Virus record (IMG/VR): IMGVR_UViG_3300032030_000012 | Location: 50,756 to 114,755 of that record | Direction: 5' to 3' (one strand) | Length of the DNA stretch: 64,000 nt | Source: a virus | Taxonomy: Duplodnaviria; Heunggongvirae; Uroviricota; Caudoviricetes | Shown here: positions 1-64,000 of the stretch, piece after piece | Layout of the letters: the number at the start of each line of letters is the position of its first letter | How positions within the stretch are numbered: position 1 is the first letter of the stretch | Position numbers and translations under genes: made by a program | The notes under the pieces: model-generated | Told to the model about the DNA's origin: nothing | Databases searched by the model: none | The model's input: the letters and a program-made list of their open reading frames with translations, nothing else

Positions 1-596
1 GCATATGCAGTAGCTATTTTATCAGCTATATCTTTTAAATTTTTCTTATTTAAATCTATTTCAATACCAAACCTTTTAGCTTGATTCTTAATATAATCGC
101 TATCATCACCATCTATTTTGTAAACATCTCTAACAGTTTTATTCATTCTATAATAGAATTCTTGCCAATTTTCTTCAGTCCATGGTTTAACTTCTGATGG
201 TTTTAATAACTCATCAGGAATATCTGTTAACATACCTGGTATTTTTGCTTCTGTTAAAGGCATTTCAGCTGGCTCATCATAAGCTTCTATTTGATCTATA
301 ACAGGTTTTGGTTCAAATTCAGTTACAAGATTATCAACATATGCTATTTTATAATTAGCTTGTTGTTCTCCCATCCAGATTTCAATAGCATCATCTAACT
401 CTATTGCTCCATCTCCTATTTTATCTTCTACTTCTTTAGCTATCTTAGATATTGTTTTTTCAGTTGGATCTCCAAATTCATCTAATTCATAATAACTTGG
501 AGCTTCTGCGAATGTTGGATCATTTTTTGTTGTAAACCACATACCTTCTTCTGTCATACGACTTATAACTAAATTTAAAATTTCATTTTCTTCCAT
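1..596 (-). CDS. hypothetical acidic protein, 3' end runs off window start
   Basis: Manual translation: ATG at 596 after AAGGTGA RBS, open to position 1 (MEENEILNLVISRMTEEG...). Confidence 0.8.
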   Translation of the reverse strand, partial: MEENEILNLVISRMTEEGMWFTTKNDPTFAEAPSYYELDEFGDPTEKTISKIAKEVEDKIGDGAIELDDAIEIWMGEQQANYKIAYVDNLVTEFEPKPVIDQIEAYDEPAEMPLTEAKIPGMLTDIPDELLKPSEVKPWTEENWQEFYYRMNKTVRDVYKIDGDDSDYIKNQAKRFGIEIDLNKKNLKDIADKIATAY

Positions 597-649
597 AGTT
601 ATTTCACCTTTCTTATTTGTATTACTATTAATATTTTACGATAAAAATA

Positions 650-678
650 GAAGTAGTTATGTTTATAATAACTACTTC
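650..678 (-). terminator. intrinsic terminator-like hairpin
   Basis: 11-bp inverted repeat GAAGTAGTTAT/ATAACTACTTC followed by T-run on minus strand. Confidence 0.6.
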
Positions 679-694
679 CCTTTTAATTTATATA

Positions 695-985
695 TTAACG
701 ATTTAATCTGTTTACCCAATCAAATAGATATAAAGCTAATTTTTGATTTACTACTTTAGGATACATTTTTAACATAACATTTGTTTTAACCATAAATTCA
801 ACATTTATAAAATTATAACCAATACAATAAGTTTGATCTTTACAAAAAGCTATTTTAATAAATTCACCTTTTCTTCCAAAATTAATTAATATATAATCAC
901 TACTATTTCTAGCTTGCTTAATTTTAGTCTCTATATCATTTAATAATAATCTTTCTTTAGGTTTAGCATTAATAACCTGTCTCAT
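695..985 (-). CDS. hypothetical protein
   Basis: 96-aa ORF with AGGAGG RBS. Confidence 0.7.
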   Translation of the reverse strand: MRQVINAKPKERLLLNDIETKIKQARNSSDYILINFGRKGEFIKIAFCKDQTYCIGYNFINVEFMVKTNVMLKMYPKVVNQKLALYLFDWVNRLNR

Positions 986-999
986 TAATTAAACCTCCT

Positions 1000-1869
1000 T
1001 TATTCGATATTTACATCTGTTATAGCGATCATAGGTTCTAAAACATCTTTTATTTCATAATTTATAGTGTACATATCATCGTCGTCCCATACAACCAATT
1101 CTTGTAATTCATCTGGATCTTGATTATAAAATTCATCATAAGTTAAAAATACTGTATTGAATTTTCCAAATAATGATTGAAGAATTGTATTTAATTCTCC
1201 TACTGACATTGTTTGATCTATTCTATCTTGTAAATAATCTACGATAGTTTTTTCAGATCCATCTTCATTTGTAAAGATATGATCTGGATCAGAATTATCT
1301 CCTAAATCTTCTTCAGCATCTTCTCTTAAAGGCTCTGAATTATCTTGAGCTTGCTCTTGTTCATGAGCTTCCGGATTATTCTTTTCAAAATCAGGATCTA
1401 TTTTTCTCATTATATCATCAAAATATTGATCAGCTGTATCTTTCTTTCCATCCCAACCATTTTGTCTCATTTGATTAAATATTTTTGCCATGTATGAAAC
1501 AGATAATTTATCCATATAATTTTCAACTGATTCTTCTGCTTTAACTTTCACTCTATCTGATACATCCTTGAACCCAAACGTATCACAATAATAATATTTT
1601 CCATCTATTTCTATTATATCAGAAACAGATATTGATCTTGCTTTAGGATTCTTCTGTCTAAATCCTTTATTAGTATTTCCATATGAAAATATAGATTCTA
1701 ACATTCCATCTATATCATTTTTAAATACTTTTTTGAATTCTGATAAACCTATTTCTGCTACTTTCTCGTAATCATTTAGATCTATTTCAAGGTCATCTTT
1801 CAGACCTTGAAATATTTTTCCATGATTTTCATCTATAGCTTTCATTTGATATAATATAGCATTTGACAT
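1000..1869 (-). CDS. YodL-like domain protein with acidic C-terminal region
   Basis: N-terminal LYQ...LESIF...RSISVSDIIEIDGKYYYCDTFGF matches the YodL-family pattern. Confidence 0.65.
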   Translation of the reverse strand: MSNAILYQMKAIDENHGKIFQGLKDDLEIDLNDYEKVAEIGLSEFKKVFKNDIDGMLESIFSYGNTNKGFRQKNPKARSISVSDIIEIDGKYYYCDTFGFKDVSDRVKVKAEESVENYMDKLSVSYMAKIFNQMRQNGWDGKKDTADQYFDDIMRKIDPDFEKNNPEAHEQEQAQDNSEPLREDAEEDLGDNSDPDHIFTNEDGSEKTIVDYLQDRIDQTMSVGELNTILQSLFGKFNTVFLTYDEFYNQDPDELQELVVWDDDDMYTINYEIKDVLEPMIAITDVNIE

Positions 1870-4820
1870 TATACATTACCTCCTTTATATACTATAGGGA
1901 TTAATTTATCTATATGTTTTGCAAGTTCAGACATATCAACATAATCTTGACGAATATCTGTGTCTAATTCGTCAGGATCATCATATCCCATAGCTTTTGC
2001 AAGTTCTGTTAAATCTTCTGGTATTGTATATAAATACATTGAGTCAGTTCCATCATGATGAATATAATTTATTGAGATTTGGTTATTATCATCAGCTTCT
2101 ACTCTTATTTCATCATAATCAGCCATTGTATCTCTTAAATTCTTCTCATCTGCATATATTATTTTTCCTCCACCTGAAGTACCATCCCATCTGCCTACAG
2201 ATCCTAATAAAATTAATATATCTTCTTTACATTGACTTTCTATCATAGGCCAAACACTATTTGAGAAATCTTCATCTTTTACTTCCCATTGAGCTTGAGC
2301 ATCTTGTTCATACCAGCCTGTTAACCATCTTTCTTTATCTAAAGGTGATGTCATTTCTTTTTGAATTTCTTCACAATACTCTTCATATTGTTCCTTTAAA
2401 TCATCCATATTGGCTTCTATTTCTTTTTCTACTCTATCATATAATTCTGCATTTATTTCATCTAGTTCGAAATCAGTTAATTTATCTGGATCTTTATCAG
2501 GATTTTCTTCTTTATATCTTTCAGCCTCTGCTTCAAACCAAACTTCTTTAGTATCCTCTAACCACATCTCAAATGATTTAGGAGTTTTTGCTGAAGGTTC
2601 AAATTCATCTAAATATTCTTGATAAGCTTCTTCAGCTGTTTCTTCATCTCCTTCATATTCAGATGTCCATACAACTGTATTTTCAGTTAATTTCTTATCA
2701 CTGTCTTTCTTTTCTTCTGATGCTACTAAACCAGCAAGTGCTCCTAATCCTCCTAAATCTAGATTAGGACTTATATCTCCAGTATCTACATTAATATTAG
2801 CATCTAGAAATTCTTCCTTTTTAGAATATAAATCATCATCATAGTTACCTTCTTCACAAGCTGCTATATAACCAGACATATCATAAGTTCCATCTTTATT
2901 TATTACTACAAAAACATTTTCTTTAGAATCTGCTTCAAAACTATAAGTACTTAAATCTCTAACTGTTACAAATGCTTTTTCAAAATTAGTATTTTTAAAA
3001 GCTTCTGCAAAGTTTTTAACATCATCTTCATTGAAAAATTGTTGTGTTACCCAAAATAAATCATTATCATTAACTCTATTATATTCTTTAAATCTCATTA
3101 CATGAGGTATATTTTTCTCAAATTCTACTCCACTAAATTTTTCTTCATCTTCAGTAAGTTCTTTATTTTCTCTTTCTATTCTTTTAACATCTTTAACATC
3201 AACATTTAAGTCTCTAACATTAGAACTTTTAGCTACATCTCCTAATAATTCTTTTGCTCTTTTTTCAGCTCCTTCTTCATTAGTATATCCCATATCAATT
3301 GTCATATCTCCTTCAAAATCTACTTTAAAATCAGGAGCAATACCATTTGCCTCATTTTTCACTTCTTTAGATTCAAATACTCTATTTAAATAACTTCCTA
3401 AAGATTGACTGACATTTCTTAAATCATTAACCAATACTTTATCTTCCATTGCACCAGTTGTTCCATTAGATAATATTTGTAAATCATCTAAAGCAGTATC
3501 TATACTGTTTTTAACAGCTACTAATTCTTCTCTATTAAAATGATCTCTGCTTTCATCTAAATTTTCTTTAGATCTTTTTTCAGCTCTATCTATCATATCT
3601 TGAATTTCTTTTTCAACAACACCATCCATTGTTGATGGTAAATCTACAACACCCATTTCTTTTGCATAATTATTTATATCTTCTTCTGATAACCATTCAG
3701 GTTTTTCTTTTAATTTATTATAGATTTCTCTCATTTTATCTATTTGACCTTGTTCATTTTTAGCCCAAAGACAATGTTCAGCATCTCTATTACCATTTCC
3801 TAAATAGTAATCACAATCAGATTTTAATCTTGAAAGTAATCTATATTCAAATTCTTGAGGATTTTCTTCTGATTCTACTTTTTTAGATTCATCTAAATCT
3901 TCTTCATTTTCTTCGAAGAATTTATCCATAAACCAATCAATTGAATCTTCAAAAGCATTTTTACAAGTATCTGTATCCCAATTCATTTCTTTAAATAAGG
4001 GATCATACTTAAAGGCAACATCTCCTAAAGCATTATAAACATCACTTTTCATATTTGATAAATCCAATTTATCTTCTACTACTTTTTTAGATTCTTCTAA
4101 TAGATCATCCCATCCTCTATTTTTCAATTCTGTAACTAATTCATCATAAGTTAATCCATTTAAATAGTCTTCATCTTCCTCGCTTATATCTGGGTATTGA
4201 GCAAATACTCTAGATAAAATAGAATGTGTATCTTGTCCTTCTACTTTTACCTCTTTACTTTCATCTAAGAATTCTTCATTCTTATCATTTATATGCATAT
4301 CTAATAAATCTGATGTTACTATAGAATAAGCTTCTTCGACATCATCTCCATCATCTTCACATTGTTGAATTGCTTCCGTAACCATATTTTGTAATTTAGG
4401 ATCTACAATTAACATAGCTGCATTATAAAGATCTTCATATATTTCAGCACATTCCATTCTATATATAATTTCTTCAAATGTAGCATTTTCATCTAAATAT
4501 TCATCTTCTTCTAATACTTCATATGACTCTTCCATATCTTCATCATCTAAATCATATGCATGGTCATAATAAGGTTCTAAAGCTCTTTTCAATAAGTCAT
4601 ATTGATAATCTGATTCATGAGATTCTATATAATCTCTTATATATAATTGAACTTCAGCATCAGCTAAATCAATGCAGCCTTCATCATCCATTTTAAACTT
4701 TAGACCTTTATAGAAATAGTCAGCTAAAGCAGAATCACAATCTTCGTATATATCATCAAAAATAGCTTGTAATTTAACTTTACCTGTCTTACCTTCATTT
4801 AAAAAGTCCATTTTAAACAT
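1869..4820 (-). CDS. large acidic polyvalent protein (LPD11-like module), putative virion-internal polyprotein
   Basis: 983 aa; segment YRLLSRLKSDCDYYLGNGNR..LWA..QIDKMREIY...KPEWLSEEDI resembles LPD11; modules punctuated by L/V-x-E-S/A/D motifs. Confidence 0.6.
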   Translation of the reverse strand: MFKMDFLNEGKTGKVKLQAIFDDIYEDCDSALADYFYKGLKFKMDDEGCIDLADAEVQLYIRDYIESHESDYQYDLLKRALEPYYDHAYDLDDEDMEESYEVLEEDEYLDENATFEEIIYRMECAEIYEDLYNAAMLIVDPKLQNMVTEAIQQCEDDGDDVEEAYSIVTSDLLDMHINDKNEEFLDESKEVKVEGQDTHSILSRVFAQYPDISEEDEDYLNGLTYDELVTELKNRGWDDLLEESKKVVEDKLDLSNMKSDVYNALGDVAFKYDPLFKEMNWDTDTCKNAFEDSIDWFMDKFFEENEEDLDESKKVESEENPQEFEYRLLSRLKSDCDYYLGNGNRDAEHCLWAKNEQGQIDKMREIYNKLKEKPEWLSEEDINNYAKEMGVVDLPSTMDGVVEKEIQDMIDRAEKRSKENLDESRDHFNREELVAVKNSIDTALDDLQILSNGTTGAMEDKVLVNDLRNVSQSLGSYLNRVFESKEVKNEANGIAPDFKVDFEGDMTIDMGYTNEEGAEKRAKELLGDVAKSSNVRDLNVDVKDVKRIERENKELTEDEEKFSGVEFEKNIPHVMRFKEYNRVNDNDLFWVTQQFFNEDDVKNFAEAFKNTNFEKAFVTVRDLSTYSFEADSKENVFVVINKDGTYDMSGYIAACEEGNYDDDLYSKKEEFLDANINVDTGDISPNLDLGGLGALAGLVASEEKKDSDKKLTENTVVWTSEYEGDEETAEEAYQEYLDEFEPSAKTPKSFEMWLEDTKEVWFEAEAERYKEENPDKDPDKLTDFELDEINAELYDRVEKEIEANMDDLKEQYEEYCEEIQKEMTSPLDKERWLTGWYEQDAQAQWEVKDEDFSNSVWPMIESQCKEDILILLGSVGRWDGTSGGGKIIYADEKNLRDTMADYDEIRVEADDNNQISINYIHHDGTDSMYLYTIPEDLTELAKAMGYDDPDELDTDIRQDYVDMSELAKHIDKLIPIVYKGGNV

Positions 4821-4852
4821 ACCTCCTACTAAATTTCTAATAATATTTTACT

Positions 4853-6625
4853 CTAAACATTGCCATCTAATAATGTAAAAATATTCTTTTCTTTTTCTTC
4901 TTCTAATGATTTACTTTTAAATGATATATTCATATCTGCAAAATATTGTTTTAATGCATCTATTTCCTTTCCATCTATTAAAGCATCTGACATAGCTCCT
5001 TTGCCGTGTAACTTTTTGAATACTAATTCATCATAAGTATCTTTAGCAAGTAAATCTATAATTTGAACTGTATGTTTTTGACCAATTCTATGAGTTCTAT
5101 CTACACATTGATCATAAGTAGCTCTAGACCAAGGAGGACTTAAAAATACAACTATACTTGTATTAACTAAAGTATAACCAACTCCTAATGTAGCTTCTTG
5201 TGCGAATAATACAGAAAATCCATTTGTATTTTCATGTTCATCTACTACTTTTTGAACATTAGTTCCCATTCCGCCTTTAACTAATTTAGGCCTATATTCT
5301 TTACAATATTCTAATCCTAATTCTAAAGCCTGAGTAAATGGACAAAATACTAATACTTTTTGATTATTCATTTTAGCTTCTTCAAGTATATCATTTAATC
5401 TTTCGAATTTAGTACTTGTTATATGCTTACTTATTAATAATTCGGCGGCTACTGTCGCTTGTCTCATTCTTGTTATTATAGCTACTGTTTCTTCTGGTGG
5501 TAATATTTTATCTAATTTAAAATCTTTTTTACCTATAACTTGATCAAATACATCTTGTTCATCCTTATTTAATTCTAGCCATTCTTGTTTATATATTTTA
5601 TCTGGAAGGTCTAATAAATCTTTTGTTCTTCTTATAGAACTTTTATACAAAATTTCATGAAGTTCATTCATATTTTGATAACCTAAAACTTGCCCATATT
5701 CATCTTTAATTACAAATTTTCTTTCAAATACCCACTTATTATAATTTATTAACCCTATAAAAGACATAGGACAATATAAATCATATGGATTATTAACAAG
5801 TAAAGTACCAGTCATACCTACTTTACTTGCAGAAGGATCTAATTCCATTATTCCTTCAGACTGAGATGATTGCATATTTTTAGATTTATGAATTTCATCT
5901 ATAGCTATCATTCCTAAATTCTTTTTCATTATTTGAGCATTAAGATGATGAACTATACCATTTTTAGTTTTTTTATCTTCAGAATTTAATCTAATTCTCT
6001 CTATATTTAATATCCAGAAAAACTCTTCAGGACAACTATCTATTTGAGCTTTAGTTTCTTCTACAGTTATAGGAACTACTTTACCTTTAGAATTTATTTT
6101 AGTACCCAATACTATAGCTTTTTCATTTTTACAAAATTTTTCTACTTCTCTTTGCCAATTCCATTTTAATGAATTTATACCACATATTATTAGGCAATGT
6201 TTAAGTCCTTGATGTTCTTTTTTATATCTAGCAAGTGTTATTAGTTGCAAAGTTTTACCTAAACCTTGTTCATCAAGCAAAAGAAAATTATGATGATTTA
6301 AACCATATTGAACTCCTTCTAACTGATAATCATATAAATTATATCCATTAAAGTCCATTCCTTCTGTTATATCTGATTCTGTGACAAATTTAGCTTTAGG
6401 TGGATTATTGAGATATTTTATTTCTGTATCAGAAAAAAGCTGCTTTATCTCATCAAAACAAGAATAAGGAATTTCCCATTCTCTACTATCTGGTAAATAT
6501 TTTCTATTCCAAAAGTTTTTGATTCTTTCTAAACTTTGTTTAAAATCATTCCCATACATTTTTATGTATAAGCTGTTCAAATCTAACGTTTGATTCTCTG
6601 CTGCTCCAAATTCTATCGTTATCAT
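4853..6625 (-). CDS. SNF2-family helicase/ATPase with HARP-like N-terminus
   Basis: LLLDEQGLGKT (motif I), DEIH (II), MTGT (III), QCVDRTHRIGQ (VI). Confidence 0.9.
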   Translation of the reverse strand: MITIEFGAAENQTLDLNSLYIKMYGNDFKQSLERIKNFWNRKYLPDSREWEIPYSCFDEIKQLFSDTEIKYLNNPPKAKFVTESDITEGMDFNGYNLYDYQLEGVQYGLNHHNFLLLDEQGLGKTLQLITLARYKKEHQGLKHCLIICGINSLKWNWQREVEKFCKNEKAIVLGTKINSKGKVVPITVEETKAQIDSCPEEFFWILNIERIRLNSEDKKTKNGIVHHLNAQIMKKNLGMIAIDEIHKSKNMQSSQSEGIMELDPSASKVGMTGTLLVNNPYDLYCPMSFIGLINYNKWVFERKFVIKDEYGQVLGYQNMNELHEILYKSSIRRTKDLLDLPDKIYKQEWLELNKDEQDVFDQVIGKKDFKLDKILPPEETVAIITRMRQATVAAELLISKHITSTKFERLNDILEEAKMNNQKVLVFCPFTQALELGLEYCKEYRPKLVKGGMGTNVQKVVDEHENTNGFSVLFAQEATLGVGYTLVNTSIVVFLSPPWSRATYDQCVDRTHRIGQKHTVQIIDLLAKDTYDELVFKKLHGKGAMSDALIDGKEIDALKQYFADMNISFKSKSLEEEKEKNIFTLLDGNV

Positions 6626-6821
6626 CCATCTCTACCCCTTTATCTAATACTATTTCTGAAATATCATTTCCTTTATATATAATATAACCAACTTCAGTAT
6701 GTTTTTTATGATCATATATTATAGAATTAACATCTACTTTTAATAAAGCAAGTGTAGATAAATGATCAAATTCTATCATAACATGACCAAGAGATTTATC
6801 CATTAAACTATATCTTAGCAT
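6546..6821 (-). CDS. hypothetical protein (overlaps helicase start by 80 nt)
   Basis: 91-aa ORF, AGGAGG RBS, promoter directly upstream. Confidence 0.6.
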   Translation of the reverse strand: MLRYSLMDKSLGHVMIEFDHLSTLALLKVDVNSIIYDHKKHTEVGYIIYKGNDISEIVLDKGVEMDDNDRIWSSRESNVRFEQLIHKNVWE

Positions 6822-6849
6822 AATTTTAACCCTCCTTTTCTATGCTGCT

Positions 6850-6880
6850 ATTATATAATAGTTTTTAAAAAATGGAACGG
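6850..6880 (-). promoter_or_regulatory. promoter/operator: CGTTCC-N18-TATAAT
   Basis: CGTTCCATTTTTTAAAAA then TATAAT; near-identical copy at 10469-10498. Confidence 0.6.
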
Positions 6881-6893
6881 GGTTTTTATATAA

Positions 6894-6925
6894 AAAATAA
6901 AGGTATTATAAAATACCTTTATTTT
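6894..6925 (-). terminator. intrinsic terminator-like hairpin
   Basis: AAAATAAAGGTATT/AATACCTTTATTTT inverted repeat just downstream of the 648-aa ORF. Confidence 0.6.
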
Positions 6926-6940
6926 AATTAATTTATATAT

Positions 6941-8887
6941 TTATTCTTCTTCATCATCTATCATTTCATCCATATATAAATCATTCCAATATTCTAACAA
7001 TGTATGATAATATTCTTGATCTATTTCATCAAATTGCATTGTAGCTGCATATCCATTACAATCTATCATCGGAGTATCTATAACCATTTTATTTTCACTA
7101 TTTATAGCTTTTAAATTTTCATCAGATTCTTCGAAATTAGCTACTATATATAAATCATTAAATTCTCTGATTCCTTCTGTGTGCATTATCTTATGATATT
7201 GAACATTTTCTTCCCATGTTTCATCATATATTTCAATATCACCTAAATCTTTTATTTTATCTTTACAGAATTCTATAAATTTCTTTTTTTGAGGACTTAT
7301 ATCATCTTCATAATCTTCTAATAAAGCCATTTCCTGTAAAGTTTCAGTAAGATCTTTTGATTCTTTCTTATCAAATATACCTAAATTTTTCAAATGCTCA
7401 AATGAAGCAGGTCCTTCTGAATTAAATTTATTGGTTTTCTTTTGATCTAATTCTTTATCAGCTTGATATTCTTCTTCATCTTCCCATCCTTCATCATAAT
7501 CATAATTTTCATCTTCATCTGTAAATAATACAGGCATATTTTTAACTAATTCTTCTAATGAATTATAGCTATAATTATCAACTGTATATATTTTATTTCC
7601 GTCTTTTATATCTACAAATACTTCTATATAATCTGTTTCTGATTCTGTTATAGCACAATTATCATAACTTTCATTAGCATCCCATTCATATTTAGTATTT
7701 TCATTTAAATAATCTATCAATTCTTCTCTAGCATTAAATATATCATCTTCTTTTGATTCTTCTAGTTTTTCTTCTTTATAATAAGGAGCTGAATCTCCAG
7801 CATTTATAAATTCTTGATAAGTGTCATATGCATTATCTTCAAATTCTTTTATAGTATTCCAATCCCAAACATGAATTATTTCAGCTTCATCTTCTAAGTT
7901 ATATTCTTTAATTTGTTCTTTCTTTTTTCTTTCAGCTTCAGCTTTTGTTTTAAAAGGTCCTGCCATCAAATAAGCTGCTCCTATATCTTCTATAACAAAA
8001 TAAGGATTATTTATATCCTCTTTTAATCTTTGTTTTTCCATTTCTTTAGGATCTATTGGAAAACTATCTATTTTTCCATTAGCACCACTAGCAACCCCTG
8101 AAGCTTGAGAGCATTCTTCATTTAATTCTTTATAAGGTTTCATTCTATAATTATTAGATCTAGTTATTTCTCCTGCAAACTTTTCAGGTTCTATTGTTTC
8201 TAATTCATATCCTATGACACCAGATCCATATATAGGATTTCTTTCTTCATCAGTTAATTCTCTTATTACTTTATATTTACCAAAATATTTATGAGAATAT
8301 GTATCTTCTATTTGAACTATATCCCCTGGTTTATATGTTCCAAATCTTGCTGGATCTTCTGATTCATTCTTAACTTCAACCTCTTCATATGAAGCTCCTA
8401 CTCCAGTTGCTTGTAATTCAGCTACTCTATCGATAGCTTGTTCTTCTGAATCTACAGTATCTACTAACTTAGAATTATAAACTCCATCTCCTCCATAAGT
8501 TGCATAAACTGCATATTTCTTACTTTCTTCTAGAGTTATTTCTTCATCATTATCTGTTTTAGTAGCTAAACTAAATCCACTATCTGAGATAGTATCAAAA
8601 GATCTTAATTGTTGATTAGCAGCAGTACCAGCCCATGTTCTTACAGTTCCATGATCTAAATCTACAACTTGATATCTAGGACTTCCATTCTTAAATTGCC
8701 AATCAGTTATTTTTAAAGCATCTTCAGGTTTAATTATAACTCTACTATTTCTAAGTCTTTCTCTAACACCTAAAAACTTCCAATTACCAGAAAAATGTCC
8801 TGTATTAGGTATACCAATATAATATTGACCGTCTTTTTCTAATACAGGATATACATTTCCCTCTGTATATATTGCATATTTGTTCAT
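6941..8887 (-). CDS. large acidic multidomain protein, putative virion-internal polyprotein
   Basis: 648 aa, repeated LEES/KNES/LNEE/LKED junction motifs as in 1869-4820. Confidence 0.55.
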   Translation of the reverse strand: MNKYAIYTEGNVYPVLEKDGQYYIGIPNTGHFSGNWKFLGVRERLRNSRVIIKPEDALKITDWQFKNGSPRYQVVDLDHGTVRTWAGTAANQQLRSFDTISDSGFSLATKTDNDEEITLEESKKYAVYATYGGDGVYNSKLVDTVDSEEQAIDRVAELQATGVGASYEEVEVKNESEDPARFGTYKPGDIVQIEDTYSHKYFGKYKVIRELTDEERNPIYGSGVIGYELETIEPEKFAGEITRSNNYRMKPYKELNEECSQASGVASGANGKIDSFPIDPKEMEKQRLKEDINNPYFVIEDIGAAYLMAGPFKTKAEAERKKKEQIKEYNLEDEAEIIHVWDWNTIKEFEDNAYDTYQEFINAGDSAPYYKEEKLEESKEDDIFNAREELIDYLNENTKYEWDANESYDNCAITESETDYIEVFVDIKDGNKIYTVDNYSYNSLEELVKNMPVLFTDEDENYDYDEGWEDEEEYQADKELDQKKTNKFNSEGPASFEHLKNLGIFDKKESKDLTETLQEMALLEDYEDDISPQKKKFIEFCKDKIKDLGDIEIYDETWEENVQYHKIMHTEGIREFNDLYIVANFEESDENLKAINSENKMVIDTPMIDCNGYAATMQFDEIDQEYYHTLLEYWNDLYMDEMIDDEEE

Positions 8888-8931
8888 ATCTATCTCTCCT
8901 TAAACACTATTATTATCAATTCAATAATATT

Positions 8932-9354
8932 TTACATGATTATATATTTATCGTGCATAGGAAAGAAATATAAAACTTCACCATTTTCCCATTTATCTTT
9001 TACAGAATCAACTATACTAATATCAAGATTTTCTTTCAAATAATCTTTAGCTTCAAAATTAATTTCATCAAGATATTTACTAAAGGCATCTTTTAACATA
9101 AAGACTAAATCATTAGCATCATTTATAATAAATACTTTTCCATCTTGAATCATTTTACAATATTTATCTATAAGTGTACTATATCTTACATATAATGTCA
9201 TATCATGTTCAGAATCAGTTAATCCTTTTTTAACATAACATAACATTAAATATAAACCTTTATTAAAAAATTTTTCTATTACTTCTTTATAATCATTATC
9301 ATTAACCGTAAACCTGATAATCATATTATTCATCCTCCTTAATATTATATCCAA
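8932..9354 (-). CDS. hypothetical protein
   Basis: ORF; likely start at MNNMIIRF after AGGAGG. Confidence 0.7.
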   Translation of the reverse strand: MDIILRRMNNMIIRFTVNDNDYKEVIEKFFNKGLYLMLCYVKKGLTDSEHDMTLYVRYSTLIDKYCKMIQDGKVFIINDANDLVFMLKDAFSKYLDEINFEAKDYLKENLDISIVDSVKDKWENGEVLYFFPMHDKYIIM

Positions 9355-9511
9355 GTGATATCATCTCTGTTTCCCAAGCTATTCTGACTGCCTCCCAAAG
9401 TTCATCTTCTGATAAATTTAACTTAGAAAACTTATCATAAATCTTCTGTCCTCTTTTATCTAGTTTATCTTTATAAAATTTCTTCGTCATTTTCATCATC
9501 TCCTTCTTCAT
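9326..9511 (-). CDS. hypothetical protein
   Basis: small ORF in co-oriented run. Confidence 0.6.
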   Translation of the reverse strand: MKKEMMKMTKKFYKDKLDKRGQKIYDKFSKLNLSEDELWEAVRIAWETEMISLGYNIKEDE

Positions 9512-9731
9512 CTTCTAAGAGAGAAGCTAAACAAGGTACATCTGTTTGTAATACTCTTAATTTTTCTTTAATATAATGCTTATAAGGATGCTGTGTTTCA
9601 TTTAATTCAGTTCTTAGAGCATTCATAGCATCGTCCATTTCTCTTATTAACATTTTTCCTCTTTTCTTTTCTTCTTCAGTTAGATAAGGTAATTTTTCTT
9701 TCAATATAGTCACCTCCTTACATATATTCAT
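9471..9731 (-). CDS. hypothetical protein
   Basis: small ORF, AAGGAGG RBS. Confidence 0.65.
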   Translation of the reverse strand: MNICKEVTILKEKLPYLTEEEKKRGKMLIREMDDAMNALRTELNETQHPYKHYIKEKLRVLQTDVPCLASLLEDEEGDDENDEEIL

Positions 9732-9951
9732 TAAATGCTTCTATTGTATAATTATTGAATTTTTTAAAATACTTTCTTGCAAAATCTTGAGCTTCTTTTT
9801 CAGTTTCAAACCAAATAGTATCTTGTGAATTAAAAGTCCATTCACAACTATCACCTATACTAGCCTTTAGATAAAGTTTTTTATCATTATATGTCTTCAT
9901 AGTAATTCTATAATAAGTTATTGTATATATAGCATCACTCATATAAATCAT
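9718..9951 (-). CDS. hypothetical protein
   Basis: small ORF, AAGGAG RBS. Confidence 0.65.
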   Translation of the reverse strand: MIYMSDAIYTITYYRITMKTYNDKKLYLKASIGDSCEWTFNSQDTIWFETEKEAQDFARKYFKKFNNYTIEAFNEYM

Positions 9952-9956
9952 CTCCT

Positions 9957-10454
9957 TTAATCTAATATCTTAATTGAAACATTTCCTTTAACTTCTTTTT
10001 CATTAACATATTTCTTATACATTCTAGAATTTGGTGCATAATCTTCATAAAAAGCTTCAGAATTAAATTCTCTTTTAATATAAGGTTTCTTTAATGTAAC
10101 TTTATATTCTTCACATTCATATTTAGTTTCATCTTGATCTAGCATTTCTTCATATAATGTTTTCTTAGCTTCTTCAATACCTTTATTTGCGTCATCTAAA
10201 TCTTTTAATAACTTCATATATTTTTGTAATACTTCATTATCTTGATTCATTAATTCAAAAGCAGCTAATTCTTGTTCCAATTTCTTTTTCTTAGATACAA
10301 ATTTCTTAGTTCTTTTATAATCTTCTTCTAATAGTTTTCTACCTGGAGATACTTCTTCTATTTCTTCTCCATTCATTAATTTATTTGAAGCTTCTTTAAT
10401 AGCTTCTAAATCTTCATCAAATTCTTTCATAATAAACCTCCTATCAATTAACAT
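9957..10454 (-). CDS. hypothetical coiled-coil phage protein
   Basis: 165-aa ORF behind its own promoter. Confidence 0.7.
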   Translation of the reverse strand: MLIDRRFIMKEFDEDLEAIKEASNKLMNGEEIEEVSPGRKLLEEDYKRTKKFVSKKKKLEQELAAFELMNQDNEVLQKYMKLLKDLDDANKGIEEAKKTLYEEMLDQDETKYECEEYKVTLKKPYIKREFNSEAFYEDYAPNSRMYKKYVNEKEVKGNVSIKILD

Positions 10455-10468
10455 ATTGATCTAATATA

Positions 10469-10498
10469 ATTATAACCCATTTTTTAAAAAATGGAACG
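10469..10498 (-). promoter_or_regulatory. promoter/operator: CGTTCC-N18-TATAAT
   Basis: second copy of the 6850-6880 motif. Confidence 0.6.
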
Positions 10499-10630
10499 GT
10501 ATTTAATATAAATAATTTAATTAATTTTAAAAGCGATTTTAAACTGTTTCATGATAAATTAATATAAATTATCATCATTCAGAATAAAATCGCTTTATAC
10601 TATGATTTTGTGTTAAATTAACATATTTTA

Positions 10631-10894
10631 TTATTCATATTTAACTATAAATTTAATAGCTGATCTTTCTTCATCTTCTATTTTAATTTCAGCAAACCCT
10701 GGAGTACAAACTAAATTATATCCCATAGGCGCTACATATCCTCTAGCTACTGCTATTGCTTTTACAGCTTGATTTACAGCACCTGCTCCTACAGCTTGAA
10801 TTTCTGCTTTCTTATTTTCCTTTAATACTGCAGCTATCATTCCTGCTACAGAACTTGGATTTGACTTACTTGATACTTTAATTATTTGTTCCAT
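10631..10894 (-). CDS. spoVS: stage V sporulation protein S
   Basis: IKVSSKSNPSSVAGMIA...EIQAVGAGAVNQAVKAIAVARGYVAPMG is the SpoVS signature. Confidence 0.93.
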   Translation of the reverse strand: MEQIIKVSSKSNPSSVAGMIAAVLKENKKAEIQAVGAGAVNQAVKAIAVARGYVAPMGYNLVCTPGFAEIKIEDEERSAIKFIVKYE

Positions 10895-11063
10895 TATTGT
10901 TTAACTCCCTTTCATATATAATATTTTGTTGTAATTGTATTTGTTTTGTCTTTTCTCTTTCAATAGATTCATTAGATCCACATATAACCAAAGTTATCAT
11001 TAAAGCTGCAAAACAAATTACCATTATACACCATTCACTTATCTCAAAATCTCCAAATTGCAT
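10878..11063 (-). CDS. small membrane protein
   Basis: one hydrophobic helix (WCIMVICFAALMITLVICG). Confidence 0.6.
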   Translation of the reverse strand: MQFGDFEISEWCIMVICFAALMITLVICGSNESIEREKTKQIQLQQNIIYERELNNNGTNN

Positions 11064-13090
11064 TAAATTTCCTCCGTAAGCATATCTATTATAGTTGTTT
11101 TATCTAATTTATCTAATGATAAATCATAATCTACCCTATGAATTATTTTCTTATATAATATTTCATCTTGATCTTGATTATTTTTAACAACTACTTCCTG
11201 TAATTCTTCAGTATAAGGTTCATCACTGATTTCGATTAATGAATCTGTCAATAATTGTCTTAATGTTAATTGAGATTCAGAGTACTTATCTAAATAATCA
11301 TATGTTATTTTATTAACATTAGTTCTAGATGTAATTATAGAAGATCCCATATCAAATTTATTGAATATAAATTCTATATTATCTTCATTTACTTTTATTA
11401 AACCTAAAGTAGTTTTATAATTATCATCTGATATATCAAATAAACAAGGTACTGATATCAATACTTTATTTGGATTTATTGTATAATTATTTTCCAATTT
11501 AATATCTTTTTCTGAAGCTAGTATTAATTCGAATGGTATATTTTTACTATTTCTAGTATAATCATTTATAGTTAATAAGAATGAAGTTGGATTACATCTT
11601 TTAGATATTGCAAATAATTCAGTAGCTCCTTTTGGTAATTTAGCATCAGTAACATCTCCTGAAAATACAATATCCCCTGTTTCAGATCTATATCCTGTAT
11701 TCCATCCGAAAGATTGATTCATATTCATTGTATGAATATCTAAATCTATTCTTTCATTATCAAAATTTTTCCAATGAACTCCTACTATCATATCATTTAA
11801 TCTAGGTACTTGTATAGAAGTTCCATATGGTAAATATCCTATATACTGTTTTTCAGATGTAGGAACAGTTATATCTATATAGTTAGGTAAATATACTTTT
11901 TTACCACATAATAATTTATTTATTCTTTTCTTTAAATGACTATATACTAAATCTAAAACTCTGGATTGAACCCATTTTTCTTCTATATTTTTATGTTTTA
12001 AAGTATTCGCATAAGCCTTACCATTTCTAACTTTATATAAAATACTTTCGGTATCTGTTTCTCTATATCTTAAAGAATTTACTATACTTACTTCTCTAAA
12101 TATAGTAGTCTGATCTAAAGCTTTTTCTATACTTTCTTTAGATAATGCTAAAATACTTTCATCTTTTATACTAGTTATATTATCTAATATGCCTTTTCCT
12201 ATAGCTCTATGATATCCTTTTATTCTAGCTAATTTATCTAGTCTATTAATGATTTTATTTATAGATTCAGCATATGAACAACTTCCTTTTTCTCTCTTGA
12301 AAGCTAAGAATAGGTCTTTAAATCTTAAAAAGATTTCAGCAAGACGCTCATATCCATGAGGTTTTCTTATATAGTTATTTAAATAATTATATATTTTATC
12401 AGCATCAGCTTCTTTTATTTTCTTAATTAAATGTTTATTCTTAATTAATAAAGTTTCTCCAGTTGCTTTAAATATTAAATATCTTAGAAACTCAATATTA
12501 CTTTTAGGAACTAGATTATATTTTTCAAACATAGCTATTCTTACTTCTTTATTTGTAATATCATCTACTTGTTCCTGATCAATATAATCTGATAATAGCA
12601 TTATATCTTCTATTGTTTGTTTTGATAGTGCTATTCCAGATGTTAATAATTTCATCATTTTTTCTTTTAATTGATCTTCAGTTATATCTTTAATTACTAT
12701 TAAAGGTATATCTTCTTCTAATTCTGGTATTTCTAATTTTTCATTTGGAATATAAACTAAATTTTCATTATATAAATCTAATGATTCTAATCCATAAGTT
12801 GTAAAATAATGAATTACTTGTTGAGCTATTAATACTTCTATAGGAGTTTCTAATACTGTTTTAAATGATTTATGAAATGTTTGATTCCATTCTTCTGGTT
12901 TTTTACCAAACATTTGAATTGCTAAATCAATTACTTCTTTATCAGCTCCATCTATTCTAGTAAATACTAATCCACTCTTTGCTACATTCTCTTGATTTTC
13001 TTCTATTATATTTGTTGTTGTTACAAATGTTCCATATAAATAAGATTTAAACAATCTTAATAATGCTTCTTTTTGTTTTACTGTTAACAT
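11063..13090 (-). CDS. 675-aa protein: long alpha-helical N-terminal region plus C-terminal TerD-like domain (possible Ro/TROVE-like RNA-binding protein)
   Basis: C-terminal VHW....IDLDIH...FGWN....FSGDVTDA...GATE resembles TerD-type motifs; N-terminal 400 aa helical; own AAGATGTTATA promoter at 13116-13126. Confidence 0.5.
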   Translation of the reverse strand: MLTVKQKEALLRLFKSYLYGTFVTTTNIIEENQENVAKSGLVFTRIDGADKEVIDLAIQMFGKKPEEWNQTFHKSFKTVLETPIEVLIAQQVIHYFTTYGLESLDLYNENLVYIPNEKLEIPELEEDIPLIVIKDITEDQLKEKMMKLLTSGIALSKQTIEDIMLLSDYIDQEQVDDITNKEVRIAMFEKYNLVPKSNIEFLRYLIFKATGETLLIKNKHLIKKIKEADADKIYNYLNNYIRKPHGYERLAEIFLRFKDLFLAFKREKGSCSYAESINKIINRLDKLARIKGYHRAIGKGILDNITSIKDESILALSKESIEKALDQTTIFREVSIVNSLRYRETDTESILYKVRNGKAYANTLKHKNIEEKWVQSRVLDLVYSHLKKRINKLLCGKKVYLPNYIDITVPTSEKQYIGYLPYGTSIQVPRLNDMIVGVHWKNFDNERIDLDIHTMNMNQSFGWNTGYRSETGDIVFSGDVTDAKLPKGATELFAISKRCNPTSFLLTINDYTRNSKNIPFELILASEKDIKLENNYTINPNKVLISVPCLFDISDDNYKTTLGLIKVNEDNIEFIFNKFDMGSSIITSRTNVNKITYDYLDKYSESQLTLRQLLTDSLIEISDEPYTEELQEVVVKNNQDQDEILYKKIIHRVDYDLSLDKLDKTTIIDMLTEEI

Positions 13091-13103
13091 ATTTTTCTAC
13101 CTC

Positions 13104-13442
13104 CTATTTATTATATATAACATCTTTTAAATCTAAAGAAGTAATAGCTCCTCTCTCATATTTATCTATTAAGTCATTATATATTCTGTCTAAATTTTTC
13201 TTTTCATCAGTTTCATACGCCTTAATTTCATATATTAAAAATAATATCAAATCATCTATCTCTGGTTTTGATAATTGTATGTTATCTAATTTATACAAAG
13301 TAAATTGTTTTAGATAATCATCTATATAATTTTGCATCGTTTGTAATACTTCTCTTCTTTCATTTCTAGGTTTTAAATCTAATTTATTTTTTATAGCTCT
13401 ATATACTAGTTCTTCCATTGTTATCTTTCCTTTCATTTTCAT
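13104..13442 (-). CDS. hypothetical protein
   Basis: ORF between array and TerD-like gene. Confidence 0.65.
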   Translation of the reverse strand: MKMKGKITMEELVYRAIKNKLDLKPRNERREVLQTMQNYIDDYLKQFTLYKLDNIQLSKPEIDDLILFLIYEIKAYETDEKKNLDRIYNDLIDKYERGAITSLDLKDVIYNK

Positions 13443-13533
13443 AATACTCCTTTATTTGTTGATATGTTGCTACATCTCCATCAGGTATTGTATAAAATTT
13501 TTGATCTTCTTCACTATATATTATTTGCATCAT
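13399..13533 (-). CDS. small hypothetical protein (44 aa, not in ORF track)
   Basis: manual translation MMQIIYSEEDQKFYTIPDG... with GAGGT RBS. Confidence 0.5.
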   Translation of the reverse strand: MMQIIYSEEDQKFYTIPDGDVATYQQIKEYYENERKDNNGRTSI

Positions 13534-13708
13534 TTAATACCTCATTAACCTCATTCATTACTCTTTCATATTCTTTATTATTTTCTTCTATTTGTTGTTT
13601 TAAATCATCAATTTTTTCTTGTTGTCTATGTAGATTCATCATTTCAAAACAGAACCACATAAACATTATAAATATTAGTGCTATCATTATTTTCCAAAAT
13701 TTATTCAT
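13514..13708 (-). CDS. small membrane-anchored coiled-coil protein
   Basis: N-terminal hydrophobic helix then coiled coil; GAGGTGG RBS. Confidence 0.65.
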   Translation of the reverse strand: MNKFWKIMIALIFIMFMWFCFEMMNLHRQQEKIDDLKQQIEENNKEYERVMNEVNEVLNDANNI

Positions 13709-13732
13709 TTTACCACCTCATATAAAATTAAA

Positions 13733-13807
13733 AGGGCTGAGATGTAAAAAATATTGCTTAAAAGGCAATCCCTGATAGGATTTTAAAAAGGAACATCTTA
13801 TAGCCCT
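13733..13807 (-). ncRNA. array unit 6: handle plus two small hairpins
   Basis: AGGGCU AUA AGAUGU UCCUU ... UU ACAUCU C AGCCCU. Confidence 0.8.
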
Positions 13808-13818
13808 AATATAATACT

Positions 13819-13948
13819 TAGGAATGGAAAGTAAACATTTTATGCGGCTGCTCTACCAACTGAGCTATATCGCCCGAAGACAATAACAGGACTCGAACCT
13901 GTGACCTGCTGCTTGGCCTAATTTAATAAGGAACTTTCTATATCCCTA
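13819..13948 (-). ncRNA. array unit 5: handle plus circularly permuted tRNA opened in the anticodon loop
   Basis: GCAGC-AGGUC-T arm(ACAGG UUCGAGU CCUGU)-UAUUGUC-UUCG-GGCGAUA-UA-D arm(GCUC AGUUGGUA GAGC)-A-GCCGC. Confidence 0.88.
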
Positions 13949-13966
13949 AAATTAATAACATATAAA

Positions 13967-14045
13967 GAGGCTGAGAAGTAAACTACTTTCAAACCCAATT
14001 TGAATGCGGAATACTCCGCTGATATAAGGAACTTCTTATAGCCTC
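13967..14045 (-). ncRNA. array unit 4: handle plus two small hairpins
   Basis: GAGGCU AUA AGAAGU UCCUU ... GCGGA/UCCGC and UUCAAA/UUUGAA hairpins ... UU ACUUCU C AGCCUC. Confidence 0.8.
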
Positions 14046-14058
14046 AGAAAACAAATCC

Positions 14059-14171
14059 AATAAGCTGAAAACTAATTTAAACTGCCCAATTAAGGACAAT
14101 TCTTGGAGTCGAACCAAGCAGGATCCGAAGATCCATAACCATGTATCATAAGGAAGTTTTTATAGCTTATT
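14059..14171 (-). ncRNA. array unit 3: handle plus permuted tRNA mimic opened between acceptor and D arm
   Basis: D-like hairpin, GGAUC UUCG GAUCC, T arm CUUGG UUCGACU CCAAG, closed acceptor-like stem AUUGUCC/GGGCAGU. Confidence 0.75.
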
Positions 14172-14177
14172 GTCAAA

Positions 14178-14299
14178 GCAAGCTGAAATGTAATAATGGC
14201 TCACTAGATCGGATTCGAACCGATGACTTAGGGTTATGAGCCCTACCCTCTGACCAACTGAGGTACAAGTGAAAAGGATAGGAACATTTTATAGCTTGC
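14178..14299 (-). ncRNA. array unit 2: handle enclosing a complete tRNA
   Basis: GCAAGCU AUA AAAUGU UCCUA ... UU ACAUUU C AGCUUGC. Confidence 0.85.
14197..14272 (-). tRNA. tRNA with CAU anticodon (Met, initiator-like anticodon stem), CCA encoded
   Basis: 76-nt cloverleaf UCACUUG..CCUC/GAGG..UAGGG CU CAU AA CCCUA..AUCGG UUCGAAU CCGAU..CUAGUGA G CCA. Confidence 0.85.
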
Positions 14300-14312
14300 A
14301 GATATATTATAT

Positions 14313-14437
14313 TATAGCTGAAAAGTAATTTTAGGGCCTTAGCCACTTAGGCGATACTATACTTCGTATAGCAGCACGACTCGAACGTGCATCACTGGTT
14401 TTCAAGACCAATTTAAAAGGAACTTTTTATAGCTATA
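14313..14437 (-). ncRNA. array unit 1: handle plus permuted tRNA opened between D arm and anticodon arm (UGA anticodon loop)
   Basis: AUUGGU CUUGAAA ACCAGU, T arm GCACG UUCGAGU CGUGC, closed acceptor UGCUAUAC-GAA-GUAUAGUA, D arm GCCU AAGUGGCUA AGGC. Confidence 0.85.
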
Positions 14438-14455
14438 TATTATATAACAACTTTC
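14437..14455 (-). promoter_or_regulatory. extended -10 promoter driving the RNA array
   Basis: AAAGTTGTTATATAAT immediately 5' of unit 1; same AAGWTGTTATA motif precedes many genes. Confidence 0.6.
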
Positions 14456-14519
14456 TTAATCAATTCTTCTATATCTATAGCTAATAGATACAATATCATA
14501 ATATCTTGCTGCCCCTTCT

Positions 14520-15257
14520 CTATTTTTTAGGAAAACAATCAAGCCATGTATGAGCTGCTTTTACAAATCCACATGTTCGTAATATTCTTATAGCTTTGTA
14601 ATTTTCATTATTAGCAAAATTTCTTCTACTTTCATTTTTATTACCTAATATAGATATAAGTTCTGCATAACAAGTATTTAATATTTCTACATCTTCACAA
14701 TCTAATATTTTTTGTTTTACTTCTTGCTCTCTAGCATATAATTCTTTTGGATTATATTCTTCAGGTAAATCTAATTGTGTAAATAATAACAATTTATTAA
14801 GTAAAGCTCTTATATCATCTATACAAGATTCTATAGTTACAGGCATATTTAGATATTCAGTTGATACTGAAGGATTATCTTTATTCTTAATATAAAAATC
14901 TATTAATTGTTCTGCTTTAACATCAAAATCATGTCCTATCAATCTTTTTAGTTCTTTAAGATGATTACTATAATAAACACACCATCTAGTTATTAATGAT
15001 GAAAAAGCATCTTTATTAACTCCTTTTAAACCAGGTCTATAGACATCTAAAATTCTTTTTACATGAGCATGAGATACTCCATATGCTTTTAATATCAATA
15101 TTTCATTATGGAGTTCTTGTACTACTCTATTATTTTTAGAAGGAGAGGCTATTATATCTTTATATTGCTGTTCTGATGTATAATAGTCTTCATCAAAGAA
15201 CCCTGATACACCTGTTTTAGGATTTATCTCTTTTGAGATAAAATTTTTATATATCAT
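14520..15257 (-). CDS. hypothetical protein
   Basis: 245-aa ORF, translationally coupled to ParB-like gene. Confidence 0.75.
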   Translation of the reverse strand: MIYKNFISKEINPKTGVSGFFDEDYYTSEQQYKDIIASPSKNNRVVQELHNEILILKAYGVSHAHVKRILDVYRPGLKGVNKDAFSSLITRWCVYYSNHLKELKRLIGHDFDVKAEQLIDFYIKNKDNPSVSTEYLNMPVTIESCIDDIRALLNKLLLFTQLDLPEEYNPKELYAREQEVKQKILDCEDVEILNTCYAELISILGNKNESRRNFANNENYKAIRILRTCGFVKAAHTWLDCFPKK

Positions 15258-16132
15258 TATTCTTCTACCTCCTCATCATCTTCTGCTTTATGAAAGTTAG
15301 GACCATATGAAACAAAGTTAGGTGCTAAGTTTTCATCTTTCTTACTTAGATCTTCATATAATCTATTAATGTTACATCTAATTGATCTAGCATTATAGTT
15401 ATATCTAAAATCAATTTCATTAATACAAGTTTCAACGTTAGTCCATTTTTGCATTAAATGTCCTTCTTCTGTTAATATTCTAAATAATTTCTCATTATCT
15501 ACTTCAGGGAATTTATAACAGAATATTATAGAAGTAACTAGATCTGACATATCACTTGATTTAAGTCTAACTTGATTTTCTTTATAATAATCCATTACAG
15601 AAAATACAAATTCTAAACATTCTTTCCCTTTGTTATACATTTCTTCAGTTACATTTAATCTACCGTTTTTAATAGCAGTACCTGGAGCTTTTTTAGTATT
15701 AAATAATACTGTGCACATGTTATTTACTGTAACACATTTTTTACCATGTTCTTCAAACATTTCATTAAATAGTTTTACTATCCATTGATAACTTTCTTTT
15801 CCTGTTTCAGCATAACATTCAATATAATCCATCAAATTCCAAGGTGTTGCATTGATATTCATAACAATACAATCATCAATTTTTAACCCAGGCCTTATAA
15901 TGAAGTTAACAGGAAGTCCTCTTCTTTTACAAGCTTCCAATCTTCCTTGACCATCAATAACTTCAAATTTTTCATTTACTATAATAGGTACAGGAATGTA
16001 ACCTATTTTATCAAAAGATGCTAATATCTTTGATACACGATCTTCTAATACCTTTCTATTTCCTAATACTCTTTTGAATGCATCATAATCTGTTGTTCTA
16101 AACATTTCTTCTGAACTTTTTACATAATTCAT
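15257..16132 (-). CDS. ParB/Srx-like N-terminal domain protein
   Basis: PIIVNEKFEVIDGQGRLEACK motif. Confidence 0.75.
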   Translation of the reverse strand: MNYVKSSEEMFRTTDYDAFKRVLGNRKVLEDRVSKILASFDKIGYIPVPIIVNEKFEVIDGQGRLEACKRRGLPVNFIIRPGLKIDDCIVMNINATPWNLMDYIECYAETGKESYQWIVKLFNEMFEEHGKKCVTVNNMCTVLFNTKKAPGTAIKNGRLNVTEEMYNKGKECLEFVFSVMDYYKENQVRLKSSDMSDLVTSIIFCYKFPEVDNEKLFRILTEEGHLMQKWTNVETCINEIDFRYNYNARSIRCNINRLYEDLSKKDENLAPNFVSYGPNFHKAEDDEEVEE

Positions 16133-16154
16133 AAATTTTATACCTCATTTCTTT

Positions 16155-16619
16155 TTAAATTTTAATAGTTCCACGATAGTTCCAATTCTGTAACATATCA
16201 TTAACTCGTTCTTGTAACTTATTTTTATAAGTTCTTTTTAAATCTAATATTTCATTTAGTTTTTTGATATCTTCTTCTAAAATTTCCTTTTCTTCGGGTA
16301 AATATAATTTATTAAAATCTTTCCACATTGATAGAAAAGTCCATTGTCGTACATTATTTAAATAGTATTCTAATTTCAAAGAAAATTGTTTTGCAAGCAC
16401 TACATTGTTTTCTGTTTCTATAATTTGAACACTATCTACATCTTCTTTTGGACGATCCCATTCACCTAAAATAGATATTCCTAATATTGTAGCTGGATAA
16501 TATCTATATCCTAAATCATTTCCACAAGGATTAAATAAAATATAGATTTCATCTCCAACATGAAGTATTCTATTTTTATAAGCTTCTGGAATTTTAATCT
16601 TCAGAAGATTTTTGCTCAT
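16155..16619 (-). CDS. hypothetical protein
   Basis: 154-aa ORF, AAGGAGG RBS. Confidence 0.7.
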   Translation of the reverse strand: MSKNLLKIKIPEAYKNRILHVGDEIYILFNPCGNDLGYRYYPATILGISILGEWDRPKEDVDSVQIIETENNVVLAKQFSLKLEYYLNNVRQWTFLSMWKDFNKLYLPEEKEILEEDIKKLNEILDLKRTYKNKLQERVNDMLQNWNYRGTIKI

Positions 16620-16923
16620 TTTTAACCTCCTTTCTATCAGAGTTTAAAGTAACCAATAACCATTTATAATCTTCATATCTCCACATAGCCTCAAGGTTAA
16701 AGGATAGATCTTTTAGTTTAAATATAACTTCAACTTTTTTAGTTTTAGCTGAATATATTGTTAATATATCTATTACTTCATATTCATTTATATATCCTTC
16801 TGCTTTTATTATATCACCAATTTCAAATGGAATAGAGTACCTAAGTTGATGCATTTCCATAAGAATATCACCTCTCTTTTTAAATGATGCTCTCATTATA
16901 TAATAACATCTTTTAAAAATCAA
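16594..16923 (-). CDS. hypothetical protein (likely start MEMHQL)
   Basis: ORF; 5' part overlaps promoter TTGATT-N17-TATAAT. Confidence 0.6.
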   Translation of the reverse strand: MIFKRCYYIMRASFKKRGDILMEMHQLRYSIPFEIGDIIKAEGYINEYEVIDILTIYSAKTKKVEVIFKLKDLSFNLEAMWRYEDYKWLLVTLNSDRKEVKNEQKSSED

Positions 16924-16947
16924 CCCGTTTTTAAAATTTTTAAACGG
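16893..16947 (-). promoter_or_regulatory. sigma70-type promoter with upstream palindromic operator
   Basis: CCGTTTAAAAATTTTAAAAACGG then TTGATT-N17-TATAAT. Confidence 0.65.
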
Positions 16948-16982
16948 TATTTATAAAGAAATAAAAAAGAAATATAGTTTTT

Positions 16983-17243
16983 CTATATTTCTTCACTTTT
17001 TCCACTTGATTTTGTAGCCATACTTATATCTATAATATTAAAAGATAAATCTTTCTTATCTACATAATAATGTCTACCTTCCCATTCTACTTCACACCAA
17101 GTACCATAAAAATTAATAAACTCTTCATTAATTACATCTACTAGTGTATCTATAGGAATATTTCTATATCCTCTTGCAAGTTGTGTTTTCCAATCTTGAT
17201 CTGCTAATGTTTTTAAAGTTACTGCTTGTTTTCTTTCACTCAT
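16983..17243 (-). CDS. hypothetical protein (SH3-like)
   Basis: 86-aa ORF, GTWCEVEWEGRHYYV beta-rich. Confidence 0.6.
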   Translation of the reverse strand: MSERKQAVTLKTLADQDWKTQLARGYRNIPIDTLVDVINEEFINFYGTWCEVEWEGRHYYVDKKDLSFNIIDISMATKSSGKSEEI

Positions 17244-18267
17244 CTAATTCTCTATCCTTTCTTTTTATAATATCTTTATAATCAGAAGGTTCTTCAACTG
17301 AATACATAATTAATTTTTCATCATCATCCCAAATTTGTTTTTCTGTTCTAGTTATCCAAGAATGACAATGCCAATAAAAATTTTCTCTTAATTCTTTATC
17401 TTTTTTAATATGCTCTTCTGTAGATTTATCATCTATATCATATTGCATACAATAAATTGTCATTATATTTCCATATTTGTTATCATACTTATCTAATATA
17501 TCCCATTCTTTATTATAAATGTTTAAATCTATATTATCTTTTCTTCTAATAACAGCCTCAACTCTAGGATAACAATGATTACCTTGATCTTTAAGTATAT
17601 AATTAAATTGAGTTAGTTTCTTTAGATACTTTTTAGATCCTCTACAAATCTTTTTAAATTTTAACCATTCTTTAAATTGGCACTTCCATACATATAACCA
17701 ATCATAAATATATCTTCTTAATATTTTAAATCCAGATCTATCATCATCCCAAATATATCTTGTTTGACATCCCGCATATTCAGCAGATCTTATAGGATGT
17801 TTTTTAATATATTTTAAAGAATTTATTACATCATACATAACAAAAGGTTCTATTTCTTCTTCTGCTGGATCTGGTTCTTTTATATATTCCGTTCTATATA
17901 TTCCTGATACAAACCCTGATCTAGAAGGTTTAAATTTATCTAAATCTCTTTCATATTGACAAAAGAATATAAGTTCTGACATATAACCAATTTCTAAACT
18001 ATTCATCCATTTTATATGATCTTCATTATATAAATCTTTTTCATTTCTTCTAGCATTCCATAAAGCAAATCTAAATCCAGGTATTTCCTTTATATGAAAT
18101 TCACATATAGTATATTTATCTTTTTCTTCATCATAATCACTATCATTATATTCTTTATCTATAATATGAAATTTAGTTTCGTTTTCTATTTGACTAAAAG
18201 CCAATTCCATTAATTCTAAATTAGACTTCACTGGTACTATCCAATTTTTCATCTTTTTCATCTCCAT
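17236..18267 (-). CDS. hypothetical protein
   Basis: 343-aa ORF. Confidence 0.8.
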   Translation of the reverse strand: MEMKKMKNWIVPVKSNLELMELAFSQIENETKFHIIDKEYNDSDYDEEKDKYTICEFHIKEIPGFRFALWNARRNEKDLYNEDHIKWMNSLEIGYMSELIFFCQYERDLDKFKPSRSGFVSGIYRTEYIKEPDPAEEEIEPFVMYDVINSLKYIKKHPIRSAEYAGCQTRYIWDDDRSGFKILRRYIYDWLYVWKCQFKEWLKFKKICRGSKKYLKKLTQFNYILKDQGNHCYPRVEAVIRRKDNIDLNIYNKEWDILDKYDNKYGNIMTIYCMQYDIDDKSTEEHIKKDKELRENFYWHCHSWITRTEKQIWDDDEKLIMYSVEEPSDYKDIIKRKDRELDE

Positions 18268-18562
18268 ATTCCTTTTGTAATGCTTGAGCTATTTCATTTA
18301 ATTCTTTCAATATTATATTATATTGAGCTGTTCCTTTTCTCTCTACTATTTTAAATCCAGCAGGTTCATCTAAATCCATGAAATATAAATCAGGATCTCC
18401 ATATTGACATAAATAATAAGGACACTCATCTTCATATTGTTTCATATTTTCATCATCAGCATATTTACCTACAATCCAGTAATCACCAAAGAAGGGATTT
18501 ACAACTATATCTCCTACTTGATACTCTTTTTCTTCAGCATCTCTATATCCTGTTTCTTCCAT
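18221..18562 (-). CDS. hypothetical protein
   Basis: 113-aa ORF. Confidence 0.7.
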   Translation of the reverse strand: MEETGYRDAEEKEYQVGDIVVNPFFGDYWIVGKYADDENMKQYEDECPYYLCQYGDPDLYFMDLDEPAGFKIVERKGTAQYNIILKELNEIAQALQKEYGDEKDEKLDSTSEV

Positions 18563-18978
18563 TTTTTATCATTCCTTTTAGCAAAATGATTTCCACCTAA
18601 TTTCTGTTTTTCTTTATACTTAGATAATCTACGTATCATTTCTGCTTGATCATTAATAGTATAATTAGAACTGAATGATGGATCTAATATATCTAATAAT
18701 TCCTTATAATCCTGTTGAGCTCTTTCCCAGGCTTTAGTACTAATCTTATTATTTATAACAACTATAAAGCATAATATTAGACATATTATCATTTGAGCAT
18801 AAGCTATAATAGAAGCTATATCCCTAAATATAATTTGTAAAATTAATCCTATAATTATAAGTATTGTTTGTATTGTAATTATTACAATATCTAAAGGTAA
18901 ATAAGTATTTCTATGTTGTCTAAATACTATATCTGATATCTCCATATTTAATATAAATTTTTCATCGTCTCTTTCCAT
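18514..18978 (-). CDS. hypothetical membrane protein
   Basis: two hydrophobic helices. Confidence 0.65.
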   Translation of the reverse strand: MERDDEKFILNMEISDIVFRQHRNTYLPLDIVIITIQTILIIIGLILQIIFRDIASIIAYAQMIICLILCFIVVINNKISTKAWERAQQDYKELLDILDPSFSSNYTINDQAEMIRRLSKYKEKQKLGGNHFAKRNDKKWKKQDIEMLKKKSIK

Positions 18979-18991
18979 ATAAATATCTCCT

Positions 18992-19207
18992 TTATTTTAT
19001 AAAATTTGTTTCTAATAATCTATATAAACTATAATCTTCTCCAGCGTATCCTATTGTTACTTTTAATCTATCTTCTCTTTTTCCATAATCTAATAAAGCA
19101 ACTACTTTATCATCTTTTTCATCTAGTATAGTACATTCTACATAAGGAGGAAAATTATTATCAATAAATTGTCTTACCTTCTTAATACTCATTTTTTTGT
19201 AATTCAT
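18992..19207 (-). CDS. hypothetical protein
   Basis: 71-aa ORF. Confidence 0.6.
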   Translation of the reverse strand: MNYKKMSIKKVRQFIDNNFPPYVECTILDEKDDKVVALLDYGKREDRLKVTIGYAGEDYSLYRLLETNFIK

Positions 19208-19222
19208 TATATCAGATCCTTT

Positions 19223-19837
19223 CTAAATGCCATAATCTTTTAAACTAAACCTAGTTTTTATATTATGGTCATTACAATAATTAAATATAGCTTTTATCAT
19301 ATAACTCAAAGATTTCTCTCCTAAATTTTTAATTTTTCTTATTTCATAAGGCTCTTTATTAAAGAAATCTTGTAAAGTATATATACGAGATCTTAAAAAA
19401 GCATTATATGATCTAACTCCTAATATTTTCTCTCTACTAGTAGGTTTTAAATCATAAACTATTGTTCCTATTGTAGTGTTCCATCCCTCTTTATATTCTC
19501 TAGATGATATATTGAGTGGATTTTCCTCTATTAGCTTTCTAATTATTTCTTTTTCTTTATCAGTTAAAGGTTCATCTAAAGCTTCTATAGTATTATTAAT
19601 AGCATTATTCTGCCAAGTTATTTCTTCTCCTTCTAAATATTTATGTCTTACCATATATCTTTCTATTAGATCTTCAGGATACTCTCTTATTTCATTAAAA
19701 TATCTAACATATACTTCATGTCTTACTTCTCTATCTCTGGGACTAACTGATATATTTTTAGGATTTATCCAGCTTTTTACAACTACTCCTATTAAATTAT
19801 TCTCTACTACAACTATATCACCAAAACAAAATTTCAT
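19223..19837 (-). CDS. protein with C-terminal RNA polymerase alpha-CTD-like domain
   Basis: LGVRSYNAFLRSRIYTLQDF...IRKIKNLGEKS resembles alpha-CTD (LSVRSYNCLKRAGI...VRNLGRKS). Confidence 0.7.
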   Translation of the reverse strand: MKFCFGDIVVVENNLIGVVVKSWINPKNISVSPRDREVRHEVYVRYFNEIREYPEDLIERYMVRHKYLEGEEITWQNNAINNTIEALDEPLTDKEKEIIRKLIEENPLNISSREYKEGWNTTIGTIVYDLKPTSREKILGVRSYNAFLRSRIYTLQDFFNKEPYEIRKIKNLGEKSLSYMIKAIFNYCNDHNIKTRFSLKDYGI

Positions 19838-19840
19838 AAA

Positions 19841-20251
19841 TTATTCTTCGTCACTTCCTTCAATTCTTCCTAAAGTATTGACATAATAATCTCCATTGAC
19901 CCCTACAATATTATTGATAAGTAAATTATAAGCTTTACTCCAAGTACCAATTAATCTACCTTTTTCATTTCTATCAGGTAATCCTTCATCATCTAATCTT
20001 ATACATTCATCTGTACCAAATATATAAAGTATATTATCATATTTAACAATATGTTCAACTCTTTGAACTTGAACAGTATGATAATTTTTATTATTTGGTT
20101 CTTCAAGTAGGTTAATTACTGGTTTAAATAAATTATCCCAAATATTTTCATTATTTAAATATGTAATATCTATATATTCAGCTAACTTTTGCTTATTTCT
20201 TTCTCCTACATTTCTTAAAGTATTAAAAAAGCCATTATCTATCTCAATCAT
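19841..20251 (-). CDS. hypothetical protein
   Basis: 136-aa ORF. Confidence 0.7.
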   Translation of the reverse strand: MIEIDNGFFNTLRNVGERNKQKLAEYIDITYLNNENIWDNLFKPVINLLEEPNNKNYHTVQVQRVEHIVKYDNILYIFGTDECIRLDDEGLPDRNEKGRLIGTWSKAYNLLINNIVGVNGDYYVNTLGRIEGSDEE

Positions 20252-20253
20252 AT

Positions 20254-20946
20254 TTAATCATTTCCTTTCTTATTTAATACATTTTCAAAATCAATTTCCT
20301 TTTCTAAATCATAACCAAGTAATATAGCTTTCATTTTAATTTGATCTATACCTAATTCTTTTAAAGGTCCATTTAAAGTTTTTATAAATTGATTCTGAAT
20401 AGTTTCATCAAAACTATTTATATATTCTATAACTTCTTGTTTCTTTTTATTTAGTTGACTATTAATTCTATTTTGATGTATAGTCTTCTCTCCTTGTTCT
20501 TTAAGTCTTTCCATAGTCATAGGAGATCTTACATAATTTATATCATGTCCTTTTTTAAATCTAGTTTTCTTACCAGCTCTTTTTAATTGTTCATCCATCT
20601 TATACTCTAAAGCATAATCATGCATTTTCTTATTATATTCTTCTGATGTCATATTTATATTTCTATCTATACCAAATTTTTCACAATATTCTTTTTTAGT
20701 TAGATCATGTGAATACCATATATGTTGTTGCAATTTAGTATATGCTCTACCACATATATGACATATAGGCCATCCATATTGTTTTGATTTTTCATCATTA
20801 ACCCTAGCTAGTTCTCCAAATTGAGATGGATAATATGTATCATATCCATGCATGATAAAATACTGATAGCATGAAACACAATAGCCTTGTGATAAAGGTT
20901 TTTCTTGTATTTTACCACAAAACTTACATTTATTAACTTTACTCAT
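20254..20946 (-). CDS. zinc-finger protein with Ros/MucR-like domain
   Basis: CxxC..CxxC then CHICGRAYTKLQQHIWYSHDLTKKEYCEKFGI. Confidence 0.6.
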   Translation of the reverse strand: MSKVNKCKFCGKIQEKPLSQGYCVSCYQYFIMHGYDTYYPSQFGELARVNDEKSKQYGWPICHICGRAYTKLQQHIWYSHDLTKKEYCEKFGIDRNINMTSEEYNKKMHDYALEYKMDEQLKRAGKKTRFKKGHDINYVRSPMTMERLKEQGEKTIHQNRINSQLNKKKQEVIEYINSFDETIQNQFIKTLNGPLKELGIDQIKMKAILLGYDLEKEIDFENVLNKKGND

Positions 20947-21097
20947 CTTCTTCTCTCCTTATTTTCTCTTTCAAATCATACTGTTCTTTATAAAGTAAAT
21001 TATCTAATTGTTGCTGATATATTTTCCTCCATTGTTTTGTTAATTTAGGATCTGAAAGTATATTCTCTAATTCGAGAATTTGATCCATAATATCCAT
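20939..21097 (-). CDS. small hypothetical protein (52 aa, not in ORF track)
   Basis: manual translation MDIMDQILELENILSDP..., AAGAGG RBS. Confidence 0.55.
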   Translation of the reverse strand: MDIMDQILELENILSDPKLTKQWRKIYQQQLDNLLYKEQYDLKEKIRREEDE

Positions 21098-21140
21098 TTT
21101 AACCTCTTTTCATAATATATAAAATATTAATCCTGGTTCT

Positions 21141-21199
21141 ATTATATAATAAAAGTTCTCATAAATCCACCGTTTTGCCGTTTTTAAAAAATTAGAACG
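21141..21199 (-). promoter_or_regulatory. promoter with upstream CGTT...TTTTTAAAAACGG operator-like element
   Basis: CGTTCTAATTTTTTAAAAACGG, then TGGATT-N17-TATAAT. Confidence 0.55.
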
Positions 21200-21228
21200 T
21201 ATTTTAGGCAAAATAAAAAGAATGGCTC

Positions 21229-21447
21229 TCACCATTCTATATGTCTATTGTTAGTTACTTTATATAAAGGTTCTTTTGATAATTTAGAAGGATCTATAGG
21301 TGTAGGACTTAAATTCCCATTTACCATAACCCAGATATATTTATCTCCTATATCTAAAACCTTACATTTTAAACTAATGTTAGTCTGATAAGCTCCTTGA
21401 GTATTCCAGTATAAAATATCATCTATTTTAATATCTTCCTTATTCAT
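21229..21447 (-). CDS. hypothetical protein
   Basis: 72-aa ORF. Confidence 0.65.
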   Translation of the reverse strand: MNKEDIKIDDILYWNTQGAYQTNISLKCKVLDIGDKYIWVMVNGNLSPTPIDPSKLSKEPLYKVTNNRHIEW

Positions 21448-21658
21448 TTCTTAATACTCCTATATCAATATCATCATTTAAAAGTATGATAGTATTATCA
21501 GGTAATAATTCTTGTAAAGTTTCTTTAGCTCTTAATTTAGCATCAACTGATAAATCTTTAGGTATTTTAAATATAATAGTATCTGTCTTTTTTATATCTA
21601 AAAACAAAGAATCTATTTCTTTCTCATTTCCTTTATCATCTCTTATAAAGAATTTCAT
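21440..21658 (-). CDS. hypothetical protein
   Basis: 72-aa ORF. Confidence 0.65.
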   Translation of the reverse strand: MKFFIRDDKGNEKEIDSLFLDIKKTDTIIFKIPKDLSVDAKLRAKETLQELLPDNTIILLNDDIDIGVLRNE

Positions 21659-22140
21659 TAATCAATAACCTCCGTCATTTCTATTATAAGATCTTTAGTA
21701 TTATTTATAGCTTTTTCTAAAACTTCTGAATCTATTTTAATAGGATAAATATCTCCAGATCTAGCAAGTCCTGCACAAGAACAATCAATAACCATTTCTA
21801 ATACATCTAATAAATTAACATCCTCAGGTACTCTATCATTTAAATGATGTCTTTCTTGTAAATGTCTTTCTTTAAACCAAGGCATTTCTTTAAAGTTTTG
21901 TTTTTCATTTTTCAATTGTTCATTAAAATCTCTATGAAATTCATCTATATAATCTACTTTAGTATAATCATGTTTTAGTACTTGTTCTTTAAGCATATCA
22001 GCAAATTTATATCCTACTCTTTGAACATCTTCTATATGAGACATTGTATTATCTAATAATTGCTCTTTTGATACTTCTTTTTTATCTGTTGATCTAGTAT
22101 CAGCATCATGTGATCTTTTTATTTGAATTTTATCTTCCAT
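21658..22140 (-). CDS. HD-like putative phosphohydrolase
   Basis: HIEDV...HDYTK...HLQERHH...EMVID metal-binding pattern. Confidence 0.55.
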   Translation of the reverse strand: MEDKIQIKRSHDADTRSTDKKEVSKEQLLDNTMSHIEDVQRVGYKFADMLKEQVLKHDYTKVDYIDEFHRDFNEQLKNEKQNFKEMPWFKERHLQERHHLNDRVPEDVNLLDVLEMVIDCSCAGLARSGDIYPIKIDSEVLEKAINNTKDLIIEMTEVID

Positions 22141-22496
22141 TATTTATCACCTTTCTTTAACTTTTTAAAATCAATATCCATTTTATATATAATATATTTC
22201 AATATTAAATCAAAATTCATTTCTATTTGATACCATACATCTATTTTTTCAGGTTCAACTCTAGTATGTAATCCTGAGACCATTATTTCATATTCTGATC
22301 TACTCCAGAAGTCATGCATAAAATATGTTCTCATACTTTCTTTAAAAGTTTCATAATCATATAATTTTCTACTTTTTATTCTTTTAGCTATATCTTCAGC
22401 GGATCCATTCCAGAATATATCATAACTAGTAATCTTATCATTATTAAAATCGTGATTAAGTACTTTCCAGCTTAACTTAACATTCTTTATTTTCAC
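22140..22496 (-). CDS. hypothetical phage protein
   Basis: 118-aa ORF. Confidence 0.7.
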   Translation of the reverse strand: MKIKNVKLSWKVLNHDFNNDKITSYDIFWNGSAEDIAKRIKSRKLYDYETFKESMRTYFMHDFWSRSEYEIMVSGLHTRVEPEKIDVWYQIEMNFDLILKYIIYKMDIDFKKLKKGDK

Positions 22497-22662
22497 TTAG
22501 ATCTTTCCCTTCTATTAAATCTAATAAATACTTAGTAGATTCCAAATAATAATCTGGATCTATACTTCCTACTATATGTCTATTTCTTTTTAAGGTTTCA
22601 TAACATTCTTTAATTATATCTAAATTAAGTTCTATATTATTTACTTCATTATCTTTCTTCAT
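22477..22662 (-). CDS. hypothetical protein
   Basis: 61-aa ORF. Confidence 0.5.
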   Translation of the reverse strand: MKKDNEVNNIELNLDIIKECYETLKRNRHIVGSIDPDYYLESTKYLLDLIEGKDLSENKEC

Positions 22663-22795
22663 CTCTAGTAACCTCTCTAGTATTTTTAATAACTTTTTTA
22701 GTTTCTTCTACTAAATCTTTACTAGCTTGTATTTGTTCTTGAGTTCTTTGAATAAGATCCTTACTAGTTATTTTAATATAATCAAGATCACTCAT
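22649..22795 (-). CDS. small hypothetical protein (48 aa, not in ORF track)
   Basis: manual translation MSDLDYIKITSKDLIQRTQE... Confidence 0.5.
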   Translation of the reverse strand: MSDLDYIKITSKDLIQRTQEQIQASKDLVEETKKVIKNTREVTRDEER

Positions 22796-23039
22796 CTTTC
22801 TTCTCCTTATATTTTAAAATATATCCTATACCTTTACATTTAGGACATCTCATTCTTTCTTGAATAGACATACCATTTTTATAATCTCTACATTCACATT
22901 TTATCATTTCTTCTATATTAGTTAATATCATAAGTGTTTTTAATTGATCTTTAACTTCTTTATAATTTTGACATATATCATTGAGTATCTTTATATCATT
23001 TATCATATCATCTTCATCTTTTAAATCAAATCCAAACAT
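22788..23039 (-). CDS. small zinc-ribbon protein
   Basis: CxC...CPKCKGIGY. Confidence 0.6.
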   Translation of the reverse strand: MFGFDLKDEDDMINDIKILNDICQNYKEVKDQLKTLMILTNIEEMIKCECRDYKNGMSIQERMRCPKCKGIGYILKYKEKKDE

Positions 23040-24307
23040 TATTCTCTACCTCTATTCTTTGCTCTATTTATTATTTGCATTACTCTTGTTATATGTATAT
23101 CATTTATATTACCATCTATAATATCATCTTTTATACAATGTAAATAATTATCCATACACATTGCTAAGTCTTCAAAATCTTTTTCTATAAATCCTTTAGT
23201 TGTCATAGCAGGAGTACCTATTCTTAATCCTGAAGATTTAAGTGGAGGTAATTCATCATTGGGTATTTGATTTTTATTTACAGTAATATGAATTTTATCT
23301 AATCCTTCTTCAGCTTGTTTACCTGTTATTCCTAAAGTATTATATACATCTAATACAAACATGTGATTTTCTGTTCCATCAGATATTATTTTATAACCTA
23401 AAGCTTTAAATTTTTCAGCAAAAGCTTTAGCATTCTTAACTACTTGTTTTCCATATTCTTTAAATTCATCTGTCATAGCTTCCTCAAAACATATTCCTTT
23501 TGCAGCAATTATATGTTCTAAAGGTCCTCCTTGTATTCCAGGAAATACAGCTGGATTAATTCTTTTACATAAATTTTCATCATTCCAAAGTATAATTCCT
23601 CCTCTAGGTCCTCTTAATGTTTTATGAGTTGTACTAGTTACTACATCAAACCAAGGACAAGGATTTGGATGAACTCCTGCTGCAACTAATCCTGCAACAT
23701 GTGCCATATCACACATTGAATATATTTCATTCATTGTTTCTAATTTATATCTTTCTATAATTCCAGATATTTCTTCATAAGGTATTATTTGAGAATATGA
23801 ACTTGCTCCTACTATAACCATTTTAGGTTGATGTTTAAATAATTTCTTTTCAAAATCTACTAAATCTAATTTTCCATTTTCATCTACACCATAAGATATA
23901 ATGTTATAATCTTGACCTGAGAATGACATTTTATGACCATGTGTTAAATGACCTCCTGCTCCTAAATCCATTCCCATTACTGTATCACCTTTTTCAAGTA
24001 AAGCTCTATATACAGCTTGATTTGCAGAACTTCCACAATGTGGTTGAACATTTGCATATTTAACATTAAATAATTTACAGACATTATTAATAGCTTTTTG
24101 TTCTATCATATCTATGTATTCACAACCACCATAATATCTTTTTTCTGGATAACCTTCAGCATATTTATTTGTTAATATAGATCCTGCAGCTTTTAGTACT
24201 CTTTCACTTGGAAAGTTTTCTGAAGCTATTAGCTCTGCATTCTCATCTTGACGTTTCTGCTCCATTGCTATTATATCTTCAAAACTTATAGATTCTAAAT
24301 CTTTCAT
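23039..24307 (-). CDS. glyA: serine hydroxymethyltransferase
   Basis: ELIASEN, NKYAEGYPEKRYYGGCE, NVQPHCGS, GGHLTHG, DMAHVAGLVA, TTHKTLRGPRGG (PLP Lys), FPGIQGGP. Confidence 0.97.
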   Translation of the reverse strand: MKDLESISFEDIIAMEQKRQDENAELIASENFPSERVLKAAGSILTNKYAEGYPEKRYYGGCEYIDMIEQKAINNVCKLFNVKYANVQPHCGSSANQAVYRALLEKGDTVMGMDLGAGGHLTHGHKMSFSGQDYNIISYGVDENGKLDLVDFEKKLFKHQPKMVIVGASSYSQIIPYEEISGIIERYKLETMNEIYSMCDMAHVAGLVAAGVHPNPCPWFDVVTSTTHKTLRGPRGGIILWNDENLCKRINPAVFPGIQGGPLEHIIAAKGICFEEAMTDEFKEYGKQVVKNAKAFAEKFKALGYKIISDGTENHMFVLDVYNTLGITGKQAEEGLDKIHITVNKNQIPNDELPPLKSSGLRIGTPAMTTKGFIEKDFEDLAMCMDNYLHCIKDDIIDGNINDIHITRVMQIINRAKNRGRE

Positions 24308-24531
24308 ATATCACTATTCTCCTTTACAATTTTAAAAGTATAACCTGTTTTAGTTTTATCACAAGTTACTACATAATCATCATTAAATCTAGTTACAAAA
24401 CAATATTGTTTACCTTTTTTAGTTTGAGACACTAAACCTTCTCCAATTACTTTATATACTCTATATAAAGCTTCAGCATCTGTTAATGTATCTTTTTCAT
24501 AGTTATGTATTATTAATTTAGATTCTTCCAT
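24304..24531 (-). CDS. hypothetical protein
   Basis: 75-aa ORF. Confidence 0.65.
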   Translation of the reverse strand: MEESKLIIHNYEKDTLTDAEALYRVYKVIGEGLVSQTKKGKQYCFVTRFNDDYVVTCDKTKTGYTFKIVKENSDI

Positions 24532-24707
24532 TATTTAATACCTTCTCTTTCTCTAATAGCATCTAATCTAGCTAAGAATTCTATAGTTTCTTGTAAATTA
24601 CCTCCAGGTATTCCTCTATTTATATTATCATAGAATATTTTATCTTCATCTGAAAGAAAATCATATACTTCTTTTTTATGAAATATCTTTTTTAGAATTT
24701 TTAACAT
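24531..24707 (-). CDS. small hypothetical protein (58 aa, not in ORF track)
   Basis: manual translation MLKILKKIFHKKEVYDFL..., TAATG coupling to next gene. Confidence 0.55.
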   Translation of the reverse strand: MLKILKKIFHKKEVYDFLSDEDKIFYDNINRGIPGGNLQETIEFLARLDAIREREGIK

Positions 24708-25158
24708 TTTTATTTCTCCATTCTTTATTATATTGTTCTAAAAAGTTTAATAATTCTGATAAACATTTATCATCCCATATTGTATCTGAAGCAGGATAAA
24801 AACAAAATTTTCTCCAAGCTCCATACCATTTTATATCTCCTAAATAATACCCTTCATTGCTATGGATATGTAATATAGGAGTTTTCCTTCCTTCAACTAT
24901 TTCTTCAGAAACTAAAAAATATTTAGATTCAAATATTACTCTATTATAATCATATTTACTTTCCATATATCCTCCAAATGAACTTATTGAATCAATTAAA
25001 TTACATATTAAACACCCAATGAATCCTGATACCCATAACATTGTATCATTATATTCCCATTTTAGACTACTAGCTAAATTCATTGGTATAGTAAATGAAA
25101 ATATAATAACTATTAATTTTAAAACAATGTTATCAAAAAGATCAGGTCGTACTTTCAT
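24676..25158 (-). CDS. hypothetical protein (membrane N-terminus; internal RBS suggests second start at MESKY)
   Basis: 160-aa ORF, GGAGG before internal ATG. Confidence 0.6.
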   Translation of the reverse strand: MKVRPDLFDNIVLKLIVIIFSFTIPMNLASSLKWEYNDTMLWVSGFIGCLICNLIDSISSFGGYMESKYDYNRVIFESKYFLVSEEIVEGRKTPILHIHSNEGYYLGDIKWYGAWRKFCFYPASDTIWDDKCLSELLNFLEQYNKEWRNKNVKNSKKDIS

Positions 25159-26020
25159 TCTTTAATTTTTTAGGATTCCAATAGGCTGATCTAAATCCTC
25201 GAGCCATATCTATTAGATAGACATTATTAAGATCTCTATCATACATAAAATCAATTGACCAAATTCCTTCTAATCCTTCTATTTTTAAGGTATTAATGTT
25301 ATCTTCTATATATTTCATAACTTTATTTAATTCTTTTTTATGATCTGTTAATTCAATATTAGATTTATTATGGAATAATTGAAATAATAATTTATCATTT
25401 AATCTAGGTATTTTATCTTTACAATAATTATAATCCCAATAGTCTTCCATATATTCTATTTCTTTAGTATTCATATTATAAAAAACTCTAACTTCTGTTC
25501 TTAAAGGCATTCCATTATATATTGTTATAGTATGATCTAAATCACAAGGAATAAGTTCTCTAACAACAAGTTCAGTATATCCTCCAGTTTCATACATTGT
25601 TGATACATAATTTATTTCAAATAATCTTCTAGCTAAATCTTTTTTAGTGCATATACTTTTGTCGAAATCAAATTTATTAGAAAAACATCCATTTTTTATA
25701 CTATAATAAGTTCCAGCTTTCATCTTTTCAATTGTTGGCCATAGAATCTTTAACCATTCTTCCCAGTTTACATCATCTATTTTTTCAGTCTCTTGCATTT
25801 TGTGTACTTCTTCAAATGTAAATATTTGGTTAGCTATTATTTTAGCATGTTTAAAATTACCAAAATTTTTAATACAAGAATACCAATTAGAAAAGTTTTC
25901 AGCATAATTTCTATCATCCTCATAACATTTCTTTTCTAATTCAGCTAAATATTCAGGAGTATATTTATTTGTAAATAATTTCATTTTTTCTACTATATCT
26001 ATATTGTTCTCCATTTCCAT
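25142..26020 (-). CDS. ATP-grasp-like protein
   Basis: LVVRELI...EVRVFY...WSIDFM...VYLIDMA pattern. Confidence 0.55.
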   Translation of the reverse strand: MEMENNIDIVEKMKLFTNKYTPEYLAELEKKCYEDDRNYAENFSNWYSCIKNFGNFKHAKIIANQIFTFEEVHKMQETEKIDDVNWEEWLKILWPTIEKMKAGTYYSIKNGCFSNKFDFDKSICTKKDLARRLFEINYVSTMYETGGYTELVVRELIPCDLDHTITIYNGMPLRTEVRVFYNMNTKEIEYMEDYWDYNYCKDKIPRLNDKLLFQLFHNKSNIELTDHKKELNKVMKYIEDNINTLKIEGLEGIWSIDFMYDRDLNNVYLIDMARGFRSAYWNPKKLKNESTT

Positions 26021-26205
26021 TCTCCTCTTAATTCATGTTCATAATGAGTATATTCTCTATTACAATTAGGACATCTTAATACTATTTGAGGTGGATAACT
26101 TGTTAATCTAATTCCTGTATCTTGTAACATTACATTCTTACAATCATCACATTTTGGAACTTTATTTATATAATATTCTGGAAATACAAATTGTTTTTCT
26201 ATCAT
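25999..26205 (-). CDS. small zinc-ribbon protein
   Basis: CDDC...CPNC. Confidence 0.6.
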   Translation of the reverse strand: MIEKQFVFPEYYINKVPKCDDCKNVMLQDTGIRLTSYPPQIVLRCPNCNREYTHYEHELRGEWKWRTI

Positions 26206-26357
26206 TTAACTTTCCTCCAAATACCTTCTTTATCTTTTATAACTAATTTTCCACAATAAGGACACATAGCTTTTACTTTATCTTTATCATTAGAATCTAT
26301 TATCCAACAATCATTTGAATGTTTATTTAATAAATGACATTTAATTAATTGAAACAT
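26202..26357 (-). CDS. small zinc-ribbon protein (51 aa, not in ORF track)
   Basis: manual translation MFQLIKCHLLNKH...CPYCGK. Confidence 0.55.
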   Translation of the reverse strand: MFQLIKCHLLNKHSNDCWIIDSNDKDKVKAMCPYCGKLVIKDKEGIWRKVK

Positions 26358-26373
26358 AATTTATTTCCTCTTT

Positions 26374-26817
26374 TTAATTTTGTAGTAATTGTTTTGCAAT
26401 ATTTGATACCATTCTTCCGTCAACAGCATTACCATATTTCTCTTTAGTTAATCTAATTAACTTTCCTATTTCTTTTTGAGTTATTGATTCTTGCTCTATA
26501 ATTTCTTTCATAGCTATAGTTAAATCATATTCTGACATTTGTTGAGGTAAATATTTATCTAATACTGCTATCTCTTTTATAGTTCTATCTAAAAGATCTT
26601 TTCTTTGAGCTTTTTCAAATTGAGCCTGCGCTTCTATTCTTTTCTTTTTCTCTCTTACTATAATATCTTCTACTTCTTTATCTACTAAAGATTCTTGTTT
26701 ATCTTTCTCAGCATTCAATATCATAGCTCTAACATATTGTATAGTATTTTTAGCTATATCATCATTATTTTTCATAGCTGTTTTTAAATCTTCATATAAT
26801 CTATCTTTTAATGACAT
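26374..26817 (-). CDS. GatB/YqeY domain protein
   Basis: LKDRLYEDLKTAMK...REKKKR.EA..QFEKAQRKDL...EIAVLDKYLPQQMS...VDGRMVS. Confidence 0.9.
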   Translation of the reverse strand: MSLKDRLYEDLKTAMKNNDDIAKNTIQYVRAMILNAEKDKQESLVDKEVEDIIVREKKKRIEAQAQFEKAQRKDLLDRTIKEIAVLDKYLPQQMSEYDLTIAMKEIIEQESITQKEIGKLIRLTKEKYGNAVDGRMVSNIAKQLLQN

Positions 26818-26821
26818 TATA

Positions 26822-27376
26822 TTATTCCTCCTTTAAATTTCTATTAAGATAATAGTCATTTACAAAATCTTGATATAGTACTTGCATTTTATATTTTAAT
26901 TCTTGATCATTTAACCAATCTTCTATTCTTACTTTATATTGATTAGCATAAGATCTAAAATAAATACTTAAACATTGTTGAATTGCCATATCTCTAGATT
27001 TTCTAACTACATCTTCAGTTACTTTATTATCATGATCATTTCTATATAAAGAATCTATTAAGAATTTAAAATTATTCTTAAATAATTTTTCCTTCTCATC
27101 ATCTGTAAATTTACTTTCATATTCAGGTAATTGGACAATAAATGTATTTTCTCTTTCTTTATTAGTCTCAAAAGATATAGGGTTAAGATTATTTTTAGTA
27201 CAAAAATCTCTAATATTATCATATAAAGCTTTCATATCAACTTTAGGTTTTGTTTCACACTCAATAGTTATACCATCTAATTTAACTGTACTTTTTAATT
27301 CTTTTATTTCAGTTTTTAATTTTTTAACTATTAAATCTATATTAGTTAATTCTTGTTCTTTCTTTTTCCTAGCCAT
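26822..27376 (-). CDS. hypothetical protein
   Basis: 184-aa ORF. Confidence 0.75.
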   Translation of the reverse strand: MARKKKEQELTNIDLIVKKLKTEIKELKSTVKLDGITIECETKPKVDMKALYDNIRDFCTKNNLNPISFETNKERENTFIVQLPEYESKFTDDEKEKLFKNNFKFLIDSLYRNDHDNKVTEDVVRKSRDMAIQQCLSIYFRSYANQYKVRIEDWLNDQELKYKMQVLYQDFVNDYYLNRNLKEE

Positions 27377-27420
27377 ATTGTTACCTCCTTATATTTTATA
27401 ACAACTTATTTTTTGCAATA

Positions 27421-27460
27421 ATAAATGCTAGATATAGATTTTACTCATATATCTAGCATA
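27421..27460 (-). terminator. terminator-like hairpin
   Basis: ATGCTAGATAT/ATATCTAGCAT inverted repeat between genes. Confidence 0.5.
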
Positions 27461-27482
27461 AGGTTTAAATGATTGAATTTGC

Positions 27483-27899
27483 TTATTTTTTAGGTTGATT
27501 TTCTGGTTTTAAGAAATCAGGTAATTCTTCTTCCTTCTTCTCAACTTTTTTAGCAGGTGTTTTCTTTTTATTTGTTATCTCTTTTAACTTAGTTACTTCA
27601 TCTGCTGTTAATGTATCTTTATTCTCCTTAGATTCAGTTTTAACAGGTTTTTCTTCATTAGGTGTATCTTTTACTTGTGGTGTCGCAATAGCTTTTTTAA
27701 TCTCATTTAAAAGATTAACATAACCTGTATATTCACCTCTTATTTGTTCTCTAATTAAATTTTGTTGATCATAATCATTTTGCAATTTTTTACTTTGTTC
27801 AATTATATTTGATATATTCTCTTCTACTTGGTTAAATCTTTGTTTACAATCAGCCATTTTAGCTTCTAAAGATTTTATAACTTCGTTATTTCCTTCCAT
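27483..27899 (-). CDS. hypothetical coiled-coil protein
   Basis: 138-aa ORF. Confidence 0.75.
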   Translation of the reverse strand: MEGNNEVIKSLEAKMADCKQRFNQVEENISNIIEQSKKLQNDYDQQNLIREQIRGEYTGYVNLLNEIKKAIATPQVKDTPNEEKPVKTESKENKDTLTADEVTKLKEITNKKKTPAKKVEKKEEELPDFLKPENQPKK

Positions 27900-27933
27900 A
27901 AATAATCTACCTCCATTTTAATTTTATAATATT

Positions 27934-45260: not shown

Positions 45261-47615
45261 CTATACTAGTTCATATTCTTTTCTTTCTTTATAAATACCT
45301 GTATTAATATAGTCATTATATTGAGCCATTGATATTTCATCATCATCAGTATTAACATCAGGACCATACCAATAAAAGAAATATTCAACATCACATTTCA
45401 TTGGTACTGATATTTTTTCAGCTCCTGCTTGTATCATTAATTTAGATAACAACTCTCCACAACGTTTTCTATTAATAAAAGGACATTCTGCTATAATTTC
45501 ATCATGTACAGGGAATTTCATTTTAAATCCTAAATCTTGTAATTCTTTATTTTGACCTACAAGTATCATAGCTCTTTTACTCATATCTGAAGCTCCACCT
45601 TGAATTGTAGAATTAACACATTGTCTTAAAGCTTCAGCAATATAACCTTGATTATTAATTATATCAATTCCAGCTTCTCTAGCTTCTTCAATTATCTTAT
45701 TTCTTTTATATAAATTAGCTTTTTCTAATTTTTCAATATATTTATCCTTTATTTCTTGAGAAACTTCTTCATGAATATCTGATTTAGCTGTAAATAAAGG
45801 ATTAAAATCAACAGGTCGTTTATCATTATAATGAAATTCATATTTCTCATCTTGAATATGAGTTAAATATCTTCTTCTTCCCCAAGCTGTTTCAGTATAT
45901 CCTCTTTCTTTAGCTTTAGCTTGTGTTTCTTCAGTAAACTGCTTAATTAAAGGATATGCATTAAAGAAATCATCTATTAGTTGTTGAGCTTCTTCAGTAG
46001 TCATATGAAGCATTTCTCCAACAGAAGCAGTACCTCTTCCATATAAAATTCCTAAAAGAACACTTTTGATTTTAGTTCTTCTCTCTTTTCCTTCTTTATA
46101 TGTAATATCTGTTTTCTTTCCATTCTCATCTAATTTAAACTCTAAACATTCTTCATATGTAGTGTGAAAAGCTTCAGCTGCCATTGTAGAATATAAATCT
46201 TTTCCTGTTCTATAAGCATTTATTAAAGATTCATCTTGACACATATGAGCCAATATACGAGGTTCTTGCTGAGAAAAATCACTTGACATTAATATATTAC
46301 CTGGAGCAGCACCGAATAATCTTCTTAACTCTTTTGATTCTCCTTTACTTGGAATCTGTTGAAGATTTGGATTAGAAGAACTAAATCTTCCAGTAGCAGC
46401 GCCATATTGGTTTAATGTTGTATGAATTTTTCCAGTACTTGGTTCTATCTGCTTAGGTAAAGCTACTAAGAAAGCATCAATTAATTTTTCCATTTTTCTA
46501 TACTCTATTAAAGCTTTAGTTAAAGGAGTATTAATTCTTTCTAACTCTTTAACTCCAGTACCTCTACCTTCTTTAGTTTTATACCCTATAATATCATAAA
46601 ATAATATACTTAATTGTGTAGGACTTGATATTGATATTGGATTATCTAATTTTTTATCATAATGCTTAATTCTAAATTCTTCAATTTGTTTTTCGTAAGG
46701 TTTTATTTCTTCATATACTTTTGCTTCTGCTATCTCAAGTCTGGCTTCATATTTATCTTTAAGTTCTTTTAACATTCCCATATTCATATTAATACCATCT
46801 CTATTCATTTTAGCAAGTATAGGCATTAAAGGAACTTCTATTTGTTCAAATACATATTTCATACCAGCACTATCTGGTTCTTCAAATTTCTTTTTCTGAT
46901 ATTCATATAATTCATATGTTATCAAAGCATCTTTTCCAGCATAAATAGTAGCTATATCTAGAGGTATATAATCAAAAGTAACTCCTTTAAACAAACTATC
47001 AAATCTATTTACTCCTTCATCTTCTACTGCAATATATTTATTATATAAATATTTCAAGCCATGCTCTTCATCTTGTTTAAATATATTTGCTGCTATCATA
47101 GTATCCCAATAAGGATCTGGCCAATCTTCTCCTAAAAATGTTCTGAATACTCCAGCATCGAATTTATAGTTGTGAAATATCCAATTAAAATGTCTAGTTC
47201 TATTTAATTCTTTTAAATAATTTCTTAGATCATCTTCAGGAATTTGACCTTTCAATTTCATATTATATAAAGCTGATTTATGATTAATAGGAATATATAA
47301 ACATTCCTTACCATTACATACAGAGAAGCCAACTATTTTATCAGTAAAGAAATTAAGTCCTGTAGTTTCAGTATCTATACCTATTGGAGCATTTTCTTCT
47401 GTAGTATCAAAGAAATGTTTAAGATCATCTAGGTTTGTTATACATTTACTTACATCTTTATAATTACCTAATTTCTCCTCTACAAGCTTTTTAGCGGTTT
47501 CAATTAAAGAAGAGATTGTCTCTCCCTTCTTTAATTTTATTTCTGAACCACTTTTTTCTTTTTTAGGAGTGGCAGGCTTTTTAGATGGTATATTTGCAAA
47601 TAAAGCCATTATCAT
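45261..47615 (-). CDS. polA: family A DNA polymerase with 3'-5' exonuclease
   Basis: IDTETTG, FHNYKFD, YAGKDA; DFSQQEPRILAH (A), RTKIKSVLLGILYG (B), PVHDEII (C). Confidence 0.95.
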   Translation of the reverse strand: MIMALFANIPSKKPATPKKEKSGSEIKLKKGETISSLIETAKKLVEEKLGNYKDVSKCITNLDDLKHFFDTTEENAPIGIDTETTGLNFFTDKIVGFSVCNGKECLYIPINHKSALYNMKLKGQIPEDDLRNYLKELNRTRHFNWIFHNYKFDAGVFRTFLGEDWPDPYWDTMIAANIFKQDEEHGLKYLYNKYIAVEDEGVNRFDSLFKGVTFDYIPLDIATIYAGKDALITYELYEYQKKKFEEPDSAGMKYVFEQIEVPLMPILAKMNRDGINMNMGMLKELKDKYEARLEIAEAKVYEEIKPYEKQIEEFRIKHYDKKLDNPISISSPTQLSILFYDIIGYKTKEGRGTGVKELERINTPLTKALIEYRKMEKLIDAFLVALPKQIEPSTGKIHTTLNQYGAATGRFSSSNPNLQQIPSKGESKELRRLFGAAPGNILMSSDFSQQEPRILAHMCQDESLINAYRTGKDLYSTMAAEAFHTTYEECLEFKLDENGKKTDITYKEGKERRTKIKSVLLGILYGRGTASVGEMLHMTTEEAQQLIDDFFNAYPLIKQFTEETQAKAKERGYTETAWGRRRYLTHIQDEKYEFHYNDKRPVDFNPLFTAKSDIHEEVSQEIKDKYIEKLEKANLYKRNKIIEEAREAGIDIINNQGYIAEALRQCVNSTIQGGASDMSKRAMILVGQNKELQDLGFKMKFPVHDEIIAECPFINRKRCGELLSKLMIQAGAEKISVPMKCDVEYFFYWYGPDVNTDDDEISMAQYNDYINTGIYKERKEYELV

Positions 47616-47632
47616 TACTCCTTTACTTTATA

Positions 47633-48250
47633 TTAAAATACATCAGCTGTTCTTCTTGTAGCTTGTTGAGCAGGTTCTTGATTTTGTCCAGCTTGTGCAT
47701 TTGCTTGAGGATCAAAATCATAATCATTTGGTTTAATAATGTTAATTTCAAATGGATCCTTAACTTCTCCAAATTGATCTTTAGTCTTCATATCATTAGG
47801 AGCTTTCATATTAGGAGCACAAGTATAAACTGTATCCTTCATAGTTTTACCTGTTCTACCAATAATAAAAGACTGTCCTGAAATTGGAGCTCCTGTTGGA
47901 AGATTTTCAAATACTGGTAATAAAGTCTTTTGAACAAAAGAACCTGATTTTTTCCAATATTGAATTTCATTATCTTCTTCTACAAACATTGGTAATACTA
48001 CTCTCATAACAGGATTATTTCCCATTGAGCACCATTTACACATATCTGCAGGATCTCCTGGATTTCTGCTACAGTCTATTGTTGCAAATTTTTCTCCAGT
48101 AAATTCATGAACTACTAAAGCTGCATTCTTTACTTCTTCTACAGTATTATATAAAAATCTTACTGTTTTCTTTTGACCATCGTCAAGTTTAAAGAATGAA
48201 CTACCTCCTCCTACGTATTTGTCAGCATCGTCTAAATTAACTCTTGCCAT
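47633..48250 (-). CDS. single-stranded DNA-binding protein (gp32-like)
   Basis: FFKLDDG, Zn-binding CS..CKWC, acidic tail; between polA and primase. Confidence 0.65.
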   Translation of the reverse strand: MARVNLDDADKYVGGGSSFFKLDDGQKKTVRFLYNTVEEVKNAALVVHEFTGEKFATIDCSRNPGDPADMCKWCSMGNNPVMRVVLPMFVEEDNEIQYWKKSGSFVQKTLLPVFENLPTGAPISGQSFIIGRTGKTMKDTVYTCAPNMKAPNDMKTKDQFGEVKDPFEINIIKPNDYDFDPQANAQAGQNQEPAQQATRRTADVF

Positions 48251-48339
48251 TTTAAATTTCTCCTTTCTTGGCCTGCGTAATTTTTATTTTTTAGGCCTGG
48301 GTGCCACCCTAAATTTTATTGGCTATATATTATAACATC

Positions 48340-49326
48340 TTATTCAGATGATAATATCTTACTTTCATACCATCTTTTCCATTCAGTATAAGAAATAACT
48401 TTTACTTGTCTAAATTCATCATATGTTAAATCATTAACATCTTTACCTTCAGGAATTAGAGCTACATTTATATTCTGTCTTCTATGTTCTTGTAAAAAAT
48501 TTCCTAATTTATAAATACCTTTTCTTCCAGCCTCATCTGGATCTAAAGCTAATACATATCCTTTACATTCAATTTCTAATAATTGTTTATATTGTAATTC
48601 AGTTCCAGTCCCTAATAATCCTACGGGTTGTTTACCCCAACCAGATAAACTCCAGACATTAAAAGGACCTTCTACCACCCATATATATCTTAAAAATCTA
48701 TCTAACTCATATAATCCATATAAAGGTTTAATCATATCTTGTGGATACCTATATACTTTTTGTTCTATAGATCTTCTTCCTAATCCAATACAATTATGAC
48801 CTTTATCATATATTGGAAATACTATATGTTTATTATAAGGATCAAAACCTAAATCATATTTTTCAGCTGTCTGTTTATCTATTCTTCTGCTTTCTAGATA
48901 TGGATGATAATATTTTAGTTTTGTTATATCTTCTTTTGGTACATATGATTTCTTTTTTATATTGAACATTACTCTCTTAGGTTTTTCTATTAATACGGCT
49001 CTTGCTTGTATTGTTTTTAATCCGAATAATGATTCTACTTCTTCCTCATCATATAAAGGTCCTAATAATAATTCTACTACTTTGGCTAGTGACATAGTTT
49101 CATGACAAGTGAAACAAGAAAATAAACCAATATAAGATCTATCTCCCTCTGTTGTTCTTATTGAAGCACTTGCTTTATTTTCTTGTCCTCCTTTATGAAA
49201 AGGACATGTTACTGAAATATTATCAGGTAATTGTCTTATATATTTAAAATACCACATTCCAGTCTTTAGATGAATGTAATCTCTAATATCTTCAATTAAT
49301 TTTACATCTATCATAAAGTTATCCAT
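48340..49326 (-). CDS. dnaG: DNA primase (CHC2 zinc finger + TOPRIM)
   Basis: CPFH...CFTC, VVEGPFN, LALDPDEAG, KDVND. Confidence 0.9.
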   Translation of the reverse strand: MDNFMIDVKLIEDIRDYIHLKTGMWYFKYIRQLPDNISVTCPFHKGGQENKASASIRTTEGDRSYIGLFSCFTCHETMSLAKVVELLLGPLYDEEEVESLFGLKTIQARAVLIEKPKRVMFNIKKKSYVPKEDITKLKYYHPYLESRRIDKQTAEKYDLGFDPYNKHIVFPIYDKGHNCIGLGRRSIEQKVYRYPQDMIKPLYGLYELDRFLRYIWVVEGPFNVWSLSGWGKQPVGLLGTGTELQYKQLLEIECKGYVLALDPDEAGRKGIYKLGNFLQEHRRQNINVALIPEGKDVNDLTYDEFRQVKVISYTEWKRWYESKILSSE

Positions 49327-50585
49327 TAGAATGAAGCGCCTCCTCCAAATATCTGTCTTGCTTTAGCTTTTCTAGCAGTAGCTACTTCTTGCTGTAATTC
49401 TCTAATAGGTTTATATTTATTTATTCCGTAATCTACTTCATATTTTTGAGTTAATCCTGATTCACCATATCTATTTTTAACTATACTAAGAGTTAATATT
49501 CCATTTTCATTTCTCATAGATATTACTCTTGTAGAGTTTTGAGCTACAGCATCTGATTCTGCTATATTTTCTAGTCCTGGTGCATTTAACTCCTGACCAC
49601 CTTGTCTATTACTTTGAGCTAATAAAACACAAGGTAAGTTATATTTAGATGACAATGTAAATAAATCCATTGATATATTACCATATTGTTGTCTTAAAGG
49701 AGTTCCAGGTTTTGATGTTATATCTTCCATTAGAGATAATTGGTCTACTATAAGCATTGTTAAATTATTTTTAACTATAAAGTTTTCTATATCTCTAATA
49801 TTTGCTTTTCTTCTTAAATCCGCTTGTGTTAATATTCTTATATCTAAACTTCTATCTAATATAAATTTTAAAGCATCTTCTTTAGTAGATGTATATGTTT
49901 CTTTCGCACAACATAAGATTCTTTCTTGTAATTGTTGTACAGACATTTCTCCTGAATATATTCCTACTCTTTCTTTTTGTAGAGATGCTGCCCATGCAAA
50001 TTTCAAGCCTATCCAAGTTTTACCTTGTCCAGTTCTTCCTACAATAGTTATTAATTCTTCTCCTCTTTTGAAACCAACTAATTTTTCATCTAATTCTTTA
50101 AACCCTGTACTAATAACATCATTTGGATCTATTTTTAATATTTCTTCAATATTATCAAATAAACCTACAGATTGATTTTCAGTACCTAATAACTCTAAAT
50201 CATTTACAGCCTGAGTCATTTTATGTACAAATTCTAAAGGATTTTCTTCAATAGCTCCTTTAGATATATCTTCATTAAGCTCTCCTAATTCGTATTCTAT
50301 TCTATGTTTAAAATAATCATTAGCTATTGTTTTACATAAATTATCTAATTCACCTATATTAGCTAATTCCATCATTTCCTCATCTGGAATTTGAAATTCA
50401 AATTGTAATAAAGGTAAATCTGGATATTTATTAACCTTTGTATATTTTTCAATATAATCATAAAGAGCTCTATTTTCATATGAAAAATAATCTCTTTTTA
50501 TATCATTATATATAATTACATTCCAGTTTTGTTCTCTAACAATACCTATTAGCAGAGCTTTTTCAATTGCTTTTATATCTTTCAT
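49326..50585 (-). CDS. dnaB: replicative DnaB-like helicase
   Basis: VGRTGQGKT, SGEM, IVDQLSLM, AQSNR, IAESDAVAQ, VKNRYG. Confidence 0.92.
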   Translation of the reverse strand: MKDIKAIEKALLIGIVREQNWNVIIYNDIKRDYFSYENRALYDYIEKYTKVNKYPDLPLLQFEFQIPDEEMMELANIGELDNLCKTIANDYFKHRIEYELGELNEDISKGAIEENPLEFVHKMTQAVNDLELLGTENQSVGLFDNIEEILKIDPNDVISTGFKELDEKLVGFKRGEELITIVGRTGQGKTWIGLKFAWAASLQKERVGIYSGEMSVQQLQERILCCAKETYTSTKEDALKFILDRSLDIRILTQADLRRKANIRDIENFIVKNNLTMLIVDQLSLMEDITSKPGTPLRQQYGNISMDLFTLSSKYNLPCVLLAQSNRQGGQELNAPGLENIAESDAVAQNSTRVISMRNENGILTLSIVKNRYGESGLTQKYEVDYGINKYKPIRELQQEVATARKAKARQIFGGGASF

Positions 50586-51268
50586 TTAAAAATCTCTGCC
50601 TCCTTTGTACCCTGTAGATTTATTTTAATAGCTCTACAATCAAAAGATAAATCTAATTGCATACAAGCAAGTGTATTTTGACCTACTTTATCATTTAAAT
50701 AATCATCATCTCCAATTGTAAAATAAAAATTTCCTAATCCTCTTCTTTGTCGAATACTAATAATGTCATAAATTTTATCTCTATCAAAATAACTATCAAG
50801 TAGTGTAAATTTATCCCATATTACTAAAGGAGCATTTTCCATACCTGAATATAATATTTTCAAATCATGAATAGGTTTTAAAGAATCTTTTTCTTCTTTA
50901 TAATCTATCAATCTCTTATAATCTTCTACAAGTAATTTAGTATCCACATAAATAATATCTTCAACTCTTATATCTTGAATTACACATTGTTTAAAATAAG
51001 ATTGAAGCATAAGATATGCTAAATAATCTAAATTAACATAATCAGCAAATTCAAAACGAAGATTATATCTATCTGTCACAGCAGAAGTCATATTTTTAAA
51101 AACATTATATAATTTAGAAGGTATAATTTTTTGATCAGTGAATCCAAGACATCTATCTGGAATTTGAGAATATTTTATATATTCATTATATCTTCTAAAT
51201 ACTGCAGCTTTGAAATCATCAGTTGCTTCTTTTAAATTAGGAATTAAATCATATAAAACATCCTCCAT
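50582..51268 (-). CDS. degenerate DnaC/IstB-like helicase loader
   Basis: LVIWDK...IISIRQRRGL..FYT Walker-B region; no Walker A; next to dnaB. Confidence 0.5.
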   Translation of the reverse strand: MEDVLYDLIPNLKEATDDFKAAVFRRYNEYIKYSQIPDRCLGFTDQKIIPSKLYNVFKNMTSAVTDRYNLRFEFADYVNLDYLAYLMLQSYFKQCVIQDIRVEDIIYVDTKLLVEDYKRLIDYKEEKDSLKPIHDLKILYSGMENAPLVIWDKFTLLDSYFDRDKIYDIISIRQRRGLGNFYFTIGDDDYLNDKVGQNTLACMQLDLSFDCRAIKINLQGTKEAEIFK

Positions 51269-51269
51269 C

Positions 51270-51719
51270 TTAAATTCTTATATCCTCCAAATATTGTAAT
51301 ACTTCTTCTTTACATGTCAATTGTCTAGGTTTTTCTATTTTATAACCTATATTATTTATATTAGTAGCATCTTTATAATCAGCCTCTTCATAATATAAAG
51401 TTCTTGTTGCTCCAAAATATATTGCTCTTTTAATATGATACAAAATATCATTCTCATTTTGAGATACAATAGACAAACCTATTGTATTATAAGGCATCCT
51501 GCATACTTTTTCTAAAAGATCTTGAGTCATTTCACGAATAGTTACTTCATTAAACTTTCCTCGATTACGCTGAGAAAATCTATAGTTACAATATTTCCAA
51601 ATTCCAGTTTTCACATTATCTGTTAATATATCATTATTATAAATATAATGATAACATGCTTTAATATCAGTTTGTTTAGATGGAACTTTACGTTTAATCT
51701 CTTGCATAGAAAAAGCCAT
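51270..51719 (-). CDS. hypothetical replication-module protein
   Basis: 149-aa ORF coupled to loader-like gene. Confidence 0.7.
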   Translation of the reverse strand: MAFSMQEIKRKVPSKQTDIKACYHYIYNNDILTDNVKTGIWKYCNYRFSQRNRGKFNEVTIREMTQDLLEKVCRMPYNTIGLSIVSQNENDILYHIKRAIYFGATRTLYYEEADYKDATNINNIGYKIEKPRQLTCKEEVLQYLEDIRI

Positions 51720-51812
51720 TTCAACACCTCCATGTATTTAATAACATCTTTTTGAGTATAAAGATAGCACTAAGTACAGTACTTAGAAACACTATATCTT
51801 AGTGCTGTTTGA

Positions 51813-52928
51813 TTAGTTTTTCTCTATTTCATGTTTAATTGATTCAGCTTGTCTTTTATCATTTTGTTTATCATATAAATTAAATACTATACTAGATAAT
51901 ACATCTGCTGTAATTTTAGTTCCATCATATGTTAAATATTCTTTTGATAATATAGCTAAAACTTCAAGTAAAGTTAATTTGTTATATCTAAATATCTTTT
52001 TAAGCTCACTTAATGATAATATATCATAAGCAGTTTCTCCTGTAGTTAGAGTAAATGTATTAAAGAATTCTTGAATTTTCTGATTACTTTCTGAATCTTG
52101 AATAGCTTCAATCTCATCTAATTGATCATCAGTTTTTAACTGAAGTTTATATCCTACTTTTTTAAGTAATGAAATTAATTCTCTTGCTGATATTTCTACA
52201 CTATTTTCTTTAAATTGAATGTAAGATTTATATAATTCTTCAGCATTTTCAGTAGAATATTTTAAAATCTCATCAATATTAAATCCTCTAATAAAATCGT
52301 TTAAGGTATTTGCATCAGAATAAGTTGAAATATTTGGTATAAATACAAAAGGATCATAAATCAAAATTCCTGTGTATACTTTATATTGAGATTTATTATT
52401 ATTATATTCTAATATAACTACAGGAACATAATCTTCTTTAGTTAAATCAGTTCCATGTTTATAAAAAACTAATTTAACAAGTCCTCCTTTACCATCAGTG
52501 AAAAATTTATCAGTTTTTTCATTAGTTGTAATATCTAAAGTAAATTTTTCTAATTGTTCCTCAAATTCTTTAATTGCATCATCATTTCTAGCATCAAATA
52601 TATCTACTACATTTTTATATTCATCTGTTAAATATAAAACTTCTGGTTTAGTTAAATAAAACATAGCTCTTGGATCTGGATTATCTTTAGCTTTCTTTAA
52701 TTGTTCATCTTTTAATTGTTTCCATATTAATTCAGCTTTCTTATAAACCTCTTTACTTGTAGAAGGTTTTAAATCAATTTGTTTATGAAGAAAAATATCA
52801 GCTCCTTTTAAAATTTCATAAGTATCATACTTATCATCTTCACTTGCTAATTTTATATGAAGATATTTTGGAGAATCCCAAACTACATCAGCTGGTTTTG
52901 TAACTTTAGTTAACATTGCTTCAAACAT
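51813..52928 (-). CDS. hypothetical protein
   Basis: 371-aa ORF. Confidence 0.8.
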   Translation of the reverse strand: MFEAMLTKVTKPADVVWDSPKYLHIKLASEDDKYDTYEILKGADIFLHKQIDLKPSTSKEVYKKAELIWKQLKDEQLKKAKDNPDPRAMFYLTKPEVLYLTDEYKNVVDIFDARNDDAIKEFEEQLEKFTLDITTNEKTDKFFTDGKGGLVKLVFYKHGTDLTKEDYVPVVILEYNNNKSQYKVYTGILIYDPFVFIPNISTYSDANTLNDFIRGFNIDEILKYSTENAEELYKSYIQFKENSVEISARELISLLKKVGYKLQLKTDDQLDEIEAIQDSESNQKIQEFFNTFTLTTGETAYDILSLSELKKIFRYNKLTLLEVLAILSKEYLTYDGTKITADVLSSIVFNLYDKQNDKRQAESIKHEIEKN

Positions 52929-53705
52929 TATTTCTCAACTTCCTTTCTTATATCTAAAAAATTTTTAAAATCTTTTACTGTGCATTTTTTACAGTAGAAT
53001 AAATCATCTAAATAAAAACCACTTTCAAAAAATTCCTGACAACCAGAACATCTTTTCATACTACCTGTAAATTTAACAGGTCTAACTATTGTATTTTTTA
53101 TATGGTTATACTGATCTAATATAATTTTATCAAATTCATCATCTTTAGGATTATCTTCAGGGAAACTCCTTTTCGATTGTATCTATTTTCTTATCTATTT
53201 TTTGATCTAATTTTTTAACATTCTCAGATAATTTTTTAATAATAGATTTAACAGGTTTCTCTTCTTTTTTAGGTTCTTCTATTTCTACTCTTTCTGGAAT
53301 ATTTATATATTTACAAGGATGATCTAAAACTCCGTATTCATAAGCTAATTTACCTTGACAGTCCTCACAAAACTTATCCATATAAGAATGTTTAGTTCTA
53401 ATAACTAATCCACAATCACTATAAATTTTCTTAGAAAAATTTTTACCTTCTTCTAAATTAGATACTATCTGTCTAACTCCTATTTGTCTTTTTGGTTGGT
53501 TTTCTTCTTTCTCTATTTCTTTAGTTTCTTTAATATTTATATTTTCTTCTGTTTTCTGAGGTTCTATTTCTATATTTGATGTACTAATAATTATGTTACC
53601 ATTCTGAATACTCATATATAATTTAGAACATTCTTTTAATTGTAACTCGTCTCTAATCTCTCTTGGTATGGTTATTCTATAACCTGATCCTAATGTGATT
53701 TCCAT
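52928..53705 (-). CDS. AbrB/MazE-type DNA-binding protein; +1 frameshift at TTT CCC TGA (53157-53165) adds a CxxC...CxxC C-terminus
   Basis: N-terminal YRITIPREIRDELQLKE; +1 frame is open for 76 codons to a TAATG overlap with the 52928 start; joined 258 aa. Confidence 0.75.
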
Positions 53706-53750
53706 AAAATTCTACCTCTCTTTTTATTTTATAACATCTTTTTGGAAAAT

Positions 53751-53784
53751 AAAAAATACAAGAAGAATTTATCTTCTTGTATTT
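53751..53784 (-). terminator. intrinsic terminator after ligA
   Basis: AAATACAAGAAGA/TCTTCTTGTATTT hairpin plus T-run. Confidence 0.7.
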
Positions 53785-53808
53785 AATAACAACTTATTTA
53801 TATAATTC

Positions 53809-55761
53809 TTACTTCAAAATATCTAAAAATTGCTGTTCTGTTATGATAGGTACTCCATATTCTTTAGCTTGTTTATTTTTTGTTGAAGTACTTTCTATAT
53901 CATTATTAACTAAGAATTGACATTTCTTTAAATTAGTTGATAATTCATAACCATAATTTTTAATATAAGCTTCGAAGTCTTTTCTTTTCATGCTTTGTAA
54001 AGATCCGGTTACAGCTATATATTTTATTTCATCTTTATTAATAATTTCAGGAAATATTAATCTATTATTCTGTAAATTATCATCGAATAGATAACTTAAA
54101 TTAGCTATTCTCCATTGATTTTCCATTAATGTTTTAGTAGTTGCATCTTTAACTAAATCTAATAATAAATTTGTAGGATCTTCAATACCAGGTTTCCCGA
54201 AATTTTCATTATTAAAACTAAATATAAATAAGTTTAGTAATAAAACTTTATTTTGAGCTAATAACTCAGCTGTCTTTTCACCAAGTCTTGGTATATTTAA
54301 TCCCATTAAAGCTTTTTCTACCTTAACAGGTTCTAAATATAATTTATTAAAAAATTCTAATATCTTAGATTCTGTTATACTTAATTTTCTAGTATTCAAA
54401 TCATTTAATACATATACTTGTTTTGTATATAAATCATCTATTGATTCTATTCCATATTGATCTAAATATTGTTTCATAATTGTATATTGTAATCCATCAG
54501 TCTCACCAATTTGCTCGCACCAAACTTGTAAATTACTTGCTTCAACATTAGGACAATTTATATCATCACAAATTAAATCTACACCTTCCCAAACTAAATT
54601 ATTACCACAATGAGGACAATGAGTTGGTAAAGGTTCTTCAGATTGTTCTATAACTTCCATTATATTAGGTATTACTTCATTAGCTCTCTGAATAACTACT
54701 TGAGCTCCTTTTCCTAAACCTTGATCTTTAACCCATTTAGCATTATTACAAGTAGCTCTTTGTATTATAGCTCCAGATAATTCTACAGGTTCTACAATAG
54801 CTACAGGTATATATCTATTATTTCTACTCATAGTCCATTCAATTTCTTTTATAATTGTAGTAGTTGTTTCTGCCTGAAATTTAAAAGCTACCTCATCATA
54901 TACATAATCATAAAGATGATGATCATCTTCATAATGAGCTAAATATTGGATATCTGGATTTGTTAAAACTAATCCATCTAATCCATAACCTAATTGTTTA
55001 AAAGCTTCAAATGTTTGTTCATGAAAAGCATTCCAAGATGATTCATTAAGTACAGGATAATAATAAATAGGAATACAATGTTTAAAATTTAATTTCAACC
55101 ATTGTAATACATCTTCTCTATTATTACAAGTAGGTTTAAATTCTTGACCTACTATTTTATATACTACTAAATCAATATATTTTATATCTTCATCTATATC
55201 TTTTCTATTAATTATTCCAGCTGCAAAATTACGAGGTGCTATCATATCTTTATATTTATGCTGTAATATGCTCCAATTAGAATCAGAGATGATTAATTCT
55301 CCTCTTACAGCTCCAGTAAATTTCTTATCAAATATATCATTACCTAAAATAATTCTTAGTTTATCTGTAATATCTTTTCCATATTCTCCATTACCTCTTG
55401 TTATTCCTTTAACTAACTTACCATTTTCATAATAAGCAACAGCAGATAAACCATCAAGTTTTGGAGAAATATAAATAGTCTTATCTTTAAATCTACTTGG
55501 TATATCTTCGTAGGTTTTAGTCTTATCCAAACTTCCTACATGTCCATATCTATGTTTAACTTTGTCTCCATTAACTTCAAATCCCCATCCTGTTTTTAAA
55601 ACTTTTGAACGAGGATTTAAAGATCTTAATTTATCTACTAAGGCATCAAAAGCATCATCACTTATTTCAGGTTCGCCTGCATAATACTTTGTAGCGTAAT
55701 AAGTAATTTGAGTTTCTAAATTTTCTATTTCATTTTCCATTAAATTATCACCCTTTACCAA
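53809..55761 (-). CDS. ligA: NAD-dependent DNA ligase with BRCT domain
   Basis: YYAGEPEISDDAFD, SPKLDGLS (KxDG), TRGNGEYG, VRGE, RNFAAG, DGLV, VTGSL...LVNN BRCT. Confidence 0.95.
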   Translation of the reverse strand: MVKGDNLMENEIENLETQITYYATKYYAGEPEISDDAFDALVDKLRSLNPRSKVLKTGWGFEVNGDKVKHRYGHVGSLDKTKTYEDIPSRFKDKTIYISPKLDGLSAVAYYENGKLVKGITRGNGEYGKDITDKLRIILGNDIFDKKFTGAVRGELIISDSNWSILQHKYKDMIAPRNFAAGIINRKDIDEDIKYIDLVVYKIVGQEFKPTCNNREDVLQWLKLNFKHCIPIYYYPVLNESSWNAFHEQTFEAFKQLGYGLDGLVLTNPDIQYLAHYEDDHHLYDYVYDEVAFKFQAETTTTIIKEIEWTMSRNNRYIPVAIVEPVELSGAIIQRATCNNAKWVKDQGLGKGAQVVIQRANEVIPNIMEVIEQSEEPLPTHCPHCGNNLVWEGVDLICDDINCPNVEASNLQVWCEQIGETDGLQYTIMKQYLDQYGIESIDDLYTKQVYVLNDLNTRKLSITESKILEFFNKLYLEPVKVEKALMGLNIPRLGEKTAELLAQNKVLLLNLFIFSFNNENFGKPGIEDPTNLLLDLVKDATTKTLMENQWRIANLSYLFDDNLQNNRLIFPEIINKDEIKYIAVTGSLQSMKRKDFEAYIKNYGYELSTNLKKCQFLVNNDIESTSTKNKQAKEYGVPIITEQQFLDILK

Positions 55762-56042
55762 TTATAAATAACTTTTATTACTATGTATCCTTTCTTTTCT
55801 AATTGATCTTTAAAATAATTTATAAATTCCTCACAAATATTTCCAGAAATACTAAAAGAACCTCCAATATCTATAGTATCTTCTTCTGGTGGATATACAT
55901 CACAACAACAAGGCCAACCCCATTCTTGTTTAGGTATCCCTGAAAAGATAGCTTGATATTTTTCAGGAAGTTCTTTCACTATTTCATCAATATCTTTTTC
56001 ATCTATTTTCTTATCAACTTTAATTGTATGTCTATATCCCAT
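55755..56042 (-). CDS. hypothetical protein
   Basis: 95-aa ORF. Confidence 0.7.
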   Translation of the reverse strand: MGYRHTIKVDKKIDEKDIDEIVKELPEKYQAIFSGIPKQEWGWPCCCDVYPPEEDTIDIGGSFSISGNICEEFINYFKDQLEKKGYIVIKVIYNW

Positions 56043-56072
56043 AATAAAATCTCCTTTATAAATAATAACATC

Positions 56073-64000: not shown

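Follow-up and report, generated by a model that had tools for sequence, protein, structure and literature searches.

A family of small structured RNAs in phages and Chryseobacterium, and a possible Ro60/Y-RNA-like particle built on a co-encoded TerD-like protein

Six RNA units encoded in tandem by a phage are best explained as members of a widespread family of small structured RNAs new to description. The units lie in the window, that is the whole 64,000-nucleotide stretch of phage DNA analysed here, and share a constant structure, the handle, which encloses a variable cargo. Judging from sequence comparisons, the handle most likely serves to dock a helical and TerD-like protein encoded at 11063-13090, and on balance we favour a reading in which the array would specify a Ro60/Y-RNA-like particle made from non-homologous parts, its handles docking this co-encoded protein. 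We infer that the protein binds the RNA and that the array is processed into unit RNAs, as well as every functional step discussed below. The features concerned are the following.

13733-14437, minus strand: handle-RNA array of six units, U1 to U6 (sequence reading, descriptor scan and folds)
14313-14437, minus strand: U1, handle UAUAGCU/AUA/AAAAGU..ACUUUU/C/AGCUAUA (sequence reading and fold)
14178-14299, minus strand: U2, handle GCAAGCU/AUA/AAAUGU..ACAUUU/C/AGCUUGC
14197-14272, minus strand: cargo of U2, an intact CCA-encoding tRNA(CAU), called tRNA-Met(CAU) by ARAGORN
14059-14171, minus strand: U3, handle AAUAAGCU/AUA/AAAACU..AGUUUU/C/AGCUUAUU (fold)
13967-14045, minus strand: U4, handle GAGGCU/AUA/AGAAGU..ACUUCU/C/AGCCUC (fold)
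13819-13948, minus strand: U5, handle UAGGGAU/AUA/GAAAGU..ACUUUC/C/AUUCCUA
13733-13807, minus strand: U6, handle AGGGCU/AUA/AGAUGU..ACAUCU/C/AGCCCU
11063-13090, minus strand: partner protein gene, 675 aa (homology to S-CRM01 g174 and linkage to the handle)

The descriptor scan and the folds agreed exactly with the six minus-strand units and the layout proposed in an earlier note made from the sequence alone. From 5' to 3', each unit comprises an outer stem of 6–8 bp, AUA, a 6-bp inner helix, UCCU, the cargo and UU, followed on the 3' side by the inner helix 3' strand, a single C and the outer 3' strand. As that note had also stated, the inner helices vary in sequence from unit to unit and pair perfectly in all six. 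The handle closes the minimum-free-energy fold in 6/6 units, which are 75–130 nt long and dissimilar in sequence. When the whole 178,755-bp phage genome was scanned with the descriptor, only six units with the C and UU features were recovered, all of them in the array.

The modular design, with one handle and interchangeable cargos, was confirmed in the window. The cargo of U2 is the intact tRNA that had been predicted: it scored 66 bits against the Rfam tRNA model RF00005 (14200-14272) and U2 was the only unit to pass the cloverleaf threshold of 29 bits. Three further cargos had been described as opened tRNA mimics, and for two of them the description held, since U1 and U5 generated tRNA calls when re-circularised in silico (mostly tRNA-Ser(UGA) for U1). 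U1 carries a permuted mimic formed by an anticodon arm (CUUGAAA loop), a T arm, an acceptor stem sealed by GAA and a D arm. U5 carries a YrlA-type permuted mimic with a T arm, a UUCG-sealed acceptor and a D arm, in which the position of the anticodon loop is taken by the handle. The third, U3, folds into a weak hairpin, a UUCG-capped hairpin, a T arm recognised by its T-loop motif (CUUGG-UUCGACU-CCAAG) and a closed 8-bp stem; because its re-circularisation yielded no tRNA call, it is partly tRNA-like at most. The two remaining cargos folded into hairpin pairs as expected. That of U4 consists of two hairpins, and that of U6 of a hairpin and a 4-5-bp stem with the 7-nt loop CUUUUAA, a look-alike of the tRNA-Lys(UUU) anticodon arm. 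U6 orthologues in four other phages keep the CUUUUAA loop on a covarying stem. An ARAGORN 'tRNA-Ser' at 14366-14437, in U1, was discarded as an artefact, the call borrowing a handle strand, and the 'terminators' reported by a terminator scan turned out to be tRNA-like arms. The dedicated promoter that had been suggested was not supported, as the promoter scan found 16 promoter-like sites for 12.8 expected, which is not above chance.

To look at the handle outside the window, a covariance model (R1) was built from 52 units of other genomes, with zero window sequence, and searched against 597 kb on both strands at E<=1e-3. It produced 157 matches, and 157/157 were on the strand of the partner protein gene. 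U6 (33 bits, E 1.4e-6) and U4 (29.2 bits, E 1.6e-5) were recovered in the window; U1, U2, U3 and U5 were missed, even with the filters off, because of the 80-100-nt insertion that these long-cargo units contain, and were located by the descriptor scan instead. Among the 140 distinct matches, 95.2% of cells were paired and changes on both sides were seen at 12/12 handle pairs. The covariation score was 0.744, against 0.247 in shuffles (0/500 reached 0.744) and 0.10-0.19 with slid partners. In a search anchored on sequence only, the closing helix was present at 138/259 anchors, compared with 27/1295 in shuffled sequence and 4/207 on the opposite strand. The UCCU and the first bulge A were invariant (140/140 each), the opposed C was found in 134/140, and the middle bulge base was U in 85, A in 37, C in 16 and G in 2. 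The 3x1 AUA/C loop announced as invariant is thus so within the window, but across the family it becomes A-N-A facing a C that is nearly constant. The handle is therefore defined by its outer stem, by the A-N-A bulge with one C facing it, by an inner helix of 6 bp that is purine/pyrimidine in composition and ends with U-A, and by an unpaired UCCU. Its RNA structure is real and under selection.

These data also bear on a DNA-level explanation, in which recombination sites, or the ends of a small mobile cassette (attC-like or MITE-like) with captured tRNA fragments, would account for the inverted repeats. Inverted repeats do flank each cargo, and the cargos are heterogeneous. However, the arms differ among the copies of one genome while complementarity is kept, the asymmetric A-N-A/C loop and the UCCU are one-stranded features with all matches on the strand of the protein, G-U pairs outnumber A-C 3.4x (47 versus 14), and the genome has no copies besides the six of the array. 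This explanation, already disfavoured, is extremely unlikely, and the claim that RNA structure and not a DNA repeat is conserved stands.

In other genomes, the majority of the cargos are short (15-40 nt) non-tRNA loops. Other relatives carry intact and permuted tRNAs, or modules built of T arm, sealed acceptor stem and D arm, and in some of them (L129 3832, L131 2160, L127 3631) a tRNA 3' half with discriminator and CCA is followed by a linker and the 5' half. Since most family members hold short non-tRNA loops, the display of tRNAs, which the earlier note had proposed, cannot be the core function of the handle.

Loci fetched through the partner protein were then inspected for handles. In 128/132 of these loci, 1-7 units adjoin the partner gene on the same strand, many loci having a single unit only. 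The strict descriptor alone found at least one unit in 123/132; in 5 further loci units were detected with the covariance model or had a UAA bulge, and 3 of the 4 unit-less loci have less than 75 nt of upstream sequence. The cultured cyanophage S-CRM01 has five units immediately before its g174 gene. Clustering of neighbouring proteins revealed no second conserved partner, no other family being common to more than 10 of 75 neighbourhoods. The module occurs throughout Chryseobacterium, which accounts for about 57 chromosomes among the loci, and in phages of soil, freshwater, rumen and gut; about 27 of 60 loci have it within a phage tRNA cluster. In 57 Chryseobacterium loci the same strand carries rtcB immediately upstream, then 2-3 handle hairpins and the protein gene; a terminator-like hairpin precedes the handle units. 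A loose pattern scan of viral contigs gave chance matches, with 0 true handles on pairing check among the matches listed, and a stricter scan led to S-CRM01 and a near-identical contig. When the array was compared with cultured phages by blastn, only tRNA-like fragments were obtained, typically the T arm of one tRNA beside the D arm of the next.

The same arrangement would be expected if the hairpins were operators in a 5' UTR, bound by the protein for autoregulation of translation or stability, and not free-standing RNAs. Indeed, in most phage loci the units are on the strand of the gene, with usually 10-100 nt between the end of the last unit and the start codon (12 nt in S-CBWM1, 17 nt in Chryseobacterium). 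Against such a cis-regulatory leader, units are found 3' of the gene in several loci (L142, L147, L174, L191, L224), those of the window are 640 nt and two ORFs away from it, loci may have up to seven units with diversified cargos, and cargos such as complete tRNAs with CCA or sealed tRNA mimics are typical of stable RNAs. We consider the leader unlikely as the whole explanation, although autoregulation and a particle could be compatible. Two observations count against the particle itself: the usual distance of 10-100 nt before the start codon is equally compatible with a cis-acting leader, and in the window array and gene are separated.

The partner gene lies downstream of the array, the two ORFs between them being small. 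Its 675-aa product is a full-length homologue of S-CRM01 g174 (28% identity, E 5e-76) and belongs to a family of uncharacterised proteins, 600-700 residues long, with at least 1,836 homologue clusters at 50% identity; the Chryseobacterium homologue has 584 aa. It comprises an N-terminal helical part (~1-400), a TerD-like beta-sandwich (~427-600) and a small C-terminal beta domain. The modelled fold of residues ~427-600 is TerD-like: VIA-align superposed it on 2qz7_B (Z 9.6, rmsd 3.8, 144 residues) and 2kxt (Z 9.1), Foldseek gave a probability of 1.00 to 2kxt and 3ibz, and AlphaFold DB clusters for the protein carry the name 'TerD family protein'. The family consensus in this region contains, as judged by eye, DLDLH and SGDVTD motifs. 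Pfam TerD gave no match at E<=1. No real family match was obtained in Pfam, PHROGs, NCBIfam or PADLOC, RING_SCO0854 being rejected at 26 bits for a cut-off of 600; a PDB sequence profile search returned nothing, and the named clusters of the ESM Atlas were uninformative. As fold searches with the N-terminal domain found no convincing match (best Z 7.7 over 80 residues), this domain cannot be called Ro60-like; the protein aligned weakly with the Ro60 of Thermus phage phiLo (9l5y_B, Z 5.9, rmsd 5.7, 197 residues). No RNA-binding domain was recognised in the protein, and TerD domains are not known to bind RNA.

In the particle that we favour, one protein would grip a constant RNA stem, leaving the apical part free to vary. 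In large phages this apical slot frequently holds an entire tRNA, a permuted tRNA mimic that is sealed, or a look-alike of an anticodon arm, and the variable module would engage tRNA-recognising enzymes or nucleases, for surveillance or repair of RNA, tRNA in particular. For the phage, the role might be to protect or manage the translation apparatus. More tentatively, and with considerable doubt, such particles could constitute a second class that shares no homology with Ro60/Y RNA and is common among large phages and in some bacteria. Its exchangeable slot for tRNAs, mimics and anticodon-arm look-alikes would then serve as a decoy or sensor for nucleases that target tRNAs, or would hand damaged or precursor tRNAs over to repair of the RtcB type. 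If the particle is real, the libraries of RNA and protein families searched lack a widespread family, and the task of Ro60/Y RNA has a second, independently evolved solution. Unannotated gaps within the tRNA clusters of phages, S-CRM01 among them, would then acquire a function, and 'pseudo', 'split' and 'permuted' tRNA calls in phage genomes would be accounted for. The rtcB link, together with the tRNA and anticodon-arm cargos, may bear on the contest between phage and host over tRNA cleavage and repair. Chryseobacterium, S-CRM01 and S-CBWM1 are culturable systems with the module.

Among known systems, Rfam searches at gathering and E-value thresholds, which covered the window, S-CRM01, Chryseobacterium and eight further loci, yielded nothing beyond tRNA, tmRNA and sub-threshold YrlA, in line with the initial view that the array is no named family, and in the literature searched, where coverage of RtcB-linked systems is incomplete, neither the handle nor its pairing with the protein is described. 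A CRISPR array had been excluded from the start and was so again: the units consist of two complementary half-sites with compensatory changes, not of one repeated sequence, and no Rfam CRISPR repeat matched.

Permuted tRNA genes of Cyanidioschyzon merolae and split archaeal tRNAs, as in Nanoarchaeum equitans, are matured by bulge-helix-bulge processing and RtcB-type ligation. They offer a precedent for a processing and ligation cassette, in which an endonuclease, either the partner protein or one supplied by the host, would recognise the handle and cut at both helix-cargo junctions, and RtcB would join the ends into circular cargos or mature permuted tRNAs. As in these genes, tRNA 3' parts precede 5' parts, with a true permuted-gene layout in L129 3832, L131 2160 and L127 3631, the pairing flanks of the handle juxtapose the unit ends, and rtcB adjoins the module in the Chryseobacterium loci. 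In contrast to them, the handle combines a 3x1 internal loop with a 6-bp helix instead of the two 3-nt bulges and 4-bp helix of a bulge-helix-bulge; if its junctions were cut and the cargo ends ligated, loops of 20-30 nt would result and a 7-nt anticodon loop would not be restored; the acceptor stems in the window (U1 by GAA, U5 by UUCG) are sealed without CCA; and in the majority of the family the cargos hold no tRNA part and nothing to mature. Searches of the window's phage genome did not find RtcB, a CCA-adding enzyme or an Rnl-type ligase (the PF09511 part of the latter search was void, its control giving no match), so that the link to RNA repair comes from Chryseobacterium alone. A cassette of this kind is improbable.

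Type III toxin-antitoxin loci (ToxIN, CptIN, TenpIN) have a tandem RNA array directly upstream of a single protein gene on the same strand, and the handle array, similarly placed, could by analogy be an antitoxin cut and bound by a downstream toxic enzyme. The gene order is that of ToxIN, and in Chryseobacterium the terminator-like hairpin is ahead of it. Yet the handle units are not near-identical direct repeats, structure alone being conserved; the protein is unrelated, ~4x larger and without ToxN/AbiE-type, Pfam, PHROG or PADLOC match; many loci have a single unit; and in Chryseobacterium the locus is not mobile but chromosomally fixed beside rtcB throughout the genus. We regard this pairing as very unlikely. 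The partner protein resembles the TerD family (PDB 2qz7, 2kxt, 3ibz) by its residues ~427-600, but here these residues follow a helical domain of 400 residues with no convincing fold match, and no ter operon is nearby.

The closest comparison is with YrlA/YrlB and Ro60 (Rsr). The partner here is helical and TerD-like, whereas Ro60 is made of TROVE, a ring of HEAT repeats, and vWA; PF05731, the TROVE domain, was absent from the 178.7-kb genome with controls matched, an absence that is not absolute because the genome is 87% complete. The Rsr-binding motif, GNCGAAN0-1G in the closing stem (PMC4201824, Chen et al. 2014), had no copy within 13733-14437 in a pattern search. The handle has invariants of its own (A-N-A bulge, C, U-A, UCCU), and intact tRNAs and plain short loops occur among its cargos as well. 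Against YrlA RF02553, U5 scored 36.1 bits over model positions 24-84 only, where the model is tRNA-like, and S-CRM01 unit V2 scored 35.9 bits over the full model length with the handle at the position of the Ro-binding stem, both about half the gathering score of 69; the other window units gave nothing at E<=10. On the side of likeness, both systems encode several small RNAs one after another next to the gene of one large protein. Each RNA has a closing stem interrupted by an internal loop, and the module that varies frequently mimics a tRNA through a T arm, a sealed acceptor and a D arm, as in U5 and many relatives. The linkage of rtcB to the module in Chryseobacterium recalls Y-RNA operons, the rtcB-hairpins-protein order having the same layout as the Salmonella operon rsr-yrlBA-rtcBA (PMC4201824, PMC7790460). 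Taken together, the presence of one protein family in 128/132 loci and of rtcB in Chryseobacterium make the Y-RNA-like particle, already envisaged in the earlier note, the reading that the sequence evidence favours.

The six units proposed in the earlier note (U1 to U6) were confirmed as written when the minus strand was read across window positions 13500-14700. A descriptor consisting of ATA, six bases and TCCT, followed by a perfect six-base complement, a single base and four or more outer pairs, was used to scan the whole genome of the IMG/VR virus record (178,755 bp, 27% G+C, CheckV 87% complete). U1-U6 were the only units with the C and UU features, nothing comparable being found elsewhere, and ViennaRNA folds closed the handle, the constant double stem that encloses each variable cargo, in every one of them. 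The features of the window are as follows.

11063-13090, minus strand: 675-aa ORF (partner protein), 640 nt downstream of the array
13104-13442, minus strand: small ORF, 112 aa
13514-13708, minus strand: small ORF, 64 aa, with a membrane/coiled-coil look
13733-14437, minus strand: array U1-U6
15257-16132, minus strand: ParB-like protein upstream of the array (PHROG 12305, E 9e-34)
58277-58996, minus strand: three conventional tRNA genes (Glu-UUC, Met-CAU, Thr-UGU), 44 kb away from the array

Neither small ORF is conserved next to the module in other loci, and no handle was detected at the three tRNA genes by covariance model or descriptor.

The cargos had been described as an intact tRNA, three opened tRNA mimics and two hairpin pairs. 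U2 carries a true tRNA(CAU) according to both ARAGORN and Rfam. U1, U3 and U5 were re-circularised in silico by cutting in the sealed acceptor loop and rejoining the ends at the handle junction before ARAGORN was run; U1 (mostly Ser-UGA) and U5 then gave tRNA calls, but U3 gave none among 17,861 re-circularised constructs and is only in part tRNA-like. Otherwise the cargos agree with that description. The ARAGORN call 'tRNA-Ser(tga)' at 14366-14437 (minus strand) was rejected as an artefact, in which the 5' strand of the U1 handle is paired with one side of the sealed acceptor stem.

The same handle was found with a strict two-sided pattern in cyanophage S-CRM01 (HQ615693) and a near-identical contig. 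Five unannotated units follow the S-CRM01 tRNA array, between tRNA-Glu and g174 (L121 2905-3370, record about 132,110-132,570; L numbers denote fetched loci, with local coordinates), and a sixth lies just past g174 (L164 5852-5905). GenBank shows nothing there apart from a 48-aa ORF on the other strand. Directly 3' of the five units, g174 ('conserved hypothetical', 613 aa) is a full-length homologue of the 675-aa ORF (28% identity, E 5e-76). In S-CBWM1 (MG450654), a single unit (L255 1246-1300) ends 12 nt ahead of the homologue gp22. Two 'tRNA-pseudo' features just past gp22 (L255 3512-3688) might be tRNA-like cargos.

Co-occurrence was studied in 52 viral and 80 prokaryote-assembly loci (many of them metagenome bins) chosen via the protein alone. 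With the strict descriptor, 123 of the 132 loci yielded units, 339 in total and 266 of them distinct, and five further loci had units seen with a covariance model or carrying a UAA bulge; three of the four unit-less loci have less than 75 nt of upstream sequence. Units share the strand of the protein gene, the last one usually lying 10-100 nt before its start codon, a position that the rival reading as a cis-acting leader would explain just as well; in a few loci the units lie just past the gene instead. A type III toxin-antitoxin-like pair is another, unlikely rival reading of this association. No second protein family was common to more than 10 of 75 neighbourhoods. tRNA genes lie within 4 kb in about 27 of 60 loci, and at least 12 loci are inside large tRNA clusters, some including a phage-encoded tmRNA gene (L129 625-1048, L139 628-1053, L137 2990-3356).

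A covariance model (R1) was built from alignment A3, which holds 52 short units from other genomes only. In the 64-kb window it recovered U6 at 33 bits, U4 at 29 bits and nothing else; over 597 kb of other loci, both strands included, it gave 157 matches, all on the protein's strand. Among 140 distinct matches, 95.2% of cells are paired and all 12 of 12 handle pairs show two-sided changes (477 of 1,680 cells). Covariation scored 0.744, compared with 0.247 for shuffled alignments (0 of 500 reaching 0.744) and 0.10-0.19 for slid partners, which upholds the claim that RNA structure is conserved. UCCU and the first bulge A are present in 140/140, the closing U-A pair in 139, the second bulge A in 137 and the opposed C in 134. 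The rival reading here, a DNA-level element, is disfavoured: G-U occurs more often than A-C (47 vs 14), which fits an RNA read from the protein's strand. Since the descriptor itself requires pairing, a control was run with anchors picked by sequence alone: a helix closed 138 of 259, against 2% when the downstream sequence was shuffled and 2% for the opposite strand.

Most units carry a cargo of merely 15-50 nt, with a GGA able to pair with UCCU in about 30% of these short-cargo units (11% expected). Long cargos are tRNA-related. Intact CCA-bearing tRNAs have anticodons CAU, GAU and AAU, plus one with an 8-nt anticodon loop (L159 3570-3645, read 'ctat' by ARAGORN), perhaps a suppressor or frameshift tRNA. 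Many mimics run from anticodon arm to T arm, sealed acceptor and D arm, some with discriminator, CCA and linker within the acceptor loop, and in U6 orthologues from five phages the loop CUUUUAA is kept on a covarying stem. The proposal that the units display tRNA decoys is compatible with the anticodon-arm cargos. Since most family members have no tRNA part, decoying cannot be their central function.

A word search returned more than 1,323 relatives of the partner protein, and a full profile search at least 1,836 clusters at 50% identity; no match was found in Pfam, PHROG, NCBIfam or PADLOC. Only S-CRM01, S-CBWM1 and Phass-1 carry it among cultured phages. Homologue-bearing contigs in genome bins of Methanobrevibacter, Woesearchaeota and Nanoarchaeota (L178, L188, L189) are probably mis-binned phage contigs, possibly archaeal viruses. 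AlphaFold models (pLDDT 77 over the full length and 88 for the N-terminal domain alone) predict a helical domain, a TerD-like sandwich and a small C-terminal beta domain. The predicted sandwich aligns with TerD structures (Z 9.6 with 2qz7), and fold searches gave no convincing match to the 400-residue helical domain. A phage Ro60 structure aligned only weakly (Z 5.9), and the protein is therefore not described here as Ro60-like.

The novelty expected in the earlier note held in Rfam 15, where the handle family is not described; neither handle nor pairing was found there or in the literature searched, one relevant paper lying outside that search. Membership of the YrlA/Ro60 family was rejected: the U5 tRNA-like core matches YrlA at 36.1 bits, half the gathering score, a pattern search found no Rsr-binding motif in the array, and no TROVE partner was found in the window's phage genome (87% complete). 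RtcB, Rnl2-type RNA ligase (PF09414) and CCA-adding enzyme were likewise not found in that genome, and the lack of a ligase counts against the rival reading as an endonuclease/ligase cassette. The gene directly upstream of the module in Chryseobacterium is rtcB (Pfam E 1.2e-34), which speaks for that rival as well as for a link to RNA repair:

L222 1153-4596, Chryseobacterium sp. KCF3-3: rtcB, terminator-like hairpin, three handle hairpins, 584-aa helical/TerD gene

The same chromosomal placement of rtcB was observed in 57 Chryseobacterium loci (KCF3-3 and 56 others), and the order mirrors the Salmonella rsr-yrlBA-rtcBA operon (PMC4201824, PMC7790460). Taken as a whole, the analysis favours, with moderate confidence, a particle in which the partner protein would hold the constant handle and leave the apical slot of the RNA free to vary, resembling Ro60 and Y RNA in its working though made of unrelated parts.

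What the first reader, a model, noticed from the sequence alone, without database searches (positions are those of the whole stretch)
13819..13948. Unit 5: circularly permuted tRNA with its acceptor stem sealed by a UUCG tetraloop
Seen: the 3' half comes first (GCCAA GCAGC AGGUC, canonical T arm), then acceptor 3' strand UAUUGUC, UUCG, acceptor 5' strand GGCGAUA (7 bp with two G-U), then a canonical D arm and the anticodon-stem 5' strand GCCGC. The anticodon loop is replaced by the handle, although GCC-AA (Gly-like anticodon plus 37/38) survives. It cannot be aminoacylated as encoded. Established: this is the topology of the YrlA tRNA-like domain and of permuted tRNA genes.
Basis: partly seen in the sequence, partly recalled or inferred. 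Interest (0 to 1): 0.75.

Follow-up and report, generated by a model that had tools for sequence, protein, structure and literature searches.

The report
Permuted tRNA mimic on handle RNA
Unit 5 is a real, conserved small RNA in which a whole tRNA body is encoded back to front, with its amino-acid-accepting end sealed shut, and is held by a short conserved "handle" helix; it most likely acts as a tRNA look-alike in an undescribed phage RNA-protein system, not as a working tRNA.

Summary
On the minus strand, 13945..13821 reads: 5' handle strand, linker, GCCAA, GCAGC, variable loop, T arm, UAUUGUC-UUCG-GGCGAUA, U8-A9, D arm, GCCGC-AU, linker, 3' handle strand.

Rejoined at 33/34 it gives an ARAGORN cloverleaf. 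As encoded it matches only the tRNA-like core of Rfam YrlA (36.1 bits, cut-off 69).

It is under selection. Orthologues lie in colinear arrays of two phages whose neighbouring protein is only 44-46% identical, and similar units occur in at least five more. Fifteen of 27 pairs show compensatory changes, and the G15-C48 tertiary pair covaries in 7 of 7.

It is probably not a decoding tRNA:
- the "Gly" GCC is GUC in both orthologues, with C33 or C37;
- acceptor identity and the cap vary;
- the same handle also carries a normal tRNA, other permutations and plain hairpins.

The handle family sits just upstream of a helical + TerD-domain protein gene in many phages and metagenome-assembled genomes (MAGs). 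It is absent from Rfam 15, and I found no paper on it.

Best reading: a Y-RNA-like tRNA mimic with a different handle and probably a different protein partner. This scan has found the same system before on other DNA. The function is inferred.

The parts
13821..13945 (-). Unit 5 as a whole: handle RNA with a circularly permuted tRNA body as cargo
   Evidence: Orthologues are aligned.
13930..13945 (-). 5' handle strand GGA-UAUA-GAAAGU-UCC: outer stem, internal loop, inner helix, UCC bulge
   Evidence: One of six motif matches in the window (1.28 expected; 0 of 100 shuffles reach 6). These are the only six in the 178.7-kb record.
13821..13832 (-). 3' handle strand ACUUUC-CAU-UCC, which pairs with the 5' handle strand
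   Evidence: The inner helix is 100% paired with three compensatory pairs across seven units. In 70 related loci, 82 of 125 5' motifs have a perfect partner, against 2 for the reversed-arm control.
13913..13929 (-). A/U-rich 5' linker (13929-13918), then GCCAA, the remnant of anticodon-loop positions 34-38
   Evidence: Read directly. The remnant is GUCAA in L081 and GUCCA in L014.
13908..13912 (-). Anticodon-stem 3' strand GCAGC
   Evidence: It pairs with GCCGC, leaving a C-A mismatch. L014 has AUUGC/GCAAU, so three pairs are changed on both sides.
13886..13907 (-). Variable loop AGGUC and T arm ACAGG-UUCGAGU-CCUGU
   Evidence: Rfam YrlA alignment. The T stem is 100% paired with three compensatory pairs. 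C48 covaries with G15.
13868..13885 (-). Closed acceptor stem: UAUUGUC, UUCG cap (13878-13875), GGCGAUA
   Evidence: Seven pairs, two of them G-U (read directly). Six of the seven pairs show both-side changes across the seven units.
13849..13867 (-). U8 A9, D arm GCUC-AGUUGGUA-GAGC, and A26
   Evidence: U8, A14, G18 and G19 are invariant in all seven units.
13833..13848 (-). Anticodon-stem 5' strand GCCGC, then AU (positions 32-33), then the 3' linker AAAAUGUUU
   Evidence: Read directly. GCCGC is identical in L081.
13735..14434 (-). The six-unit handle-RNA array that contains unit 5 (units 1-6)
   Evidence: All six units fold with the handle closed.
11063..13090 (-). Gene for a 675-aa helical + TerD-domain protein, co-oriented about 640 nt downstream. 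It is a candidate partner by adjacency only.
   Evidence: Handle units lie just upstream of its homologues in 36 of 70 viral loci and 17 of 42 genome loci. The TerD fold scores Z 9.3.

Best explanation
Unit 5 is a non-decoding tRNA mimic. It is a complete class-I tRNA body, probably captured from a Val/Asp/Gly-type tRNA. It is encoded in circularly permuted order and opened between loop positions 33 and 34. Its acceptor stem is capped by a stable C(UUCG)G tetraloop.

The two new ends are joined through A/U linkers to a conserved bulged helix, the handle. The handle consists of a 3-4 bp outer stem, an AUA/C internal loop, a 6-bp covarying helix and a UCC bulge.

The handle is the constant module of a family of small RNAs. 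This phage group, and some bacteria, encode these RNAs in arrays just upstream of a helical + TerD-domain protein gene. The cargo is the variable module.

Inferred mechanism: the handle docks the RNA onto a protein, with the neighbouring protein as the best candidate. The L-shaped body is then displayed to bind, recruit or sequester something that recognises the tRNA elbow and acceptor-T minihelix. Candidates are tRNA-processing or tRNA-modifying enzymes, an exoribonuclease, or a host tRNA-targeting nuclease.

Shown here: the sequence, the fold, its conservation and covariation, the modular handle, and the gene adjacency. Inferred: transcription, protein binding and the target.
For: Anatomy and match to the YrlA core.

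The rejoined halves give a cloverleaf in the window and in both orthologues.

Covariation across seven units:
- 93% of cells paired and 15 of 27 pairs compensatory; 0 of 500 shuffles reach this
- Levitt pair G15-C48 / A15-U48 in 7 of 7, with U8, A14, G18, G19 and the T loop invariant

Selection is on shape, not on decoding:
- The anticodon is GCC here but GUC in both orthologues, with C33 in L081 and C37 in L014.
- The first acceptor pair is G1-C72 here and A1-U72 in L081.
- The cap is UUCG, UUAG or 26 nt.

Handle:
- Six copies, all in this array and nowhere else in the 178.7-kb record.
- Each unit's two arms are complementary to each other, not to those of its neighbours.
- In 70 related loci, 82 of 125 5' motifs have a perfect partner, against 2 for the control. 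Nearly all lie within about 1.1 kb upstream of, and co-oriented with, the protein gene.
- The motif is also found in MAG contigs.

The same handle carries a normal tRNA(CAU), permutations opened at 26/27 and at 8/9, and plain hairpins.

Precedents: YrlA Y RNAs have this tRNA-like topology (PMC4201824). Phage Ro60 binds Y-like RNAs encoded upstream of its gene (PMC12135203).
Against: - There are no expression data.
- The protein link rests on adjacency alone. Three small ORFs lie between the array and the gene in this phage.
- The protein has no recognised RNA-binding domain. Pfam, PHROGs and NCBIfam give nothing useful.
- The protein's N-terminal domain matches phage Ro60 only at Z 5.8 (198 residues, rmsd 6.4, rank 45). 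That is within the noise for helical repeats.
- Folding energy alone is not unusual (z -1.05).
- The anticodon stem has a C-A mismatch.
- The linkers between handle and body look unstructured, so the handle is not a rigid extension of the anticodon stem.
- A normal CCA-ending tRNA in the same handle (unit 2) fits a processing or expression cassette just as well.
Confidence: 0.6

Rival explanations
1. The handle is an expression and processing cassette, not a protein-docking module. It is a leader-trailer helix that stabilises each small RNA or marks where a polycistronic transcript is cut. The released cargos then act alone. Unit 2 would become an ordinary tRNA. Unit 5 would become a free decoy for a host tRNA-directed nuclease or enzyme.
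For: - Unit 2 is a complete CCA-ending tRNA (66 bits) lying between the handle strands.
- The units are separated by only 13-23 nt, and no convincing promoter or terminator accompanies each unit.
- The cargos are very diverse.
- No RNA-binding domain was found in the neighbouring protein.
Against: - The strictly conserved unpaired nucleotides (AUA/C, UCC-U, and the U before the 3' strand) look like a recognition surface rather than a mere clamp.
- At 10 bp the helix is too short for RNase III (general knowledge).
- The tight co-location with one protein family across very distant phages and MAGs is not explained.
Confidence: 0.22
2. Unit 5 is a true Y RNA of the YrlA family that works with a Ro60 (Rsr) protein supplied by the host or by the missing 13% of the phage genome.
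For: - It matches the YrlA core at 36.1 bits, and the L014 orthologue at 40.7 bits.
- The module order is the same.
- YrlA-like RNAs occur in phages (PMC4201824, PMC12135203).
Against: - The score is below the gathering cut-off of 69, and only model positions 24-84 align. The Ro60-binding stems do not align.
- The handle has no GNCGAAN0-1G / CGAA motif (read directly; the motif is from PMC4201824 and PMC12135203).
- No TROVE match was found in the record, which CheckV estimates as 87% complete.
- The RNAs track the TerD-domain protein gene instead.
Confidence: 0.08
3. Unit 5 is a genuine permuted tRNA gene. The handle is removed and the ends ligated. The cap is then opened by RNase P and a 3' processing enzyme, CCA is added, and a functional tRNA (Gly or Asp) results. 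Such a tRNA might be relevant to the CGG +1 glycine recoding that other notes of this scan report for this phage.
For: - Rejoining at 33/34 gives a canonical loop, AU-GCC-AA, and a tRNA-Gly(GCC) call.
- ARAGORN finds 12 tRNAs in the phage record, none for Gly or Asp.
- The base after C72 is U, as in bacterial tRNA-Gly (general knowledge).
- M. smegmatis YrlA is cut by RNase P and receives CCA (PMC4201824).
Against: - The orthologues read GUC, with C33 or C37, which breaks the universal U33 / purine-37 rules.
- Acceptor identity is not conserved.
- There is no bulge-helix-bulge junction, and no RtcB in the record.
- The same handle flanks hairpins and a mimic whose anticodon loop is replaced by UUCG.
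- C(UUCG)G is a sealing cap, not a processing site (inference).
Confidence: 0.04
4. Unit 5 is a decayed remnant of tandem or rearranged tRNA genes and has no function.
For: The phage and its relatives carry many tRNA genes near this locus.
Against: - The two acceptor strands are complementary to each other.
- Compensatory changes occur in the acceptor, T, anticodon and handle helices and in the 15-48 tertiary pair, across phages whose flanking protein is only 40-46% identical.
Confidence: 0.02

Closest known systems
YrlA-type bacterial and phage Y RNAs (Rfam RF02553; Chen et al. 2014, PMC4201824)
   Same: - A terminal helix formed by the RNA's 5' and 3' ends carries a tRNA-like domain in the order T arm, capped acceptor-like stem, D arm.
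- There is no usable anticodon.
- The D and T arms are nearly invariant, while the acceptor stem varies in sequence.
- The RNA is encoded next to a protein gene and often as one of several RNAs.
   Different: - Only the core aligns (36 bits against a cut-off of 69).
- The terminal helix is a different motif (AUA/C loop plus UCC bulge, no CGAA).
- The adjacent gene encodes a helical + TerD-domain protein, not TROVE + vWA Ro60.
- The arrays hold up to seven units, and the cargos include whole tRNAs and other permutation points.
Thermus phage phiLo Ro60 with Yrl1/Yrl2 (PMC12135203; PDB 9L5Y)
   Same: - A phage encodes small stem-bulge-stem RNAs immediately upstream of, and co-oriented with, the gene of the protein that binds them.
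- The phiLo Ro60 chain gave the longest alignment (198 residues) among the 50 rows listed for the neighbour protein's N-terminal domain.
   Different: - That alignment is weak (Z 5.8, rmsd 6.4).
- The Yrl RNAs are defined by a CGAA bulge, and no tRNA-like domain is reported for them.
- The C-terminal domain is vWA there and TerD here.
Circularly permuted tRNA genes of Cyanidioschyzon merolae and some other algae and archaea (Soma et al. 2007; from memory)
   Same: - The 3' half is encoded upstream of the 5' half.
- The acceptor strands are joined by a short intervening sequence.
- Rejoining the halves gives a cloverleaf.
   Different: - Those genes are matured through a circular intermediate, cut at a bulge-helix-bulge motif by the splicing endonuclease, into working tRNAs with conserved anticodons.
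- Here there is no such motif, no conserved anticodon and a bacterial-virus setting.
- The flanks here form a conserved handle that is shared with non-tRNA cargos.
Two-piece tmRNA from permuted ssrA genes (alpha-proteobacteria, some cyanobacteria; Keiler et al. 2000; from memory)
   Same: It is a bacterial precedent for a tRNA-like domain encoded in permuted order, with an intervening loop between the acceptor strands.
   Different: - In tmRNA the loop is excised to give a chargeable CCA end with alanine identity and a tag reading frame.
- Unit 5 has a 4-nt cap, no CCA and no reading frame.

Membership tests
YrlA (Rfam RF02553) | tRNA-like module in the order T arm, capped acceptor-like stem, D arm, enclosed by a stem | tested here: met
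   cmscan aligns 13847-13909(-) to model positions 24-84. Covariation supports each helix.
YrlA (Rfam RF02553) | Score at or above Rfam's gathering cut-off (69 bits) over the full model | tested here: not met
   The score is 36.1 bits over positions 24-84 of 114 only. The L014 orthologue scores 40.7 bits.
YrlA (Rfam RF02553) | Ro60-binding motif GNCGAAN0-1G (CGAA) near the 5' end (PMC4201824, PMC12135203) | tested here: not met
   The 5' strand is GGAUAUAGAAAGUUCC here. The family consensus is GGCAUARRRNGUUCCU, with no CGAA.
YrlA (Rfam RF02553) | Encoded beside a Ro60 (TROVE) gene | tested here: not met
   No PF05731 match in the 178,755-bp record, while the controls did match. The record is an estimated 87% complete. 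The fold comparison of the neighbouring protein with Ro60 is inconclusive (Z 5.8).
YrlA (Rfam RF02553) | tRNA-type modifications (D, T54/Psi55) and recognition by tRNA enzymes | not testable with these tools
   This needs RNA from infected cells.
Functional circularly permuted tRNA gene | 3' half upstream of 5' half; the rejoined sequence passes a tRNA detector | tested here: met
   ARAGORN calls tRNA-Gly(GCC) for the window and tRNA-Asp(GUC) for L081 and L014. I chose the join point.
Functional circularly permuted tRNA gene | Junction forms a bulge-helix-bulge motif for the splicing endonuclease | tested here: not met
   The handle has AUA and UCC on the same strand, 6 bp apart, not two 3-nt bulges on opposite strands 4 bp apart.
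Functional circularly permuted tRNA gene | Anticodon and loop rules (U33, purine 37) conserved among orthologues | tested here: not met
   The window has GCC, and L081 and L014 have GUC. L081 has C33 and L014 has C37.
Functional circularly permuted tRNA gene | Mature linear tRNA with a CCA end produced in vivo | not testable with these tools
   No CCA is encoded, and the cap is UUCG.
Handle-RNA family of this phage group (unnamed; not in Rfam 15) | 5' GRC-AUA-(6 nt)-UCCU ... U-(6 nt complement)-C-GYC 3', with the arms of each unit complementary to each other | tested here: met
   Unit 5 has GGA-UAUA-GAAAGU-UCCU ... U-ACUUUC-CAU-UCC. The inner helix is perfect. The outer stem and the 3' loop deviate (CAU instead of C).
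Handle-RNA family of this phage group (unnamed; not in Rfam 15) | Located upstream of, and co-oriented with, a homologue of the helical + TerD-domain protein gene | tested here: met
   The array ends about 640 nt upstream of 11063-13090(-). The same arrangement is seen in 36 of 70 viral loci and 17 of 42 genome loci.

The most novel reading that the evidence does not exclude
Unit 5 and its five sister RNAs are the RNA subunits of a second, Ro60-independent, Y-RNA-like ribonucleoprotein. In it, a helical + TerD-domain protein grips the conserved handle. Interchangeable cargos are displayed to capture or redirect host tRNA-handling machinery during infection. The cargos are whole tRNAs, tRNA bodies permuted at different points, elbows and hairpins. 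The system would be widespread in large phages and present in some bacteria, yet absent from Rfam, Pfam and the papers searched.
Probability: 0.4. Interest if true: 0.8.

Novelty: new variant of a known kind. Interest (0 to 1): 0.62.

Why it matters
**Modular RNA design.** tRNA mimicry by Y RNAs is known, but its purpose is still unclear. Here the same tRNA-like fold is attached to a different, strongly conserved handle. It sits in arrays where the tRNA body is opened at several different points (33/34, 29/30, 26/27, 8/9 and the variable arm). This is a natural circular-permutation series, and it argues that the L-shape itself is the selected feature. It gives a tractable system for asking what a displayed tRNA body does for a phage.

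**An uncharacterised protein family.** The arrays point to a widespread helical + TerD-domain protein family as a possible RNA partner.

**Annotation.** tRNA finders either miss these units or mis-call them. ARAGORN calls unit 1 a tRNA-Ser.

Tried and rejected
**Known RNA families**
- Rfam at E up to 10 over 13600-14600, and at E up to 0.1 over seven related loci, gave no family for the handle. That includes self-cleaving ribozymes and CRISPR repeats.
- A K-turn or bulge-helix-bulge reading of the handle fails: there are no G-A pairs, and both bulges are on one strand (read directly).
- An integron attC or inverted-repeat element is unlikely, because the cargos include a 66-bit tRNA and the arms differ between units while staying complementary within each unit.
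- Per-unit promoters or terminators: the consensus scan showed nothing convincing.
- The handle 5' strand ...GAAGUUCCUAUU resembles an FLP FRT arm (from memory), but there is no inverted partner. I treat this as coincidence.

**Enzymes that could mature a permuted tRNA**
- No RtcB and no TROVE match in the phage record.

**The neighbouring protein**
- Pfam, PHROGs and the profile search against PDB sequences gave nothing useful. NCBIfam gave only a weak partial match to the SCO0854 RING family (26.6 bits against a cut-off of 600).
- Whole-model Foldseek and VIA found only the TerD domain.
- The N-terminal domain folded alone gave no Foldseek match. In VIA, phage Ro60 appeared only at rank 45, Z 5.8.
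- The protein-atlas look-up was uninformative.

**Relatives**
- Exact handle patterns and single-protein searches in IMG/VR found only near-identical contigs. A profile of the 675-aa protein was needed to reach further.
Relatives with a 70-82% identical flanking protein therefore could not be fetched.
- The one metagenome scan, using the 3' half of unit 5, found only ordinary tRNA-Val(UAC) genes.
- Relatives cannot be drawn for a virus record.

**Link to the reported CGG +1 glycine recoding**
- Not tested directly. It is weakened because the GCC is not conserved.

Full report
**1. What is there**

The window belongs to an IMG/VR virus record of 178,755 bp (CheckV estimate 87% complete). GC content is about 26% and nearly all genes are on the minus strand.

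On the minus strand between 14434 and 13735 lie six tandem units. Each begins with RG(C/A)UAUARRANNUUCC. This motif gives six matches in the window against 1.28 expected, and 0 of 100 shuffles reach six. There are no further copies in the whole record. Each unit ends with UUA(C/G)NNN(U/C)C(AGCY or AUUCC).

Within each unit the six bases before UUCC are the exact complement of the six bases after UUA:
- AAAAGU/ACUUUU
- AAAUGU/ACAUUU
- AAAACU/AGUUUU
- AGAAGU/ACUUCU
- GAAAGU/ACUUUC
- AGAUGU/ACAUCU

They are not complementary to the neighbouring unit's strand. The pairing is therefore within the unit, and RNAfold closes all six units through this helix. It consists of a 3-4 bp outer stem, an AUA/C internal loop, a 6-bp inner helix and a UCC bulge followed by U.

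**2. Unit 5 itself**

Unit 5 is 13945..13821 on the minus strand. The order is:
- handle 5' strand and a 12-nt A/U linker
- GCCAA (loop positions 34-38)
- GCAGC (39-43)
- AGGUC (44-48)
- T arm ACAGG-UUCGAGU-CCUGU
- acceptor 3' strand UAUUGUC
- UUCG
- acceptor 5' strand GGCGAUA (G1-C72, G2-U71, C3-G70, G4-U69, A5-U68, U6-A67, A7-U66)
- U8 A9
- D arm GCUC-AGUUGGUA-GAGC
- A26
- GCCGC (27-31)
- AU (32-33)
- a 9-nt linker and the handle 3' strand

All the residues that build the tRNA elbow and core are present: U8, A14, G15, G18, G19, G46, C48, U54, U55, C56 and A58 (read directly).

Rfam's YrlA model aligns to 13847-13909(-) at 36.1 bits, E 5e-6, over model positions 24-84 of 114. That is the tRNA-like core only, and it is below the gathering score of 69. 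ARAGORN finds nothing there as encoded. When I rejoin the halves at GCCGCAU|GCCAAGCAGC it draws a canonical 76-nt cloverleaf, tRNA-Gly(GCC). Folding energy alone is unremarkable (z -1.05), as is common for tRNAs.

**3. Conservation**

Exact-pattern and single-protein searches of IMG/VR reached only near-identical contigs.

The co-oriented 675-aa gene about 640 nt downstream (11063-13090) has more than 1,300 homologues. A profile of that protein retrieved 70 viral loci and 42 loci from genome assemblies, mostly MAG contigs and many evidently phage.

In the viral loci the handle's 5' motif occurs 125 times. Of these, 82 have a perfect partner (6 bp, then C, then 3 bp) within 170 nt, against 2 for a reversed-arm control. 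Almost all lie within about 1.1 kb upstream of the gene, on its strand. Thirty-six of the 70 viral loci have at least one unit under these strict rules, and 17 of the 42 genome loci do under slightly looser ones.

The U after UCC and the U before the 3' strand are invariant, although my filter did not require them. No Rfam family matches the handle.

**4. Orthologues of unit 5**

Two phages whose flanking protein is only 44-46% identical carry arrays with the same cargo types. These are L081 (a 202-kb contig) and L014. The order differs in L081, but the unit-6 type is always last.

The unit-5 orthologues are L081:1914-2057 and L014:3491-3611. The handle enters at the same place in all three, after positions 32-33.
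- L081 keeps GCCGC/GCAGC, including the C-A mismatch.
- L014 has AUUGC/GCAAU.
- The acceptor stems are UAUUGUC/GGCGAUA (window), CUAGUGU/ACGCUAG (L081) and CAUUACC/GGUAAUG (L014).
- The caps are UUCG, a 26-nt loop and UUAG respectively.

Five further phages (L020, L063, L023, L024, L079) have T-arm-first units of the same build. These are opened at 29/30 and retain Thr- or Lys-type anticodon loops.

On the seven-unit alignment:
- 93% of cells are paired.
- 15 of 27 pairs change on both sides; 0 of 500 shuffles reach this.
- All slid registers give 35-46% pairing.
- The reverse-Watson-Crick tertiary pair 15-48 is G-C in three units and A-U in four (7 of 7).
- U8, A14, G18 and G19 never change.

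This is direct comparative evidence for an L-shaped fold.

**5. Why it is probably not a working tRNA**
- Rejoined, the orthologues are called tRNA-Asp(GUC), not Gly. L081 has C33 and L014 has C37, which breaks two near-universal loop rules.
- The 3' half of unit 5 is identical to that of ordinary bacterial tRNA-Val(UAC) genes. The body is a generic Val/Asp/Gly type and no identity is preserved. The first acceptor pair changes as well.
- The record has no RtcB. The handle is not a bulge-helix-bulge junction.
- The same handle encloses a mimic whose anticodon loop is replaced by UUCG (unit 3), plain hairpins (units 4 and 6) and, in distant phages, cargos of only 15-30 nt.
- C(UUCG)G is the classic extra-stable cap, which suggests sealing rather than processing (inference).

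Other notes of this scan report a CGG +1 glycine recoding in this phage. I did not test it. The loss of GCC in the orthologues makes a link to it unlikely.

**6. What the handle may do**

The architecture is a terminal bulged helix made from the RNA's two ends, plus a variable effector domain that is often tRNA-like. The RNAs are encoded in one or more copies just upstream of one protein gene. This is the architecture of Ro60/Y-RNA systems, including phage ones (PMC4201824, PMC12135203).

By its defining features, however, this is not that family:
- there is no CGAA-type motif;
- the Rfam score is sub-threshold;
- there is no TROVE gene.

The neighbouring protein models well (pLDDT 80). It has a C-terminal TerD-like sandwich (2qz7 Z 9.3, 142 residues; Foldseek probability 1.0 to 3ibz, 2kxt and 2qng) behind about 400 residues of helical repeats.

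Folded alone, the helical part gave no Foldseek hit. In the exhaustive comparison, Thermus phage phiLo Ro60 appeared only at rank 45 (Z 5.8, rmsd 6.4). It did have the longest alignment among the 50 rows listed, at 198 residues. For helical repeats that is within noise, so I call the Ro60 likeness inconclusive. Earlier notes of this scan rate it more highly. I could not reproduce a clear match.

Protein binding to the handle is therefore an inference from adjacency and from the conserved unpaired nucleotides. A processing or stabilising cassette remains a serious rival. It is helped by unit 2, a normal CCA-ending tRNA inside the same handle.

**7. Verdict**

The exceptions are the Gly label and the generality of the UUCG cap.

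Unit 5 is a conserved, circularly permuted tRNA mimic of YrlA topology. It is carried by a handle RNA of a family that I could not find in Rfam 15 or in the paper library. The same handle-RNA/TerD-protein pairing has been reported several times by this scan on other genomes, so this is a further instance and not a first sighting. I class it as a new variant of a known kind, tRNA-mimicking Y-like RNAs. The function is still inferred.

Noticed in passing
L007:1487-1595 (Cronobacter phage GAP32, JN882285.1, about 310,150-310,230); also Erwinia phage Kaldavass and Xanthomonas phage XbC2: Unannotated YrlA-like modules that are 76-80% identical to the core of unit 5. GAP32's scores 44.7 bits over the full YrlA model. 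The GAP32 genome has no TROVE match and no homologue of the 675-aa protein. These look like orphan tRNA-mimic RNAs in jumbo phages.
   Followed up: partly
L081:2177-2368: This is the orthologue of window unit 1 (a Ser-UGA-type body opened at 26/27). It encodes ACCA after the acceptor 3' strand, followed by an insert of about 100 nt before the acceptor 5' strand. Several units in L016, L018, L029 and L079 likewise encode G-CCA before the closing loop. Some cargos may therefore be opened to a chargeable end.
   Followed up: no
window 14434-13735 compared with L081:1687-2459 and L014:2948-3848: The same six cargo types recur in phages whose flanking protein is only 44-46% identical. Their order is shuffled in L081, and L014 has an extra unit (a Ser-CGA body with the handle in place of the long variable arm). 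The unit-6 type (AAUCC...GGAUU GCC UUUUAAGC) is always last.
   Followed up: partly
window 14197-14272 (-), L081:1687-1800, L014:3087-3228, L013:2899-3017: The unpermuted tRNAs nested in the handle share U1-A72, G73 and an encoded CCA. Their anticodon loops differ: CAU here and in L081, and unusual loops in L014 and L013.
   Followed up: no
window 14366-14437 (-): ARAGORN's 'tRNA-Ser(tga)' is a mis-call. It spans the 5' handle strand and part of permuted unit 1, and Rfam's tRNA model does not match there.
   Followed up: partly
L036 and L077 (whole loci): In more distant relatives the 675-aa gene and its handle RNAs sit inside very large tRNA clusters (15-20 tRNAs within 10 kb) with a phage tmRNA nearby.
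   Followed up: no
window 11063-13090 (-): The 675-aa protein gives a weak partial NCBIfam match to the MXAN_6230/SCO0854 RING-domain family (residues 320-492, E 1.6e-6, far below the cut-off). Homologues lie on large cyanobacterial contigs (L108, L120) and in a Geminocystis isolate (L106), so the family is not confined to phages.
   Followed up: partly
window 15257-16132 (-): A ParB-like partition/nuclease protein (PHROG 12305, E 9e-34) is encoded two genes upstream of the array. At 19223-19837 (-) there is a protein with an RNA polymerase alpha C-terminal-domain-like region.
   Followed up: no
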